From Candidatus Nomurabacteria bacterium (GTDB taxonomy: Bacteria; Patescibacteriota; Minisyncoccia; Phycocordibacterales; UBA9973): 64,000 bases of DNA. The position numbers and the translations under genes are program-made. The stretch's first letter is position 1; every line of letters begins with the position of its first letter. Under the pieces are notes generated by a model. It was not told the DNA's origin. It searched no databases and saw nothing but the letters and a program-made list of their open reading frames with translations. Shown here one piece after another: positions 1 to 64,000 of this stretch. Location of the stretch: the NCBI GenBank assembly GCA_026396015.1, contig JAPLXP010000003.1, positions 176,974-240,973 of the forward strand. The letters are read 5' to 3'.

Positions 1-75
1 AATACAAAATCCCAAAGTTTAGACTTTGGGATTTTGTATTTTTATGGATACCGATATGTATGGTAAACTGAATAT

Positions 76-507
76 ATGAATACAGAATACTCCGCAGGAG
101 TCATACTAATACTAAAAAAACAAGGCCAAGAAAATAGATTCTTATTGGTAAAGCAACTATCTAATAATTGGAGTTTTCCCAAGGGGCATATAGAAGCGGG
201 GGAAGATTCCAAGGCAGCATCTATCCGTGAACTCCAAGAAGAGACTGGTATTACTGATATAGAATTTTTAGATTTTCCTCCTTTGTTTGAAGAATATGAT
301 TTCAATCGCAGTGGTGACGTTCATCACAAGGTAAATGAATATTTTATCGCATATTCAAATCAAGAAGACGTAAAAATTCAAGAGGGAGAGATTGTCGAAT
401 ACAAATGGGCCACATATACTGAAGCTTTTGGAACATTTACTTTTGATGATCAGAGAGTTGCATTAAAAAAAGCAAAAGAATACTTAGATAGTTTAGATAA
501 AAAATAA
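76..507 (+). CDS. NUDIX hydrolase
   Basis: Nudix box GHIEAGEDSKAASIRELQEETGI (GX5EX7REUXEEXGU) in a 143-aa ORF. Confidence 0.8.
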   Translation: MNTEYSAGVILILKKQGQENRFLLVKQLSNNWSFPKGHIEAGEDSKAASIRELQEETGITDIEFLDFPPLFEEYDFNRSGDVHHKVNEYFIAYSNQEDVKIQEGEIVEYKWATYTEAFGTFTFDDQRVALKKAKEYLDSLDKK

Positions 508-512
508 AATTT

Positions 513-1157
513 ATGAAGATAAAAAAACTTGGACATTGTTGTTTTGTGGCAGAACCGCGCACGGGGGTACGGATTATGACTGATCCTGGTCATCCAGATT
601 TTAGTGGGGATTATTTAACGGAGTCAAATCTCTCAGCTATTTTGATTACCCATGAACACGCAGATCATCTGCATGTAGAATCACTTAAAAAAGTTCTGGA
701 AAATAATCCCGATGCAATTGTGATCACAAATACATCTGTTGGAAAAATATTGGACGCAGAAAATATTCCACATACTATCGTAGAGCAAAGACAAAAATTT
801 GATTTGCATGGTGTAACGATTACAGGCTTTGGAGACCTTCACGCAGAGATATATCTGCTCTTTGGTCGTGTGCAGAACACTGGTTATACTATAGATAATC
901 TATGTTTCCCTGGTGATGCGTTTCACTACCCAGATGTCGAGGTAGATATTCTCGCATTACCTGTTTCAGGTCCCTGGATGGTTATGAAAGATGCTATTGA
1001 GTATACAAAGAAAATGAAGCCACGTATTGTATTCCCAGTTCATGATGGAATGATAAAGGATTTTGCTGCTTTTATCTGGAAAATACCAGAGGCACTACTA
1101 ACTCCAAATGAGATTATGTTTAAAAAATTAGAAATTGGAGTAGAAGAGGATATATAA
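513..1157 (+). CDS. MBL-fold metallo-hydrolase
   Basis: HEHADH metal-binding motif and beta-lactamase-fold spacing of His/Asp residues. Confidence 0.65.
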   Translation: MKIKKLGHCCFVAEPRTGVRIMTDPGHPDFSGDYLTESNLSAILITHEHADHLHVESLKKVLENNPDAIVITNTSVGKILDAENIPHTIVEQRQKFDLHGVTITGFGDLHAEIYLLFGRVQNTGYTIDNLCFPGDAFHYPDVEVDILALPVSGPWMVMKDAIEYTKKMKPRIVFPVHDGMIKDFAAFIWKIPEALLTPNEIMFKKLEIGVEEDI

Positions 1158-1748
1158 ATGGCACATCATCACATACATCACACACATGGATTCATCATCT
1201 CGTCTCGTGCATCCGGCGAGGCGAATAAGATGCTAACTGTTTATACTCGCGAGCTGGGTCTGGTGCATGCGATGGCGCAGGGTATTAGACTTTCTAAATC
1301 AAAACTGAGATTTACTCTACAGGATTTTTCTTATGCTAAAGTTGATCTGGTAAAAGGGCGTGATATTTGGCGGGTCACATCAGCTACAAATATATCTTCT
1401 TTTCCGTTAGCTCGCGCAAATAGAGATTCGGTTGTATTCATGTCTCGGATGTCGGCACTTGTTGATAGGCTCTGTCGAGGTGAGGAAGGTAATGAGACAG
1501 TGTTTGATTCACTAATCCAAGCTTTTACTTTTTTGGATGATGAGAATTTTAGTGCAGAGTCTCGGTCTGCATTGGAACTACATACAGTATTGTCTGTTGT
1601 ACATGCACTCGGATATGTAGGTGAATCAGATGATATTGTATATTACCTTGGTGGAGATTTTGATCATGATAAAACTAATAAATTATTAAAAGAAAAAAAA
1701 TCTATAATCTCGCATATCAATCGTGCTTTGCGTGAAAGTGGATTATAA
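1158..1748 (+). CDS. recO: DNA repair protein RecO
   Basis: N-terminal OB-fold pattern (ISSRASGEANKMLTVYTRELGLV..AKG.R.SKSKL) typical of RecO; ~196 aa. Confidence 0.6.
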   Translation: MAHHHIHHTHGFIISSRASGEANKMLTVYTRELGLVHAMAQGIRLSKSKLRFTLQDFSYAKVDLVKGRDIWRVTSATNISSFPLARANRDSVVFMSRMSALVDRLCRGEEGNETVFDSLIQAFTFLDDENFSAESRSALELHTVLSVVHALGYVGESDDIVYYLGGDFDHDKTNKLLKEKKSIISHINRALRESGL

Positions 1749-1767
1749 AAGTGTTATAATATTTCTT

Positions 1768-3657
1768 ATGCAAGAAAATGAAAAATTAAACAAGATAGAA
1801 GAAGTAAAAAGGAAGCTTTATGATAGGAATACAGTTATTTCTAATCATGATCGTCAAGGTGTTTTACATCAGATTCCTCATCAAAATATATCTGGTAATT
1901 GGCAAAATAACGATGGTAATATTATGAAAAAACCTCCACAATCTAAATTTTTTAAATATTTTTTTATAACAACAATTGTATTTTTTATATTTGCTATTTT
2001 TTTTGCTGTTTATATGTTTATGCAGGGTTCAACTTCAGTATCAAATGATAATATAGATATCTCTGTATTAGGTAATTCATTTACAGAAGGCGGCAAGGAA
2101 CTACAACTACAAGTTGAAGTAGTAAATAAGAATAAGTCTGATTTAGAGCTTTCAAATCTGATTGTAGAGTATCCGCGTGGTGCAAGTGATGATGCTACGG
2201 ATGTAATGCGATTACCTCGCGAGAATATAGGCACTATTCCTGCAGGTGGCAGAGCTACAAAAATATTTAAGGTTACATTATACGGAGACCAGGGGTCTGT
2301 ACGTAATGTAAATATTAAGCTAGAATATCACCCAGCAGGATCTAATGCTATTTTTACAAAAGATCAGTCATATCCAGTGACGATAAATTCCTCACCAATC
2401 TCATTGCTTGTAGATGCACCAGCTAGTACTAGCGCCAATCAATCCATAACCTTCAAAGTCACAGCTACATTAAACACTACAATACCTCAAGAAGGGGCTG
2501 TGTTGACTGTCAGCTATCCCCAAGGCTTTATTTTTGAGAATGCTACACCATCACCTGACAGTTCCAATTATGTTTGGGACCTCTCTGGTTTGACTCAATC
2601 TAATCCAATCACTATAGCTATCACAGGTCATATGGTAGGACAGGATGGTGACGAACAAGCATTCCATGTATATGCCGGTACAAAAAAGCCTGGTCAGCAA
2701 GCTATTGATGTTGTTTATAATTCATTCCTCCATATTGTAAATATTGTAAAACCATTCCTTGATACAAAAGTCGTTGTGAATGGTAATGATGTAGATGCAC
2801 CTAGCGTATCTGGTGGTGAAAAAGTTAATGCAGAAATTTTTTGGTCAAATAATTTAAAAACAACAATATCTGATCCTCAGTTAGTTGTAAAATTTTCTGG
2901 TAATGCATTAGATAAAAATAAAATTGGATCTGATCAGGGGTTTTATGATTCATTAAATAATCAAATTATTTGGAACAAGAATAGTGCTCAAAATTTCTCT
3001 AGTATTTCTCCCGGACAAAGTGGTAGCTTTAGTTTTAACTTTACTCCAATATCTGTTTTAAATTCTGAAGTTAAGATAAGTGATCCTCAAATTGTTATTG
3101 AGGTTAGTATTCGTGGGCAGCAAGTAGAATCAGGTAATATTTTTACTAATGTTGATAATTTTTCCAAAAAAGTTGTAAAAATTTCTTCTAATTTTCAGCT
3201 TGCAGGTAGTGCAAACTATTTTTCAGGTGAATTACCTCCAAGAGCTGAGAATGAGACTAAATATAAAATAAATTGGATTCTTTCAAATTCATCTAATCCT
3301 GTAAAAAATGCCGAAGCAAGAGCTGTGTTACCTGTGTATGTAAAATGGTTAGGGCGCCTGTCTGGTAATGCTGAAAATATTTCTTACAATGAATCTACTC
3401 GTGAAGTTATTTGGAAAATAGGAAATGTGAATCCCGATACAGGTTTTGATTCTAATAATCGTGAAGCTGATTTCGTAATTTCCTTAAATCCTTCTGTTTC
3501 TCAAATAGGTACAGTCCCTGTATTAACAAAAGACGTGTATTTGATTGGTGATGATAGTTTTACTAAAGAAAAATTAAAATTTATTAGAAAATCTTTGAAT
3601 ACATTTCTTTACAATGATCCAAACTTTAAATCTGGCGATGAACGTGTTATAAAGTAA
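1768..3657 (+). CDS. hypothetical large membrane-anchored extracytoplasmic protein
   Basis: ORF track 1723..3657; start moved to ATG 1768, 8 nt after a TATAAT at 1755-1760 (leaderless). Single N-terminal TM (FFITTIVFFIFAIFFAVYMF) followed by ~560 aa of beta-rich Ser/Thr/Asn-rich sequence. Confidence 0.5.
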   Translation: MQENEKLNKIEEVKRKLYDRNTVISNHDRQGVLHQIPHQNISGNWQNNDGNIMKKPPQSKFFKYFFITTIVFFIFAIFFAVYMFMQGSTSVSNDNIDISVLGNSFTEGGKELQLQVEVVNKNKSDLELSNLIVEYPRGASDDATDVMRLPRENIGTIPAGGRATKIFKVTLYGDQGSVRNVNIKLEYHPAGSNAIFTKDQSYPVTINSSPISLLVDAPASTSANQSITFKVTATLNTTIPQEGAVLTVSYPQGFIFENATPSPDSSNYVWDLSGLTQSNPITIAITGHMVGQDGDEQAFHVYAGTKKPGQQAIDVVYNSFLHIVNIVKPFLDTKVVVNGNDVDAPSVSGGEKVNAEIFWSNNLKTTISDPQLVVKFSGNALDKNKIGSDQGFYDSLNNQIIWNKNSAQNFSSISPGQSGSFSFNFTPISVLNSEVKISDPQIVIEVSIRGQQVESGNIFTNVDNFSKKVVKISSNFQLAGSANYFSGELPPRAENETKYKINWILSNSSNPVKNAEARAVLPVYVKWLGRLSGNAENISYNESTREVIWKIGNVNPDTGFDSNNREADFVISLNPSVSQIGTVPVLTKDVYLIGDDSFTKEKLKFIRKSLNTFLYNDPNFKSGDERVIK

Positions 3658-3660
3658 TAT

Positions 3661-4959
3661 ATGGATACAAACGATGCTAAATTAATGGAGAAGATAATCT
3701 CCCTCTGCAAGCGCCGAGGCTTTATTTATCAAGGGTCAGAGGTCTATGGAGGATTGGCTGGTACTTTTGACTACGGCCCACTAGGTGTAATGCTCAAGAA
3801 CAATATCAAGGATTCTTGGCGCAAGAAATTCGTATCGTCTCGACATGATATGTACGAGGTAGATGCTGCGATACTGATGAACTCTGCAGTCTGGCAGGCC
3901 TCTGGTCATGTAGATACTTTTACAGACCCACTAGTAGAATGTACAAAATGTAAAAAAAGATTCCGTGAAGATCAACTAGCAAAAAAAGGTGAGTGCGATG
4001 ATTGCGGAGGAGCTACTGGCGAGGCTCGTAATTTCAATATGATGTTCGCTACAAAAATCGGTGCTGTCGAGGATAGCGCTGCTACTGTATATCTACGCCC
4101 AGAGACAGCCCAGGGTATGTTTGTAAACTTCAAAAATATTGTAGATTCATTCCATCCAAAGCTACCATTTGGATTAGCACAAATAGGAAAGGCTTTCCGC
4201 AATGAGATAACTCCTCGTGATTTTATTTTCCGTGTTCGTGAATTCGAGCAGATGGAAATAGAGTATTTTGTACGACCTGATGATTGGGAAAAGTATTTCA
4301 ATTATTTTAAAGATGAGATGATTGAATGGATGGAGAGTATCGGTATCGATATGGCACGTCTGCATGAGCTAGAGGTAGAGAAGGGGGATCTGGCTCACTA
4401 CTCATCTCGCACAGTGGACTTTGAGTTTGATTTTGCATTTGGAAAGAAAGAGCTCTATGGACTAGCTTATCGTACAGATTTCGATCTGAAGAATCACAAG
4501 CTGGAATATATAGATGAGGAGGCAAAGGAGAAAATGACACCACATGTGATCGAGCCTACTTTTGGTGTAGATCGTACAGTGCTCGCACTGCTAACATCTG
4601 CATATATGGAGGATGAAAAGGAAGGTGAGGTTCGTAGTTATTTGAAATTCGCTCCGCATATGGCACCTGTAGTATGTGCAGTGTCTCCACTATTGAAGAA
4701 CAAGCCAGAACTCATTGAAAAAGCTCGCATAGTATATGGCACATTAAAGAATGAATTCGGACGAGTAATGTGGGATGACAATGGAAATATTGGAAAGAGA
4801 TATAGAAGACAAGATGAGATTGGTACACCATGGTGTATAGTCATAGACTTTGATACTCTGACTGATGATACAGTGACTATTCGTGATCGTGATACAGGTA
4901 CTCAAGAACGATTGCCGATATTAGAACTCGTAGAACATATTAAAGAAAAATTAGGATAA
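3661..4959 (+). CDS. glyQS: glycine--tRNA ligase (alpha2 type)
   Basis: Class II aaRS motifs; N-terminus FIYQGSEVYGGLAGTFDYGPLG and C-terminal anticodon-binding domain characteristic of GlyRS. Confidence 0.9.
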   Translation: MDTNDAKLMEKIISLCKRRGFIYQGSEVYGGLAGTFDYGPLGVMLKNNIKDSWRKKFVSSRHDMYEVDAAILMNSAVWQASGHVDTFTDPLVECTKCKKRFREDQLAKKGECDDCGGATGEARNFNMMFATKIGAVEDSAATVYLRPETAQGMFVNFKNIVDSFHPKLPFGLAQIGKAFRNEITPRDFIFRVREFEQMEIEYFVRPDDWEKYFNYFKDEMIEWMESIGIDMARLHELEVEKGDLAHYSSRTVDFEFDFAFGKKELYGLAYRTDFDLKNHKLEYIDEEAKEKMTPHVIEPTFGVDRTVLALLTSAYMEDEKEGEVRSYLKFAPHMAPVVCAVSPLLKNKPELIEKARIVYGTLKNEFGRVMWDDNGNIGKRYRRQDEIGTPWCIVIDFDTLTDDTVTIRDRDTGTQERLPILELVEHIKEKLG

Positions 4960-4967
4960 AATTTAAA

Positions 4968-4996
4968 CAAAACCGGCATTAGCCGGTTTTGTTGTT
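4968..4996. terminator. rho-independent terminator hairpin (aaaccggcATTAgccggttt + T-run)
   Basis: GC stem with T-tract directly after the glyQS stop. Confidence 0.6.
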
Positions 4997-5026
4997 TGTA
5001 TGTGTTTTTATGATATATTGAATTAT

Positions 5027-6298
5027 ATGATGAAAGCAAAAAAGAAAACACTAAAGAATGGATTGAGAGTCGTTACAGTACCAATGAAGGACAATCCGAC
5101 TGTTACAGTGCTCGTATTGGTAGGTACAGGAAGTGATTATGAATCAAAAGATATAAATGGTATTTCACATTTCCTTGAACATATGTGTTTTAAAGGGACT
5201 ACAAAACGCCCTACAGCACAGAGTATCTCGTATGAGCTTGATGCCCTAGGATCACAGTACAATGCTTTTACTGACCACGAGATGACTGGGTACTATGCCA
5301 AGGCAGATGCAAAGAAATTCAAACAAATTTTTGATGTAGTATCTGATGTTTATTTAAATTCTACATTTCCAGAAACTGAGATAGAAAAAGAGAAAGGTGT
5401 GATAATAGAGGAGATAAATATGTATGAGGATATGCCTCAGCGTCATGTTCAGGAACTCTTTGATAAGGCTCTTTATGGAGATCAGCCAGCAGGATGGGGA
5501 ATCGCTGGTCCAAAAGAAAACATAACAAAAATGAATCGTGATGATTTTGTTAAATACAAAAATGCACATTATGTAGCAGGAAGTACTGTGATAGTTGTTG
5601 CAGGAAATATTACTACAGAGCAAGTAGACGCCGAAGTTAAAAAATATTTTGGTGATGTATCTACTGGGGTAAAAGGTAAAAAGAAAAAAACTGTCGATAA
5701 ACAAAATCAACCAAACGCACTGTTGAAGTACAAAGAGACGGATCAGACTCATTTTGTTTTGGGCGTTCGTACATTTGATATGTTTGATGTACGCAATCCT
5801 ATATTGTCTGTGCTTTCTAGTATCCTTGGTATCGGTATGAGCTCTAGATTATTTATAAAGCTTCGCGAGGAAATGGGTGTTGCATATTATGTACGCTCTC
5901 ATAATGATGCCTCATTAGATCGTGGGGTATTCCAGATCTCTGCCGGTGTAAATAATGCTCGCACAAAAGAAGTAATCACTGAGATATTGAAAGAATGCAC
6001 AAAACTAAAAACTGAATTAGTAAGTGATATAGAATTGAAAAAAGTAAAATCATTCCTTTCTGGAAATATGAAGATGTCGCTAGAAGCCACGGATGATATT
6101 GCCAATTATTATGGTACACAAGAATTGCTGAGGGGGGAGATGAAGACTATCGATGAAAAGATAAAAGCTATAGAAAAAGTCACAGCAGCAGATATCAAGA
6201 AAATGGCTCAAAAGATTTTTGTGGACAAGAATCTGACTTTAGCTATGATTGGCCCAGATAAAGATGCTAAATCTTTTATTGATTTACTAAAATTTTAA
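5027..6298 (+). CDS. M16 family zinc peptidase (insulinase-like)
   Basis: Inverted zinc motif HFLEHMCFKG (HxxEH). Start moved to MMKAKKK (track 5000). Confidence 0.8.
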   Translation: MMKAKKKTLKNGLRVVTVPMKDNPTVTVLVLVGTGSDYESKDINGISHFLEHMCFKGTTKRPTAQSISYELDALGSQYNAFTDHEMTGYYAKADAKKFKQIFDVVSDVYLNSTFPETEIEKEKGVIIEEINMYEDMPQRHVQELFDKALYGDQPAGWGIAGPKENITKMNRDDFVKYKNAHYVAGSTVIVVAGNITTEQVDAEVKKYFGDVSTGVKGKKKKTVDKQNQPNALLKYKETDQTHFVLGVRTFDMFDVRNPILSVLSSILGIGMSSRLFIKLREEMGVAYYVRSHNDASLDRGVFQISAGVNNARTKEVITEILKECTKLKTELVSDIELKKVKSFLSGNMKMSLEATDDIANYYGTQELLRGEMKTIDEKIKAIEKVTAADIKKMAQKIFVDKNLTLAMIGPDKDAKSFIDLLKF

Positions 6299-6429
6299 AA
6301 ACTAAGAAATACACTATAGGATAAAACGGCTTCTATGAAATAGAACTTGCCCTTCCAGGCCAGAATGCGAATGTCTGGTAGTGTATTTCTTTGTTTTTAT
6401 AGGCATACTTATTGTGGTATAATTAAATA

Positions 6430-7497
6430 ATGTCAGAACATATTACAAAACATGAGATTAGTATCTCGACAAGTACTTTTATACGTATTTGCGTTTTCGG
6501 CTTGCTATTATTGGCAGCCTCAAAATTAACAGACTTAATATTGGTTGTTCTTACTTCTATTGTTATCGCATCGTTTATTGAATTCTCTGTAGATAAATTA
6601 AAGCCATATATCAAAAATCGCACTCTTGTAGTATTTCTAATATATTCAATCTCTATCGCATTTCTAGTATATCTATTCTCTGTATTCGTACCTGTATTTG
6701 TCAGTGAGATGTCTGCACTCGTTACACAGTTGGGTCAATATATTCCTGACAATAGTATTTTGAATACTTTTCAGACTGACACCATCTCTGGTGCTCATAA
6801 TGTTGTTAATAATATTTCAAAGAATGCCTCACTATCAGACATCATAAAGAGTACTCAGGGCCTGATTGGTACTTTCTCTGGTGGATTCTTTGATGTTGCT
6901 GGTTTTGCTTTTGGTAGTGCATTTAATCTTGCATTGATTATGGTCATATCTTTTTATCTTTCTGTAAAAGAAAAAGGAATAGAGAATTTCTTGCGCATTG
7001 TGATCCCCGATAGTCATGAGGAATATGCTATATCTCTTTGGTCTCGCACCGAACGTAAGATCGGTCTATGGCTACAGGGGCAGATGCTGCTCGGTCTAAT
7101 AATCGGAATGCTCGCATATTTGAGTCTGACTATTCTAGGAGTGAACTATTCTCTTGTTCTTGCTATCCTGACTGCTTTGCTTGAACTTATACCACTTGGT
7201 ATTTATATCGCTATGATTCCTGCTGTCATGTTCGGATTCCTTTCTGGTGGAGTGTCTATGGCTGCTATGAGTTTTATTATTTACTTTATTCTGCATCAAT
7301 TCGAAACATATCTGATTGCCCCATTGATCATTAAAAAGGTGGTTGGTATTTCTCCTCTAGTTGTGATATTGTCTGTATTAATCGGGTTCACACTAGCAGG
7401 ATTCTGGGGAGTGATATTGGCTATACCTTGTGCTGTATGTATTCTTGAATTCCTAGATGATTTAGAAAAGAAAAAGATTCTTTCCCGTACGAATTAA
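6430..7497 (+). CDS. AI-2E family transporter (PerM-like permease)
   Basis: ~8 predicted TM segments; length and topology typical of UPF0118/AI-2E. Confidence 0.55.
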   Translation: MSEHITKHEISISTSTFIRICVFGLLLLAASKLTDLILVVLTSIVIASFIEFSVDKLKPYIKNRTLVVFLIYSISIAFLVYLFSVFVPVFVSEMSALVTQLGQYIPDNSILNTFQTDTISGAHNVVNNISKNASLSDIIKSTQGLIGTFSGGFFDVAGFAFGSAFNLALIMVISFYLSVKEKGIENFLRIVIPDSHEEYAISLWSRTERKIGLWLQGQMLLGLIIGMLAYLSLTILGVNYSLVLAILTALLELIPLGIYIAMIPAVMFGFLSGGVSMAAMSFIIYFILHQFETYLIAPLIIKKVVGISPLVVILSVLIGFTLAGFWGVILAIPCAVCILEFLDDLEKKKILSRTN

Positions 7498-7498
7498 T

Positions 7499-8968
7499 AT
7501 GAACAAAAAACCATTTTATCTGACAACTACATTACCATACGTCAATGCAAACCTTCACATGGGGCATGCATTGGAATTTGTGCGTGCTGATGCGATAGTT
7601 CGATATAAGAAATTAAATAATTTTGATGTGTACTTCAATACCGGCACAGATGAGCACGGCATGAAGATTTATGAAAAAGCACAATCCCAAAACCTGACTG
7701 CGCAAGAATTTGTAGATCAGAGTTTTAAAAATTTCCGTGAATCTGTGAATATATTTGGATTAGTTGATGATATAAATTTTATCCGTACCACAGACAAAAA
7801 GCATGAGAAAATCGCGCAAAGCTTTTGGATGAAGTGTAAAGAAAATGGTTATATCTATAAAAAGAATTATCAGACTAGATACTGCGTAGGATGTGAATCA
7901 GAAAAGTCTGATAGTGAACTTGTAAATGGGGAATGTCCAGATCACCCTGGTCGCGCACTCGAGGTTATCGAGGAAGAAAATTACTTTTTCAAGTATAGTG
8001 AATTTACTGAAAAGCTTACAGATTTTTATAATTCAAATCCAAATTTTGTAATACCTGATTTTCGCTTTAACGAGATCAAGGCATTCGTATCAAGAGGTCT
8101 ACAAGACTTCTCTATATCACGTCTTGCTACCAAGATGCCATGGGGAATACCTGTGCCAGATGATAGTGAACATGTGATGTATGTATGGTTCGATGCACTG
8201 ACTAACTATATCTCGACTCTTGCAGAGGATGGAATAGAGACACTAGACCAATTAGTATCAAATGAAAAGTTCCAAAAATACTGGGTCAATGGTAATCCAA
8301 CACAATACTGCGGCAAAGATAATCTGCGTTTTCAGAGTGCTATGTGGCAATCAATGCTCATGGCTGCAGGAGTGCCGAATTCAAAACAAATAGTGATCAA
8401 TGGATTCATCACAGCTGAAGGTGGGTTAAAGATGTCCAAGACATTGGGTAATGTAGTGGACCCGCAGGATATAGTGGCACAATATGGCACTGATGCACTA
8501 CGCTACTTCCTACTACGTGAAGTGTCTTCATTTGAAGATTCACCTTTTACTATTGAACGATTCAAGGATTCCTATAATAGTGGATTGGCAAATGGACTTG
8601 GAAATTTGACGAGTCGTATTATGACATTATCTGAAAGATATATTAAAGATCCTGTTGAAATTTTAAATAAAGATTGGGTTGCTCCTGATTATATTGAGAA
8701 TATGGAAAAGTTTGATATTCAAAGAGCTTCTCAGATTGTTTGGCATTACATAGCAGAATCTGATAAAAAAATTCAGCAAGATGAACCTTTTAAGGTTGTT
8801 AAGATTGACGAAGCGAGAGGAGTTGAAATTATAAAATTTTTAGTTTCTGAGCTATGGAAAATAGCTAATATGCTAAAACCATTTTTACCTGAAACATCTC
8901 AAAAAATTAAAGACATTATTTTAGTAAATAAAAAACCAGAGGCTCCACTATTTTTGAGGAAGGATTAA
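7499..8968 (+). CDS. metG: methionine--tRNA ligase
   Basis: Class I HIGH (HMGH) and KMSKT motifs plus Zn-knuckle CVGCESE...CPDH. Confidence 0.9.
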   Translation: MNKKPFYLTTTLPYVNANLHMGHALEFVRADAIVRYKKLNNFDVYFNTGTDEHGMKIYEKAQSQNLTAQEFVDQSFKNFRESVNIFGLVDDINFIRTTDKKHEKIAQSFWMKCKENGYIYKKNYQTRYCVGCESEKSDSELVNGECPDHPGRALEVIEEENYFFKYSEFTEKLTDFYNSNPNFVIPDFRFNEIKAFVSRGLQDFSISRLATKMPWGIPVPDDSEHVMYVWFDALTNYISTLAEDGIETLDQLVSNEKFQKYWVNGNPTQYCGKDNLRFQSAMWQSMLMAAGVPNSKQIVINGFITAEGGLKMSKTLGNVVDPQDIVAQYGTDALRYFLLREVSSFEDSPFTIERFKDSYNSGLANGLGNLTSRIMTLSERYIKDPVEILNKDWVAPDYIENMEKFDIQRASQIVWHYIAESDKKIQQDEPFKVVKIDEARGVEIIKFLVSELWKIANMLKPFLPETSQKIKDIILVNKKPEAPLFLRKD

Positions 8969-8970
8969 GT

Positions 8971-9963
8971 ATGGAAAAATTTTTTAATAAAACACAAAAA
9001 TCTCCAGAAAAACTTCAAGCTCAAACAGAAGTTTTTGCAGAGCATGGCATACACCCTCGTATTGAAAGTATAAAAGAGATTAATGAAATGGGGGAAAGGC
9101 AGAAGGAGTTTAAAGATAAAAATCCAAACATCGATATTTTGGATTATCCAGAAAATACTCTACCTTTTGCTCGTTATTATAGAGAATTAAACGAACAAGC
9201 AACCATGTTAAAACATAGTGATATGTTGGCTGCTATCACTGATATAAATAATTTACCAAAAGATATTCCTAAAGAGCTTGTTTCTCTTATCAAAAATCAA
9301 TATCCCCAATACCTTACATTTTTACGCAAAGAAAAATCAACCTTAAACAAATTGGTAGAAAAGAATATTGAAACCTATAATAAAAAGTTTAAAGAAATAG
9401 TTTCTTCTATAAAAGAACAAATTAAAAATACCGAAGCACAAGATATCTCTTCTTATTTATCAGAAGGAACACAAAATTTTGCCTTTAAAGTAAGCGTTGA
9501 TGGCTCTGATTTTGTAATTAAGATTCCAAAGGGAGATTTTGCCGTGGAAATGACGGTAGTTAATAAGGAGATTAAAGCCATGATGAGGGGGGCTGATTTA
9601 TCCAACCTTTCCCATTTACAAGCGTATTCATATCCAGATAATGTTACAGTTTTTAATTATATAGATGGTGTAAATTTTGAGCACCTAAAAAAAGAGGAAA
9701 GAAATAAAATAAGTAATCAAACAATACAATTTTTTATAAAAACTATTAAAGAAATGAAAAAAAGAGGAATAAGACCTGATGTTGGAGCTGAAGGAAATTT
9801 TATTTTCAATGAAAAAGAAGAAATTATATATATAATTGATTATACTCTTAATGACGGAACAGATACTAATTACAAAAAAAGTAAAAAATTCTGTATTGAT
9901 TTTTTCGGCGAAGAAAAGAAAAAAATTATTGACAAGTCATTCTCACTATTTTCATGGATTTAA
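8971..9963 (+). CDS. hypothetical protein, kinase-like fold in C-terminal half
   Basis: VIKIPKG (beta3 Lys-like), RPDVGAEGN (HxDxxxxN-like) and IIDY (DFG-like) spacing resembling APH/choline-kinase-like proteins. Overlaps tatD by 10 nt. Confidence 0.35.
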   Translation: MEKFFNKTQKSPEKLQAQTEVFAEHGIHPRIESIKEINEMGERQKEFKDKNPNIDILDYPENTLPFARYYRELNEQATMLKHSDMLAAITDINNLPKDIPKELVSLIKNQYPQYLTFLRKEKSTLNKLVEKNIETYNKKFKEIVSSIKEQIKNTEAQDISSYLSEGTQNFAFKVSVDGSDFVIKIPKGDFAVEMTVVNKEIKAMMRGADLSNLSHLQAYSYPDNVTVFNYIDGVNFEHLKKEERNKISNQTIQFFIKTIKEMKKRGIRPDVGAEGNFIFNEKEEIIYIIDYTLNDGTDTNYKKSKKFCIDFFGEEKKKIIDKSFSLFSWI

Positions 9964-10832
9964 AATACATAGACATACATTCACATGTGAATTTCAAAGC
10001 ATTCGACGAAGATCGTGATGCTGTTATTCGTCGGGCACTAGATGCGGATACATGGGTGATAAATGTTGGCACTCAGATAGATACTAGTAGGAAGGCGGTA
10101 GAGATGGCTCATGAATATGAAGAGGGTGTATATGCCATCATCGGATTGCATCCAATACATACAGGCGCATCATATCATGACGAAAAAGAATTGGGTGAGG
10201 GTGGGGTAGAATTCACTTCTCGTGGGGAAATTTTTGATAAGGAAAAATATCTAGAATTACTCCGTGATCCAAAAGTCGTAGCAGTAGGAGAATGTGGACT
10301 CGACTACTATCGCTGCACTCCAGAGACTATTCAAAAACAAAAAGAAGCATTCATCGGACAGATCGAGATTGCAAATGAGGTGGGTAAGCCACTGATGCTG
10401 CATATAAGAAATAATCCAAACTCAGTCCACCCCGGCTTAGTAGCCACCCCTCAAGAGGGGAATAATCCAGATGCATACATGGACGCACTTGAGATTTTAA
10501 AACAATATGCCAAAGTAAAAGGCGACGTGCATTTTTTTGCTGGGTCACCAGATGTAGCCCGTGACTTTGTAGAATTTGGCTTTACTCTATCATTCACAGG
10601 AGTGGTCACATTCACTCACGACTACGATGAGGTGATAAGGCAGACTCCGATCGAGATGATCATGACTGAAACGGATTCACCATACGTGAGCCCAAAGCCC
10701 TACAGGGGTCGCAGGAATGAGCCTGTATATGTACAGGAAATAACTAAGAAAATTGCCGAGATAAAGGGTCTAGATCCAGAGGTTGTGGCTCAAACTGTCA
10801 TATCTAACGCTAAAAGAGTATTCAAAATATAG
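9954..10832 (+). CDS. tatD: TatD family deoxyribonuclease
   Basis: N-terminal IDIHSHVNF metal site and TIM-barrel hydrolase spacing. Confidence 0.85.
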   Translation: MDLKYIDIHSHVNFKAFDEDRDAVIRRALDADTWVINVGTQIDTSRKAVEMAHEYEEGVYAIIGLHPIHTGASYHDEKELGEGGVEFTSRGEIFDKEKYLELLRDPKVVAVGECGLDYYRCTPETIQKQKEAFIGQIEIANEVGKPLMLHIRNNPNSVHPGLVATPQEGNNPDAYMDALEILKQYAKVKGDVHFFAGSPDVARDFVEFGFTLSFTGVVTFTHDYDEVIRQTPIEMIMTETDSPYVSPKPYRGRRNEPVYVQEITKKIAEIKGLDPEVVAQTVISNAKRVFKI

Positions 10833-10965
10833 CCTTGCCAAAATAGGGTTTTTCTGCTAATATATGAGGACTGTTTATTTATCCCTGTCCTGAAACGGGG
10901 ATACAAAGGTCCATAATAGACAGATTTTAAAAGTAGTAATTATAAGCGTATTTTACGCAAAGAAT

Positions 10966-11439
10966 ATGGAAAACGAAACAAAAGCTCGCACAGAAGTGTA
11001 CGAGATAGGTTATCTTATGGTTCCTTCTATCGCAGAAGAGAATCTAGGTGCAGAAGTTACAGCATTCAAGGATTTGTTGACTTCACACGGTGTGACATTT
11101 ATTTCAGATGAGTACCCTCGTATGATGGAACTAGCATATGAAATGAGTCGCAGTATTATGAACAAGAAGCAAAAATTCTCATACGGATATTTCGGATGGG
11201 TAAAATTTGAAGTAAGTACAGATCACACTGTAGCTATCAAAGAGATGATGGATAAGAATGAAATTTTTATCCGTTACCTTATGGTCAAGACTGTTCGTGA
11301 GAATACTATGTCACAAAAGCGTGCATACAAAGCTGATGGCCCACGCCGCAAGCCTGCACACACAAAGACAGACGCAGAACAAGCTCCAATCGATGAAGAA
11401 GCTGTTGATAAAGAAATCGACGCTCTCGTGTTAGAATAG
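10966..11439 (+). CDS. rpsF: 30S ribosomal protein S6 (with C-terminal extension)
   Basis: VYEIGYLMVPS aligns with the S6 N-terminus (YEIVFMVHP). Sits in the conserved rpsF-ssb-rpsR order. Confidence 0.6.
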   Translation: MENETKARTEVYEIGYLMVPSIAEENLGAEVTAFKDLLTSHGVTFISDEYPRMMELAYEMSRSIMNKKQKFSYGYFGWVKFEVSTDHTVAIKEMMDKNEIFIRYLMVKTVRENTMSQKRAYKADGPRRKPAHTKTDAEQAPIDEEAVDKEIDALVLE

Positions 11440-11447
11440 AGGTATTA

Positions 11448-11521
11448 GTAACTAGTTGCGAGTTTCTAATGACTAGAGTCTAGAAATTTCTAGAACCTAG
11501 AACCTAGAAACTATGCCCTAA
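11448..11521. repeat. CTAG-rich hairpin repeat, copy A (ssb leader)
   Basis: tctagaaatttctaga perfect palindrome plus ctagaacctagaacctagaaa. Shares ctagaacctag / ccctaa motifs with copies B, C and D. Confidence 0.6.
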
Positions 11522-11526
11522 TTTAT

Positions 11527-11979
11527 ATGTATTTAAACAAAGCATTTGTTATCGGAAATTTGACTCGCGATCCAGAGATAAAGGCATTGCCTTCTGGTAT
11601 CAAAGTATGTAGTTTCTCTGTCGCTACCAATCGTGTCTGGAAAGATGCAAATGGTGCAAAACAAGAAGCTGCTGATTATCACAATATCGTAGTATTCGGA
11701 CGCCAAGCAGAGACAGTGGCTCAGTACATGAAAAAGGGTAGTCAGGTTATGATTGAAGGAAGAATGCAGACACGAAGCTGGGATGACGCAGGTACTGGTA
11801 CAAAGAAGTACCGTACAGAAATCATCGCTGATCGAGTGCAATTCGGTTCATCTGGATCACCAGCGAGTGGTACTCCAAGACCATCTACATCAGGGGCATC
11901 AGCACCAAAAGATGATTCATCTATGGACAGTATCGAATACCCAGATGATGCAATCAATGTAGAAGATATACCATTTTAA
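11527..11979 (+). CDS. ssb: single-stranded DNA-binding protein
   Basis: OB-fold SSB N-terminus, Gly/Ser/Pro-rich linker and acidic C-terminal tail ending DIPF. Confidence 0.9.
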   Translation: MYLNKAFVIGNLTRDPEIKALPSGIKVCSFSVATNRVWKDANGAKQEAADYHNIVVFGRQAETVAQYMKKGSQVMIEGRMQTRSWDDAGTGTKKYRTEIIADRVQFGSSGSPASGTPRPSTSGASAPKDDSSMDSIEYPDDAINVEDIPF

Positions 11980-11989
11980 TTAACAACTA

Positions 11990-12062
11990 ATTAGTTTCTA
12001 GTTTCTAGTTTCTAGTGATAAATAAAATTTCCTAGAACCTAGTCCCTAGAACCTAGTCCCTA
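11990..12062. repeat. CTAG-rich hairpin repeat, copy B (rpsR leader)
   Basis: (tagtttc)x3 ... (ctagaacctagtcc)x2 ... ccctaa. 18-nt identity with the 16S insert (ctagaacctagtccctag). Confidence 0.6.
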
Positions 12063-12067
12063 ATTTT

Positions 12068-12268
12068 ATGAAACAAGACTATTTTAGTTCAAACAACATA
12101 AAGCATATCGACTATAAAGATATCGAATTGCTAAAACGTTTTTTGTCTCCAGCTGCAAAGATGATGGCTCGCCGACGCACAAGTGTCACAGCTAAGAATC
12201 AACGCAAAGTTGCAGAAGCAGTAAAGCGCGCACGCTTCATGGGCCTACTCCCATACGTTGCAAAGTAA
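12068..12268 (+). CDS. rpsR: 30S ribosomal protein S18
   Basis: IDYKDIELLKRFLS...RRRTSVTAKNQRKVAEAVKRARFMGLLPY matches the S18 consensus. Confidence 0.85.
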   Translation: MKQDYFSSNNIKHIDYKDIELLKRFLSPAAKMMARRRTSVTAKNQRKVAEAVKRARFMGLLPYVAK

Positions 12269-12278
12269 TACTCTTACA

Positions 12279-12312
12279 CAAAAAAAACACCCCAGAAATG
12301 GGGTGTTTTTTG
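12279..12312. terminator. bidirectional rho-independent terminator (acaccccagaaatggggtgt)
   Basis: Perfect stem with A-run and T-run flanks, between convergent rpsR and the pseudouridine synthase gene. Confidence 0.7.
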
Positions 12313-12320
12313 TATATAAA

Positions 12321-13046
12321 TTATTTCTCTATACCAAGTAATCCGAGGAAGTCTTTTAGTTCTGCTCCTTCTATCTTGCGGTAGTCAGAGTCAGCTATTT
12401 TGCCTAACTGGATGTTCATGATACGTGTACGGAATAGGTCCAATACATCGTGGTGTAGAGCCTCACACATGCGTCGTATCTGGCGTTTCTTGCCTTCTGT
12501 GAGGATTATCTTGAATGTATCACTTGAGGGCTTGCTGGCCTTTGTATTGCGCCATACCTTACACTTCTTTGTAGTAAATCCATCAATACGTATACCGTTT
12601 GCCATCATACCTAAGAATACATCACCAAAGTCCAATCCAAGTTTCACTACGTATTCCTTTTCGTGAATGTATTTAGGGGATAGTAATCTGTCTGTGATGC
12701 GTCCATCGTTTGTCATGATTATCAATCCATGAGAATCTTTATCAAGACGTCCGACAGGGAATACTTTGACGGGGAACTTTGTGACTTTTAATATGTCTTT
12801 GCATCCACGCTCTGGGTTTGTAGATACTCCACGAGCCTTGTTGTATGCATAGTATACATAATCATTTTTGATGGCGCTCTCACGTACTTCTACCTCGTCG
12901 CCTTCGTATACTAGATCGCCTAGCACAGCAGGACGACCATTGATGAGTACGTGGCCTTTCTCGACAAGTGTATCTGCACCCTTACGTGTGGCGTAGTTGT
13001 TCAATGCGAGATATCTGTTTATTCTAATGGGATAAGTGAAGTTCAT
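12321..13046 (-). CDS. rRNA pseudouridine synthase (RsuA/RluB family)
   Basis: N-terminal S4 domain (RINRYLA...GADTLV..G.V.ING) and catalytic GRLDKDSHGLIIMTNDG motif. Confidence 0.8.
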   Translation of the reverse strand: MNFTYPIRINRYLALNNYATRKGADTLVEKGHVLINGRPAVLGDLVYEGDEVEVRESAIKNDYVYYAYNKARGVSTNPERGCKDILKVTKFPVKVFPVGRLDKDSHGLIIMTNDGRITDRLLSPKYIHEKEYVVKLGLDFGDVFLGMMANGIRIDGFTTKKCKVWRNTKASKPSSDTFKIILTEGKKRQIRRMCEALHHDVLDLFRTRIMNIQLGKIADSDYRKIEGAELKDFLGLLGIEK

Positions 13047-14202
13047 TTTTTGCGTGTTTTAATCTTGGTACATAGTATAGTATCGACAATACAAACAAAC
13101 CTAGAATTATGAATAAATATTTAAATGGAAAAAATAAAAGTACGGCTGTGCCTAGTAGTGGTGCGATCAGATAGGATAGTGGTGACATGTCTCTGAATAT
13201 TGATAGCAGATGTGCATCCTCCTCTCTGACATGAGTAAAGAAATACATTTCTGATACTGTCTCTACCATAGCTGCTCCGACTCTAGTCATGCACAATATG
13301 AATGCCCAGAATGCGATACTCTTTGTATCTATAAATGTAATAGCTATAGTGGATAGACTCATTATTATCGTACCTACCACTATTGCTGTTCTTTTATGTA
13401 TTTTATACTTATCAATGATCATTCCTAGTGTCAGTGGTATCACTACGAATGGTGCTAGCATCCATGTGAACATTATTCCGATATTCTCCCATGTGAATCC
13501 TAAGTGCTCCACTAGATATATCGGTGTGTAGATGACCATCCATACAAAGAAAAATTGTAATATAAAATTGATTAAATTTATCGATGCTAGGTGATGCTTT
13601 TCACGGATGAATTTATATGCCTGGAAAAATGGAACTTTTGAATAACTAGCATCATGAAAAGATGGAACCCAAGATATGAATCCTATCATAGTGATGAGTG
13701 CTGTGATAAAAGCAAAAGTATACACAGGTACATATCCATGACCATCACTAGCAAGACGCCCTGTGATAAAAGGTGATATCATCCATGCGATATTGTATAC
13801 AGTCAGGTATACACCGTGAACTCTGCCGATACTTTTCTTGTCACTAAAGTGCTCGACAAATATATCAATACAAAAGAAAAATAATGTATTAGTGATATTG
13901 AACAATACAAAAGCTGTGCCTACTATGTATGGGTTGCTAGAGAATATCATACCAGAAAGACCCAAGACATTCATGAATATGAATGCTAGGGTCAATTTTC
14001 TGTTGCCAAAAGATTTTAGGAAGGATGAACTCTGTGATAAGAATACCAACGATATAATAGATGAGACTACGAAGATAAGTCCGACATATTTTTCCGAGAT
14101 TATTTTAGTTAGAAAACTAGAATTCACATATGCAGAAAGTGCCACATGTAATGAGAATAAAAACGAGAGTATATATGTCTTGTGTATCTTTTTAAGTTTC
14201 AT
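13024..14202 (-). CDS. MFS transporter
   Basis: 12 predicted TM helices in 6+6 arrangement. Confidence 0.6.
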   Translation of the reverse strand: MKLKKIHKTYILSFLFSLHVALSAYVNSSFLTKIISEKYVGLIFVVSSIISLVFLSQSSSFLKSFGNRKLTLAFIFMNVLGLSGMIFSSNPYIVGTAFVLFNITNTLFFFCIDIFVEHFSDKKSIGRVHGVYLTVYNIAWMISPFITGRLASDGHGYVPVYTFAFITALITMIGFISWVPSFHDASYSKVPFFQAYKFIREKHHLASINLINFILQFFFVWMVIYTPIYLVEHLGFTWENIGIMFTWMLAPFVVIPLTLGMIIDKYKIHKRTAIVVGTIIMSLSTIAITFIDTKSIAFWAFILCMTRVGAAMVETVSEMYFFTHVREEDAHLLSIFRDMSPLSYLIAPLLGTAVLLFFPFKYLFIILGLFVLSILYYVPRLKHAKNELHLSH

Positions 14203-14213
14203 AATTTATATTT

Positions 14214-16256
14214 TTATACAGATAGTAATACTGGTATCACTAGTGGGCGCTTTGCTGTATTCTGGAATAGGAATTTAGAGATATTGTCTCCTAGATTTGT
14301 CTTGATCATGTCAAAATTTGCTGGGTGCATACCACGTGTACCATCTTCGATTGTCTTTTTTATTATAAGACGTACTTGATGTAGTAGGTCCTGGTTTTCT
14401 TTTAGATAAATGAATCCACGAGAAATGATGTCAGGGGACTTGCGTAGCTTGCCAGTAGTAGCATCGATCGTCGCGATCAATACGAACATACCATCCTGAG
14501 CTAGCATCACGCGATCGCGTATCACTACTTCTTGCTCGTCACCTACAGAGAATCCATCTACCATCATTGGTGCTGATGGAGCCTTTTCTTTTCGAACCCC
14601 GATCTTTGTACCATTGTCTGTGATTTCAATTAGAGATCCGTTGTCAGGAACTATGATATTTTCTTCTGGCATACCGAGTTCCATAGCTACTTCTCTATGC
14701 TTTACTAGCATAGAGTGGTGTCCATGAATTGGGATAAAGAATTTTGGGTGAGTTTTTCTGTGTAGCCATTTTACATCTTCTTGGTTTCCGTGACCTGTGG
14801 CATGGATTGTCTCCTCTGAAGTTCTGTAACTGATTATCTTTACACCTTGGCGAGTTAGATTGTCTTTTAGTTTTTGTACGGCAATCTCATTTCCTGGAAC
14901 AACAGATGATGACAATATGATAGTATCACCTGGCTTGATGCTGAATTTCTTGTGAGTCTTTGTAGCAATACGTCCTAGTGATGCGAATTCTTCACCTTGA
15001 GCACCAGTCATCAATACGATGACTTTGTTTGGAGGATAGCTGTCTACTTCTTCGATAGGGATGATAGTACCTTTCTTTGGTTGGAATATTCCGGCCTGTT
15101 CACATATCTCTATGTTTGCCTTCATTGATCTTCCATCGAATACTACTTTTTTATCTAGCTCTTCTGCTGTCTCTACAATCTTCATAAGACGAGTGAGGTG
15201 TGAAGAAAAGGCTGCGATGATTATTCGTCCAGTACCTTTTTTGATAAGCTTCTTTAGTCCATCGTTCACCCTTGATTCTGGTTGAGAGAATCCTTCGTTT
15301 TCAATGTTTGTAGAATCAGTTAGCAGACATAGTACATTTTCTTTATCAAAAAATGCATATTCTTTTTCTTCTTCATCAGATACTACTCCATCTATTTGGT
15401 CTAGTTTGTAGTCTCCTGGAGTCACTATTGATCCATATGGAGTCTCAATCACTACTCCCATAGAATCTGGGACTGTGTGAGTCACACCAAAGAATCTGAT
15501 ACGCATTTCTCCTGCGTAGATAACTGTGTCTTTTTCTACTACCTCAGGCTTCAATGCTGGTAGATGGGGGAATTCTTCCTGACGCTTTCTCATCATCAAT
15601 ATTGAGAGATTTCGAGAGTATAGAGTCGGATTGCCGATACGACTCATCACGAGGGGAATACCTCCGATGTGATCAAGGTGACCGTGTGTCACGATCATCG
15701 CACGGATTTTATCTTTGCGTTCTTCTAGATATGTAGTGTTTGGAATAATGTAATCGATACCTGGTGTATCTTCTGTCTTGAATTGCATACCAGCATCGAT
15801 GACGATTATATCGTTACCTATTTCAATTGCTGTCATGTTCTTTCCGATCTCTTCTACTCCTCCGAGTGGAATGATACGTATCACACCTGGTGCTGGTGGA
15901 GGAATTATTGTCTGTTTCTTGCCAGTATTTGTTCGTGGAGATTGAGTGTGTGCTGGGGGTGCTGTACGAGGACGGCGACCACCACCATTCTTGTTCCCAT
16001 ATTGATAACTACCACGATTTATTTTCTTGGCATTTGGGTTTGAATTTGTATTTGTATTTGGGTTTGTGTGTGTTGCTGTCTTTTGTGTGTGTTGTGTATG
16101 GGGCTTTGCATGGGGAGTACTTGTTGTACTCTTTTGGACTGGAAGATTTGATACCGGCTTATGCGCAGTTCGGATATGCTGTCCTATCTGTCTCATCGGT
16201 CGTCCACCTCCTACTGTCTTCCTTGCTCCTTCATACGGCTTTTTCATTTCGTTCAT
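14214..16256 (-). CDS. rnj: ribonuclease J with low-complexity N-terminal extension
   Basis: MBL motif HGHLDHIGG, beta-CASP and RNase J C-terminal domain. ~110-aa Thr/Asn/Pro-rich N-terminal tail. Confidence 0.85.
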   Translation of the reverse strand: MNEMKKPYEGARKTVGGGRPMRQIGQHIRTAHKPVSNLPVQKSTTSTPHAKPHTQHTQKTATHTNPNTNTNSNPNAKKINRGSYQYGNKNGGGRRPRTAPPAHTQSPRTNTGKKQTIIPPPAPGVIRIIPLGGVEEIGKNMTAIEIGNDIIVIDAGMQFKTEDTPGIDYIIPNTTYLEERKDKIRAMIVTHGHLDHIGGIPLVMSRIGNPTLYSRNLSILMMRKRQEEFPHLPALKPEVVEKDTVIYAGEMRIRFFGVTHTVPDSMGVVIETPYGSIVTPGDYKLDQIDGVVSDEEEKEYAFFDKENVLCLLTDSTNIENEGFSQPESRVNDGLKKLIKKGTGRIIIAAFSSHLTRLMKIVETAEELDKKVVFDGRSMKANIEICEQAGIFQPKKGTIIPIEEVDSYPPNKVIVLMTGAQGEEFASLGRIATKTHKKFSIKPGDTIILSSSVVPGNEIAVQKLKDNLTRQGVKIISYRTSEETIHATGHGNQEDVKWLHRKTHPKFFIPIHGHHSMLVKHREVAMELGMPEENIIVPDNGSLIEITDNGTKIGVRKEKAPSAPMMVDGFSVGDEQEVVIRDRVMLAQDGMFVLIATIDATTGKLRKSPDIISRGFIYLKENQDLLHQVRLIIKKTIEDGTRGMHPANFDMIKTNLGDNISKFLFQNTAKRPLVIPVLLSV

Positions 16257-16287
16257 AAAATTTTATACACGTTTGTGTATTTGTTAG

Positions 16288-18105
16288 TTAATTGTTAATT
16301 TTGTTTTTAGTAAATATTTTCCATACATGGTCATTCTTTGCGTACCATGTGTAGATAGACACAAAACGAGTTTGTGACATTGTTAATGTTGGTATTACCA
16401 TATTTGTGATTTCTGATTTTGTAGCGTAAATATATTGTGGTGAATATATAAATATTGCTGGCATATCACTATTGAATTCTTTTATAAATGATTTATAAAT
16501 ATTTTCTTTGTCACTTGCATCTAGAGTCTTGCTAGCCTTTTCTAATAATGCGTCCACTCTTGGGTTGGAATACATTGCTATATTTAGTCCTGGATCTGTA
16601 CGCTGTGATGAATGCCAGAATGCATATAGATCAGATTCATGACTCACAACTTGGCCAAAGAATAGGCCTTCGTATTTACGAGCACGGATAAGATTGTTCA
16701 GTGCACCCATCTCGTAATTTTTGATTTCTACTCTGATTCCAACTTTTTGCAATTGCTCGGCTATGATATGTGCAGAGCGATCTAGCTCTGTATCATCTCC
16801 TGTTGTGATAGAGAATGACAAATTTGATTTTGGTCCTGCCGGGATAGTAGTTGTCTTTTTTACTGTCTTACCTTTTACTTTTGTAGTCGTTGTTACAGTC
16901 TTTGCTACTCCACCCTTTGTTCTGTATCCATCATCACCTTTTACCCAGCCTGCATTGTCGAGTATCTTGTTTGCTTCATCGATATCAACACTCGCTATCT
17001 CAGTATTTGAATCAGCTAGTATTGTGTCTGGTACAGGATTGTCGATGGTTTTGCCATGGCTGTATAGTACTGTGTCGACTAGTGCTTGTCTGTCTAGTGC
17101 TTCGTTTATAGCATTGATTACATTCTGATCTGCAAAAATTTTATTCTCATTTTGATTGAAGAATAATCCAAACATACGAGGTAGGGTAGATGTGTGTATC
17201 GCATATCCTGCCTTTACTACCTTCTCTGTATTTTCTGGACTGATTCCACCAGCCTGGTCTATGTCACCAGATATTAGTGCATCTACTAATTCTTTTTCAT
17301 TTGCAAAAGATACAATATTTATATTTTTAATATGAGGCAATCCGAGTGCAAATTTTTTGAATCTAGATAGTGAATATGATTCTGGCGTACCGTCACTATT
17401 CTTTTGAATACTGTCGATCATATATGGACCTGAGCCTACAGCCTTGGTATTGAATCCTGAAAGAGAAAATTCAGTAGAATTTATATTCTTCCAGATATGT
17501 AATGGTAGTATTCCTACAGTTGTATTATTTAGGAATGATGCGTAAGGTTGCTTTAATTTAAATGCGATAGTTTTGTCGTCTATCTTTACTGCATCTACAC
17601 TATCCCATTGAGCTTTGCGTGGGCTCTTGATCAATGGATCCTTTATCTTATCTATAGTGAATATAATATCGTCTACTGTGATTGGTGTTTTGTCATGAAA
17701 AATCAATTTACTTTTCAATTTAAAAGTATAAGTCAATCCATCGTCTGATATAGTAGGCATAGATTCTGCAAGATCTGGTATTATACTGCCATCTGGCATT
17801 TTTCTCATGAGACCTGAGTATACTAGCGTAGTCATATCTTTATCAGCATTGGATACTGATAGTACTGGATTCACAAGAGCTGGAATACCGATGATACCTT
17901 CAGTGATACTACCACCATCTTCTGGTACAGATACCATAAAGTAATTATTTATATGCACAAGTATTATCACTATCGAGATAATAGTGATAACAACTGCAGA
18001 CACAAAAATACCTAGTTGATTTGGGGTGAGGGTGTTGTACGCGTTTTTAAGTTCTAATCTTTTAGGAATACGAAAAGCTTTTATAAATGAGAAAAATGAT
18101 TGCAT
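16288..18105 (-). CDS. ABC transporter substrate-binding protein (family 5, peptide/nickel type), membrane-anchored
   Basis: Family-5 SBP architecture with N-terminal TM anchor; contains a Lys/Thr-rich insert (KTVTTTTKVKGKTVKKTTT). Confidence 0.7.
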   Translation of the reverse strand: MQSFFSFIKAFRIPKRLELKNAYNTLTPNQLGIFVSAVVITIISIVIILVHINNYFMVSVPEDGGSITEGIIGIPALVNPVLSVSNADKDMTTLVYSGLMRKMPDGSIIPDLAESMPTISDDGLTYTFKLKSKLIFHDKTPITVDDIIFTIDKIKDPLIKSPRKAQWDSVDAVKIDDKTIAFKLKQPYASFLNNTTVGILPLHIWKNINSTEFSLSGFNTKAVGSGPYMIDSIQKNSDGTPESYSLSRFKKFALGLPHIKNINIVSFANEKELVDALISGDIDQAGGISPENTEKVVKAGYAIHTSTLPRMFGLFFNQNENKIFADQNVINAINEALDRQALVDTVLYSHGKTIDNPVPDTILADSNTEIASVDIDEANKILDNAGWVKGDDGYRTKGGVAKTVTTTTKVKGKTVKKTTTIPAGPKSNLSFSITTGDDTELDRSAHIIAEQLQKVGIRVEIKNYEMGALNNLIRARKYEGLFFGQVVSHESDLYAFWHSSQRTDPGLNIAMYSNPRVDALLEKASKTLDASDKENIYKSFIKEFNSDMPAIFIYSPQYIYATKSEITNMVIPTLTMSQTRFVSIYTWYAKNDHVWKIFTKNKINN

Positions 18106-18167
18106 TGTAAAATAGAATAGAAGGGAATATACCCCTACTATATGAGTTTAATAATTAAGTAAACGAT

Positions 18168-18401
18168 TTACTTAACGAGTATTGCAACAAAAGCTGAAGC
18201 AGCGAATAGTACGCCTACTATGATGGTAGTTATAAAAAGGAATTTATCGAAACCCCTACGAGTGTGGTATAGAGCACCACTGTCTCCACCTCCAAAAGCA
18301 CCACCAGACCCTGCGTCTGATTGTTGGAGTAATATAGCAACGACCAAAATAACAGACAGAATAATCTGTATATACGGTAATAGTTTAGCAATAATCGTCA
18401 T
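18168..18401 (-). CDS. secG: preprotein translocase subunit SecG
   Basis: 77 aa, two TM helices flanking a Gly-rich loop (DAGSGGAFGGGDSGA). Confidence 0.7.
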   Translation of the reverse strand: MTIIAKLLPYIQIILSVILVVAILLQQSDAGSGGAFGGGDSGALYHTRRGFDKFLFITTIIVGVLFAASAFVAILVK

Positions 18402-18480
18402 ACAGATATACTACCTTATTTGGGGGTAAAATGCAAGAAAAAGAGGGGAAAAGTAGATAAATAAAGGCTGGGTATCCATA

Positions 18481-18509
18481 TTGACAAAATGGTGTTTTGG
18501 GTGTATAAT
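18481..18509 (+). promoter_or_regulatory. sigma70-type promoter TTGACA-N17-TATAAT
   Basis: Consensus hexamers with 17-nt spacer upstream of ORF 18532. Confidence 0.5.
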
Positions 18510-18531
18510 ATGATTAATAAATTGAGAAAAT

Positions 18532-18810
18532 ATGAATAAATTAATCAAAGCGACCTTACTAGGTTGCATTAAAACCCTTAGGGTTATTGCTTTCGTTATT
18601 ATCGGGTTAGGTTGTGCTGCGTTTATTGTGGCGACCTGCTATGTGGGGTTCCAGATATGGAATCACATGAATGGAGTATTACTTGTAATGAGTGACTCAA
18701 TGCGCGGAAACTTAATGATTGCCTTGGTATTAACCTCAGCTCCAGTTGCAATCGGAGCAATGGGAGTCATGAGTACCGATGCTATGCTTAAAAAGCTTAA
18801 AATAGCTTAA
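18532..18810 (+). CDS. hypothetical small membrane protein
   Basis: 92-aa ORF with two hydrophobic segments, downstream of a consensus promoter. Confidence 0.3.
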   Translation: MNKLIKATLLGCIKTLRVIAFVIIGLGCAAFIVATCYVGFQIWNHMNGVLLVMSDSMRGNLMIALVLTSAPVAIGAMGVMSTDAMLKKLKIA

Positions 18811-18862
18811 AGCTGAAATTTAAATTAAAAAACGACTATTGAAAATAGCCGTTTTTTTATTG

Positions 18863-18946
18863 TGCCGGGGAGAAGACTTGAACTTCCATGAGTGTAACCT
18901 CGCTTGCTCCTAAGGCAAGTGCGTCTACCAATTTCGCCACCCCGGC
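18863..18946 (-). tRNA. tRNA-Leu (anticodon TAG)
   Basis: Cloverleaf folded by hand: acceptor gccgggg/ccccggc, anticodon arm cttgc-cuUAGga-gcaag, long variable arm (type II), T-loop ttcaagt. Confidence 0.8.
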
Positions 18947-19123
18947 ATATTTAAATACAAGAATACAATAGCACAAAAAACTAAAATTAAAAACTACGGT
19001 CGGATATCTCGGCTTACTGCCGCTGGTATTTTTCAATCTCGTTCCTCAATAATGAAAAATCTTTCGATTCCGCCACAGACGCAAAGTAGTTTGCGTCTTC
19101 TAGCGAAAAACTTCGTTTTTCTG

Positions 19124-19195
19124 AGGCCTAGGGCGGAATCGAACCGCCGTATAAAGATTTTGCAGATCTTTGCCTTACCACTTGGCCACTAGGCC
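19124..19195 (-). tRNA. tRNA-Cys (anticodon GCA)
   Basis: Acceptor ggcctag/ctaggcc, anticodon arm aagat-ctGCAaa-atctt, T-arm ggcggttcgattccgcc, discriminator U. Confidence 0.8.
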
Positions 19196-19222
19196 TTCAT
19201 TACATCATTGTGCCTTTACATA

Positions 19223-19549
19223 CTAACCGTTTTGGAGTAATTCGTCAATTTTTTGACGATTCTTTTCTCCGAGGTCTATCGCTACATCTAGATATGGGAT
19301 AGGGTGTATCTTGAGTTGCTTCATGATGAATGTACGCATTTCTCCAAGATTTCTCTTTACGAATCCATATGCAGCTTGCTCTTTGTCTACTGGTAGGGCT
19401 GTGATTAGGATCTTTGCATTTCTGCCATCAGATGACATCTCTACTCCGGTTACAGTTATCAATGATGAAATACCACCTTCTTTTTCTATGAAGGTTGCTG
19501 CTAGTTCACGTATTCGTGATGTTATTTTTTCGTCTCTATGATTTGCCAT
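19223..19549 (-). CDS. rbfA: ribosome-binding factor A
   Basis: 108-aa KH-like RbfA sequence immediately downstream of infB (conserved order). Confidence 0.75.
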   Translation of the reverse strand: MANHRDEKITSRIRELAATFIEKEGGISSLITVTGVEMSSDGRNAKILITALPVDKEQAAYGFVKRNLGEMRTFIMKQLKIHPIPYLDVAIDLGEKNRQKIDELLQNG

Positions 19550-19552
19550 ATA

Positions 19553-21052
19553 TTATTTGATTACTGTTGTGAATGCTTCTAGTACATCTCCACCAGATAT
19601 CTCTATCTTGGATTCAACTTGCATTCCACATTCGTTACCTTCTAGAACTTCTTTTGATTTTATTTTACCAGCTTGTAGCTCTACTATCTTGCCACGGCCG
19701 ATCTCGTTCTCACGACGCATGATACGTACTACACCACCGAGGGTGATGCGTCCTTCTGTGACTCTACCACCGATGACTTGCTTGTCCTTTGTAGCACTAA
19801 AAGTCTTCAATATCATAACTTTCCCTGTGACTTCTTGACTCTCTGATCTTGGTCGGCGCTCTTCAACGAGTTCTTTTAGCCAGTCTGTGAGTTTGTAGAT
19901 GATGTCGAATGTCTGCACATTTACCTTTAGTGTCTCATTCAAATCGCGGGCCCCAGCGTCTAACTTAACTGTGAATCCTACGACAACACTCTCTTTGTCG
20001 GAGCTCGCCATCTTCAAATCAGTCTCAGATATTGCACCTACTCCACAAGAAATAATTTTGAATGAAATCTCAGAAGTATTTAGTTTTGACATCTCTTTTT
20101 CTAGAGCCTCTGCAGTTCCTGCTACATCTGTCTTTACGATTATCGGAATTACTTTTCCTTCAAATCTTTCTGTTCTTACGTTTGTTTTTTTATTTACCAA
20201 TTCACGCATTTCAACTTGGAATTTTTCTGCCTCTTTTTTACTTTCAAAAGTATCAAATGTACTGCCAACTTCAGGCATAATATCAAAACCAACAAGACGG
20301 ATAGGGGATGAAAATGTGGCTTCTTTTATAGGTTTGCCTAGGAAGTTTTCCATGATGCGAGTAGCTACCATAGCATTGCCAGCTACTACGAACATACCGT
20401 TTTTAACAGTACCATTCTTGATCAGACAGGTAGCTGTGATTCCACGCTTTGGATCACGATTCGCCTCGATGATGACACCTGATGCACCTAGCTTCTTGTC
20501 TCCATTGTATGCGTTCATATCTGCGACGAGGAGGATCATATCTAGGAGTTCTGGGATACCAGTTCCAGCTTTTGCAGAAATTGGCACAAATGGAATATCT
20601 CCACCCATACCTTCTAGGTATATACCTTTTTCCACTAGGTCCATCTTTGTCTTTTCGATATTTGCATTTGGCTTGTCCATCTTGTTTATCGCTACGATAT
20701 ATGGGACCTTGCTCTCGATGATTGTATTGTATGCTTCTATTGTCTGAGCTTTTACAGAATCCTCTGCAGACACTACTAGAATAGCGATATCAGCAGCAGA
20801 TGCTCCACGTGCACGCATTTTAGAAAAAGCCTCGTGACCTGGTGTATCTAGGAATGTGATCTTTTGATCTATACCCAACTCACCCTTGTGTGTGACCTCG
20901 TATGCAGATATATGCTGAGTGATTCCTCCAGCTTCTCCATCTACGATGTTTGATTTTCGGATATAGTCAAGAAGAGTCGACTTTCCGTGGTCGACGTGTC
21001 CCATGACCACTACTACTGGTGGTCTATTTGTTTGTGTTTTGTTTTCTTGCAT
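19553..21052 (-). CDS. infB: translation initiation factor IF-2 (short form lacking N-terminal domains)
   Basis: G domain GHVDHGKSTLLD, DTPGH, NKMD; starts directly at the G domain (499 aa). Confidence 0.9.
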   Translation of the reverse strand: MQENKTQTNRPPVVVVMGHVDHGKSTLLDYIRKSNIVDGEAGGITQHISAYEVTHKGELGIDQKITFLDTPGHEAFSKMRARGASAADIAILVVSAEDSVKAQTIEAYNTIIESKVPYIVAINKMDKPNANIEKTKMDLVEKGIYLEGMGGDIPFVPISAKAGTGIPELLDMILLVADMNAYNGDKKLGASGVIIEANRDPKRGITATCLIKNGTVKNGMFVVAGNAMVATRIMENFLGKPIKEATFSSPIRLVGFDIMPEVGSTFDTFESKKEAEKFQVEMRELVNKKTNVRTERFEGKVIPIIVKTDVAGTAEALEKEMSKLNTSEISFKIISCGVGAISETDLKMASSDKESVVVGFTVKLDAGARDLNETLKVNVQTFDIIYKLTDWLKELVEERRPRSESQEVTGKVMILKTFSATKDKQVIGGRVTEGRITLGGVVRIMRRENEIGRGKIVELQAGKIKSKEVLEGNECGMQVESKIEISGGDVLEAFTTVIK

Positions 21053-21053
21053 A

Positions 21054-21497
21054 TTATTTTGTCTTCTTTAAAACTTCTTTCTCTTCGTCAGAAAGCTCAT
21101 AATCTGATTTACCATCTTTGATTGGTTTTGCGAATATACTCATACGATCACGAGCATAAAGGCTAGACATTATCACACCGTCTCCCTCATCATTTATAAA
21201 TGAGATTGCGAACGATTGATTGCTGCCGTGGTCAGGGAATGGATTGAATCGTATTGTCTCTACACCGCGGATAGTCTTCTTCATCTTTTCATCTAGGTGT
21301 TCGAGGTGCTTGTTTATCTCTCTCTGGGTGATCTCTAGATTCTCTGTGTGTTTTCCGAGTGTGTACATCACATCCTCGAGGTCTTTTGCTTTTGTTCCCA
21401 TAAATAACCTCTTTAATCTAATATGCAAGTACGTAATCCATCCGAGGAGGATGACAATAAAAAATGCAAGTATATAGATAAGGATAGTAATACTCAT
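21054..21497 (-). CDS. DUF4446-like membrane protein
   Basis: Start trimmed to MSITILIYILAFFIVILLGW (TM). C-terminal GDGVIMSSLYARDR-type motif. Confidence 0.45.
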   Translation of the reverse strand: MSITILIYILAFFIVILLGWITYLHIRLKRLFMGTKAKDLEDVMYTLGKHTENLEITQREINKHLEHLDEKMKKTIRGVETIRFNPFPDHGSNQSFAISFINDEGDGVIMSSLYARDRMSIFAKPIKDGKSDYELSDEEKEVLKKTK

Positions 21498-21601
21498 AGA
21501 TGCTTTGCAGTATACAACAAATAATGATTTTTTACAATGAGAACTTCCTCCCCTGCCAAGGGGAGGACTGAGGTGGGGTTTTGTGCTATAGTGTATGCAT
21601 A

Positions 21602-22945
21602 ATGTTTCGAAAGAGGAAAATCTATCTAGATTATGCATCTATGACACCTGTAGATAAAAAGGTGGTAAATCTCGTACACGAGGTGAGTAAAAAGGCTACC
21701 GACAATCCTAATGCCATCCACTCTGGTGGTGTTTTTGCTCGTAGTATTGTAGAAGATGCACGCAAATCGGTGGCAAAGTCTATCAATGCCCAGAGTGATG
21801 AGATATTCTTTTTAGGTTCAGGAACCGAGTCTGATGCATTAGCGATTTTAGGAGTAGTCAGAAATTTAAATAAAAAAGATTTCCTTCCTCATATCGTCAC
21901 TACAAATATAGAGCACAGTGCAGTACTTGAAAATTGTCGCTTACTTGAAGAACGCAGCGAAGCAGAAGTCACATATGTGAATGTAGAGGAGAATGGAATA
22001 GTAGATCCAAAAAAAATCCGTGAGGCGATAAAGGGGAACACTGTCCTCGTATCTGTGATGTATGCCAACAATGAGATAGGTACAATACAGCCTATTCGTG
22101 AAATTGCAAAAGAAATCAGACATTATAAGAAACACAACGGGAATATGCACGAATTATTCGCGCTTTACCCGCAAGCGGGCTCCGACGCGACTCATAATTC
22201 GTGCATATTCCCGTTGCTACATACCGATGCCGCACAAGCTATGAATTATCTAGACACTGACAACGTAGATAGACTAGGTGTAGATATGATGTCTTTTAAT
22301 AGTACAAAGATTTACGGACCCAAAGGTGTAGCTGTGCTCTATAAAAAAAGAGGGATAGAGTTATCGCCACTCTATGCTGGCGGTGGTCAGGAAGGTGGAC
22401 TACGCTCTGGCACAGAGAATGTGGCTGCGATAGCAGGCATGGCGTTAGCATTAAAAAATACAAACAGAATTAAAGATATAGAATATTCTCGTCTGACAAA
22501 ATTGCGCGATTATGCTATCGGTGAGATTCTCCGACTTTCTGAAAAATCAGGATACAAAATAATTTTAAATGGTGATATCGAGAATAGATTGCCGAATAAT
22601 ATAAATATCACAGTAGAAGGTATTTCTAGTGAACTCCTTGTGATAGAGCTCGATGCGAAAGGGGTAGCAGTATCGGAGCGCTCTGCATGTAGTGCAGATA
22701 GCGATGATGGCTCACATGTGATACGAGCCATCCGAAATGTTGATGAAAAAAATCTTCAAAATTCTTTAAAAATTTCGCCCGCTTTACCCGCGAGCGGGCT
22801 CCGACACGGATCAAAATTTTCAAATAATTTTTCCGATTTAGATTCCGTACGCATTACCCTCGGCAGAGAGACAAAAAAGTCTGATTTAGACTATCTAATT
22901 TCAACTCTTGAAAATATTTTAAATAAATATAAAAGTTGGAAATAA
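21602..22945 (+). CDS. cysteine desulfurase (class V aminotransferase, IscS/NifS-like) carrying two in-frame insertions
   Basis: IYLDYASMTPV N-terminus, PLP-lysine motif SFNSTKIYGPKG, active-site loop SERSACSAD. Start moved to MFRKRK. Confidence 0.85.
   Translation: MFRKRKIYLDYASMTPVDKKVVNLVHEVSKKATDNPNAIHSGGVFARSIVEDARKSVAKSINAQSDEIFFLGSGTESDALAILGVVRNLNKKDFLPHIVTTNIEHSAVLENCRLLEERSEAEVTYVNVEENGIVDPKKIREAIKGNTVLVSVMYANNEIGTIQPIREIAKEIRHYKKHNGNMHELFALYPQAGSDATHNSCIFPLLHTDAAQAMNYLDTDNVDRLGVDMMSFNSTKIYGPKGVAVLYKKRGIELSPLYAGGGQEGGLRSGTENVAAIAGMALALKNTNRIKDIEYSRLTKLRDYAIGEILRLSEKSGYKIILNGDIENRLPNNINITVEGISSELLVIELDAKGVAVSERSACSADSDDGSHVIRAIRNVDEKNLQNSLKISPALPASGLRHGSKFSNNFSDLDSVRITLGRETKKSDLDYLISTLENILNKYKSWK
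22141..22210. repeat. intragenic GC-rich palindromic element, copy 1
   Basis: 19-bp inverted repeat gaatatgcacgaattattc / gaataattcgtgcatattc flanking a GC-rich core cgctttacccgcaagcgggctccgac; lies within the CDS in frame. Confidence 0.6.
22772..22815. repeat. intragenic GC-rich palindromic element, copy 2
   Basis: Core cgctttacccgcgagcgggctccgac (1 mismatch to copy 1) flanked by aaaattt/aaaatttt; in frame near the C-terminus of the same CDS. Confidence 0.55.
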
Positions 22946-22973
22946 GCTTGACCGCTATGTTATACTGTATAGT

Positions 22974-23537
22974 ATGGATATTAAAGATTTAAACAAAACA
23001 CAGCTTATATTACTCACATTACTCATTACGTTTGTAGTGTCTATTGCTACTGGTATCGTGACTGTATCTTTGATGCAAAAAATGCCAACCAATGCCACAG
23101 CGACTATCAACAATGTGATTCAGAGAACTATCGAGAAAGTTACTACTTCTGCTCCTGCACCTACTACTCAAACTGGAAATAGTAATATCAATTTATCTGA
23201 TAATGCTGTATTGGTACCGATCTATAATAAAGATTTTGTCCAAGTTGATACTAAAAATGTTCCAGCTGGTGTAGTAGTAGATCCGATGAAGCCTACTACA
23301 GAAGGTGTTATCATTTCTGATTCAGGACTCATCCTTGTAGATTCTGCAAATTTGGATAAAGAAGAAAATATTTATAAAGTTGTTCTTGGTAAAGAATTAT
23401 TTGATACTCAGATTATAAAGAGATTTTCAAATGGATTTGTAATAATGCAAATTAAATCAAAAACAAAAGTAATAGATACTACAGCTGACACAAAAAAAAT
23501 AGATCAAAATCCAGTAGATAATTCAGTAAAACAATAG
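22974..23537 (+). CDS. hypothetical membrane-anchored protein
   Basis: N-terminal TM (LILLTLLITFVVSIATGIVTV) then Thr/Asn-rich extracytoplasmic region. Confidence 0.35.
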   Translation: MDIKDLNKTQLILLTLLITFVVSIATGIVTVSLMQKMPTNATATINNVIQRTIEKVTTSAPAPTTQTGNSNINLSDNAVLVPIYNKDFVQVDTKNVPAGVVVDPMKPTTEGVIISDSGLILVDSANLDKEENIYKVVLGKELFDTQIIKRFSNGFVIMQIKSKTKVIDTTADTKKIDQNPVDNSVKQ

Positions 23538-23628
23538 AATTTTATTTGCCCGGTCTGTAATATTAAATTTAAAAATAATTAATGCGCAGCGCATATTTAT
23601 ATATGTGTGATGTGATTCATAAAAACCA

Positions 23629-26328
23629 ATGCCCCCATTCAATCATTTTACAACAAAAGCAAAAGAGGCGATTCGTAAAGCTCATGAGCTAGCTATCGAG
23701 AGAGGTCAGAATCATGTGAATGGTCTGCATCTACTCACTGCACTGCTCGTGCAAGAGGATTCACTTATCATATCTATCTTGGAAAAGATGGATATTGATA
23801 CATTGCTACTCATCGATACAGTAGCAGAGATTATCGAGAATCCAGAAGCTCGCAATACTGTGTCTCCGTCTTATCAAATATATCTGACTCCAGATCTCGC
23901 ATCAGCAATAGAGAATTCTAGTAAGGTCGCTGTCACACTCAAGGATGAATTCGTATCTACAGAGCATCTATTTATATCACTATTGGAAACTGCAGGTGAG
24001 GCCCGCGAGATGCTAGGCCGATTCAAAATAGAAAAGGATAAAGTTATAAATATCTTAGAGATGTTCCGCAAGGAAAATATCACAGATACTGGATCTTCAA
24101 AAAAGCCAAAGCTTCTCACAAAATTCACTCGCAGCCTGACCCGGCTCGCACGTGAGGATAAACTCGATCCAGTCATCGGTCGTGATACAGAGATCATGCG
24201 CCTTATGCAGATATTATCTCGTCGTACAAAAAACAATCCGATACTAATAGGTGAAGCTGGTACTGGCAAGACTGCAGTAGCAGAGGCTCTAGCACTACGT
24301 ATCGCCAAGGGTGATGTACCCGAGAGTCTTCGCGATAAAGAAGTCGTATCTCTTGATCTAGGATTGCTACTCGCTGGTACAAAATATCGCGGTGAATTCG
24401 AAGAGCGCCTACGCGGAATCATGAAGGAGATAGAAAAGACTGATGGGAAAATAATTTTATTTATCGATGAGATTCATACTATCGTCGGGGCAGGTAGCTC
24501 CGAGGGGTCACTGGATGCTTCGAATATGCTAAAGCCTGCACTGGCTCGTGGAGAGCTGCATGCGATCGGTGCGACGACTTTGAAGGAGTATCAAAAGCAT
24601 ATCGAAAAAGATCCAGCACTCGCACGTAGATTCCAGCCGATCTTTATCGACGAGCCATCTACTGATGATGCGATAGCAATACTTCGAGGACTAAAAGAAA
24701 AATATGAATTATTCCATGGTGTACGTATTACAGACGAGGCGATCATCGCTGCTGTGAATTTCTCTACACGATATATCACAGGTAGATATCTACCAGACAA
24801 AGCTGTCGACCTTATCGACGAGGCTTCTTCTGCATTGAAGATATCACTGGAGAACAAGCCACAAGCCTTAGAAGAATCACATCGCAAGATTATGCGTCTC
24901 GAGATTGAAAAGGAAGCTCTCTCAAAAGATATCGGATTGGAATCACATACTACAAAAGAAGACAAGGACGCAAAAGCTCGTATCAAGGAGATCGATGGCG
25001 AGATAGCGAACCTAAAAGAAAAAACAAAAGAGCTAGAACTGAAATGGAAAAATGAAAAGGATACAGTCGTAGAGATTCGTGCAATCAAAAAAGAATTGGA
25101 GACTTTGCGTTTTGAAGCGGACAATGCCGAGATGCGTGGAGACTTAGCTCGTGTAGCAGAGATCCGATACGGACAGATTCCTGATTTCCAAAAAGATCTA
25201 GATGCTAAATTAGCAAGATTAAAGAAGCTTCAAAAATCTCGCCGAATATTGAAGGAGGAGATCACGACAGAAGATATAGCAGAAGTTGTATCACGATGGA
25301 CAGGTGTGCCACTATCTAGGATGCTCGAGGAGGAGCGTAGCAAGCTTGCCCATATGGAGGACCAGATAAAGAAGAGAGTCGTCGGTCAAGATGAAGCAAT
25401 CAAAAAGATTTCAGATGTCGTTCGTCGCAGTCGTGCTGGAATATCTGATCCAAACAAGCCAATCGGTTCATTTATCTTCCTAGGACCTACTGGTGTAGGT
25501 AAGACTGAGCTGACAAAGGCATTAGCGCAATTTATGTTCGACGATGAGAAGTCACTCATACGTGTGGACATGTCTGAATACATGGAGCGTCACAGTGTAT
25601 CCAAGCTCGTAGGTTCACCGCCAGGATATGTAGGCTACGATGAATCAGGACAGCTCACAGAGCAGGTCCGCCATCGTCCATACTCTGTAGTACTCTTTGA
25701 TGAGATTGAAAAAGCTCATCCTGAGGTATTCAATATCTTGCTCCAGGTCCTAGACGAGGGCAAGCTCACTGATTCCAAGGGACGCACAGTGAATTTCAAA
25801 AATACAATCATCATCATGACTTCAAATATTGGTTCTCATTTGATTGAAAAGATGGAGAGTATCGGATTCAATACGAATACAGTAAAAGAGGATTATCAAA
25901 ATACAAAAGACAAAGTACTCGCAAGTTTGAAGGATCACTTCCGTCCTGAATTCCTAAATCGTCTCGATGATATTGTAGTCTTTGATGTATTGTCTCAAGA
26001 AGTCATCCGCAATATTGTATCTATCAAGATCGATGTCATCCGTGTACGACTACTGGCAAAGGGGATAGATCTCGAGATATCAGACGATGCGATGGATTAT
26101 CTATCACGCGAGGGATACAATCCGCACTATGGTGCACGACCGCTCGGCCGCCTGATACAGAACAAGATTCTCAACCATGTCGCATCATTCATTATTGAAA
26201 AAGGTGTGAACAAGGGTGACACAGTCTATGTGACACTCCGAGATTCAGAGCTAGTGATCGATATGAAAAAGAAAAAGATTAAATCCAATCTAAAAGTCTC
26301 AAAGCCAAGCCCGTATACAGCGAAATAA
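23629..26328 (+). CDS. clpB: ATP-dependent chaperone ClpB
   Basis: Clp N domain, two AAA+ modules (GEAGTGKT; GPTGVGKT), coiled-coil middle domain, 899 aa. Confidence 0.85.
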
Positions 26329-26330
26329 AT

Positions 26331-26364
26331 AAAAACCCACGAATTGATTCGTGGGTTTTTATTT
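26331..26364 (+). terminator. rho-independent terminator (aacccacgaattgattcgtgggtt + T-run)
   Basis: Perfect hairpin after the clpB stop. Confidence 0.7.
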
Positions 26365-26440
26365 TGTTGACTCTTTTTTAAAAAGGAGTATTGTTAGATA
26401 TAAATTTCTTATTTTCAAAATTTTTAAACAATTTAAAGTT

Positions 26441-26635
26441 ATGTCAGACACTACTAAAAAAGATGCTTTGAATAAAAAAGCTCGAAAGAACAAATTTTCA
26501 TCAATAATTGTAAAAGATATTCCTACGGGAATTGAAGATCTAAAACATGAACAGCATTCAGCTGTTGATGGAAACACTAAAATCAAAGGGTGTAAAGAAC
26601 CTGTGCAAATAATTGTTAAACCAAAGAAAAAATAA
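26441..26635 (+). CDS. hypothetical small basic protein
   Basis: 64-aa Lys-rich ORF (internal Met of track ORF 26351..26635); no recognisable motif. Confidence 0.25.
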   Translation: MSDTTKKDALNKKARKNKFSSIIVKDIPTGIEDLKHEQHSAVDGNTKIKGCKEPVQIIVKPKKK

Positions 26636-26919
26636 AAAGTAGTACATTATGAAAAAAATAGCAGCATATTTAGCTAGTGTGTTTTCTTTTGGGAAAAGTT
26701 TTATTTTTCAACCCAATATACTGAGTAGAAATGTTTATTTTCAACAAAGTAAATCCAGGAGAATTATTTCAAAAGATCACAAGCAAGTGGTCCTAAAAAG
26801 AAAACAAGGAGACATAGGTAAATAGGAATATTTACAAAATTGTATTAAAAATCGTAGTATTTTACTACGATTTTTTTGTTGTTGAAAAATTATAATAAAA
26901 AGTGTATAGTACCCTGTAT

Positions 26920-27002
26920 GCGTCGGTGGTGGAGTGGTCTATCACAACAGACTGTAAATCTGTCGGCTTCGGCCTTCGTTGGTTCGAATCCAACCCGGCG
27001 CA
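26920..27002 (+). tRNA. tRNA-Tyr (anticodon GTA)
   Basis: Acceptor gcgtcgg/ccggcgc, anticodon arm acaga-cuGUAaa-tctgt, long variable arm, T-arm gttggttcgaatccaac. Confidence 0.85.
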
Positions 27003-27004
27003 CA

Positions 27005-27032
27005 ATAAAAAACGGCTTAGGCCGTTTTTTTT
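27005..27032 (+). terminator. rho-independent terminator (aaacggcttaggccgttt + T8)
   Basis: Hairpin plus T-run directly after tRNA-Tyr. Confidence 0.7.
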
Positions 27033-27062
27033 GTTTTTGTATTTTTATGTTAAAATACACGC

Positions 27063-28097
27063 ATGTCACAACTATACAGCAATTCAATATTTTGGGTGGA
27101 TGTTGATAAGATAAAACCCAACCCATTTCAGCCTCGTCGTGAATTCGAAGAGGCAAGATTAAAGGACTTAGCAGACTCTATCCGCCAATATGGCATACTC
27201 CAGCCGCTCACAGTATCCCGTGTGGAGGTAGTAAAAGAGGATGGTGGTATTGCTGTAGAATACGAGCTTATCGCTGGTGAGCGCCGTCTCCGAGCTTCAA
27301 AGCTAGCAGGTGTCGCCCAGGTACCTGTGGTCATCCGTATTGGAGATGACAACATGGCAAAGCTTGAATTGGCTATCATTGAAAATCTTCAACGTGAAGA
27401 TCTAAACGCAGTAGAGCGTGCACGAGCATTCTTCCGATTAGTAGAAGAGTTTAAATTCACTCATGGTCAGGTTGGTACAAAGGTAGGCAAGAGTCGTGAA
27501 TATGTGTCCAACACTCTGCGCCTCCTATCATTGCCACAAGAAGTCCTAGACGCATTATCTGCACGCAGAATTACCGAAGGTCATACTAGACCTATCATGA
27601 TGCTCGCAGACAAGCCTGAGGAGCAGATGGTTCTGTTCAAAGAGATAATATTTAAAAAGATGAATGTGCGTGATGCAGAAAAATATGCACGCCGTATAGC
27701 TGTAGATCGTGTACGTAACAAGGAATATATTCTTGATCCAGAATTACTAGAGATGGAGGTACACCTAGCTGAGGCATTAGGTACACGTGTCCATGTAGAA
27801 AAGAGTCAGAATGGCGGACAGATCACAATTGATTTCTTTACAAATGAAGATTTGAGAAATATTCTTGAGGTGATGAAAGGAGTAGAGTCAAAAGGTAAGA
27901 GTCCTACTGAGATGCTGGATCGTCACATCGAATCTGTCGGCGGAATAGAGACTTTGATACCAAGCGTCAACAATCCTGCTGTTCTTGCTGTCAGTGATAT
28001 AGAGGCAGAGCAGATCGAGATGCTAGACGATAGAGATGAAAAAGAAAAGCAGGTTGTAGAAGAAGAATTGTATAACATAAAAAATTTCTCACTATAA
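27063..28097 (+). CDS. ParB/Spo0J-like nuclease-fold DNA-binding protein (orphan, no parA adjacent)
   Basis: ParB N-terminal box II GERRLRAS and HTH region; 344 aa with extended acidic C-terminus. Confidence 0.7.
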   Translation: MSQLYSNSIFWVDVDKIKPNPFQPRREFEEARLKDLADSIRQYGILQPLTVSRVEVVKEDGGIAVEYELIAGERRLRASKLAGVAQVPVVIRIGDDNMAKLELAIIENLQREDLNAVERARAFFRLVEEFKFTHGQVGTKVGKSREYVSNTLRLLSLPQEVLDALSARRITEGHTRPIMMLADKPEEQMVLFKEIIFKKMNVRDAEKYARRIAVDRVRNKEYILDPELLEMEVHLAEALGTRVHVEKSQNGGQITIDFFTNEDLRNILEVMKGVESKGKSPTEMLDRHIESVGGIETLIPSVNNPAVLAVSDIEAEQIEMLDDRDEKEKQVVEEELYNIKNFSL

Positions 28098-28103
28098 AAA
28101 TAA

Positions 28104-28150
28104 AAATCCCCGCCACAACTTTGTAAATGTTGGCGGGGATTTTTATTTTT
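28104..28150. terminator. bidirectional terminator (atccccgccaaca...tgttggcggggat)
   Basis: GC-rich inverted repeat with A/T runs between convergent parB-like and rel. Confidence 0.65.
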
Positions 28151-29624
28151 AGAATTTTGCAAACGATCTGAATTTTGATAGGAGACTATTTTGTCTTAAA
28201 TATGTATTGATATGTTTCTTTGCCATACTAGTCTTGGCATATTCTAGCCATTTTGACGATGGATTAGTATTTGGATTCACAGTGATCTCTACTATATCGC
28301 GACTTGCGAGCTTTGTACCTAGACTAGCATTTTTATTATTTATCAGTCCATTCTGCGCATGATTGCCAATGTCTGAGTGAATAGCATATGCAAAGTCTAT
28401 GACAGTAGCACCCTCTGGTAGGTCTACTACATCACCTCTGGGTGTGAACACGAATATTCTATCTTTGAACAGATCCATCTGCAGGTGCTGAAGGAATTTT
28501 TCTGGATCATCTACTGTCTTGTGTAGCTCTTGGAGTTGGGATAGCCATTCAAATTTCCTATCCTTACTACCTTTGATTGTAAAATTCTTGCCACCTGTCT
28601 CTTTGTAAATAAAGTGTGCAGCGATACCATATACAGCTTCGGCATGCATCTCTGGTGTTCGTATCTGTACCTCTACTACTCCACCAGTCCCAGTGAATAT
28701 TGTAGTATGTAGTGATCTGTATCCATTTGGCTTTGGTGTAGCTATATAGTCCTTGATGCGTCCTGGAAGAGGATTCCATATACTATGAACTATTCCTAGT
28801 GTTCGGTAGCAGTCCTCGATATTGTCCACGATCACACGTAGTGCGACTACATCGTAAATCTTTTCAATATCTAGATTATATTTTACTAGTTTATTCCAAA
28901 GACTGTATTTATACTTTTCACGACGACTGATTTCTACTATATGAATTTTTTGATTTTTTAATTCGTCTGTCAGTTTATCTGTAACAAGATCCAAATCTTT
29001 TGTATTGTCGAATTTTGTATTAGCGAGAATTTCCTGAAGCTTTTTGTATTCCTCTGGGTATGCATAGGGGAATGCAGCATCTTCGAGGTTACCCTTTAGA
29101 TTGTTCATACCTATGCGGTCCGCAAGTCGTGCGTGAATCTCGATAGTCTCCAATGCGATTCTCTTTCTCTTATCTATCCGTACGTGTTCGAGAGTCTGTA
29201 CATTGTGCAGTCTGTCTGCTAATTTGATGATTAATATTCGCAAGTCATCCGCCATCGCCATAAAGAATTTGCGTAGGGATTCTACGTGTCGTGCGTGACC
29301 TTGGTATTTTACTTTTCCAAGCTTGGTCACACCATTTACGAGCTTTACTATCTCTTCACCAAATTCTTCGACTAACTTTTCCTCCGGAGTATCTGTGTCT
29401 TCTAGTACGTCATGCAGGAATCCTGCAGCTATAGTCTTGGCATCCATACCAAAATGAGCCAGATTCTTTGCAGTAGCGAATACGTGAATAAAGTATGGCT
29501 CACCACTTTTTCGGAGTTGGTCTTTATGGGCCTCATGTGCTACATCATAGGCTTTTTGGATTAAAGCCTTATCTTTTGCATCCAATTTAGATGTCTGATT
29601 GTAGATTTCATTGATGTCTAACAT
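28149..29624 (-). CDS. bifunctional (p)ppGpp synthetase/hydrolase, RelA/SpoT family (HD-SYNTH-TGS, no ACT)
   Basis: HD motif (FLHDVLEDT), synthetase motifs (GRIKDY...GYRSLHTT), TGS domain at C-terminus. Confidence 0.8.
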   Translation of the reverse strand: MLDINEIYNQTSKLDAKDKALIQKAYDVAHEAHKDQLRKSGEPYFIHVFATAKNLAHFGMDAKTIAAGFLHDVLEDTDTPEEKLVEEFGEEIVKLVNGVTKLGKVKYQGHARHVESLRKFFMAMADDLRILIIKLADRLHNVQTLEHVRIDKRKRIALETIEIHARLADRIGMNNLKGNLEDAAFPYAYPEEYKKLQEILANTKFDNTKDLDLVTDKLTDELKNQKIHIVEISRREKYKYSLWNKLVKYNLDIEKIYDVVALRVIVDNIEDCYRTLGIVHSIWNPLPGRIKDYIATPKPNGYRSLHTTIFTGTGGVVEVQIRTPEMHAEAVYGIAAHFIYKETGGKNFTIKGSKDRKFEWLSQLQELHKTVDDPEKFLQHLQMDLFKDRIFVFTPRGDVVDLPEGATVIDFAYAIHSDIGNHAQNGLINNKNASLGTKLASRDIVEITVNPNTNPSSKWLEYAKTSMAKKHINTYLRQNSLLSKFRSFAKF

Positions 29625-29688
29625 ATATATAGAGTATATATGAATAAATAAAAAATAAAAGAGCCCGACATGGGGCCGGACTTTTTTA

Positions 29689-31911
29689 CTATTTTTTATT
29701 TGATTTTATATCTTCTCCCAATTTGTGTGGATTGTGATTCTTGCACATCTTGTTGCTACATCGCTCTGGTATTGTCTTTGTGCCTTCCATCATCAGACTG
29801 TCGCACATAGGGCATATGTTGCCAGTAGGTTTTGTTTTTATCGCATTTTTACATGTTGGATAATTTGAACATGAGTAAAATATTCCAAATCGTCCTCGAC
29901 GCTCCATCATCTCACCATCTTTACACATAGGACATTTTACTCCAGACATCTTCTTTTTCTTTTCTTCTTCGTCTTCCTTTATGAATTTACATTTAGGATA
30001 ACGTGAACAAGATACGAATGCTCCAAATTTTCCTTGGCGGATTACCAATTTGCCACCGCCACTCTTGCCTTTCTTCTCTCCGCAGAGGGGACATAGTTCA
30101 CCAGTTTCTTTTGGGCCTTCTAGTTCATTGCCTTCCAGTGTTCTAGCTCCATCACAATCTGGATAATTTGCACAAGAGTAAAATTTGCCATTACGAGCGA
30201 GCTTTACGATCATAGCTCCATCACATTTTGGACATTTCATTTCTGCAGGTGCCTCACCCATATTTGTAGCTTTGGCTAGTTTGTCTTTTTCCTTTACATC
30301 TTTTTGGAATGGTATATAGAAATCTTTTAGAGTTTTTACGTATTCACGATTGCCATTTGAGATATCATCTAGTTGATCCTCCATATCTGCTGTGAATGTA
30401 TCACTGATGTACTCTGCAAAATTTGTCTCAAGGAATGACGATACTACATCACCAGTATCTGTAGGATATAGTGTGCGTCCTTCTTTATTTACATAGCCAC
30501 GCTCTTCGAGTGTACGCATAATAGCTGCATATGTAGATGGGCGACCGATACCTCGAGCCTCGAGCTCCTTTACCAATCCAGCTTCACTGTATCTGTTTGG
30601 TGGCTCTGTGAATTTCTCTGTATTTTTAAGTTCAAGAAGTTTTAGTTCTTCACCTACTTCTACCTCTGGTAGCTCTACGTCTTCACCGCGAGCATCTGTA
30701 TCACAAGCGAGCCATCCAGGGAATAGTACCCGTGAACCATTTGCAGTAAAATCTGGAATCTCTCCATTCTTAATGTTTGCAATAATCTTTGTCTTCATCA
30801 ATTTTGCATCAGTCATCTGTGAAGAAATAGCACGCTCCCAGATGAGGCGGTACAATTTCTTTTGTTCTTCATTTGAACCCTCGCTCATATTTTCGACATG
30901 AGTAGGGCGGATAGCTTCGTGGGCCTCCTGAGCATTTTTGGACTTTGTCTTGTATGTGTGAGCCTCAGCATATTCAGGGCCATATTTTTTCTCTACGACT
31001 TTCAATATTTGAGCCTGGGCCACAGCGGATACATTTGTACTATCTGTACGCATGTATGTGATATAACCTTGCTCGTAGAGCTTCTGAGCTACCTGCATAG
31101 TACGTGAAGGTGCAAATCCTAGGCGAGTAGATGCTACCTGCTGGAGTGTAGATGTAGTGAATGGTGCACGAGCACTTCTCTTTTGTTCGCTTGCTTTTAG
31201 ATCTGTGACGTACCATTTTTCTTTTTGACCTAGTGCCATGATATTTTTCACGATCTTTTCATCACGAGGTTCATCGACACACGATAGTGTCATTTGTACT
31301 TTTTTCTTTGATTCGAATAGTCCTTCTAGCGTCCAATATTTTTCTGGTACGAATGCACGGATCTCGCGCTCACGCTCCATGATGATGCGTAGTGCGGGGG
31401 ATTGTACACGACCAGCGGAAAGACCATAGCGGACCTTTTTCCAGATCACTCCTGATAGATCGTATCCTACAAGACGGTCTAGGACTCGGCGAGCCTCTTG
31501 AGCCTTGCGCAAATTTGTATCTATTTGTCTAGGTTTAGCGAGGGCCTCCTCTACAGCTTCTTTTGTGATTTCATGAAAAGTCGCACGATTAATAGGAGCC
31601 TTTATTTTTTTATCAGCTTTGAGTAATTCCTCTATGTGCCATGCTATAGCTTCTCCTTCGCGGTCCGGGTCAGTCGCGAGTGTGATGTCTGTAGCTTTTT
31701 TTGCTAGCTCTTGGAGTTCATGGACAACTTTTTCTTTCCCCTTGGATATCTCATAGTGAGGCACAAATCCAGCCTCTATATCTATAGCTTGTTTGTTCGA
31801 CTTTGGAAGATCACGAATATGTCCGACAGATGCACGGACTGTGTATTTGCCATCTAAATATTTTTCAATTGTCTTTGCTTTTGAAGGTGATTCTACGATA
31901 AGTAATTTCAT
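29689..31911 (-). CDS. topA: DNA topoisomerase I
   Basis: TOPRIM N-terminus MKLLIVESPSKAKTIEKYL; catalytic Tyr in the YITYMRTDS motif (residues 283-291); three C4 zinc ribbons at the C-terminus. Confidence 0.9.
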   Translation of the reverse strand: MKLLIVESPSKAKTIEKYLDGKYTVRASVGHIRDLPKSNKQAIDIEAGFVPHYEISKGKEKVVHELQELAKKATDITLATDPDREGEAIAWHIEELLKADKKIKAPINRATFHEITKEAVEEALAKPRQIDTNLRKAQEARRVLDRLVGYDLSGVIWKKVRYGLSAGRVQSPALRIIMEREREIRAFVPEKYWTLEGLFESKKKVQMTLSCVDEPRDEKIVKNIMALGQKEKWYVTDLKASEQKRSARAPFTTSTLQQVASTRLGFAPSRTMQVAQKLYEQGYITYMRTDSTNVSAVAQAQILKVVEKKYGPEYAEAHTYKTKSKNAQEAHEAIRPTHVENMSEGSNEEQKKLYRLIWERAISSQMTDAKLMKTKIIANIKNGEIPDFTANGSRVLFPGWLACDTDARGEDVELPEVEVGEELKLLELKNTEKFTEPPNRYSEAGLVKELEARGIGRPSTYAAIMRTLEERGYVNKEGRTLYPTDTGDVVSSFLETNFAEYISDTFTADMEDQLDDISNGNREYVKTLKDFYIPFQKDVKEKDKLAKATNMGEAPAEMKCPKCDGAMIVKLARNGKFYSCANYPDCDGARTLEGNELEGPKETGELCPLCGEKKGKSGGGKLVIRQGKFGAFVSCSRYPKCKFIKEDEEEKKKKMSGVKCPMCKDGEMMERRGRFGIFYSCSNYPTCKNAIKTKPTGNICPMCDSLMMEGTKTIPERCSNKMCKNHNPHKLGEDIKSNKK

Positions 31912-31926
31912 TTTAGTTTATTTTTT

Positions 31927-31990
31927 TAGTTCCTAGGTTTTAGTAAATTTACTAGAAACTAGAACCTAGTTACTAGTACCTAACCTAGAG
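31927..31990. repeat. CTAG-rich hairpin repeat, copy C
   Basis: cctaggttt TAGTAAATTTACTA gaaactagaacctagttactagtacctaacctaga; palindromic core; between topA start and dprA end. Confidence 0.55.
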
Positions 31991-32039
31991 TATTACACGA
32001 AAGAATATTTTTTTGCAAATGGTGTATTGAAAAATAAAA

Positions 32040-32903
32040 TTATATTTTTCTAATTTCACCAAGTTCTTCACATATCAATTCCTTTATCTCCATAATTGAA
32101 AGGAGGGCGTTTGCAGAGGCGATATTCATACCAGAGGCACGGACTAGGTCGTCACGCTCCATGGGTTCTTCTAGTAATTCTATAATTTTTAATTCATCAG
32201 GTCCGCAGTCTGCGTATTTATCTTTTTCGCACATGCTCTTGTCTACCTCAAATCCAAGTGCCTCGAGGAGTTCTGCACTGTTTGTGATCGGTGTCGCACC
32301 TTGTCTGATGAGTCTATTTGTACCACTAGATGTATTTGAGAATACGGATCCAGGTATTACTAGCACGTCACGATTGTAGTCTAGCGCCATACGCGCAGTG
32401 ATCAGTGTGCCGGATTTTTCTGCGGCCTCTATGACGAGTGTCGCTCGAGATATGCCAGCCATTAATCTATTGCGCTGGGGGAAGGTATATAATTCGGCTT
32501 TCATCATCGGCGGGAATTCTGCCATCACGCATCCACCATTATCCACAATCTCTTCTGCGAGATTTATATTATTTTTGGGATATAGGACTTTTGGATCGAC
32601 TCCTGATCCTGGCATCGCCATAGTGATGAGACCAGCCTTCATAGCACTACGATGAGCTATAGCATCGATACCCATAGCGAGTCCCGATACGATTACGACA
32701 GGATACCCGCGAAGACCTGCGATTAATTTCTCGCAAATGTCGCGACCATAGTTCGTATGATTGCGTGATCCTACGACAGCGAGGAATACGTATTCATTTT
32801 CTTTTGGTAGTACTCCACGTATATAGAGCTCTTTGGGTGGCTGGGGAATTTCAAGTAGTGCTTTGGGGAATTGCTCAGGTTTTAATTTAATAATACTTTG
32901 CAT
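32040..32903 (-). CDS. dprA: DNA-processing protein DprA (Smf)
   Basis: Rossmann-like DprA core (VVGSRNHTNYG...GIDAIAHRSAM). Start placed at MQSIIKL; the track start 32954 would overlap the repeat element. Confidence 0.8.
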   Translation of the reverse strand: MQSIIKLKPEQFPKALLEIPQPPKELYIRGVLPKENEYVFLAVVGSRNHTNYGRDICEKLIAGLRGYPVVIVSGLAMGIDAIAHRSAMKAGLITMAMPGSGVDPKVLYPKNNINLAEEIVDNGGCVMAEFPPMMKAELYTFPQRNRLMAGISRATLVIEAAEKSGTLITARMALDYNRDVLVIPGSVFSNTSSGTNRLIRQGATPITNSAELLEALGFEVDKSMCEKDKYADCGPDELKIIELLEEPMERDDLVRASGMNIASANALLSIMEIKELICEELGEIRKI

Positions 32904-32929
32904 AGTTTTATTTATTAATATTCTTTCGT

Positions 32930-33027
32930 GAAATAAGCTCTTCTCTAAACACACGCATATTTTTCTGTTGAAAAATTGCTCTGCTCGGCTACCCGCCTGC
33001 GCAAGTTGTTTTTCGAAGACTTATTTT
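32930..33027. mobile_element. MITE-like dispersed repeat, copy i (short variant)
   Basis: TIRs gaaataagctcttctc / gaagacttatttt; shares gagcagag...aatttttcaacagaaaaata / ttgcgcagg modules with copies ii-iv. Confidence 0.6.
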
Positions 33028-33079
33028 CACTACAGAAGATTCATTTGTATATTCTACCATTTTTTACTATACTTGAAAG

Positions 33080-34345
33080 ATGTTAGACATTAAATTCATA
33101 AAAGAGAATAAAGAACTCATAGCTATGGCCGCTACTAAAAAGCGTATGAAGTTCGATGTTGAAGAACTAATAAAGGCTGATGATAAAAGGCTGGAAATGC
33201 TCCTATCTGTAGAAGCTCTACGTGGCGAGCAGAATAAAGTCAGCTCTACTATATCTATGGAGAGGGACGAGGCAGCTCGAGCTCAGATGATCGAGGAGAT
33301 GCGTGTCGTCAAAGATGAATTAAAGCAAAAAGAAGATGAACTCCGTGAATTGATGGTAGCTTGGCAGAGTCTTATGCTACAAGTTCCGAATATTCCAGAT
33401 ATGTCTGTACCCGATGGCGAGAGTGATGAAGAGAATCAGGAGATAAAAGTTTGGGGTGAAAAACCGCAATTTGATTTTGAGCCCAAGGATCACGTAGAAT
33501 TGATGACCAATCTAAAAATGGTGGACTTTGAGCGTGGTGCAAAAGTGCACGGATTTCGCGGATACTTTCTACTCGGTGATGGGGCACTCCTTTCATTTGC
33601 TATCTGGCAGTATGCGATGGAATTTTTTCGAAATAAAGGATTCACACCTATCATCCCACCAGTAATAGTCCGCAAGCAGAATCTGTATGGTACAGGTCAT
33701 CTTCCTGGCGACACAGAGGACTACTATATGACTCAAGATGGTGATGCACTCGCTGGTACAGCCGAGGTGCCTTTGATGGGATTCCATGCAGATGAGATTC
33801 TCGATGCAAAAGAATTCCCAATTAAATATCTTGGATTTTCTCCATGCTTCCGTCGTGAAGCTGGTAGTCATTCAAAAGATGTAAAGGGCCTGATTCGCGT
33901 TCATGAATTTTACAAATTCGAGCAAGTCATACTATGTGAGGCTAGTCATGCTACATCTGTGGCATACCATGATGAGATAAATCGCAACACAGAAGAATTC
34001 ATCGAATCTCTAGGAATCCCATATCATACTGTGATCAACTGCGGAGGGGATCTAGGTCAGGGTCAAGTAAAGAAATACGACATCGAACTCTGGGTGCCAA
34101 AGGAGAATAAATATCGTGAGATTTCTAGTGCCTCATACTTCCATGATTTCCAGACACGAAGATGCAATATTCGCTACCGTGATGAAGAAGGCAAGATGAA
34201 GTATGCCCACTCTCTGAATTGTACTGCGATACCGACTCCACGTATTCTCGTATCAATGATTGAAAATTTCCAACAAGCTGATGGTACTATCCGTGTACCA
34301 GCTGTATTGCAAAAATATTTAGGTAAAGAAATAATCTCAAGATAA
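33080..34345 (+). CDS. serS: serine--tRNA ligase
   Basis: N-terminal coiled-coil arm and class II motifs (FRRE, GSHSKDVKGLIRVHEF). Confidence 0.9.
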   Translation: MLDIKFIKENKELIAMAATKKRMKFDVEELIKADDKRLEMLLSVEALRGEQNKVSSTISMERDEAARAQMIEEMRVVKDELKQKEDELRELMVAWQSLMLQVPNIPDMSVPDGESDEENQEIKVWGEKPQFDFEPKDHVELMTNLKMVDFERGAKVHGFRGYFLLGDGALLSFAIWQYAMEFFRNKGFTPIIPPVIVRKQNLYGTGHLPGDTEDYYMTQDGDALAGTAEVPLMGFHADEILDAKEFPIKYLGFSPCFRREAGSHSKDVKGLIRVHEFYKFEQVILCEASHATSVAYHDEINRNTEEFIESLGIPYHTVINCGGDLGQGQVKKYDIELWVPKENKYREISSASYFHDFQTRRCNIRYRDEEGKMKYAHSLNCTAIPTPRILVSMIENFQQADGTIRVPAVLQKYLGKEIISR

Positions 34346-34346
34346 T

Positions 34347-35216
34347 ATGTCCAAGACGCGTGACATACTAACATCACCGCGCGTAGAGGAGATAAAGCGC
34401 ACAAAAAGAAAGGCGAATATTCGTCTTTCTGTTTTGTTTTTTGTATTGTTCATCGTACTGGTCGCCGGTCTTTCTTTTTTGTCTAATTACAAAAAGATGA
34501 CGATCAATATTATCGTTGTGAATGGCACTAGGATAATAAATCAGAGTGATGTTCAGGATTTTGTCGAAGGTAAGATGTCTGGAAAATATCTGTATATGTT
34601 CAATCGCCATAATGCCTTTATCTATCCTCACGATACTATATATGATGGACTACTGAAAAAGTTTACTCGTATAGAAAAATTATCTTTAAATGTAAAGAAT
34701 GTAAATACTCTAGAGATTTATATTAAAGAAAGATCAGGGTCATATATGTGGTGTGGGGACAAAGTTCCAGTAAATGAAGAAGAGAAAGGGGAGAATTGTT
34801 ATTTTATTAATGACGATGGATACATTTTTGATAATGCACCATACGTGTCTGGTAATTTGTATTTTAAATATTATTTACCTCTAGCAAATGCTGAAAATAT
34901 TTTAGGTAGTCAGATGCTATCTCCTGAAATATTCCATAATACTATTCGATTATCAGATACCATCAGAGAATCCGGACTAGATCCGATAATGATCACCGAA
35001 GATGCTGACTATTGGTATGTGCATTTGAATCACAGAGAGTCAGCTACATCTCCGTACATTATATTCAGAAAAGATTCTGATTTAGATAAGGTAGGAGAAG
35101 ATATAAAACTATCCATGAATCAAAAAGAATTCAGAGATGAAATAAATGGAAAATATGATACACTCCTGTACATCGATATGAGATTCAAAAATAAGGTTTT
35201 TTATAAGTTCCAGTAA
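34347..35216 (+). CDS. hypothetical bitopic membrane protein (possible FtsQ/DivIB-like POTRA protein)
   Basis: Cytoplasmic basic N-terminus, one TM, then IVVNGTRIINQSDVQDFVEG resembling a POTRA start; weak. Confidence 0.35.
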   Translation: MSKTRDILTSPRVEEIKRTKRKANIRLSVLFFVLFIVLVAGLSFLSNYKKMTINIIVVNGTRIINQSDVQDFVEGKMSGKYLYMFNRHNAFIYPHDTIYDGLLKKFTRIEKLSLNVKNVNTLEIYIKERSGSYMWCGDKVPVNEEEKGENCYFINDDGYIFDNAPYVSGNLYFKYYLPLANAENILGSQMLSPEIFHNTIRLSDTIRESGLDPIMITEDADYWYVHLNHRESATSPYIIFRKDSDLDKVGEDIKLSMNQKEFRDEINGKYDTLLYIDMRFKNKVFYKFQ

Positions 35217-35221
35217 AATTT

Positions 35222-35356
35222 AAAATAAGCTCTTCTCGAAAAGCACGAATATTTTTCTGGTGAAAAATTTCTCTGCTCGTCGCTCAAGAAAATAACATTC
35301 GTAAACTCATTTATTTTCTAAGCTCCTGCGCAAGACTTTTCTCGAAGACTTATTTT
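35222..35356. mobile_element. MITE-like dispersed repeat, copy ii
   Basis: Reverse complement is ~90% identical to copy iii; TIRs aaaataagctcttctcg / cgaagacttatttt. Confidence 0.65.
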
Positions 35357-35378
35357 AAATTTTACTTAACAATATATT

Positions 35379-36509
35379 ATGAACAATTTCTGGGAAAAAT
35401 TAAATAAACCATTCTTTGTATTGGCTCCGATGGCAGATGTCACTGATCCAGCTTTTCGTCGCATCATAGCAAAGTATGGCAAGCCCGATGTGACTTGGAC
35501 AGAATTCGTATCTGCTGATGGCCTTGCTCATCCTGTCGCTCGTGAGAAATTAATTCGCGATTTAGCATATACGGAAACAGAGCGTCCAATAGTGGCTCAA
35601 CTATTTTCTAGTCATCCAGAACAAATGCGTACTGCAGCTCGTATCGTGGCGGAGCTCGGCTATGATGGTATCGACATCAATATGGGATGCCCTGATAGAT
35701 CTATAGAAAAGCAGGGTGCAGGTGCTGCGATGATGAAGACTCCAGATATAGCAGGTGTAATAATTCAAGCAGCCAAGGATGGGATACGAGATGCAGGCAA
35801 GGATATTCCATTGTCTGTAAAAACTCGCGTAGGATACAACCAAGTTCAGATAGATGAGTGGATACCATTCCTACTTTCTCAAGATATCGCCACTCTGACT
35901 GTGCATGCGAGAACTCGAAAAGAATTGTCCTCTGTGCCTGCAAACTGGTCATATGTAAAAAAAGTTGTAGAGATACGAAATAAAATGGGAGTAAAAACCA
36001 GGATCATTGGCAATGGTGATGTGCACAATGTGGCTCATGGTAGGCAGCTTGCTCTTGAAACGGGCTGCGATGGCATCATGATCGGCCGCGCGATATTCGG
36101 CAATCCGTGGATGTTCGCTAATACTGTGGATGATACGAGCAAAAAAAATGTATCCGAAAAAAGTCTTGCGCAGCGCGACTGGCGCGAGCAGAGCAAATTT
36201 TTAGCAAAAAATTATGTGTGCTTTTTGAGGAAATATTTTTTGGGCGAGTCTAAAAAAGATAAAGATAGATATTGGCTAGAGAATAAGATAGATATACCAG
36301 TATCTGAGAGACTACGAGTACTAGTAGAGCATACAAAACTATACGAAGAACTACTGGGTGACATTAAAAGTTTCTCAATAATGAAAAAGCACTACAAGGC
36401 ATACTGCAATGGATTCACCGGTGCAAAGGAGCTGCGTATGCAATTGATGGATTCTAATAGTGCAGAGGAGGTAGAAAATATAATAGATACTTTTTTAAAA
36501 ACACTTTAA
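35379..36509 (+). CDS. tRNA-dihydrouridine synthase
   Basis: Dus TIM-barrel N-terminus FVLAPMADVTDPAFRRI and catalytic Cys region GIDINMGCP. Confidence 0.85.
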   Translation: MNNFWEKLNKPFFVLAPMADVTDPAFRRIIAKYGKPDVTWTEFVSADGLAHPVAREKLIRDLAYTETERPIVAQLFSSHPEQMRTAARIVAELGYDGIDINMGCPDRSIEKQGAGAAMMKTPDIAGVIIQAAKDGIRDAGKDIPLSVKTRVGYNQVQIDEWIPFLLSQDIATLTVHARTRKELSSVPANWSYVKKVVEIRNKMGVKTRIIGNGDVHNVAHGRQLALETGCDGIMIGRAIFGNPWMFANTVDDTSKKNVSEKSLAQRDWREQSKFLAKNYVCFLRKYFLGESKKDKDRYWLENKIDIPVSERLRVLVEHTKLYEELLGDIKSFSIMKKHYKAYCNGFTGAKELRMQLMDSNSAEEVENIIDTFLKTL

Positions 36510-36578
36510 TTTGACCCTAAAGGACTAAATTTTCTACAAATTGGTTACAATTTAAGAAAATTCGAGTATAATATCCAC

Positions 36579-37625
36579 ATGTCTAAAAAAGAAGAATCAA
36601 ATATCGCTCTATATACAAAGTACCGCCCCGAGAATTTTGACGAGGTGATAGGCCAGGATCATATCGTGAATGCTATTCGTGGATCTATATCTGCTGGTAA
36701 AGTTGCGCACGCATATCTACTATCTGGCCCACGTGGTACTGGTAAGACTACTATCGCACGTATCATCGCCCGAGAACTAGGTACAAGTGTCAATGATATA
36801 TATGAGATGGATGCAGCATCTAATCGCAAGATTGAAGATGCCCGTGATATCCGCGAGAGTGTGCGTACACTGCCATTTGATTCTAAATACAAAGTCTACA
36901 TCCTCGACGAGGTGCATATGCTGACAAAAGAGGCATGGAATGCACTGCTAAAGACCATCGAAGAGCCACCAGAATATGTGGTATTCATCCTCGCTACTAC
37001 AGAGCTCGCAAAAGTACCAGAGACAATAGTCTCTCGTTGTCAGACTTTTACTTTCAAAAAACCTACAGAAAAAATCTTGGCTGATATCGTGAATAATACT
37101 GCGAAGAAGGAAGGGTATACACTCGAGGCTGGTGGCGCAGAAGTCATCGCATTAATCTCTGATGGAGCTTTTCGTGATGCATTATCTACTCTGCAAAAAG
37201 TCATTTCATTCTCACAAAGTAAAAAAATAAGTCTGGAACAAATCCTCGAAGTGACTGGATCACCAGATATCACTCTTGTCGATGACTTCCTCCGAGCTAT
37301 TGCCCACAAAGATATCGAGCGGGGGTACATGGCTATCAATGCAGTATCCGCACAGAATAGTGATATGCGTCTATATATGAAGATGGTCCTAGTAAAGATG
37401 CGCGCTGCACTACTACTACGCTATGCACCAAAGATGGAAAATATCATACCACTCTCAGAAAAAGATAAAACATTCCTAGGGGAGCTTGTCCTTGAAAAGC
37501 CAGAGCATATTTCATCTCGTGCACTATCTATACTTCTCGAAGCATATCAAATGTCTAGTCACTCAAGCATCGCCGAGCTACCACTGGAATTGGCGCTCGT
37601 AAAAATCCTACAGGTTGAAAAATAA
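36579..37625 (+). CDS. dnaX: DNA polymerase III subunit gamma/tau (short form)
   Basis: YRPENFDEVIGQDHIV, Walker A GPRGTGKTT, DEVH box, sensor motifs; 348 aa. -10 TATAAT lies 17 nt upstream of the ATG. Confidence 0.75.
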   Translation: MSKKEESNIALYTKYRPENFDEVIGQDHIVNAIRGSISAGKVAHAYLLSGPRGTGKTTIARIIARELGTSVNDIYEMDAASNRKIEDARDIRESVRTLPFDSKYKVYILDEVHMLTKEAWNALLKTIEEPPEYVVFILATTELAKVPETIVSRCQTFTFKKPTEKILADIVNNTAKKEGYTLEAGGAEVIALISDGAFRDALSTLQKVISFSQSKKISLEQILEVTGSPDITLVDDFLRAIAHKDIERGYMAINAVSAQNSDMRLYMKMVLVKMRAALLLRYAPKMENIIPLSEKDKTFLGELVLEKPEHISSRALSILLEAYQMSSHSSIAELPLELALVKILQVEK

Positions 37626-37656
37626 TCGATTTTAAGGTATCCTATAGGAGTTTTAT

Positions 37657-37727
37657 TAGGGGATCGTCTAACGGTAGGACAGAAGCCTTTGAAGCTTTTA
37701 ATCTAGGTTCGATTCCTAGTCCCCTAG
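37657..37727 (+). tRNA. tRNA-Gln (anticodon TTG)
   Basis: U1:A72 with G73 discriminator, D-stem gtct/ggac, anticodon arm gaagc-cuUUGaa-gcttt, T-arm ctaggttcgattcctag. Confidence 0.8.
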
Positions 37728-37735
37728 CAATATTT

Positions 37736-38059
37736 ATGAAAACTCTAAAGTTTGTACAAAATTTAGTCCCACTAGTTTTGTCTGAAGAAAAGACTTCTAC
37801 TTGGAGGCTCTTTGATGATAAAGATTTAAAGGTAGGAGATAAATTGAATCTGATAAATAAGGATAATGGAGAAGAATTTGCAAAGGCTATAATTATTGGA
37901 GTTAAAGAAAAAAAGCTAGGTGATATAAACAATGATGATTATGTTGGTCATGAAAAATTCAAGGGAAAGGAAATAATGATGAATACGTATAAAATGTATT
38001 ATGGAGACAATGTGGACAAAGATACTTTAATAAAAATGATTAATTTTAAAATGTTATAA
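37736..38059 (+). CDS. ASCH domain protein (PUA-like RNA-binding fold)
   Basis: LVLSEEKTSTWRLFDDKDLKVGDKL matches the ASCH signature (ILSGKKTIEIR...kvGD). Confidence 0.5.
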   Translation: MKTLKFVQNLVPLVLSEEKTSTWRLFDDKDLKVGDKLNLINKDNGEEFAKAIIIGVKEKKLGDINNDDYVGHEKFKGKEIMMNTYKMYYGDNVDKDTLIKMINFKML

Positions 38060-38067
38060 TATTTTGT

Positions 38068-38433
38068 ATGAAAAATTTAGAAAATTTATATTCAAAATTA
38101 GATAATTCCAAAAATAGAATTGATGGAGTTTTACAGGATTATGCAAATGATTTTTTTGCCCTGCATATTCAATTAATGAGTGGAATAAAAAATGTGAGAG
38201 ATTTATTTAAAAATGGATATAAAATTAAAACTGTACAGGAATATTTGTTTCAACATAGAAATGAAATTCATTCCATAAAAAATATTACACCAGAAGATGA
38301 GCAGGATCCAGTTTTCGTTGAAAAATCTGAAAAATTAAATAACCTTGCAAATACATTAAATATACTTGGTGAACATATCAATGAAGTTGAAATTAAAAAA
38401 ACATTAGAAGAAGTTAAAAAAATAATATATTAA
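38068..38433 (+). CDS. hypothetical protein
   Basis: 121-aa helical ORF; no motif recognised. Confidence 0.3.
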   Translation: MKNLENLYSKLDNSKNRIDGVLQDYANDFFALHIQLMSGIKNVRDLFKNGYKIKTVQEYLFQHRNEIHSIKNITPEDEQDPVFVEKSEKLNNLANTLNILGEHINEVEIKKTLEEVKKIIY

Positions 38434-38506
38434 TTCTCAATAAAAACAGTATGTAATGTACTGTTTTTGTTTATAAAATAAGGGTATTTTGACTACTTGT
38501 GGGGTA

Positions 38507-38535
38507 TTGACAAAATAAGCCAAAGGGTGTATAAT
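38507..38535 (+). promoter_or_regulatory. sigma70-type promoter TTGACA-N17-TATAAT
   Basis: Consensus hexamers 10 nt upstream of ATG 38545. Confidence 0.5.
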
Positions 38536-38544
38536 AGGAACATT

Positions 38545-39003
38545 ATGAAAAAAGCAATTATATTTTTATCTGTTGGCTTTATGGCTCTGGGAATGGCATT
38601 TTTCACTCTTCCTGCAAAGTCTGAAGCTTTTACAGTATCTTTTGGTAATCTCGGAAATTACGGATCTAGTTATGGAGCAGGTTATGGTATAGGATATGGC
38701 AATACTTATGGTGGATACGGAGGTTATGGCTATGGCTATGGCCAAGGCGGCGCTGTGACATCTGGATACACTAGTGGTACTGGATACCCTTCAGCAAATT
38801 ATAATAATTATGGTATGGGTGGATACGGAATGAATACAGGATATGGTATGAATACAGGATATGGTATGGGATATGCCTCAAGCTACGGCATGGGTTATGG
38901 TTCAAGCTATGGAAGGGGCTACGGTTCAGGATACGGTATGGGATACACATCAGGTTATGGAGGATACGGAGGAGGATACGGATGTTTTATATTTTGTTTT
39001 TAA
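38545..39003 (+). CDS. secreted Gly/Tyr-rich low-complexity protein
   Basis: Signal peptide MKKAIIFLSVGFMALGMAFFTLPAKSEA then ~120 aa of GYG/YGMG repeats ending CFIFCF. Track start 38497 lies upstream of the -10 element. Confidence 0.5.
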   Translation: MKKAIIFLSVGFMALGMAFFTLPAKSEAFTVSFGNLGNYGSSYGAGYGIGYGNTYGGYGGYGYGYGQGGAVTSGYTSGTGYPSANYNNYGMGGYGMNTGYGMNTGYGMGYASSYGMGYGSSYGRGYGSGYGMGYTSGYGGYGGGYGCFIFCF

Positions 39004-39011
39004 AAGAATAA

Positions 39012-39052
39012 ATAAAAAGAGCCGCGACATTTGTCGCGGCTCTTTTTATTTA
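39012..39052. terminator. bidirectional terminator (aaagagccgcgacatttgtcgcggctcttt)
   Basis: Perfect 13-bp stem with flanking A/T runs between convergent genes. Confidence 0.75.
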
Positions 39053-40105
39053 TTCTTCGTCTTGTGGTTTCTCTATTGTGAGTGTCTCTACTTTTAAAGC
39101 TTCACCTGTGATACGCATCACGTCCTTGTCTACTTTTCGGAATTCATGATTAGACTTGTTGAAGTGGTTCACTGTGGTCTCTAATGCCGCACCCATCTTC
39201 TTGTGATACTCTTCGTACTTTTGTAGGTGTGTACCTAGTTCACCGACGCGCTTGATGATATCTTTTGCACCTTCCTCGATCTGCATAGCTTTTAGGCCCT
39301 GTAGGACTGTCTGTAGATAAGCTAGGAATGAAGTCGGCGATACGATGATGACTTTGTACTTACTAGCAGCTCTCTGTATTAGATTCTCTGTATCTTCACC
39401 GACGAGTGCACCGATTTTATTTACGAGTAAATCATAATAGATTGCCTCGTGAGGGATGAACATAAATGCGAATTCCATCGTACCATTCTCGGGTTGGATA
39501 TATTTTGAAGTTTCAGTAATACGATTCTTCAAATCATTTACAAAGACTTTTTCTAATCTGTCTTTCTCAGCCTTGTCACTCGTTTCGCTTATTCTGTTGT
39601 AATTTTCAAGCGAGAATTTTGAATCAATCGGGATTATTTTATCTTTTACAAATACCGCTGCATCCACTATCGTGCCGTCTGGAAAAGGGAATTGCATCTG
39701 ATATGAACCCGGTGGCATGATATTTTTCAAGAGTGTCTCGAGATAATATTCACCCAATATTCCACGCTGCTTTGGATTCTTCAATATGTCTTGGAGGCTC
39801 TGGAGCTGATCTGTGAATCCTACTACCTGCTTGTTAGTCTCGTCTAGTCTTGTGATCTTTTCTGTGATGTCTGAGATAATTCTTGAAGTCTCTGAAGATT
39901 GGTATCGCATAGACTGAGTCATCTCTTTTTGACTCTCGGTCAATTTATTATCAATAGTCCGAGTGAGCTCATTCATCTGAGAGAGGAGTAGCTGTAGTCC
40001 TGTGTCATCCTTTTTCTCTTCAGGTTTTGTATTTTTCTTTAGCAAAAGAAAAGCGATAATAATGCCCAATATAATTCCCAAAATAATTGTAATAGCTGTT
40101 GTCAT
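39050..40105 (-). CDS. rmuC: DNA recombination protein RmuC
   Basis: N-terminal TM plus coiled coil, conserved IPIDSKFSLENY and EFAFMFIPHEAIYYDLL motifs of the RmuC family. Confidence 0.75.
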   Translation of the reverse strand: MTTAITIILGIILGIIIAFLLLKKNTKPEEKKDDTGLQLLLSQMNELTRTIDNKLTESQKEMTQSMRYQSSETSRIISDITEKITRLDETNKQVVGFTDQLQSLQDILKNPKQRGILGEYYLETLLKNIMPPGSYQMQFPFPDGTIVDAAVFVKDKIIPIDSKFSLENYNRISETSDKAEKDRLEKVFVNDLKNRITETSKYIQPENGTMEFAFMFIPHEAIYYDLLVNKIGALVGEDTENLIQRAASKYKVIIVSPTSFLAYLQTVLQGLKAMQIEEGAKDIIKRVGELGTHLQKYEEYHKKMGAALETTVNHFNKSNHEFRKVDKDVMRITGEALKVETLTIEKPQDEE

Positions 40106-40154
40106 TCACATATTTTAGCATAAAAAGGTTATTTTTAGACCTTAAAATTACCCT

Positions 40155-40182
40155 TTACAAAATCAATCAAATATGATATAAT
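40155..40182 (+). promoter_or_regulatory. sigma70-type promoter TTTACA-N16-TATAAT
   Basis: Shares an atgatataatac -10 region with the helicase B promoter. Confidence 0.45.
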
Positions 40183-40202
40183 ACAAAAAAATTATTTGAA
40201 AA

Positions 40203-42212
40203 ATGAAAGTCAAAAAACTTAATCAGTTACCAGCCTGGAAGGCTAGTGCGATCCGTAACTTAAGAAAATACTTAAGATTACATGAAAACCCCCCTGTCCT
40301 TCGCGGGTTACAAATTCCACTTTTCAGTGATGTTATTGACTTTGTGCAAAGTGGTAAGAATGCTGGATATGTCAGTGCTCCTATGGGGACTGGTAAAACA
40401 GTTATTTTTACCGAATTCGCAAATGCACTAAAACAAAGAGTAATTGTTGTCGTTCCATCCATTCTTCTTATTCATCAGACCAGAGAAGAAATTGCTTCAT
40501 TTGCTCCATCGTTACGTGTCGGTCTTCTTTATTCAAAGAAGAAACAATATGATACTGACGTTGTTATTACTACTTATACCTCGTTAGGTATTGGTATCAA
40601 AAATGGAACACTTAAAGTAAAAGACTTTAATTGGCTGATTTTAGATGAAGCTCATGAGAGCTTGTCTGTAAGTCGCCAAAAGGTAGTCAATCGTTTCAAA
40701 CACGCAATCCGTTTAGGTTTTACTGCTTCTGAAAAATATGATGAGGAAAAACAATTGTCAAAATTATTGCCAAATGAAATTCATCGCATCACTATTCTTG
40801 AAGCCGTAGAAAGTGGTTTGCTGTGTCCTTTTTCTGTTGTCATTGCTCAAACTACAACGGATTTATCTAAAGTTGGTTCTGTTAATGGAGATTATGATAA
40901 AAAACAGCTTGAAAAAGCTGTAAACAAGGAGGGGCGAAATCGTTCGGCTGTAGCACTTTATGAGACAACTCCTTTTTATAAGGGTAAATCTTTGATGTGT
41001 CATTGTGTATCTATTGAGCACGCGGAAGCTGTAGCAAGAAAATTTCGTGCCAATGGGTGGCGAGCCGAAGCCGTGCATAGTCAGATTGAAGATGATACTA
41101 GAGGTAAAAGACTTCAAGATTTCTGTTCGGGGAAATTAACGGTACTTTGCAATGTTGATATTCTTACACGAGGATTCAATGCACCTATCGTGAGTATTTG
41201 TTTCAATCTTCGTCCTACTCGTTCGCTTGTAGTCGCTACTCAGAGAGCTCGTAATTTGCGCATAGACAGAAACAATTCAGACAAGTTTGCTGTTGTCGTT
41301 GATTTTGTTGATGCAAATTTTAATCGCTCTAATCCGCCTCTAACTTTTGATAAAGTTGTAGATGGGTCTGCTTTAGTTGTTCCTTCTTTCTGGAAAGATA
41401 ATAAAATTTTTTCAGAAATTTCAAAACAATTGCAACCTGCTATTCCTATAGATGATTTAAAGGTTTATGTTGAAACTAGTGAAGTACTAAGAATTACTGG
41501 AAGTATGCAAAAATGGGAAGAATCAAAGTGGGTTTCCGAAAAAGATATTAAAGATTTGTTCAATCAAAAAGGATGGAAAAACCAAAGAGAATATGATTCT
41601 CAAAGAACTAATTTTGTTGGTTTTCCTCATTCGGTTAATTTTCCTGATGTGTACAAGAAAACATTTGGTGAAGTTGTTTTTGGAAAAAAAGGGCTTAAGG
41701 ATGTCGAATGGCTTTTTGCAGAAGAAATCAAAAAATTATTTTTCGAAAATGATTGGAAAAATCAAAAAGGATACGAAAAAAACAAACCTTCCAATTGCCC
41801 TTCACCTTCAAATTTTCCAAGAATTTATAATACAACATTTAGTGAAATGATGTACGGAAGAAAAAAAGAAGTTAACGGTGTATGGTTGTCAGAAGAACAA
41901 GTTCGTGAACTTTTTTTAAAGGAAAAATGGAAAAATCAAGCTGAATATGACAAAAAAAGACCATCAGGATGTCCAAGCTTTAGTAATTTTAGGAAGTTTT
42001 ATGGAAAACCGTTTAAGGAGGTTATGTATCCTAATGGTAAATGGCCTTCAGAAGTGGATGTAAAAAAACTATTTATCGAAAATAAATGGAAAGATTACAA
42101 AGAATATAATAAAAATAAACCAAAAAATTATCCTTATTCTTTTCATTTCCCTGATATTTACAAAAAAACCTTCAATCAACTTGTTGGAGGAGAGTATAGA
42201 AAACATCTTTAA
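40203..42212 (+). CDS. SF2 (DEAH/ResIII-type) helicase A with four C-terminal ~55-aa repeats
   Basis: Walker A APMGTGKT, DEAH box LILDEAHES, motif VI TQRARNLR. C-terminus has 4 repeats of W.SE..IK.LF...WKNQ.EYDKK.P...PS.SNFP.IY.KTF. Confidence 0.8.
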   Translation: MKVKKLNQLPAWKASAIRNLRKYLRLHENPPVLRGLQIPLFSDVIDFVQSGKNAGYVSAPMGTGKTVIFTEFANALKQRVIVVVPSILLIHQTREEIASFAPSLRVGLLYSKKKQYDTDVVITTYTSLGIGIKNGTLKVKDFNWLILDEAHESLSVSRQKVVNRFKHAIRLGFTASEKYDEEKQLSKLLPNEIHRITILEAVESGLLCPFSVVIAQTTTDLSKVGSVNGDYDKKQLEKAVNKEGRNRSAVALYETTPFYKGKSLMCHCVSIEHAEAVARKFRANGWRAEAVHSQIEDDTRGKRLQDFCSGKLTVLCNVDILTRGFNAPIVSICFNLRPTRSLVVATQRARNLRIDRNNSDKFAVVVDFVDANFNRSNPPLTFDKVVDGSALVVPSFWKDNKIFSEISKQLQPAIPIDDLKVYVETSEVLRITGSMQKWEESKWVSEKDIKDLFNQKGWKNQREYDSQRTNFVGFPHSVNFPDVYKKTFGEVVFGKKGLKDVEWLFAEEIKKLFFENDWKNQKGYEKNKPSNCPSPSNFPRIYNTTFSEMMYGRKKEVNGVWLSEEQVRELFLKEKWKNQAEYDKKRPSGCPSFSNFRKFYGKPFKEVMYPNGKWPSEVDVKKLFIENKWKDYKEYNKNKPKNYPYSFHFPDIYKKTFNQLVGGEYRKHL

Positions 42213-42261
42213 AATTTTCACCTTCCACAAACACAGAGCGATAAAATGCTTTTGTGAATCA

Positions 42262-42305
42262 CAAAAGAGCAGAATCAACGAAGTTGATTCTGCTCTTTCT
42301 TTTTG
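42262..42305 (+). terminator. rho-independent terminator (agagcagaatcaacgaagttgattctgctct)
   Basis: Perfect 13-bp stem plus T-run, preceded by conserved palindrome ttttgtgaatcacaaaa. Confidence 0.7.
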
Positions 42306-42306
42306 C

Positions 42307-42336
42307 TTGACAATGTGTGTATTTTTATGATATAAT
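42307..42336 (+). promoter_or_regulatory. sigma70-type promoter TTGACA-N18-TATAAT
   Basis: Consensus hexamers upstream of helicase B. Confidence 0.55.
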
Positions 42337-42362
42337 ACTTAAAAATTAACAACTAAATATAA

Positions 42363-44261
42363 ATGAAAATAAAACTTTATGATTATCAAGAAATTGCCTA
42401 TCAGAAGGTAATACAGGCACTCAATAGTGCGGGTATCGCTCTGATGGTTATGGCAACTGGATTAGGTAAGACAATCGTATCAGCTCTGATAGCTCGATTC
42501 TTTTTGTCTTCTGGATCTGGTAAGCGCATTCTCTTTCTTTCCCATGATAATGGCATTCTAGAACAATCTTATCTGAAATATAAATTAATTTTAGGTAACG
42601 AATATTCTTATGCTCGTTTTTTTGGTAAAAAGAAAAATTGGAATGCAGATAAACATGATATTGTTTTTGCTACATTCCAATCCAAGCCGCATAAATTTTT
42701 TAAAGCGGACCACTTCGACTTTATTATTGTTGATGAGAGTCACCACAGTAAGGCTGATACTTATTTCTCTACATTAAATTATTTTACTCCTGTATGGAAG
42801 CTCGGTATGACTGCGACTCCTGATCGTGAAGATGAACGAGATATTCGTTCTATCTTTGGAAAAGAAGTTGTTACTTATGATCTTTCTGAGGCCATGGCAA
42901 ATGGTTGGCTGACACCTGTTGAATACAAGATTCTCAGTGATGGTATGGATTTAGCGATGCTTGAAGAAATTTGCCAAGAGGTATTAGTCGAAAATGTGCG
43001 TATATCTGAAAGTCAGCTCAATGAACGAATATTTATTCGTACGAGGAGTGATGAGCAGTGTAAACAGATTTTAGATTATACTAAAAATGGTTTAAAGGCT
43101 ATCGTGTTTTGTGCAAACATTACACACCTAGAACACATTATGGAGCTATTACCGAATAGTGTTGCCGTTCATTCTGGACGTACTGATGACGAGAATGATG
43201 AAGCAGAAATAATGTACCGTACTGGAAAAGCCTCCCATATACTCGTTGTAGATAAATACAATGAAGGGAAGGATTTACCTGATACTGATGTCCTTGTTTT
43301 TCTTCGTACTACTGATTCATACCGTATCTGGGTTCAACAGCTTGGACGCGGGCTACGCCTATTTCCTGGAAAAGATAAAGTTATTATTCTGGATTTTGTT
43401 GCAAACATTGAACGTGTAAAAAATGTTCATAGTTTTGCAATGCAGGTAAAAGAATATGGAGGAGGTGGAATAAATCAGGAATTCAAACTTGATACACCTC
43501 TTCATCTTGAAGGAAAAAACTTTAGCTTTGATTTCAGTTCAGAATTGGTAAATCTTATGTCTGTGTTTGAAAAGGTTAGTTTGAATTGTTATGCAAATTG
43601 GAAAGAAGCATCGAATGCTGCGATCAATCTTGGTATCACAAAACAAGAAGAATATCGTGCTTATTATAAGCAAGATATTAGACTACCCAGTGCTCCTGAA
43701 CAAGTCTACTCTGATTTTCCAGGATATAAAGTATTCTTAGGTGGAGTTTCTAAGGACTATTATCTAACTTGGCAAGAAGCCTCAATTGCTTCGATTAAAC
43801 TTGGTATTAAAACACAAGATCAATACCATAAGGATTATATGAATGATCCTAGATTGCCTTCACAAATAAATACTTTTTATCCTAATTTCCCAGGTTCAAA
43901 AGTTTTTTTTGGGGGAGTTGAAAAAGATTATTATTTAACCTTAAAAGAAGCACAAGAAGCAGCTAAAAAGTTGGGTATAAAAACCTACAAAGAGTATTCA
44001 AAAAGATACAAAGAGGATCCTAAGTTGCCATCTGTTCCAGGAAGATTTTATTCAGACTATGTAAGTTTTGATTTATTTATCGGCTCAGATTATTATTCAA
44101 CATGGCAAGAAGCTTCCGATTCTGTTAAAAAATTGAATATTTGTACTAGGGCAGATTACCAAAGAAAACAATTTTATAAAAAAGATTTAAGACTCCATTC
44201 AAATCCAGATATGTATTACAAAGATTTTCCAGACTGGCAAAATTTTTTAGGAAAAGAGTAA
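42363..44261 (+). CDS. SF2 (DESH/ResIII-type) helicase B with four C-terminal ~56-aa repeats
   Basis: Walker A ATGLGKT, DESH box IVDESHHS, motif VI QQLGRGLR. C-terminus has 4 repeats of YYLTW.EAS.A.KKLGIKT..EY.K.YK.DPRLPS.P...YS.FPG...FLGG. Confidence 0.8.
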   Translation: MKIKLYDYQEIAYQKVIQALNSAGIALMVMATGLGKTIVSALIARFFLSSGSGKRILFLSHDNGILEQSYLKYKLILGNEYSYARFFGKKKNWNADKHDIVFATFQSKPHKFFKADHFDFIIVDESHHSKADTYFSTLNYFTPVWKLGMTATPDREDERDIRSIFGKEVVTYDLSEAMANGWLTPVEYKILSDGMDLAMLEEICQEVLVENVRISESQLNERIFIRTRSDEQCKQILDYTKNGLKAIVFCANITHLEHIMELLPNSVAVHSGRTDDENDEAEIMYRTGKASHILVVDKYNEGKDLPDTDVLVFLRTTDSYRIWVQQLGRGLRLFPGKDKVIILDFVANIERVKNVHSFAMQVKEYGGGGINQEFKLDTPLHLEGKNFSFDFSSELVNLMSVFEKVSLNCYANWKEASNAAINLGITKQEEYRAYYKQDIRLPSAPEQVYSDFPGYKVFLGGVSKDYYLTWQEASIASIKLGIKTQDQYHKDYMNDPRLPSQINTFYPNFPGSKVFFGGVEKDYYLTLKEAQEAAKKLGIKTYKEYSKRYKEDPKLPSVPGRFYSDYVSFDLFIGSDYYSTWQEASDSVKKLNICTRADYQRKQFYKKDLRLHSNPDMYYKDFPDWQNFLGKE

Positions 44262-44316
44262 AATTTTCATTTGTACTTTCTAAAACACAGAGCAATAAAT
44301 TGCTTTTGTGATTCAC

Positions 44317-44362
44317 AAAAAAGCATAATCAACTTCGTTGATTATGCTTTTTCTTTTTTTTA
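44317..44362 (+). terminator. rho-independent terminator (gcataatcaacttcgttgattatgc + T-run)
   Basis: Paralogous to the helicase A terminator; preceded by ttttgtgattcacaaaa palindrome. Confidence 0.7.
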
Positions 44363-44435
44363 AAATTTTATACCTATTTACAAAAATATTTAGATATTGT
44401 AATGTAAAAAGAAACTAAAGAAAGGAAAATTAAAT

Positions 44436-45179
44436 ATGAAAAAATCATTAATTATTAAAACAGAAAGCAATTTCGTAAGAGAGTTGTTATTGCTACTCAA
44501 GTATTATGATTGCTTAACAGAAGCAGATGAAATTCTTTCTCAAATAGGAGGGGTTGGAAGGAGAGAGGAATATCTTGATGCTGGAGACGAAAAACCTTCT
44601 TTGTTCCGTAGTAATGTAGATATGGACTTAGAGCCATTTGTGCTTGAAGCTATTTTGCTAAATCAAATTAAAAAATCAGATTTTTTTTCTGTAGAAATTA
44701 AGTTCAACTACAAGAATTCTAATAAAATTTTAAATGAACTTGATTCTAAGACTGAATTTACTGGAATTGGGGACGTAGAAGATTTTCTTGGTATTAATAA
44801 TTTTTCATTAGAAATTGAAACTAAGGAGGTATTTTTTATTCCTATAATAAGGACAAAAAATATTAAGGATATTAAAAAATTTATTTCAGATAAAGGCTTC
44901 GAGCCTCTTGGTACATTTGAATTACTTTCTTATCTTGGTTATGTTCATTCACTTAGGAAAAAATCAAATTGGGAAAAATCTCAAAAACTCCTACCTAAAG
45001 CTTTCCATGGAAAGGGTGTACCTATAATTGCTATACGTGATATTTTACTTAGAAGTCATAAGCAATCATATCAAAAATCAGTATTACTTTCTGCTCAGAA
45101 TCTTTATCACATCAGAGTAAGAAGTTCTGCTGGAGGATTCAATAAAATCGTTTATGTTATCTGTGAGAAAAAGAAATAA
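44436..45179 (+). CDS. hypothetical protein
   Basis: 247-aa ORF, no motif recognised; sits between helicase B and the exonuclease. Confidence 0.4.
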   Translation: MKKSLIIKTESNFVRELLLLLKYYDCLTEADEILSQIGGVGRREEYLDAGDEKPSLFRSNVDMDLEPFVLEAILLNQIKKSDFFSVEIKFNYKNSNKILNELDSKTEFTGIGDVEDFLGINNFSLEIETKEVFFIPIIRTKNIKDIKKFISDKGFEPLGTFELLSYLGYVHSLRKKSNWEKSQKLLPKAFHGKGVPIIAIRDILLRSHKQSYQKSVLLSAQNLYHIRVRSSAGGFNKIVYVICEKKK

Positions 45180-45223
45180 AATAAAGCCACTATTATTAAT
45201 TAATGGTGGCTTATTTTTTCTAT

Positions 45224-45946
45224 TTAAACTAATTTTCCTAAATGATATCTTAAAGTATATATCCAATCTTCGTCGTCTGGATCGCTGGTTTCTTTTTGAT
45301 TGAGGAACCATTCGAGGTATCCACGGTCGATGCGGGCTACGTCGGCTACAGATTTGCCAGAGTGTTTTCCAAAAGAGAACATACTCATGAGTGATGGCTT
45401 TGATGATATCTCGATCATCTCAGCGTAGGCACCCTCGTCGTCTGTATTTTTTTCTTTCTTTATCTTTTCTACTAGTCTCTCAAAAAGTTTTTCCAGTACG
45501 AGTACATCACCGAGTGCATCGTGGGCCTGAGCCTCGATGTCGATATCTAAAAAGTATCGTAGATATTGGAGCTTGTGCTGGGGGATCTTGCCATCTTTAT
45601 CGAGTGCTCGCACTACGCGGAGTGTGCAGATAGTATGCGCAGGTACGATGCCTTCTTTCTTGATCATTCCTATATCAAATTTTGCATTGTGGGCTACCAT
45701 GATAGTATCGCCGTCCTCGAGCATTGATTTGATATTTTTATAATCATTACTTTCCTTGAATGATGGCTTGTCCGCCACCATCTTGTTTGATATATGCGTT
45801 ACAGCAGACGCTTCGGGTGGGATCTTCATCCCTGGATTATAAAGTTCGCAGAATATCTCGTCACCAGTTTTATAAGCTAGCTGACACAGAAGGTCTGTCG
45901 CATTTATACCTGTAGTCTCAGTATCTAAAAATACAATTTTTTTCAT
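45224..45946 (-). CDS. DEDDh 3'-5' exonuclease (DnaQ/epsilon-like) with C-terminal extension
   Basis: Exo I FLDTETTG, Exo II MVAHNAKFDIGM, Exo III HDALGDVLV. Confidence 0.75.
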   Translation of the reverse strand: MKKIVFLDTETTGINATDLLCQLAYKTGDEIFCELYNPGMKIPPEASAVTHISNKMVADKPSFKESNDYKNIKSMLEDGDTIMVAHNAKFDIGMIKKEGIVPAHTICTLRVVRALDKDGKIPQHKLQYLRYFLDIDIEAQAHDALGDVLVLEKLFERLVEKIKKEKNTDDEGAYAEMIEISSKPSLMSMFSFGKHSGKSVADVARIDRGYLEWFLNQKETSDPDDEDWIYTLRYHLGKLV

Positions 45947-46002
45947 GCATTTATTTTATCACAATATGCGCCATCAAAATAGCTTCCATTAAAGTGTAAT
46001 TA

Positions 46003-46135
46003 AAATAGTCCTTGAAAAAAGTCTTGCGCAGGAACTTAGAAAATAAATGAGTTTACGAGTATTATTTTCTTGAGTGACGAGCAGAGAAATTTTCTACCAA
46101 GAAAATATTCGTGCTTTTTGAGAGGAGCTATTTTA
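46003..46135. mobile_element. MITE-like dispersed repeat, copy iii
   Basis: Full-length copy with modules aagtcttgcgcaggaacttagaaaataaatgagtttacgag...gagcagagaaattttctaccaagaaaatattcgtgctttttgagaggagctatttt. Confidence 0.65.
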
Positions 46136-46190
46136 ATGGAACTCACAATCCTCATTTCACTTTGAGGCTCGTTTTTGCTATACTTTATTT

Positions 46191-46640
46191 ATGTTACACG
46201 AAGAAATAAAAGGGGAAATAAAGAATGCCATGATGGCAAAGGATACTGTTAAATTAAACGTAGTACGTGGTCTAGTGACTGCTTTTATGAATGATGCAGT
46301 TTCAAAAGGCAAGACTCCACAAGATTTTTTGTCTGATGAAGATGCTCTCGCAGTCATCACTCGTACAGCAAAGCAACGTAAAGATGCTATCGAGCAATTC
46401 ATAGCTGGTGGCCGCCAAGACCTAGCAGACGAGGATCGTGCGCAGCTTGCAATTCTAGAAAAATATTTACCAACATTGATGAGCGAGGAAGAGGTTTCAA
46501 AAGTCGCTATCGCTAAAAAAGAAGAACTAGCGATAACTGATCCTACAAAAAAAGGAATGCTAATGGCTGCAATCATGAAGGATCTAAAAGGTAAGGCTGA
46601 TGGTACTGTGGTGAAAAATGTCGTTGATCGTTTGTTTTAA
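46191..46640 (+). CDS. GatB/YqeY domain protein
   Basis: Signature EEIKGEIKNAMMAKD...LNVVRGLVTAF typical of YqeY. Confidence 0.8.
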   Translation: MLHEEIKGEIKNAMMAKDTVKLNVVRGLVTAFMNDAVSKGKTPQDFLSDEDALAVITRTAKQRKDAIEQFIAGGRQDLADEDRAQLAILEKYLPTLMSEEEVSKVAIAKKEELAITDPTKKGMLMAAIMKDLKGKADGTVVKNVVDRLF

Positions 46641-46662
46641 AAATTAATTTAAAAATATATTT

Positions 46663-47007
46663 ATGCGAATTATTGCACATTGGATTATCCTATCTATAGC
46701 AGTCTGGGCTACGACTCGTTTTGTTGATGGTGTTACTATTGACCCTGTATGGGTTGCTGCTGTTGTGGGTGCCTGTCTCACATTGTTCAACATGTTCCTA
46801 CGCCCTGTTATAAACATCCTGACATTGCCGTTGAATTTTGCTACTCTTGGTTTCTTTGCTCTTGTAATAAATGGTTTGATCTTCTGGTACCTAGGTACTA
46901 TCATCAAAGGTTTTCATGTAGAGGGGTTCTATGCTGCATTTGCTGGGGCTCTAGTTGTCTCAGTCCTCAACTGGCTAATCACAAAGGTCCTACGTACAGA
47001 TATGTAA
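46663..47007 (+). CDS. YvlD/DUF360 (phage holin family 4-like) membrane protein
   Basis: 4 TM; close resemblance to B. subtilis YvlD (GFHVEGFY..A..GALV.S..NW pattern). Confidence 0.65.
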   Translation: MRIIAHWIILSIAVWATTRFVDGVTIDPVWVAAVVGACLTLFNMFLRPVINILTLPLNFATLGFFALVINGLIFWYLGTIIKGFHVEGFYAAFAGALVVSVLNWLITKVLRTDM

Positions 47008-47010
47008 TAT

Positions 47011-47631
47011 ATGTTGTCTATTCGACTTATCGAGCACTTTGTAGAAACACACGCATTTTATGCTTATATTTTTGTGTTCCTGGGTGTACTAATAGAGGGG
47101 GAAGTTGCCGTCATTCTGGCAGGTATCTTTGCTCATCTTGGATCGATAAATCCTTTTATTGGTTTATTCTGTATTATTTTGGGTGGTGGGTTGCGTTCTG
47201 TGTTGGGATACGCTGTTGGAGATTATTTGAATCGCAAACATTCACATCGTCCTATTCTTTTAAAAATTGAACGCAAAATATCATATTTCCTCCCGCGTTT
47301 TACAGAGCGTCCTTTTTGGTCCATTTTTGTTTCTCGTTTTTTTATCCTAGGACTTCACTGGTTCACTATCGTATATTCTGGATATAAGAGTATAAATAAA
47401 AAACTTTATATGAAAGCAGAATTATCTTCTCTAATTATCTGGTCTGTTGGAGTTATGTCTTTGGGATATTTCTTTTCATTAGCGGCACTTTCTGTTAGTC
47501 ACGATCTGCGTAAATTCCTGGGTATTATACTCCTTTGTTTTATTGGATTCTTTTTGATTGAAAAAGCTATTGCTCTGGCTATTGAAATTATCGGTGATAT
47601 ATACGATACTGAAGGTAATCATAAAATATAA
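47011..47631 (+). CDS. DedA family membrane protein
   Basis: Signature FLGVLIEGEVAVILAGIFA with typical DedA topology. Confidence 0.6.
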   Translation: MLSIRLIEHFVETHAFYAYIFVFLGVLIEGEVAVILAGIFAHLGSINPFIGLFCIILGGGLRSVLGYAVGDYLNRKHSHRPILLKIERKISYFLPRFTERPFWSIFVSRFFILGLHWFTIVYSGYKSINKKLYMKAELSSLIIWSVGVMSLGYFFSLAALSVSHDLRKFLGIILLCFIGFFLIEKAIALAIEIIGDIYDTEGNHKI

Positions 47632-47636
47632 ACTAT

Positions 47637-48548
47637 ATGCTAAATTTTTTAAACATCTTTAATAAAAAGAAAACAATAATCGTCACACACAATGCTACTT
47701 TTCATGCTGATGATATTTTTTCTTGCGCGACACTATCTATCATGCTCGAGAGCGAGGGCAAGTCTGTTCGTATAATCCGTACTCGTGATCAGAATAAGAT
47801 TGATTTTGCAGATTACGTAGTAGATGTAGGCGGAATACATGACCCATCAAAGAATCGCTTTGATCATCATCAAAAGGGTGGTGCTGGAATGCGTGATAAT
47901 GAAGTTCCTTATGCTGCATTTGGATTGGTCTGGAAAGCTTATGGGGAAAAAGTCTGTGGAGATAAAATAGTAGCTCAAAGAATAGAAGAAAAATTAGTAC
48001 AGGGTATAGATGCCAATGATAATGGTATCGATACTTTTGAATTGAAAGGTGAGGCTATGCCTTATACTATTCAGGACTTGTTCTACTCATTCCGTCCAAG
48101 CTACACAGAAGAATTGGATTACGATGTCAGATTTTTAAAATTGGTAGACTTAGCAAAAGAAGTTCTACTAAGAGAAATAAAAAAGAATAGCGATCTGTTG
48201 AAAGCTTCAGATATCGTGAAGCGCGCTTATGCGAATTCTGAAGACAAGAGATTTGTAATACTCGATGGTTTTTATCCATGGGGTGAGACATTGATCGAAT
48301 ACCCGAGTGTGTTGTATGTAGTATTTCCAAAGCTTGATACTTGGCGAGTGGAGTGCATGAGAAAAGATAAATTCTCTTTCGAAAACAAGAAGCCATTACC
48401 AGCCTCTTGGGCAGGAAAGCGTGACCTAGAATTGGCAGCAGCTACTGGTGTAAAAGATGTGACTTTCTGTCACAATGGACGTTTTATGATTGTCGCTCGT
48501 ACAAAGGTGGCAGCACTAGAATTAGTTCAAAAAGCATTGGCGGAATAA
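47637..48548 (+). CDS. MYG1/UPF0160 family metal-dependent hydrolase
   Basis: N-terminal IVTHNATFHADDIFSCA matching the UPF0160 signature (THxGxFHADE). Confidence 0.7.
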   Translation: MLNFLNIFNKKKTIIVTHNATFHADDIFSCATLSIMLESEGKSVRIIRTRDQNKIDFADYVVDVGGIHDPSKNRFDHHQKGGAGMRDNEVPYAAFGLVWKAYGEKVCGDKIVAQRIEEKLVQGIDANDNGIDTFELKGEAMPYTIQDLFYSFRPSYTEELDYDVRFLKLVDLAKEVLLREIKKNSDLLKASDIVKRAYANSEDKRFVILDGFYPWGETLIEYPSVLYVVFPKLDTWRVECMRKDKFSFENKKPLPASWAGKRDLELAAATGVKDVTFCHNGRFMIVARTKVAALELVQKALAE

Positions 48549-48609
48549 TCATCCGTGACAAATTCAAAAAATCGTGCTATATTAACGAAGCTATACAAAA
48601 TAGACTATT

Positions 48610-49581
48610 ATGTTCATAGATGAAATTACAATTGAAGCAAAGGCAGGCCGCGGTGGAGACGGGGTTGTTCGCTGGCGTCGTGAAAAATACATCGACAAAG
48701 GAGGTCCAAATGGTGGCGACGGAGGACGCGGTGCTGATATATTTGCTATTGCTGTTCAGGATATTCATCTTCTATCTAAATACAAGAATAAGAGAAAGTT
48801 TGAATCCGATCGTGGTGATGATGGAGAGGGCGGAAGTCGTCAAGGTTCAAGTGGAGAAACTCTCTATATAGAATTCCCTGTTGGATCAATCATAACAAAT
48901 GTCGAGAGTGGTGCATCTGTATCACTCGAGACTGTAGGTCAAAAGGAACTCCTGTTGAAGGGTGGCCCTGGTGGTTATGGTAATGAACAATTCAAGAGTA
49001 GTATTAATGTCACTCCGACTACAGCTACAAAAGGTAAGCCCGGAGAAGAAGGGCATTTTCATATTGAGCTCGAACTATTCGCAGACATTGGTCTAGTGGG
49101 TCTTCCTAATGCAGGTAAGTCTTCAATGCTCAATGCAATGACAAATGCCAAGGCAAAGATCGGTTCATACCAATTCACAACACTCGATCCAAACCTCGGA
49201 GATTTTTATGGATACATCATTGCTGATATTCCAGGTCTTATCGAAGGTGCTTCAGAGGGGAAGGGGTTGGGTGTAAAATTCCTAAAGCATATCAAACGTA
49301 CAAAGATGCTCGCGCATCTTGTGTCTTTTGAAAATGAAGACATGATGAAGACATACAATGAGATCCGTAATGAGCTCGCTTCATATGATGAAGAATTGAT
49401 CAATAAAGATGAAGTGATAATCCTGACCAAAACTGACGCAGTAGAAGATCAGAAAGTTATCGAGAAGATGAAGAAGCAATTCGAGAAGCTCGGCAAGCCA
49501 GTATTCACAATGTCCCTATACGATGATGCTTCGGTGAAGCATGTCAGTGATGAGTTGGTAAAAATTTTAAATAAGAAATAG
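48610..49581 (+). CDS. obg: GTPase Obg
   Basis: Gly-rich Obg fold N-terminus (GRGGDGVVRWRREKYIDKGGPNGGDGGRG) plus G domain GLPNAGKSS. Confidence 0.9.
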   Translation: MFIDEITIEAKAGRGGDGVVRWRREKYIDKGGPNGGDGGRGADIFAIAVQDIHLLSKYKNKRKFESDRGDDGEGGSRQGSSGETLYIEFPVGSIITNVESGASVSLETVGQKELLLKGGPGGYGNEQFKSSINVTPTTATKGKPGEEGHFHIELELFADIGLVGLPNAGKSSMLNAMTNAKAKIGSYQFTTLDPNLGDFYGYIIADIPGLIEGASEGKGLGVKFLKHIKRTKMLAHLVSFENEDMMKTYNEIRNELASYDEELINKDEVIILTKTDAVEDQKVIEKMKKQFEKLGKPVFTMSLYDDASVKHVSDELVKILNKK

Positions 49582-49686
49582 TAGGAGGGAATCTCTCCTT
49601 ACAGGAGCCGTACATCTTTTCCATTCGCAAGCTCATACGGAAAATATTTTCGCTCCCTCCACACAAGCAAAGCAGTTTGCTTGCTA

Positions 49687-49736
49687 TGGGGCACATATTA
49701 AAAAAACCGCATAAAGCGGTTTTTTTAATATGTGCC
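49687..49736. terminator. perfect 25-bp-arm inverted repeat / bidirectional terminator that includes the 3' end of tRNA-Lys
   Basis: atggggcacatattaaaaaaaccgc ATAA gcggtttttttaatatgtgccccat; right arm overlaps the tRNA-Lys acceptor 3' strand. Confidence 0.7.
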
Positions 49737-49805
49737 CCATGGAGGGATCGAACCTCCGACCGTCTCCTTAAGAGGGAGCTGCTCTACCAGCTGAGCTAAC
49801 AGGGC
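49733..49805 (-). tRNA. tRNA-Lys (anticodon CTT)
   Basis: Acceptor gccctgt/atggggc (two GU pairs), D-arm gctc-agctggta-gagc, anticodon loop cuCUUaa, T-arm ggaggttcgatccctcc. One mismatch at the base of the anticodon stem. Confidence 0.7.
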
Positions 49806-49814
49806 ATAACGAAT

Positions 49815-50030
49815 TTAAAACATTAAACTAAACTATTTACCATGTATTCTGTTATTTACCAAAACAGCGTAACAAGGCTTATCTAAACTTAAAACATTAA
49901 ACTAAACTATTTACCATGTATTCTGTTATTTACCAAAACAGCGTAACAAGGCTTATCTAAACTTAAAACATTAAACTAAACTATTTACCATGTATTCTGT
50001 TATTTACCAAAACAGCTAACAGGGCGTAAA
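49815..50030. repeat. tandem direct repeat, 74-bp unit x ~3
   Basis: Unit ttaaaacattaaactaaactatttaccatgtattctgttatttaccaaaacagcgtaacaaggcttatctaaac at 49815, 49889, 49963. Last copy diverges to cagctaacagggc, which is identical to the tRNA-Lys 5' end. Confidence 0.8.
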
Positions 50031-50122
50031 AGTTAAAAAATATTTAACTCTGTCATTATTGCAGAAAAAGCTATTTTTGTAAATAGTGTTTGCTTTTCTT
50101 TGTAAAGGAGTATAATTAGTGT

Positions 50123-50470
50123 ATGGTAAATAATTTTGAAAAAGTAGCTTCTTCGGAGGGTAAAAAAACCGAAAATATTAAAGTAGGTATTCCAGATCAA
50201 AATTTTCATAAATATCATGAGTCAAGAAAACTTGATGCTGTAAATGAAAAACTTTTCGGTGTGGAAAATAAGATAAAAGAAGAATATCTTGAGATTATAG
50301 AAAAAATTAATAAGGTATATGAAGATTGTGGTGATGAACTTGTTAAAAAAATATCTAAAGAAAAACGGGCTGAACTAACTGAATTAAGAAAACAAAAAGA
50401 GGAAAAAGTAAAGCTCTTAGAAGATATACAAAGACAAGGGGGTATAGCTGAAAATAAGGGTGATTGTTAA
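50123..50470 (+). CDS. hypothetical coiled-coil protein
   Basis: 115-aa Lys/Glu-rich ORF; no motif. Confidence 0.3.
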   Translation: MVNNFEKVASSEGKKTENIKVGIPDQNFHKYHESRKLDAVNEKLFGVENKIKEEYLEIIEKINKVYEDCGDELVKKISKEKRAELTELRKQKEEKVKLLEDIQRQGGIAENKGDC

Positions 50471-50597
50471 TTTATCTAAGGATATTTTATGCAGTAGGCC
50501 TGAATTAAAAGTCGCAAGAAATGATGAACATAATGATGGTCATTATTAACCCAAAATAAGCCTATTTATAGGCTTATTTTAGTCTATAGATAAATGC

Positions 50598-50625
50598 TTG
50601 ACTTTATTTTCTGGATGTATATAAT
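50598..50625 (+). promoter_or_regulatory. candidate rRNA promoter TTGACT-N16-TATAAT
   Basis: Consensus hexamers ~255 nt upstream of the 16S 5' end. Confidence 0.45.
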
Positions 50626-50881
50626 AGGGTTCACAGTCTGGTAAGTTATCCGGCTGTTTTAATTTCTTTGAAAAGTTAATAGGTTGGCTCAATCATCATT
50701 TCAATGATTGGGCAAAAAATGCAAATAATCAAAGCAAGCAAGTTAACCGTAAATCACTCGATAGTGATAGGTTAAGAAATGTCCGCATTATTCTTTCCGG
50801 AGTAATAGCGAGACAATAGTAAGTCAGTTTGGAAGAAATAAAATACTGTAAAGTATTCTTTATTTTGTTCCGTTCTATTTT

Positions 50882-52482
<1,601 letters not shown>

Positions 52483-52737
52483 ATTTGAAATTAATCGATG
52501 TATTCTATTTATAGATGCAAAGATCTTATTGAGTCGATATTGTATAGCTCAATTGACTATACAATTGCTGCGTACTACAGCATAGCGAAGTACTGACATC
52601 TGGGAAAGACCAGAATCAAAAAATACGAACGGAACAAAATAAAGAATATTTTCAAAACTTCTATTTGTTTGATTGATTAAAGCATTTATACTCTGTCTAT
52701 ATGACATGGTGCAACCTATTAATTCTAAATGAAACAA

Positions 52738-52772
52738 TAAAAAAAATCCCAACAAATGTTGGGATTTTTTTT
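52738..52772 (+). terminator. rho-independent terminator (atcccaacaaatgttgggat + T8)
   Basis: Follows the 16S 3' processing stem; no 23S follows. Confidence 0.75.
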
Positions 52773-52831
52773 ATTGTTGATTTATTTTAAAATGATATAA
52801 TTAAAACAATTATTTAATTATTATTTTATTC

Positions 52832-54481
52832 ATGAAAAAATTTTATTCAGCTTTATTGATTTTGCTTTTAGTTATTGTTCTTGTTCCCACTAAATCTTTT
52901 GCTAGTTCTACTTGGGTTGATGTGTCTTCAGCAGGATCTGGTGCTTGGCAGGCTGTGGCGTCTTCATCTAATGGTACAAAATTAGTCGCAATTGTTTATG
53001 GCGGTGGAATATATACCTCTTCAGATAGTGGTGTGACTTGGGCGCCTCAATCTTCTGCTGGAAATAGAAATTGGAAGAACGTAGCATCTTCATCAGATGG
53101 TACAAAATTGGTCGCCACTGCTTATGGTGGTGATATTTATACCTCTACAAATAGTGGTGTAACTTGGGTAGATCAAACTACATCTGGTGCTCGTAACTGG
53201 AATGGGTTAGCTGTGTCTTCTGATGGATCAAAAATTGTCGCTGCTGTTTATGGTGGTGATATTTATACTTCTACTAATGGTGGTGTTGACTGGACTGATA
53301 GAGTTTCTGCTGGAGTGTCAAATTGGAATACTATAGCTGCCTCTTCTGATGGTGTTAATATTGTTGCTGGTATTTTTGGTGGTTATTTATCTACTTCAAA
53401 TGATGGAGGTGCTACTTGGTCTATACAAAATTCTTCTGGTTCAAGAAATTGGTTTTCATTAGCTTCTTCATCTGATGGTACAAAATTAGCTGCAGTTGAA
53501 TATGGTGGTGGAATTTATACCTCTACTGATAGTGGTGTAACTTGGGTAAATAAAACTTCCGCTGGTAATCATAATTGGAAAAGTATTGCTATTTCGGATG
53601 ATTTATCAAGATTAATTGCTGTTGCATATAGTGTGGATTATGTTTATCTTTCTATAGATGGTGGTTTAACATGGATACGTCAAGACTCTGCAGGTGCTAG
53701 TTACTGGCAATATGTAACAGCATCTTCTGATTTTACTAATGTGGTTTCTCTTGTTTATGGTGGTGATATTTATCATGGATTATTTACTTTTCTTCCTGTT
53801 GTGTCAACTGGATCTTCCTCAAGTACAACATTAGATTCTACTGTTCTATCTGGATCAATAAATTTTTCTGGAGGTGAGAATAATACTGTCAGAGGTATAA
53901 ATTATGGTCTTACTTCTAGTTATGGTTCTGTTGTTTCTGAAATTGGCTCATACGGAGCAGGGACTTTTAACTTGAATGTTACAGGTCTTACTTGTGCTAC
54001 TACATACCACTATTCAGCTTTTTCTACAAATGGTGTAGGTACTAGTACGGGTTCTGATTCTACTTTTGATACATTACCTTGCCCAGTTCATCATTCTGGT
54101 GGTCATCCACCAATAATTACTTCTTCTGGAGGAGGTGGTGCACCAGTTGTGACAGATATTATAGTTCCTACAGTTGTGATCCCTCCTGCGCCAGTTGAAA
54201 ATAAGATTATTTTAAATAATGTTGTTACTAGTTCTTCTTCATCATCAAATAAACTCTCAAAGCATTTAAATATAAATATGAAGGATCCAGAGGTTAAAAT
54301 ACTACAACAATTTTTAATCGATCAAAATAAAGGGTCAAAATCTAAATTGATTTACTTGAGTAATTCTTTCGGACCAAAAACAAAATCTGCACTTGTTGAA
54401 TGGCAAAAATCTGCAGGATTGGAATCTGACGGAGTATTGGGACCCGAGACTAGATCAAAGATAAACGATATTTTAAAATAA
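52832..54481 (+). CDS. secreted BNR/Asp-box beta-propeller protein with FN3-like module and C-terminal peptidoglycan-binding domain
   Basis: Signal peptide. ~7 repeats SAG..NW...A.SSDGTKLVA..YGG.IYTS..SGVTW (Asp-box S.D.G.TW). C-terminal PG_binding_1-like LVEWQKSAGLESDGVLGPET. Confidence 0.6.
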   Translation: MKKFYSALLILLLVIVLVPTKSFASSTWVDVSSAGSGAWQAVASSSNGTKLVAIVYGGGIYTSSDSGVTWAPQSSAGNRNWKNVASSSDGTKLVATAYGGDIYTSTNSGVTWVDQTTSGARNWNGLAVSSDGSKIVAAVYGGDIYTSTNGGVDWTDRVSAGVSNWNTIAASSDGVNIVAGIFGGYLSTSNDGGATWSIQNSSGSRNWFSLASSSDGTKLAAVEYGGGIYTSTDSGVTWVNKTSAGNHNWKSIAISDDLSRLIAVAYSVDYVYLSIDGGLTWIRQDSAGASYWQYVTASSDFTNVVSLVYGGDIYHGLFTFLPVVSTGSSSSTTLDSTVLSGSINFSGGENNTVRGINYGLTSSYGSVVSEIGSYGAGTFNLNVTGLTCATTYHYSAFSTNGVGTSTGSDSTFDTLPCPVHHSGGHPPIITSSGGGGAPVVTDIIVPTVVIPPAPVENKIILNNVVTSSSSSSNKLSKHLNINMKDPEVKILQQFLIDQNKGSKSKLIYLSNSFGPKTKSALVEWQKSAGLESDGVLGPETRSKINDILK

Positions 54482-54490
54482 TAATGAATT

Positions 54491-54529
54491 AAAAAGAGCG
54501 CAACCGTAGGTTGCGCTCTTTGCCTTTTT
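54491..54529. terminator. bidirectional terminator (aagagcgcaaccgtaggttgcgctctt)
   Basis: Perfect 12-bp stem between convergent genes. Confidence 0.7.
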
Positions 54530-54538
54530 ATATAAAGG

Positions 54539-56095
54539 CTATTTTTTTTGTAACTTCATAATATTGTCTCCAATCTTTATAAAGTAAAATCCTGTTGGAT
54601 AATTACTCATATCGATTTGATTATTATTACTATTACCAATTAAAACTGATTTTCCTTGAGAATTAAAAATCTCATAGTTTAAATCAGAGGAAATGTGTAA
54701 AATGTCATTAACTGGATTTGGGTATATTCCAAATTCTTTAGAATTAGAATTCTCTAATATTCCTGTGGTCCAGCTGCCTAATTGAATTGTCATTACATTT
54801 GAAGTAAATTGAGTACCCCTACTATCAGTACCTTTTATTCTTGTATACACAATTCCGTTCTGCCTGAAATCAGTATTAATACTGATTTCACCACTCACAT
54901 TGGTGATTTGGATATTTGGTGGTGTTCCTTGGGAAATATTAAAATTTTGATCAGAAGACCATTCTTGCCATACTACAGCTGTAGTATTCGGCATTAAGGT
55001 GTAATCAAGTATTGTTTCCCCAGTAGTGTAGTTGCTGTTGATACATTTCTTTATGGTTAAAGTAAATGCATTAGGTGTAACCTTTGAAGTTTTCTTGCTT
55101 AATTTTACACCCCAGTTTCCTCCCTTGGAATTCGCTGTGTAAGGTTGGAACCAATACAATGTATTGGTGTCCAATCCTAGAATCACTTTTGTGCTCTTTT
55201 GAATAGAATCTCCAGTGAATGAAACAGTATCAGTATATTTATAGTTTGTAGTTCCGTCCTTCCAGTATTTTATGTACTGATAAGATTGAAGACTAAAACC
55301 TACAATATTAGTCTCAACTGTAATTTTATCTGATTGCTCAGAAAGGTTGGTAATTTCACCGGTCGCAGGTTGAGATACTACATAGTATCCAGACCGCATA
55401 GGTGTGATTGAGTCACGGCCTCCAAGGCTCGATGTTTTAATACCACAGGCTATAGTAGTCTGTGAGGGTATTGTACCAAAGCTAACAGTGAATGGCTTAT
55501 TGTCTAATACCGTGTAAGTGTTCTTTTTGAAAAGTTCACTTCCATTGAAAGTATTATAAACTTTAGTACTATCACTAGTGCCAAAAGTCGATACTATGGT
55601 ACTTAACCCACCAGTCTCTACTTTTATTGTAGCAGTTACTCTGCCAGCAGAGTCAATACTCGGGTTTGTTACCCAAGAAATTCTTGGCTTCATAAGTGAA
55701 TCAGCAATTAGAATGTTACAAATCGAATTTGATTTGTATGTTATATTCTGAATTTTGATTCTTGCTTGAATGCATATCAGCCCTCTCGGAAGTCCACCTA
55801 AACTCTTGGCTTCAATGATGGAATCATTGATGCTTTGAACGGTGTCGTTACCGATGCGTGTGTACCCATAAATAGGGTAGAAGGCGGATGTGTCCTGTGT
55901 AGGAAAATATCCAACCATAATTTCAACAGTGGAGTCAGTTTTACTTGACTTCCAGTTGATTGAGTAACTAACTTTCTTTATTCCACCATTTGCAGAAAAA
56001 AGAGTTACGTTTTGGGCGTTAGCCGATGCTCCAGCCATGATTATTCCAATCACAGCGAGCAAAAAGATACTGATTTTATTTTTCATTGTTTTCAA
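54539..56095 (-). CDS. secreted beta-rich protein with T9SS-type (Por_Secre_tail-like) C-terminal sorting domain
   Basis: Signal peptide. C-terminal ~70 aa GIYPNPVNDILHISSDLNYEIFNSQGKSVLIG....IDMSNYPTGFYFIKIGDNIMKLQKK matches the hallmark YPNP...GK.V....L..G.Y....K pattern. Confidence 0.55.
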   Translation of the reverse strand: MKTMKNKISIFLLAVIGIIMAGASANAQNVTLFSANGGIKKVSYSINWKSSKTDSTVEIMVGYFPTQDTSAFYPIYGYTRIGNDTVQSINDSIIEAKSLGGLPRGLICIQARIKIQNITYKSNSICNILIADSLMKPRISWVTNPSIDSAGRVTATIKVETGGLSTIVSTFGTSDSTKVYNTFNGSELFKKNTYTVLDNKPFTVSFGTIPSQTTIACGIKTSSLGGRDSITPMRSGYYVVSQPATGEITNLSEQSDKITVETNIVGFSLQSYQYIKYWKDGTTNYKYTDTVSFTGDSIQKSTKVILGLDTNTLYWFQPYTANSKGGNWGVKLSKKTSKVTPNAFTLTIKKCINSNYTTGETILDYTLMPNTTAVVWQEWSSDQNFNISQGTPPNIQITNVSGEISINTDFRQNGIVYTRIKGTDSRGTQFTSNVMTIQLGSWTTGILENSNSKEFGIYPNPVNDILHISSDLNYEIFNSQGKSVLIGNSNNNQIDMSNYPTGFYFIKIGDNIMKLQKK

Positions 56096-56145
56096 ATATT
56101 TAGTACTATTATAGCAGATTAATTCTTATTTGTCAATATATATAC

Positions 56146-56175
56146 TTGACAAAATGGTATTGATTGTGATATAAT
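56146..56175 (+). promoter_or_regulatory. sigma70-type promoter TTGACA-N18-TATAAT
   Basis: Consensus hexamers upstream of ORF 56224. Confidence 0.5.
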
Positions 56176-56223
56176 ACAAGTGTAATTAAAAAGGCCGAAA
56201 TTAAAGGTTTTTTATCAAAATAT

Positions 56224-57702
56224 ATGAAAAATACAATGAACAAAACAATAGTATCAATATTTGCTATTTTAGCATTTGTTTTTATGGCACCTAATATATA
56301 CGCAGCTTCTGTATCTACTGCTGGGGTATCAAATATAACTCAGACTTCTGCTACAGTTAGTGGTACCTACTCTCTAGGTTCAAATTATGCCGAGGTATAT
56401 TTTGAATATGCTGATAACTCAGGATTCTACGGATCAAAGAGTACTACTCATTCTGTATATACTTCATCTGCATCAACATTTGCAAACATAACAGGTCTAA
56501 ATCCAAATACTACTTATTACTATCGATTAATCTCAGAAGGTAGTATGTATGAATCAGGTGGGACTCTATATTTCAAAACACTATCAAGTAATATTGACTT
56601 GCCATTATCTGCTATGACTGCCGGCGCGAAAGACATCAGTACGAATTCTGCAACTATCTCAGGAGTAATTTCAAATGCTCCATCTAGTGTATGGTTTGAG
56701 TATGGAAAGACAACATCACTAGGTAATACTCTGCCTGCTTCAACTACTACATTGGGTAACTCAACAACAGCTACTGCCAATCTTTCAAACCTAGAAGCAA
56801 ATACTACATATTATTACCGTGTGGGAGCTTTGAATTCAGTCGGTCAATCAAATGGAAGTATTTTATATTTCACAACTTTGAAAAATGGAGGTAGTACAGG
56901 TCCATGTGTGATTACTTCATTTACATCAAATACAAATTCTGTTTATGCTGGGTCACCTGTAACATTGTCATGGGTGACTACTGGTTGTACATATTTAAAC
57001 TTTGGTCAATCTGGTGGAGCATCATTCCCAATGTCAGGATCTGCTACCGTGACACTCAGCACTACTTCGACTTATACACTCTATGCATACGGTACGAATA
57101 ATAATGATACAAAATCTGTGACTATCACTGTCGTAAATAACGGAGAGGGAAACAATGGTGGATGGAATGGTGGTTGTGGAAATTATAACTGTAATCCACC
57201 ATGTAGTTATAGTTGCAACACTTGTAATTACAATTGTGGTGGAACCAACAATGATTGTTCTTGGTATGATTATTCCTGCAATAGAAATTTAAATAATTAT
57301 GAACAAATTAGAGGTATGGTTACTTGCTCGGTCTGTTCTTCTTCATATTATCCAGTAAATTATTTACCATCAAATAGTTACAATGGTTACGTGAATAGTT
57401 CTGCAAATCAAAACAATAATTTAAATTCAGGTGGTAAAAATGGTATATATGATGTGTCTGCCAATAGTAAATCACTATTAGGGAATAATGCTAGTGCATC
57501 AGATGTTTCAAATGTTGATTCACAAAATTCAAATATAGATTCTAGTAATCTTGCAGCTGGTGCTGGCTTTGGTCTAGTTTCATTTTTACCTAGTACTCTC
57601 GTAGGATGGTTACTCTTTATTATATTTATTTTGTTTATAATCTTTATCGCAAGAAAACTTACTGCAAAGAAAAACAATAATGCACACGGTCACGCACACT
57701 AA
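56224..57702 (+). CDS. surface protein with FN3-like repeats, Cys-rich module and C-terminal TM anchor with basic tail
   Basis: Signal peptide, repeated TATVSG...L.PNTTYYYR FN3-like units, Cys-rich CGNYNCNPPCSYSCNTCNYNCGG, C-terminal LPSTLVGWLLFIIFILFIIFIARKLTAKK. Confidence 0.5.
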   Translation: MKNTMNKTIVSIFAILAFVFMAPNIYAASVSTAGVSNITQTSATVSGTYSLGSNYAEVYFEYADNSGFYGSKSTTHSVYTSSASTFANITGLNPNTTYYYRLISEGSMYESGGTLYFKTLSSNIDLPLSAMTAGAKDISTNSATISGVISNAPSSVWFEYGKTTSLGNTLPASTTTLGNSTTATANLSNLEANTTYYYRVGALNSVGQSNGSILYFTTLKNGGSTGPCVITSFTSNTNSVYAGSPVTLSWVTTGCTYLNFGQSGGASFPMSGSATVTLSTTSTYTLYAYGTNNNDTKSVTITVVNNGEGNNGGWNGGCGNYNCNPPCSYSCNTCNYNCGGTNNDCSWYDYSCNRNLNNYEQIRGMVTCSVCSSSYYPVNYLPSNSYNGYVNSSANQNNNLNSGGKNGIYDVSANSKSLLGNNASASDVSNVDSQNSNIDSSNLAAGAGFGLVSFLPSTLVGWLLFIIFILFIIFIARKLTAKKNNNAHGHAH

Positions 57703-57706
57703 ACAC

Positions 57707-57734
57707 TTGACAAATAATATAGATTTGCTATACT
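57707..57734 (+). promoter_or_regulatory. sigma70-type promoter TTGACA-N16-TATACT
   Basis: Drives a ~70-nt unit ending at terminator 57791-57812. Confidence 0.5.
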
Positions 57735-57740
57735 AGCATT

Positions 57741-57812
57741 GTGAGTGAAAGGGTTCCGATAATTTATAAAAACAAATGACTAGCAAAAAGCCACCGCAAG
57801 GTGGTTTTTTGT
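57741..57812 (+). ncRNA. candidate small transcript (promoter-to-terminator unit, ~70 nt)
   Basis: Bounded by a consensus promoter and the ccaccgcaaggtgg+T6 terminator. Could alternatively encode a 15-aa peptide MTSKKPPQGGFLFAV. Confidence 0.25.
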
Positions 57813-57874
57813 TTGCCGTGTAGTGTTTTATTTATATTTATATTATAATAGTATTCGTAGTCGCTTGTGTGTTC

Positions 57875-57976
57875 TAGTCAGCGGCTGCACTCACATAGTC
57901 ATTTGTGTTGGAGTCTAGCACCCGCTGACTTGAGCACAGAATATAAAATCACCACGATGAAAATCGTGGTGATTTT
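57875..57976 (+). ncRNA. candidate structured small RNA
   Basis: TATAAT at 57865-57870; tcagcgg...ccgctga long-range pairing; ends in terminator aaaatcaccacgatgaaaatcgtggtgatttt. Confidence 0.25.
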
Positions 57977-57999
57977 ATATTTAGTTTGTAGTCTGTATC

Positions 58000-58209
58000 G
58001 AAATAAAATAATTATTGAAAAAGTCTTGCGCAGGAGATTAGAAAATAAATGAGTTTACGAATATTATTTTCTTGATTGAGGGGATTAAATAAAAACTGCT
58101 TTTTATTTAATCCGGTTCGCGAAGCGAAATTGCCGATGCGAAGCAGGCAATAGGGAGAGATATTTTTCAACAGAAAAATATTCGTGCTTTTTGAAATAAG
58201 TTATTTTAT
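58000..58209. mobile_element. MITE-like dispersed repeat, copy iv (with ~75-nt nested insertion)
   Basis: Same modules as copy iii, interrupted at cttgattgag | gagagatat by gggattaaataaaaactgctttttatttaatccggttcgcgaagcgaaattgccgatgcgaagcaggcaatagg. Confidence 0.6.
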
Positions 58210-58491
58210 GTAGATAATTATTTGTTTATCTTGAAGATAATTATTTTATTTCGATGTAATTTTATTTTAATTAAAATATTTATTAAAAAAATAAAAAATA
58301 TTTTTTCTAAAAAAATTTAAAAATAAAAAGTTATCCACAGTTTTATTTAAAAAAGTATTGCACATATTTTTTATATATACGATAATGTAATTGTGAGTGT
58401 GATAAATTTTTTTATAAATTTATTTTATTTTAAAATTTTTTATAAGGTCGTATATCACACATCCTTTAAAAATTAATTTTTTTTTAAATAT

Positions 58492-58599
58492 ATGGCAGCA
58501 AAAAAGAAGGTAGTAAAAAAAGCAGTTAAAAAAGTTGTAAAGAAAGTTGCAAAGAAAGCAGTTAAGAAGGCTGTGAAGAAAGTTGCAAAGAAGAAGTAA
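58492..58599 (+). CDS. 35-aa lysine-rich basic peptide (histone H1-tail-like KKAVKK repeats)
   Basis: ATG 58492 to TAA 58597: MAAKKKVVKKAVKKVVKKVAKKAVKKAVKKVAKKK. Followed by terminator. Below the ORF-track size cutoff. Confidence 0.4.
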   Translation: MAAKKKVVKKAVKKVVKKVAKKAVKKAVKKVAKKK

Positions 58600-58620
58600 T
58601 TAACTTCTTTCAAAACCAAG

Positions 58621-58653
58621 AAAACCCCCTCTCTATCGGGGGTTTTCTTTTTG
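58621..58653 (+). terminator. rho-independent terminator (aaaaccccc-tctctatc-gggggtttt)
   Basis: Hairpin plus T-run after the lysine-rich ORF. Confidence 0.65.
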
Positions 58654-58703
58654 CTTCATATCATATTTTTTTAAATTTCAAATATTTTAAAAAAGGTCTA
58701 TAT

Positions 58704-61193
58704 GTGTTAAAATGGGTTCCTATGAGTATTATACAGAGTATATTTGGGGATGAGAGTAGCGCCTTTGTAAAGAAGGCTAAAAAGACTGTTTCTGTTATCA
58801 ACTCCCTAGAAGAAAAAATCAAAAATTTAAAAGATGAAGAATTCAAAGATAAGACTATTGAGTTGAGAAGTCGCCTCCAGAAGGGTGAATCACTTGATGA
58901 TGTATTACCCGAAGCTTTTGCAGTGGTTCGTGAGGTTGCCTACCGTACAAAAGGTGAGCGTCACTATGATGTGCAGATGATCGGTGGATGTGCATTGCAA
59001 GCTGGAAATATTGCCGAGATGCGTACAGGTGAAGGTAAAACTTTGACTGCTACAACTCCCGCATATCTGAATGCACTTTCAAGTGAAGGTGTACATATCA
59101 TAACAGTGAATGATTATCTTTCTCGTCGTGATGCTGTGTGGATGGGTCCAATATTTTCTATGCTCGGCATGACTGTGGGTGTTGTGAATTCTCAGAACAC
59201 ATCATACATATACGATTCATCCCATATCGATAAAGTATCTGATTCAGAGAGTGATGCAGGATCATTTAAAGTTGAGTACGAATGTCTTCGTCCTTGCAGT
59301 AGAAAGGAAGCCTACGCCGCTGATATCACATACGGTACGAACAATGAATTCGGTTTCGATTTCCTTCGCGACAATTTAGCTCAACATGTAGACAATCTAG
59401 TTCAAAGGGGTCATCACTATGCTATCGTCGATGAGGTGGACTCTATCTTGATAGATGAATCACGTACTCCACTGATCATATCATCACCAGCAGAAGATTC
59501 AGAAGATCTTTATTATACTTTTGCTGATATTTCAAAACAATTAAAAAAAGAAGATGATTATACTGTGGACGAAAAACTCCGCGCGATATCTCTGACTGAT
59601 GCAGGTATTACTAATGCAGAAAATCTTTTAGGTATTTCTGATATTTATACAGAGAAGGGTATCAAGTATGTTCATCATCTAGAGACTGCAGTACGTGCAC
59701 GTGCATTATTTGAGAACAATAAAGACTACGTAGTAAAAGAAGGTGAGGTAATCATCGTTGATGCATTTACTGGACGTCTGCAGCCGGGCCGCCGATGGAG
59801 TGAAGGGTTGCATCAGGCTATCGAGGCAAAGGAAGGTGTAAAAATAGAAAAGGAGACTCGAGCAGTCGCTTCTATTACATTCCAAAACTATTTCCGTTTT
59901 TACAAGAAACTATCAGGTATGACTGGTACTGCTGATACATCAAAAGAAGAATTCCAAAAAGTTTACGGTATCGATGTTATTGTTGTACCTACACATAGAG
60001 ATGTAGCTCGTCTTGATAAACAAGATCTGATATATCAGACTGAAGAGGGTAAATATAAAGCTATTGTATCTAAAGTAAAAGAACTTCAGATCAAGGGTCA
60101 GCCAGTATTGATTGGTACTGTGTCTATCGAAAAGAACGAAGTACTATCTGCTTATCTAAAACAAGCCGGAGTGATTCATACAATCCTAAATGCCAAGAAC
60201 CATGAACACGAAGGTGAGATCATCGCCAACGCCGGTAGATATGGTGCGGTTACTGTAGCCACAAACATGGCAGGACGTGGAGTTGATATCAAGCTAGGAG
60301 GTGTACCTTACTCAAAAGAATCTTATGACAAGGTCCGTGATCTAGGTGGACTATTCGTTTTAGGTACTGAAAGACATGAAGCTCGTCGCATCGACAACCA
60401 GCTACGTGGACGATCTGGTCGTCAGGGTGACCCAGGTGAGACTCAATTCTACGTATCACTCGAAGACGACCTAATGCGTATCTTCGGTGGGGATCGCGTA
60501 AAGGCTATGATGGGAAGACTAGGAGTAGAGGAAGATCAGCCTATTCAGAACAGTATCATATCAAAAACACTTGAGAATGCTCAGGCTAAAATTGAAGGTT
60601 TCCATTTTGACTCTCGAAAACATACTCTAGAATACGATGATCTGATGAACCACCAGAGAAGTGTCGTATATGGACGCCGCAGAACTATGCTCACTGGTAA
60701 GACTGAAGATATTCAGATTTTCCTTGATGGAATAGTAGCTGAATACCCAGAATTGGCTGATGTTATAGTAGAAAAGAAGGCCAAGTCAGGTGAAGGTCCA
60801 TTTTATGAGACTATCCGCCGAATCGCATTATATACTACAGACAATCTATGGGTTGAACATCTAGAATCTATGGATCATACTCGATCTTCAGTAAACCTAC
60901 GTGCCTATGGCCAGAGAGATCCACTCATTGAATACAAGAAAGAGGGTCTGCGAATGTTTAAAGAAATGGAGGCAATGTTCAAAGAGCAAATTGCATCATT
61001 TGTCCGCACATTGAACATCACTGAGAACAATGGTGGTATCCAAGAAGTACCATCAACACCGACAATCATACTCTCAACTGACGATCAGAGTGGTTCTGTA
61101 CCGTCTATATCAGGGGATAAAGTAGGCCGCAATGATCTATGTCCATGTGGCTCTGGCAAGAAATATAAGAAGTGTCATGGTCAAGAAAAATAG
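58704..61193 (+). CDS. secA: preprotein translocase ATPase SecA
   Basis: DEAD-like motor (GEGKTL, DEVD), PPXD, C-terminal zinc finger CPCGSGKKYKKCHG. Confidence 0.9.
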   Translation: MLKWVPMSIIQSIFGDESSAFVKKAKKTVSVINSLEEKIKNLKDEEFKDKTIELRSRLQKGESLDDVLPEAFAVVREVAYRTKGERHYDVQMIGGCALQAGNIAEMRTGEGKTLTATTPAYLNALSSEGVHIITVNDYLSRRDAVWMGPIFSMLGMTVGVVNSQNTSYIYDSSHIDKVSDSESDAGSFKVEYECLRPCSRKEAYAADITYGTNNEFGFDFLRDNLAQHVDNLVQRGHHYAIVDEVDSILIDESRTPLIISSPAEDSEDLYYTFADISKQLKKEDDYTVDEKLRAISLTDAGITNAENLLGISDIYTEKGIKYVHHLETAVRARALFENNKDYVVKEGEVIIVDAFTGRLQPGRRWSEGLHQAIEAKEGVKIEKETRAVASITFQNYFRFYKKLSGMTGTADTSKEEFQKVYGIDVIVVPTHRDVARLDKQDLIYQTEEGKYKAIVSKVKELQIKGQPVLIGTVSIEKNEVLSAYLKQAGVIHTILNAKNHEHEGEIIANAGRYGAVTVATNMAGRGVDIKLGGVPYSKESYDKVRDLGGLFVLGTERHEARRIDNQLRGRSGRQGDPGETQFYVSLEDDLMRIFGGDRVKAMMGRLGVEEDQPIQNSIISKTLENAQAKIEGFHFDSRKHTLEYDDLMNHQRSVVYGRRRTMLTGKTEDIQIFLDGIVAEYPELADVIVEKKAKSGEGPFYETIRRIALYTTDNLWVEHLESMDHTRSSVNLRAYGQRDPLIEYKKEGLRMFKEMEAMFKEQIASFVRTLNITENNGGIQEVPSTPTIILSTDDQSGSVPSISGDKVGRNDLCPCGSGKKYKKCHGQEK

Positions 61194-61526
61194 CTAATTT
61201 CGTTGGTAAATAAGGGTTTTTATAGGACAAAGTCGTAAATGTGTCAAAAAACGGCTAAAACCTTTACAAAATAGGCATTATTTCACAATTAAATACCCTA
61301 GTATGTCAAGTACTATTGAACAAAAAACCCTTATTTTATAAGGGTTTTTTGTATTTGACACATAGAAAAACAGTGGCATAACCATTGACTTTTGTAGCTC
61401 AATATGCTATTATATATCAAGTCCCAAGTATGTTATGTTCAATCGTAATATATATGGGTTTTTTATTTTGAGCTACGGTTCAAGATATACACAGACACAT
61501 GTTTGGCGGAGCACAACCGCTACATT

Positions 61527-62114
61527 ATGAAAAACAAAAAAATTATACAGTTTCTACAGTCTTTTGTGGCTATACCATTGTTTGCCACAACACTCCCATT
61601 TGCTGGAGTGACTGCTATTCAAAGCCAGGCTGTAGCGATTAGTCAAGAACCAACACAAATCACAAGCTCACTGTTAACCCCAGAAGAAGCCAAGATTCGT
61701 GCAGAGCATATCAAAGACGTCAATGACTTCTTTGAATCAAGAAATGCTCCGCTTGCTGGATACGGAGAAAAGTTCGTAGACGAGGCAGCTAAAAATGATA
61801 TTGATTGGAGACTTCTACCTGCTATTGCCACACGTGAATCAAACGCTGGTAAAGACGCTTGTAAGAGTTCAAAAGCCCCAAACAATAACTTCGGTTGGTT
61901 TTCATGTAAACGTGGCTTCTCTTCTGTTGATGAGTCTATCGAATATATCTCAAAGACACTAGGAGGAAACAATGAAAAGGCTCCGCACTATACGGACGAC
62001 ATGAATACTACTCAAATTTTAAAACGTTATAATCCAGATTCTATTGTTCCTGGATACTCAAAACAAGTCATCAGAATTATGAAAGTAATTAATTCGGATG
62101 AAGATATTATATAA
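61527..62114 (+). CDS. hypothetical secreted protein, possible glucosaminidase-like (GH73-like) fold
   Basis: Signal peptide (start moved to MKNKKIIQFL); ATRESNAGK...NNFGWFS resembles the glucosaminidase AILESGWGKS...NLFGIK core; weak. Confidence 0.4.
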   Translation: MKNKKIIQFLQSFVAIPLFATTLPFAGVTAIQSQAVAISQEPTQITSSLLTPEEAKIRAEHIKDVNDFFESRNAPLAGYGEKFVDEAAKNDIDWRLLPAIATRESNAGKDACKSSKAPNNNFGWFSCKRGFSSVDESIEYISKTLGGNNEKAPHYTDDMNTTQILKRYNPDSIVPGYSKQVIRIMKVINSDEDII

Positions 62115-62129
62115 GCTCTATCAGTTTTA

Positions 62130-62170
62130 AAATAACACCCACGACGGTATCGTGGGTGTTATTTTTTTAT
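62130..62170. terminator. bidirectional terminator (aataacacccacgacggtatcgtgggtgttatt)
   Basis: Perfect 14-bp stem between convergent genes. Confidence 0.7.
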
Positions 62171-64000
62171 ATTCTCTTCATTTTTTCAATAACTAGACTC
62201 TTTTCACCATTCCTCTCGCTGACTTTTGCATTGATGGCTATGATATTGTTTTCAATTAGTATATCTTTTGACCCTTCAAATAATTTCGGGAATACAACTG
62301 CCTCCATGGTGCCTGTATAGTCTGATATCGCGATGAATGCCATACGATCCCCCTTTTTAGTGTTGACTATTCTGATTGTGTCGATGATTGCCGCTACGAC
62401 TACTGGTTTTTCTTTTTCTACGTTTGCTCGTATCTCTGATATTACAGTTCCAAATTTTTCAATCTTTTCCTTATATATATCTAATGGATGACCCGAGATA
62501 TATAATCCGAGTAATTCTTTTTCCCAAGATAATTTTTCTGTTTGAGTTGCTTCTGTTTGAGATACTAATTTTAATTGTGCTTTGATTCCACCAATAGCTC
62601 CAAAGAGCGATTCTTGTGCTCCACTACCTTTGGATTCTTTATTAAATTCTATTAGTAATTCAAGATTGCCGATAATCATATTTCTTTCTGATAAATCATC
62701 CATAGCACCTGATTTAGTGAGGGCTTCTACTGATTTTTTATTAAGATTTTTATGGTTGATTCGCTCAAAGAAATTTTCTAGTGTTGTAAACTTTCCGCCA
62801 CGTTTTCTCTCTTCAATGATTGCATTGGCTATGTCCGTGCCTAGATTTTTAATTGTGTAGAGTCCGAATCGTATGGTACGATCTTTTTCATTGTTGCTAC
62901 CTACAATCACCGTGAACCCTCCGAAGCTTTCATTGACATTTGGTGGTAGGACTTTGATTCCCATCTTTTCACATTCACCGACTATTTCAGCAATTTTTTC
63001 TACATCTCCAGATTCAGCTGTCAGAATAGCTGTCATGTATTCAACGGGGTAGTTGGCTTTCATGTATGCAGTCTGGTAGGATACACGACCGTAGCTTGCA
63101 GCATGTGCCTTGTTGAATCCATAGGCGGCAAATGGCTCGATGAGTTCCCAGAGCTTCTTGGCTTTTTGAGGAGTGAGGCCATGCTCGATGAATCCTTCAT
63201 TGAGGTGCTTCTTTTGGGCCTCCATTTCTGCTGGAATTTTCTTGCCCATGGCCTTGCGGAGCTTGTCTGCCTCGAGCCACGAGTATCCTGCGAGCTTGAT
63301 CGCAATCATCATAACGTCATCTTGATATGTGATAACTCCAAAGGATTGGTCTAGGATTTCTTCCATTCTTGGATCGAGGTATTTGACCTTGGAATTGTCG
63401 TGTTTACGCTCAATGTATTCTGGTATCATTTCCATTGGTCCGGGGCGGTATAGGGCCACCATGGCGTTTATATCATGTATTGTAGACGGCATTAGCTCCT
63501 TCAAATACCTAGTCATTCCAGATCCATTTAATTGGAAAAGACCCATAGTCTCTCCACGGGTAAGCATAGCAAAAGTCTTCTTGTCTTCTAGGTCTATTTT
63601 GTCGATATTTATGTCTATATCATGGATTTGTTTTACGAGCCGGACCGCGTCTGCGAGTATGGCCAAATTGCGAATACCCAGGAAATCAAACTTTGGAAGA
63701 CCAGCATCTTCGATACTATACATGTCGTATTGAGTGATCACATCACCACCTTTTGGGTCGTATTGAACAGGAGTAAAGTCTGATAGTGGGCGAGGGGCGA
63801 TCACGACACCAGCAGCATGGACCGAGATATGTCGAACACAACCCTCCATCTTGCGAGCGAGGTCTATGATCTCTTTTGTTTCAGCTTCATTTTTATATGC
63901 GGCTGCTAGTTCTGGTACTATCTCCATGGCATGATCGATAGTCATAGCTGTGCCTTGGGATCCGAGAGGTATCATGCTGGATAATCGGTCTCCAATAGAG
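62167..64000 (-). CDS. dnaE: DNA polymerase III alpha subunit, C-terminal portion (runs off window)
   Basis: Fingers/thumb region with HISVHAAGVVIAP-type motif and OB-fold C-terminus; N-terminus lies beyond 64000. Confidence 0.85.
   Translation of the reverse strand, partial: SIGDRLSSMIPLGSQGTAMTIDHAMEIVPELAAAYKNEAETKEIIDLARKMEGCVRHISVHAAGVVIAPRPLSDFTPVQYDPKGGDVITQYDMYSIEDAGLPKFDFLGIRNLAILADAVRLVKQIHDIDINIDKIDLEDKKTFAMLTRGETMGLFQLNGSGMTRYLKELMPSTIHDINAMVALYRPGPMEMIPEYIERKHDNSKVKYLDPRMEEILDQSFGVITYQDDVMMIAIKLAGYSWLEADKLRKAMGKKIPAEMEAQKKHLNEGFIEHGLTPQKAKKLWELIEPFAAYGFNKAHAASYGRVSYQTAYMKANYPVEYMTAILTAESGDVEKIAEIVGECEKMGIKVLPPNVNESFGGFTVIVGSNNEKDRTIRFGLYTIKNLGTDIANAIIEERKRGGKFTTLENFFERINHKNLNKKSVEALTKSGAMDDLSERNMIIGNLELLIEFNKESKGSGAQESLFGAIGGIKAQLKLVSQTEATQTEKLSWEKELLGLYISGHPLDIYKEKIEKFGTVISEIRANVEKEKPVVVAAIIDTIRIVNTKKGDRMAFIAISDYTGTMEAVVFPKLFEGSKDILIENNIIAINAKVSERNGEKSLVIEKMKRI

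What the first reader, a model, noticed from the sequence alone, without database searches (positions are those of the whole stretch)
54539..56095. T9SS-type C-terminal sorting domain in an organism that otherwise looks CPR-like
The last ~70 aa (GIYPNPVNDILHISSDLNYEIFNSQGKSVLIG…YPTGFYFIKIGDNIMKLQKK) match the hallmark pattern of the Por secretion system C-terminal domain: YPNP, a GK.V beta-strand, and G.Y..K near the end. T9SS is characteristic of Bacteroidota and the FCB group. The rest of this window argues against Bacteroidota; there is no TAnnTTTG promoter, and canonical TTGACA/TATAAT promoters are present. Either this CTD is used by a different sorting machinery, the gene was horizontally acquired, or the lineage assignment is wrong.
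Basis: partly seen in the sequence, partly recalled or inferred. Interest (0 to 1): 0.55.

Follow-up and report, generated by a model that had tools for sequence, protein, structure and literature searches.

The report
T9SS-type sorting tail in CPR bacteria
A tiny, probably single-membraned CPR bacterium (class Paceibacteria) carries a conserved secreted surface-protein gene whose tail is a genuine Bacteroidota type IX secretion sorting domain, although the machinery that reads that tail is not known to exist in this lineage.

Summary
ORF 54539-56095 (-) ends in a domain that passes the curated cut-offs of PF18962 (47.4 bits against 27) and TIGR04183 (35 against 23). Its predicted fold best matches cargo CTDs solved inside the T9SS translocon.

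The lineage is CPR. SecA is 70-81% identical to Paceibacterota/Paceibacteria homologues, and the gene lies near a 16S gene on the same contig.

It is not a one-off. At least 13 fast-diverging homologues exist. All 10 with retrieved context sit in Paceibacteria-type neighbourhoods, paired divergently with an fn3-repeat, membrane-anchored partner. In 7 assemblies the gene is next to the 16S gene, and both genes have near-perfect sigma-70 promoters.

Eleven of 12 homologues also have Gln after the signal-peptide cleavage site, the Bacteroidota "Q-rule".

Best reading: an old acquisition from Bacteroidota, now inherited within this clade, in which the tail works independently of a T9SS. That last step is inferred. 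Only the 64-kb window was checked for T9SS genes, not a whole genome.

NCBI already auto-annotates one homologue as a T9SS sorting-domain protein, but I found no paper that discusses it.

The parts
54539..56086 (-). CDS of the CTD-bearing secreted protein (515 aa from the ATG; an alternative TTG start at 56095 gives 518 aa). It consists of a signal peptide, an all-beta body of about 430 aa with weak fn3-type similarity, and a T9SS type A CTD.
56015..56086 (-). Sec/SPase I signal peptide MKNKISIFLLAVIGIIMAGASANA, with predicted cleavage before Gln (ANA|QNV), which is the Bacteroidota Q-rule pattern.
   Evidence: Sequence; heuristic predictor; family comparison; Q-rule described in PMC5837995
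54542..54727 (-). T9SS type A C-terminal domain (aa 457-518): YPNP in beta1, the Gly of the beta3-beta4 loop, G.YFIK in beta6, and Lys residues at the C-terminus.
56108..56136 (-). Perfect sigma-70 promoter of the CTD gene (TTGACA-17-TGcTATAAT), leaving a leader of about 14 nt.
   Evidence: conserved in orthologous loci
54493..54521 (.). Bidirectional intrinsic terminator with a 13-bp stem, between the stop codon of the CTD gene and the convergent upstream gene.
56224..57702 (+). Divergently transcribed partner: signal peptide, fn3/PhoD_N-like repeats, an Asn/Ser/Cys-rich linker, a conserved ...FLPSTLVGWL motif, a TM helix and a basic tail. It has its own perfect promoter at 56146-56175.
   Evidence: adjacent to every family member whose context was retrieved
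50880..52485 (+). 16S rRNA gene (1606 nt, no 23S after it). It ties the gene physically to a ribosomal marker; in relatives it sits directly next to the CTD gene.
58704..61193 (+). SecA, used here as the phylogenetic marker and synteny anchor.
52832..54481 (+). Secreted protein with BNR/Ycf48-like propeller repeats and a C-terminal PG_binding_1 domain, inserted between the 16S gene and the CTD gene in this genome. The third surface protein in the cluster.
   Evidence: no gene is called at this position in L003, where the 16S occupies most of the gap

Best explanation
The gene encodes an abundant, Sec-exported, fn3-rich cell-surface protein of a Paceibacteria (CPR) subclade. Its two ends, a signal peptide with Gln at +1 and a type A T9SS C-terminal domain, were inherited from a Bacteroidota T9SS cargo gene acquired long ago. 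The gene has since been domesticated: it has native sigma-70 promoters and a fixed position between the 16S gene and SecA. It has been passed on vertically while its body diverged very fast and its CTD was repeatedly remodelled or swapped. The organism most probably has no outer membrane and no T9SS. The CTD therefore cannot act as an outer-membrane export signal here. It is kept as a compact seven-stranded Ig-like module that works independently of a T9SS. The most likely role is to hold or present the protein at the cell surface together with the divergently transcribed, membrane-anchored fn3 partner. Shown: the domain identity, the CPR lineage, the conserved family and locus, the expression signals and the evolutionary rates. 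Inferred: the Bacteroidota origin, the absence of a T9SS in the genome, and the surface-retention or partner role.
For: Domain identity.

Lineage.

No T9SS or outer-membrane gene appears among about 45 annotated window proteins. [quoted passage not shown]

Family: 13 homologues, all 10 with retrieved context lying in Paceibacteria-type neighbourhoods next to the partner gene. Eight of the 12 scanned pass the Pfam cut-off. A broad CTD HMM found no other CTD protein in 1.4 Mb of mostly CPR loci.

Selection: body dN/dS is 0.09-0.16. The CTD keeps PNP, the beta3-beta4 Gly (12/12), G.Y and the C-terminal Lys across the family.

Bacteroidota origin: about 8,300 CTD-only relatives at E<=0.001. All four named ones are Bacteroidota and a fifth lies in a Bacteroidota-type neighbourhood. 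Gln at +1 occurs in 11 of 12 members against about 3% of other predicted CPR signal peptides.

Domestication and high expression: 12/12 consensus promoters are conserved in the orthologous loci, and a strong terminator follows the gene.
Against: No complete genome of a family-bearing organism could be scanned, so the absence of a T9SS and of an outer membrane rests on the literature and on 64 kb of sequence.

The partner-docking idea has no direct support. It is weakened by L036 versus L004, where the partner is 95.5% identical but the CTD only 50%.

The CTD has the most relaxed constraint in the protein (dN/dS 0.63), which also fits a nearly dispensable domain.

Conservation of exactly the two elements needed for T9SS recognition (PMC11285876) could mean that some T9SS component, possibly a host's, still reads the domain.

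The body could not be modelled (pLDDT 36), so its function is unknown.
Confidence: 0.55

Rival explanations
1. Host-directed mimicry. The CPR cell is an episymbiont of a Bacteroidota host. The Sec-released protein presents an authentic cargo CTD to surface-exposed host T9SS components (the PorV shuttle and the PorU/PorZ attachment complex). It is thereby bound to, or even covalently attached to, the host surface. The membrane-anchored fn3 partner on the CPR cell then engages it, forming a two-part adhesion bridge.
For: The two CTD elements shown to be required for T9SS recognition (the beta3-beta4 Gly and the C-terminal Lys strand; PMC11285876) are the ones kept across a family whose other CTD positions turn over very fast. 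CTDs are species-specific in Bacteroidota, and the CPR CTDs change or are swapped faster than any other part of the locus, as expected if they track hosts. The window's CTD is 56% identical to a Polaribacter CTD. The pairing with a membrane-anchored partner is conserved, and expression signals are very strong.
Against: The host of these Paceibacteria is unknown and no interaction was tested. CTD dN/dS is below 1 (0.63), so positive selection is not demonstrated. The similarity to Polaribacter comes from a hit set pre-selected for similarity to the query. In a T9SS the CTD is normally engaged from the periplasmic side first. Gln at +1 is not explained by this model.
Confidence: 0.12
2. Vestigial passenger. 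The CTD came along with an acquired cargo gene and persists only because it is a stable terminal beta-sandwich that helps folding or stability. It has no sorting, anchoring or recognition role.
For: The CTD is the least constrained part (aa identity 42-50% against 74-87% for the body in close pairs; dN/dS 0.63 against 0.09-0.16). Three members have lost the YPNP motif and four fall below the Pfam cut-off.
Against: The domain is intact, strictly C-terminal and recognisable in all 13 members, although the bodies have diverged to about 25% identity or beyond BLAST detection. No member scanned lacks a terminal CTD. CTD modules appear to be exchanged between body subgroups rather than lost.
Confidence: 0.2
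3. This Paceibacteria subclade has an unrecognised outer layer and a T9SS-like or other dedicated machinery that reads the CTD as a true sorting signal.
For: The recognition motifs are retained. Whole genomes were not examined.
Against: T9SS genes are reported absent outside FCB phyla and Patescibacteria are described as lacking an outer membrane. The window has no such gene. The neighbouring secreted proteins use PG_binding_1 and a TM/sortase-like anchor, as in single-membrane envelopes. There is only one CTD family per locus set, whereas T9SS-bearing genomes carry many CTD cargo proteins (the latter from my own knowledge).
Confidence: 0.04
4. Artefact: a Bacteroidota gene mis-assembled or mis-binned into a CPR contig.
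For: None beyond the unexpected domain.
Against: The same gene-partner arrangement next to CPR 16S and/or SecA is found in at least 10 independent assemblies from different samples. Local GC (0.35) matches the flanks. The gene has CPR-type consensus promoters.
Confidence: 0.01

Closest known systems
Type A CTD cargo proteins of the Bacteroidota type IX secretion system (e.g. F. johnsoniae NucA, FspA and RemA; P. gingivalis RgpB; T. forsythia mirolase)
   Same: N-terminal Sec signal peptide; strictly C-terminal ~65-aa domain passing TIGR04183 and PF18962; predicted seven-stranded Ig-like sandwich that superposes on solved CTDs; conserved beta3-beta4 Gly and C-terminal Lys; Gln at +1 of the signal peptide.
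   Different: The organism is a CPR (Paceibacteria) bacterium, not in the FCB group. No T9SS or outer-membrane gene is seen. There is a single CTD family instead of many cargo proteins (the latter from my own knowledge). The promoter is sigma-70 type. The CTD evolves faster than the rest of the protein.
Type B CTD proteins anchored by PorP-like proteins encoded next to them (PMC9143113, abstract seen)
   Same: A CTD protein encoded next to a dedicated membrane-associated partner, which suggests that cognate pairs provide surface anchorage.
   Different: The partner here is an fn3-repeat protein with a single C-terminal TM helix, not an outer-membrane beta-barrel. The CTD is type A. Any interaction between the two is hypothetical.
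Tannerella forsythia S-layer proteins TfsA/TfsB (from my own knowledge, not checked here)
   Same: Two adjacent, highly expressed, Ig/fn3-rich surface proteins that carry T9SS CTDs.
   Different: Only one protein of the CPR pair has a CTD. S-layer formation was not tested. No T9SS is available for export.
Sortase/LPXTG-type and exosortase-type tripartite sorting signals (relevant to the partner protein)
   Same: A short conserved motif (FLPSTL.GWL), then a hydrophobic helix and a basic tail at the extreme C-terminus.
   Different: The motif matches no Pfam or NCBIfam sorting-signal model, and no sortase was identified nearby.

Membership tests
Por_Secre_tail / T9SS type A sorting domain (PF18962, TIGR04183) | Score at or above the curated HMM cut-offs | tested here: met
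   PF18962 47.4 bits (cut-off 27); TIGR04183 35 bits (cut-off 23). Eight of 12 family members pass the Pfam cut-off.
Por_Secre_tail / T9SS type A sorting domain (PF18962, TIGR04183) | Domain located at the extreme C-terminus of a protein with an N-terminal Sec signal peptide | tested here: met
   Domain at aa 457-517 of 518. The signal peptide MKNKISIFLLAVIGIIMAGASANA|Q was found by sequence inspection and a heuristic. No dedicated signal-peptide predictor was available.
Por_Secre_tail / T9SS type A sorting domain (PF18962, TIGR04183) | Compact seven-stranded Ig-like beta-sandwich resembling solved CTDs | tested here: met
   The CTD model has pLDDT 85.7. Its top PDB matches are T9SS CTDs: 8glk_D (TM 0.70/0.74, rmsd 2.0 A), 5m11, 7pq4, 8glj_D, 8gl6_D, 5ag8. 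Caveats: this is a predicted model built on an alignment of other CTDs, and DSSP assigned six strands of three or more residues to it, with seven seen only in the low-confidence full-length model.
Por_Secre_tail / T9SS type A sorting domain (PF18962, TIGR04183) | Conserved Gly at the beta3-beta4 loop and conserved Lys in the last strand (PMC11285876) | tested here: met
   Gly is present in 12 of 12 members, and a Lys lies near the C-terminus in the family alignments. The Gly aligns with that of 8glk_D.
Functional T9SS cargo (protein actually secreted by a type IX secretion system) | Genome encodes the T9SS core (SprA/Sov, PorK/L/M/N or GldK-N, PorV, PorU and others) | not testable with these tools
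   Only the 64-kb window and 20-kb loci could be read. None of about 45 window proteins is a T9SS part. The literature says these genes are absent outside FCB phyla.
Functional T9SS cargo (protein actually secreted by a type IX secretion system) | Diderm envelope with an outer membrane and LPS to cross and to be anchored to | not testable with these tools
   No outer-membrane or LPS gene is in the window. The absence of an outer membrane in Patescibacteria is described as 'proposed' (PMC12102498).
Functional T9SS cargo (protein actually secreted by a type IX secretion system) | Organism belongs to Bacteroidota or the FCB superphylum | tested here: not met
   SecA relatives and the nearest GTDB genomes are all CPR/Paceibacteria. 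The gene is linked to a 16S gene in these CPR-type contigs.
Bacteroidota Q-rule SPase I substrates (PMC5837995) | Gln immediately after the signal-peptidase I cleavage site | tested here: met
   Predicted ANA|Q here. Eleven of 12 family members have Gln at +1, against 3 of about 94 other predicted signal peptides in CPR loci. Cleavage sites are predicted, not measured.
Bacteroidota Q-rule SPase I substrates (PMC5837995) | Glutaminyl cyclase present to form the N-terminal pyroglutamate | not tested
   No whole genome was available, and no such gene was seen in the window annotations.

The most novel reading that the evidence does not exclude
Paceibacteria episymbionts secrete a decoy T9SS cargo. 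The authentic CTD is read by the surface-exposed shuttle and attachment components of a Bacteroidota host's T9SS, so the host itself tethers the symbiont's adhesin to its own surface. The membrane-anchored fn3 partner on the CPR cell completes the bridge. The CTD (and the Q-rule signal peptide) would then be a genomic marker of host range for an uncultured CPR clade.
Probability: 0.1. Interest if true: 0.85.

Novelty: new variant of a known kind. Interest (0 to 1): 0.52.

Why it matters
T9SS sorting domains are treated as a hallmark of Bacteroidota and FCB bacteria and as meaningless without the translocon. Here a bona fide CTD is conserved, apparently highly expressed and still keeps its recognition motifs in a lineage thought to have neither an outer membrane nor a T9SS. 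Either the CTD fold has a second, T9SS-independent job at a single-membrane cell surface, or it is aimed at the T9SS of another organism.

The second possibility would give a sequence-based clue to the hosts of Paceibacteria, which are almost entirely unknown. It could be tested directly by CTD-swap secretion assays in Flavobacterium.

There is also a practical warning: the automatic annotation 'T9SS type A sorting domain-containing protein' cannot be taken as evidence of a T9SS in MAGs.

Tried and rejected
- A CTD-only query in the 5.8-billion-protein word-indexed search returned nothing, because only one candidate shared words with it. This used the last search of that kind.
- The full-length AlphaFold model from a two-sequence alignment was unusable for the body (mean pLDDT 35.8), so no fold-based function could be assigned to the N-terminal ~430 aa. 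Pfam gives only sub-threshold fn3/Pur_ac_phosph_N hits.
- Foldseek against AFDB50, wanted for organism names of the nearest CTDs, was not available.
- Searches of PMC and bioRxiv combining T9SS, Por_Secre_tail, PF18962/TIGR04183 or 'C-terminal sorting domain' with Patescibacteria, CPR or Parcubacteria terms found no paper dealing with this.
- Misassembly or contamination was considered and rejected because the locus recurs in independent assemblies.
- A generic Ig or Cna-B-like domain cross-hitting the model was considered, because of a weak hit to a collagen-adhesin repeat (6fwv). It was rejected because both curated cut-offs are passed, the domain is strictly terminal, the YPNP and C-terminal Lys motifs are present, and solved T9SS CTDs are the top structural matches.
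- CTD-partner co-evolution was examined and not supported: L036 versus L004 have partners 95.5% identical but CTDs only 50% identical.
- An NJ tree of 155 CTDs did not resolve the family as a clade. This is uninformative for a 65-aa domain and for a comparison set pre-selected for similarity to the query.
Full report
**1. The observation**

The ATG three codons in (56086) is the more likely start. Public gene calls give a 515-aa product that is 100% identical (P0001). The -10 box of a perfect promoter ends at 56108, which leaves a leader of about 14 nt to that ATG.

The C-terminal ~62 residues match PF18962 Por_Secre_tail at 47.4 bits (gathering cut-off 27) and TIGR04183 at 35 bits (cut-off 23).

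On its own, the 80-aa tail matches the C-terminal domain of a solved lipase (7pzj) at E=4.5e-8, aligned up to the last residue. A profile built around the tail also hits the cargo CTDs in the F. johnsoniae translocon cryo-EM structures (8glk_D, 8glj_D), the mirolase CTD (8qb1) and, weakly, gingipain CTDs.

A CTD-only AlphaFold model is confident (mean pLDDT 85.7). Its best PDB matches are T9SS CTDs: NucA in the translocon (8glk_D: TM 0.70/0.74, rmsd 2.0 A, 29% identity), then PorZ, RgpB, FspA and RemA. The domain call is therefore confirmed by sequence, position and predicted fold.

**2. The lineage**

The window carries a complete 16S rRNA gene (50880-52485, 1606 nt) with no 23S after it, plus five tRNAs. 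About 45 proteins were annotated and all are housekeeping: aminoacyl-tRNA synthetases, IF-2, ClpB, ParB, RelA/SpoT, TopA, DprA, RNase J, Obg, SecA, DnaE and others. None is a T9SS, LPS or outer-membrane component.

The SecA of the window has thousands of close relatives. Every named one among the best 120 (73-81% identity) is Candidatus Parcubacteria, Paceibacterota, Pacebacteria, Nomurabacteria or 'Patescibacteria group'. In the GTDB species collection the nearest genomes are Paceibacterota MAGs at 80% SecA identity. Next come Paceibacteria, Nomurabacteria and Minisyncoccia MAGs at 70-75%, some of which are labelled only 'uncultured bacterium' or 'uncultured Candidatus Saccharibacteria'.

GC content around the gene (0.35) matches its flanks.

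**3. A conserved family, not a stray gene**

Only two close homologues exist in the 5.8-billion-protein collection (100% and 70% identity). The 70% homologue lies in a syntenic contig: partner, CTD gene, 16S, tRNA, Obg.

I scanned the flanks of SecA in the GTDB relatives. This revealed CTD-bearing proteins of about 490 aa at the same position and orientation in four more Paceibacteria genomes (L036, L004, L013, L012). Three of these pass the Pfam cut-off on their own (38.8, 27.8 and 34.6 bits; L012 scores 18.9).

An exhaustive HMMER search of 1.84 billion representatives gave 8,309 hits at E<=0.001. Nearly all match the CTD only. A handful match the body too. Body-level phmmer identified P0124, P0125, P0126, P0127, P0139 and P0143 as further members, and P0144 is the C-terminal half of a member split by a frameshift.

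Every member whose context I retrieved lies in a Paceibacteria-type neighbourhood. The neighbours include SecA, SecD/F, SecG, RNase J, SBP_bac_5, MFS, RNR and Obg, several of which also occur in the window. Every one is divergently adjacent to the same partner gene.

In six other assemblies the CTD gene abuts the 3' end of a 16S gene (L003, L085, L088, L036, L012, L004). In the window an extra gene lies between them. Three MAG contigs (L036, L012, L004) in fact break inside that 16S.

A broad CTD HMM built from 150 hits found no other CTD protein in 1.4 Mb of mostly CPR loci, apart from one Bacteroidota control locus. NCBI already names the L036 protein 'T9SS type A sorting domain-containing protein [Candidatus Paceibacterota bacterium]' (MBP9715718.1).

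**4. Anatomy and evolution**

The protein has three parts. First is a Sec/SPase I signal peptide (MKNKISIFLLAVIGIIMAGASANA|QNV). Second is an all-beta body with only weak fn3/Pur_ac_phosph_N-type similarity. Third is the CTD.

Bodies of different subgroups are barely alignable. L003 versus L013 gives 24% identity over 476 aa (E=6e-14), and the window versus L036 aligns only over the last ~107 aa, although their SecA proteins are 80% identical. Within close pairs the body is under strong purifying selection (dN/dS 0.09 and 0.16), so these are functional proteins.

The CTD behaves differently and is the fastest-changing piece. L036 and L004 have SecA 96.8%, partner 95.5% and body 86.8% identical, but CTDs only 50% identical (dN/dS 0.63).

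CTD relationships are also incongruent with body relationships. L003's CTD is 66% identical to that of P0127, whose body belongs to the L012 subgroup. The window's CTD is more similar to a Polaribacter CTD (56%) than to its own orthologue's (47%). This suggests that CTD modules are exchanged. The caveat is that the non-family CTDs in that comparison were pre-selected for similarity to the query.

Despite this turnover, all members end in an intact CTD. The family keeps (Y)PNP in beta1, the Gly of the beta3-beta4 loop (12/12), ID.S, G.Y in beta6 and a Lys near the C-terminus. The Gly and the C-terminal Lys strand are the two elements shown experimentally to be needed for T9SS function in P. gingivalis (PMC11285876).

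**5. A second Bacteroidota signature**

In 11 of 12 members the predicted signal-peptidase site is followed by Gln: ANA|Q, SNA|Q, VVA|Q, VDG|Q, LSA|Q, ASA|Q (twice), VQA|Q, AYS|Q, ANA|Q and AQA|Q. L013 has AKA|N. This is the Bacteroidetes 'Q-rule' (PMC5837995).

It is not a trait of the lineage. The partner proteins in the same genomes have Ala or Gly at +1. A uniform heuristic found Gln at +1 in only 3 of about 94 non-family signal peptides predicted in the CPR loci.

All four named nearest non-family CTDs are from Bacteroidota (Ichthyenterobacterium, Luteibaculaceae, Polaribacter and a Bacteroidota MAG), and one more lies in a CHU_C/LpxB context. Both ends of the protein thus point to a Bacteroidota cargo gene as the ancestor. 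The huge size of the CTD family there, against one small family here, sets the direction of transfer.

**6. Expression signals**

The 128-bp divergent intergenic region holds two 12/12 sigma-70 consensus promoters with extended -10 elements, one for each gene. A 13-bp-stem bidirectional terminator follows the stop codon. Perfect or near-perfect promoters for both genes recur in L003, L036, L004, L013, L084, L088 and L090, while in L012 only one was found. No TAnnTTTG motif lies in the window's intergenic region, and none recurs consistently in the other loci. The gene is therefore fully domesticated, and the pair is probably highly expressed.

**7. Mechanism**

In Bacteroidota the CTD directs periplasmic cargo through the outer-membrane translocon. 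It is then usually cleaved by PorU and the cargo is attached to anionic LPS (abstracts; PMC11285876). T9SS genes are reported absent outside FCB phyla, and an absence of an outer membrane is proposed for Patescibacteria. The neighbouring secreted proteins use a peptidoglycan-binding domain and a TM/sortase-like anchor, as in single-membrane envelopes.

I therefore judge it most likely (about 0.55) that Sec export alone puts the protein outside the cell. On this reading the CTD survives as a T9SS-independent Ig-like module that retains or presents the protein at the surface, probably together with the always-adjacent membrane-anchored fn3 partner. The pair may form a major surface layer. This step is inferred, and the L036/L004 comparison does not support simple CTD-partner co-evolution.

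There are three rivals. In the first, the domain is a nearly neutral passenger (0.2). In the second, it is aimed at the T9SS of a Bacteroidota host (0.1-0.12). This is the most novel reading, and it fits the retained recognition motifs and the fast, modular CTD turnover. In the third, the clade has a cryptic machinery of its own (0.04). Misassembly is excluded.

**8. Comparison with what is known, and novelty**

As a domain, this is a member of PF18962/TIGR04183: every defining feature that could be tested was met. As 'T9SS cargo' it cannot be filed. The organism is not in the FCB group (tested, not met), and the presence of the machinery and of an outer membrane could not be tested.

The closest analogies are type A cargo proteins, type B CTD proteins with adjacent PorP-like anchors (PMC9143113) and, from memory, the CTD-bearing S-layer pair TfsA/TfsB of T. 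forsythia.

I found no paper that discusses CTDs in CPR. The only prior trace is NCBI's automatic product name.

I rate it a new variant of a known kind, of moderate interest. It is a real, conserved oddity with a testable link to the open question of CPR hosts. However, its function is not established, and the key negative (no T9SS in the genome) is not verified here.

Noticed in passing
window 57553-57699 (+); orthologues in L003, L036, L004, L013, L012, L084: The partner protein ends in a conserved tripartite signal: A(G/S)AG..(S/G)F(L/F)P.T(L/F).GWL, then a hydrophobic helix of about 20 aa and a basic tail. It resembles a sortase- or exosortase-type sorting signal (cf. LPXTG, IPTL-CTERM) but matches no Pfam or NCBIfam model. 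It may be an undescribed CPR sorting motif.
   Followed up: partly
window ~57724-57990 (+); homologous blocks in L003, L036, L004, L005-L009, L012, L013, L015: A conserved non-coding block of about 230-270 nt (72-93% nt identity across genomes whose SecA proteins are only 70-80% identical to the window's). It occurs in either orientation relative to SecA. It has an invariant TGnTATACT box, two hairpins followed by T-runs, and a nearly invariant ~55-nt core. RNAalifold predicts an 11-bp long-range helix (ACAAATGACTA/TAGTCATTTGT) with three covarying pairs. There is no credible Rfam match (only weak sub-threshold hits at E<=1). It is either one structured RNA of about 250 nt or two tandem sRNAs that pair in trans.
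   Followed up: partly
window 58492-58599 (+): A mini-ORF encodes a 35-aa Lys/Ala/Val-repeat peptide (MAAKKKVVKKAVKKVVKKVAKKAVKKAVKKVAKKK). It is conserved (MAAKKK plus xKK repeats, 21-77 aa) directly upstream of SecA in at least 11 Paceibacteria loci, and L084 has a 48-aa gene called at that position. Its function is unknown.
   Followed up: partly
window 50880-52485 (+); L088 5025-6898: The 16S rRNA gene is not followed by a 23S gene and is 1606 nt long against a 1533-nt model. The L088 relative has a 1874-nt 16S, which implies an insertion. From my own knowledge, unlinked rRNA genes and 16S insertions are typical of CPR.
   Followed up: no
window 52832-54481 (+): A secreted protein with BNR/Ycf48-like beta-propeller repeats and a C-terminal PG_binding_1 domain sits between the 16S gene and the CTD gene. 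No gene is called at this position in the syntenic relative L003, where the 16S fills most of the gap, so it looks like a lineage-specific insertion into a surface-protein hot spot. In L006, which lacks the CTD family, an FG-GAP + PG_binding_1 protein lies upstream of SecA instead.
   Followed up: partly
L091 2004-3655 (+): A family member is split into two overlapping ORFs (273 aa and 278 aa, the latter being P0144). This is either a frameshift pseudogene or an assembly error. Its CTD is the one most similar to many other family CTDs.
   Followed up: no
window 40203-44261 (+): Two adjacent ResIII/DEAD-type helicase genes. The second carries an INT_rpt (integrase repeat unit) domain, and unannotated ORFs follow at 44436-45179. 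This could be a remnant of a mobile or defence element.
   Followed up: no
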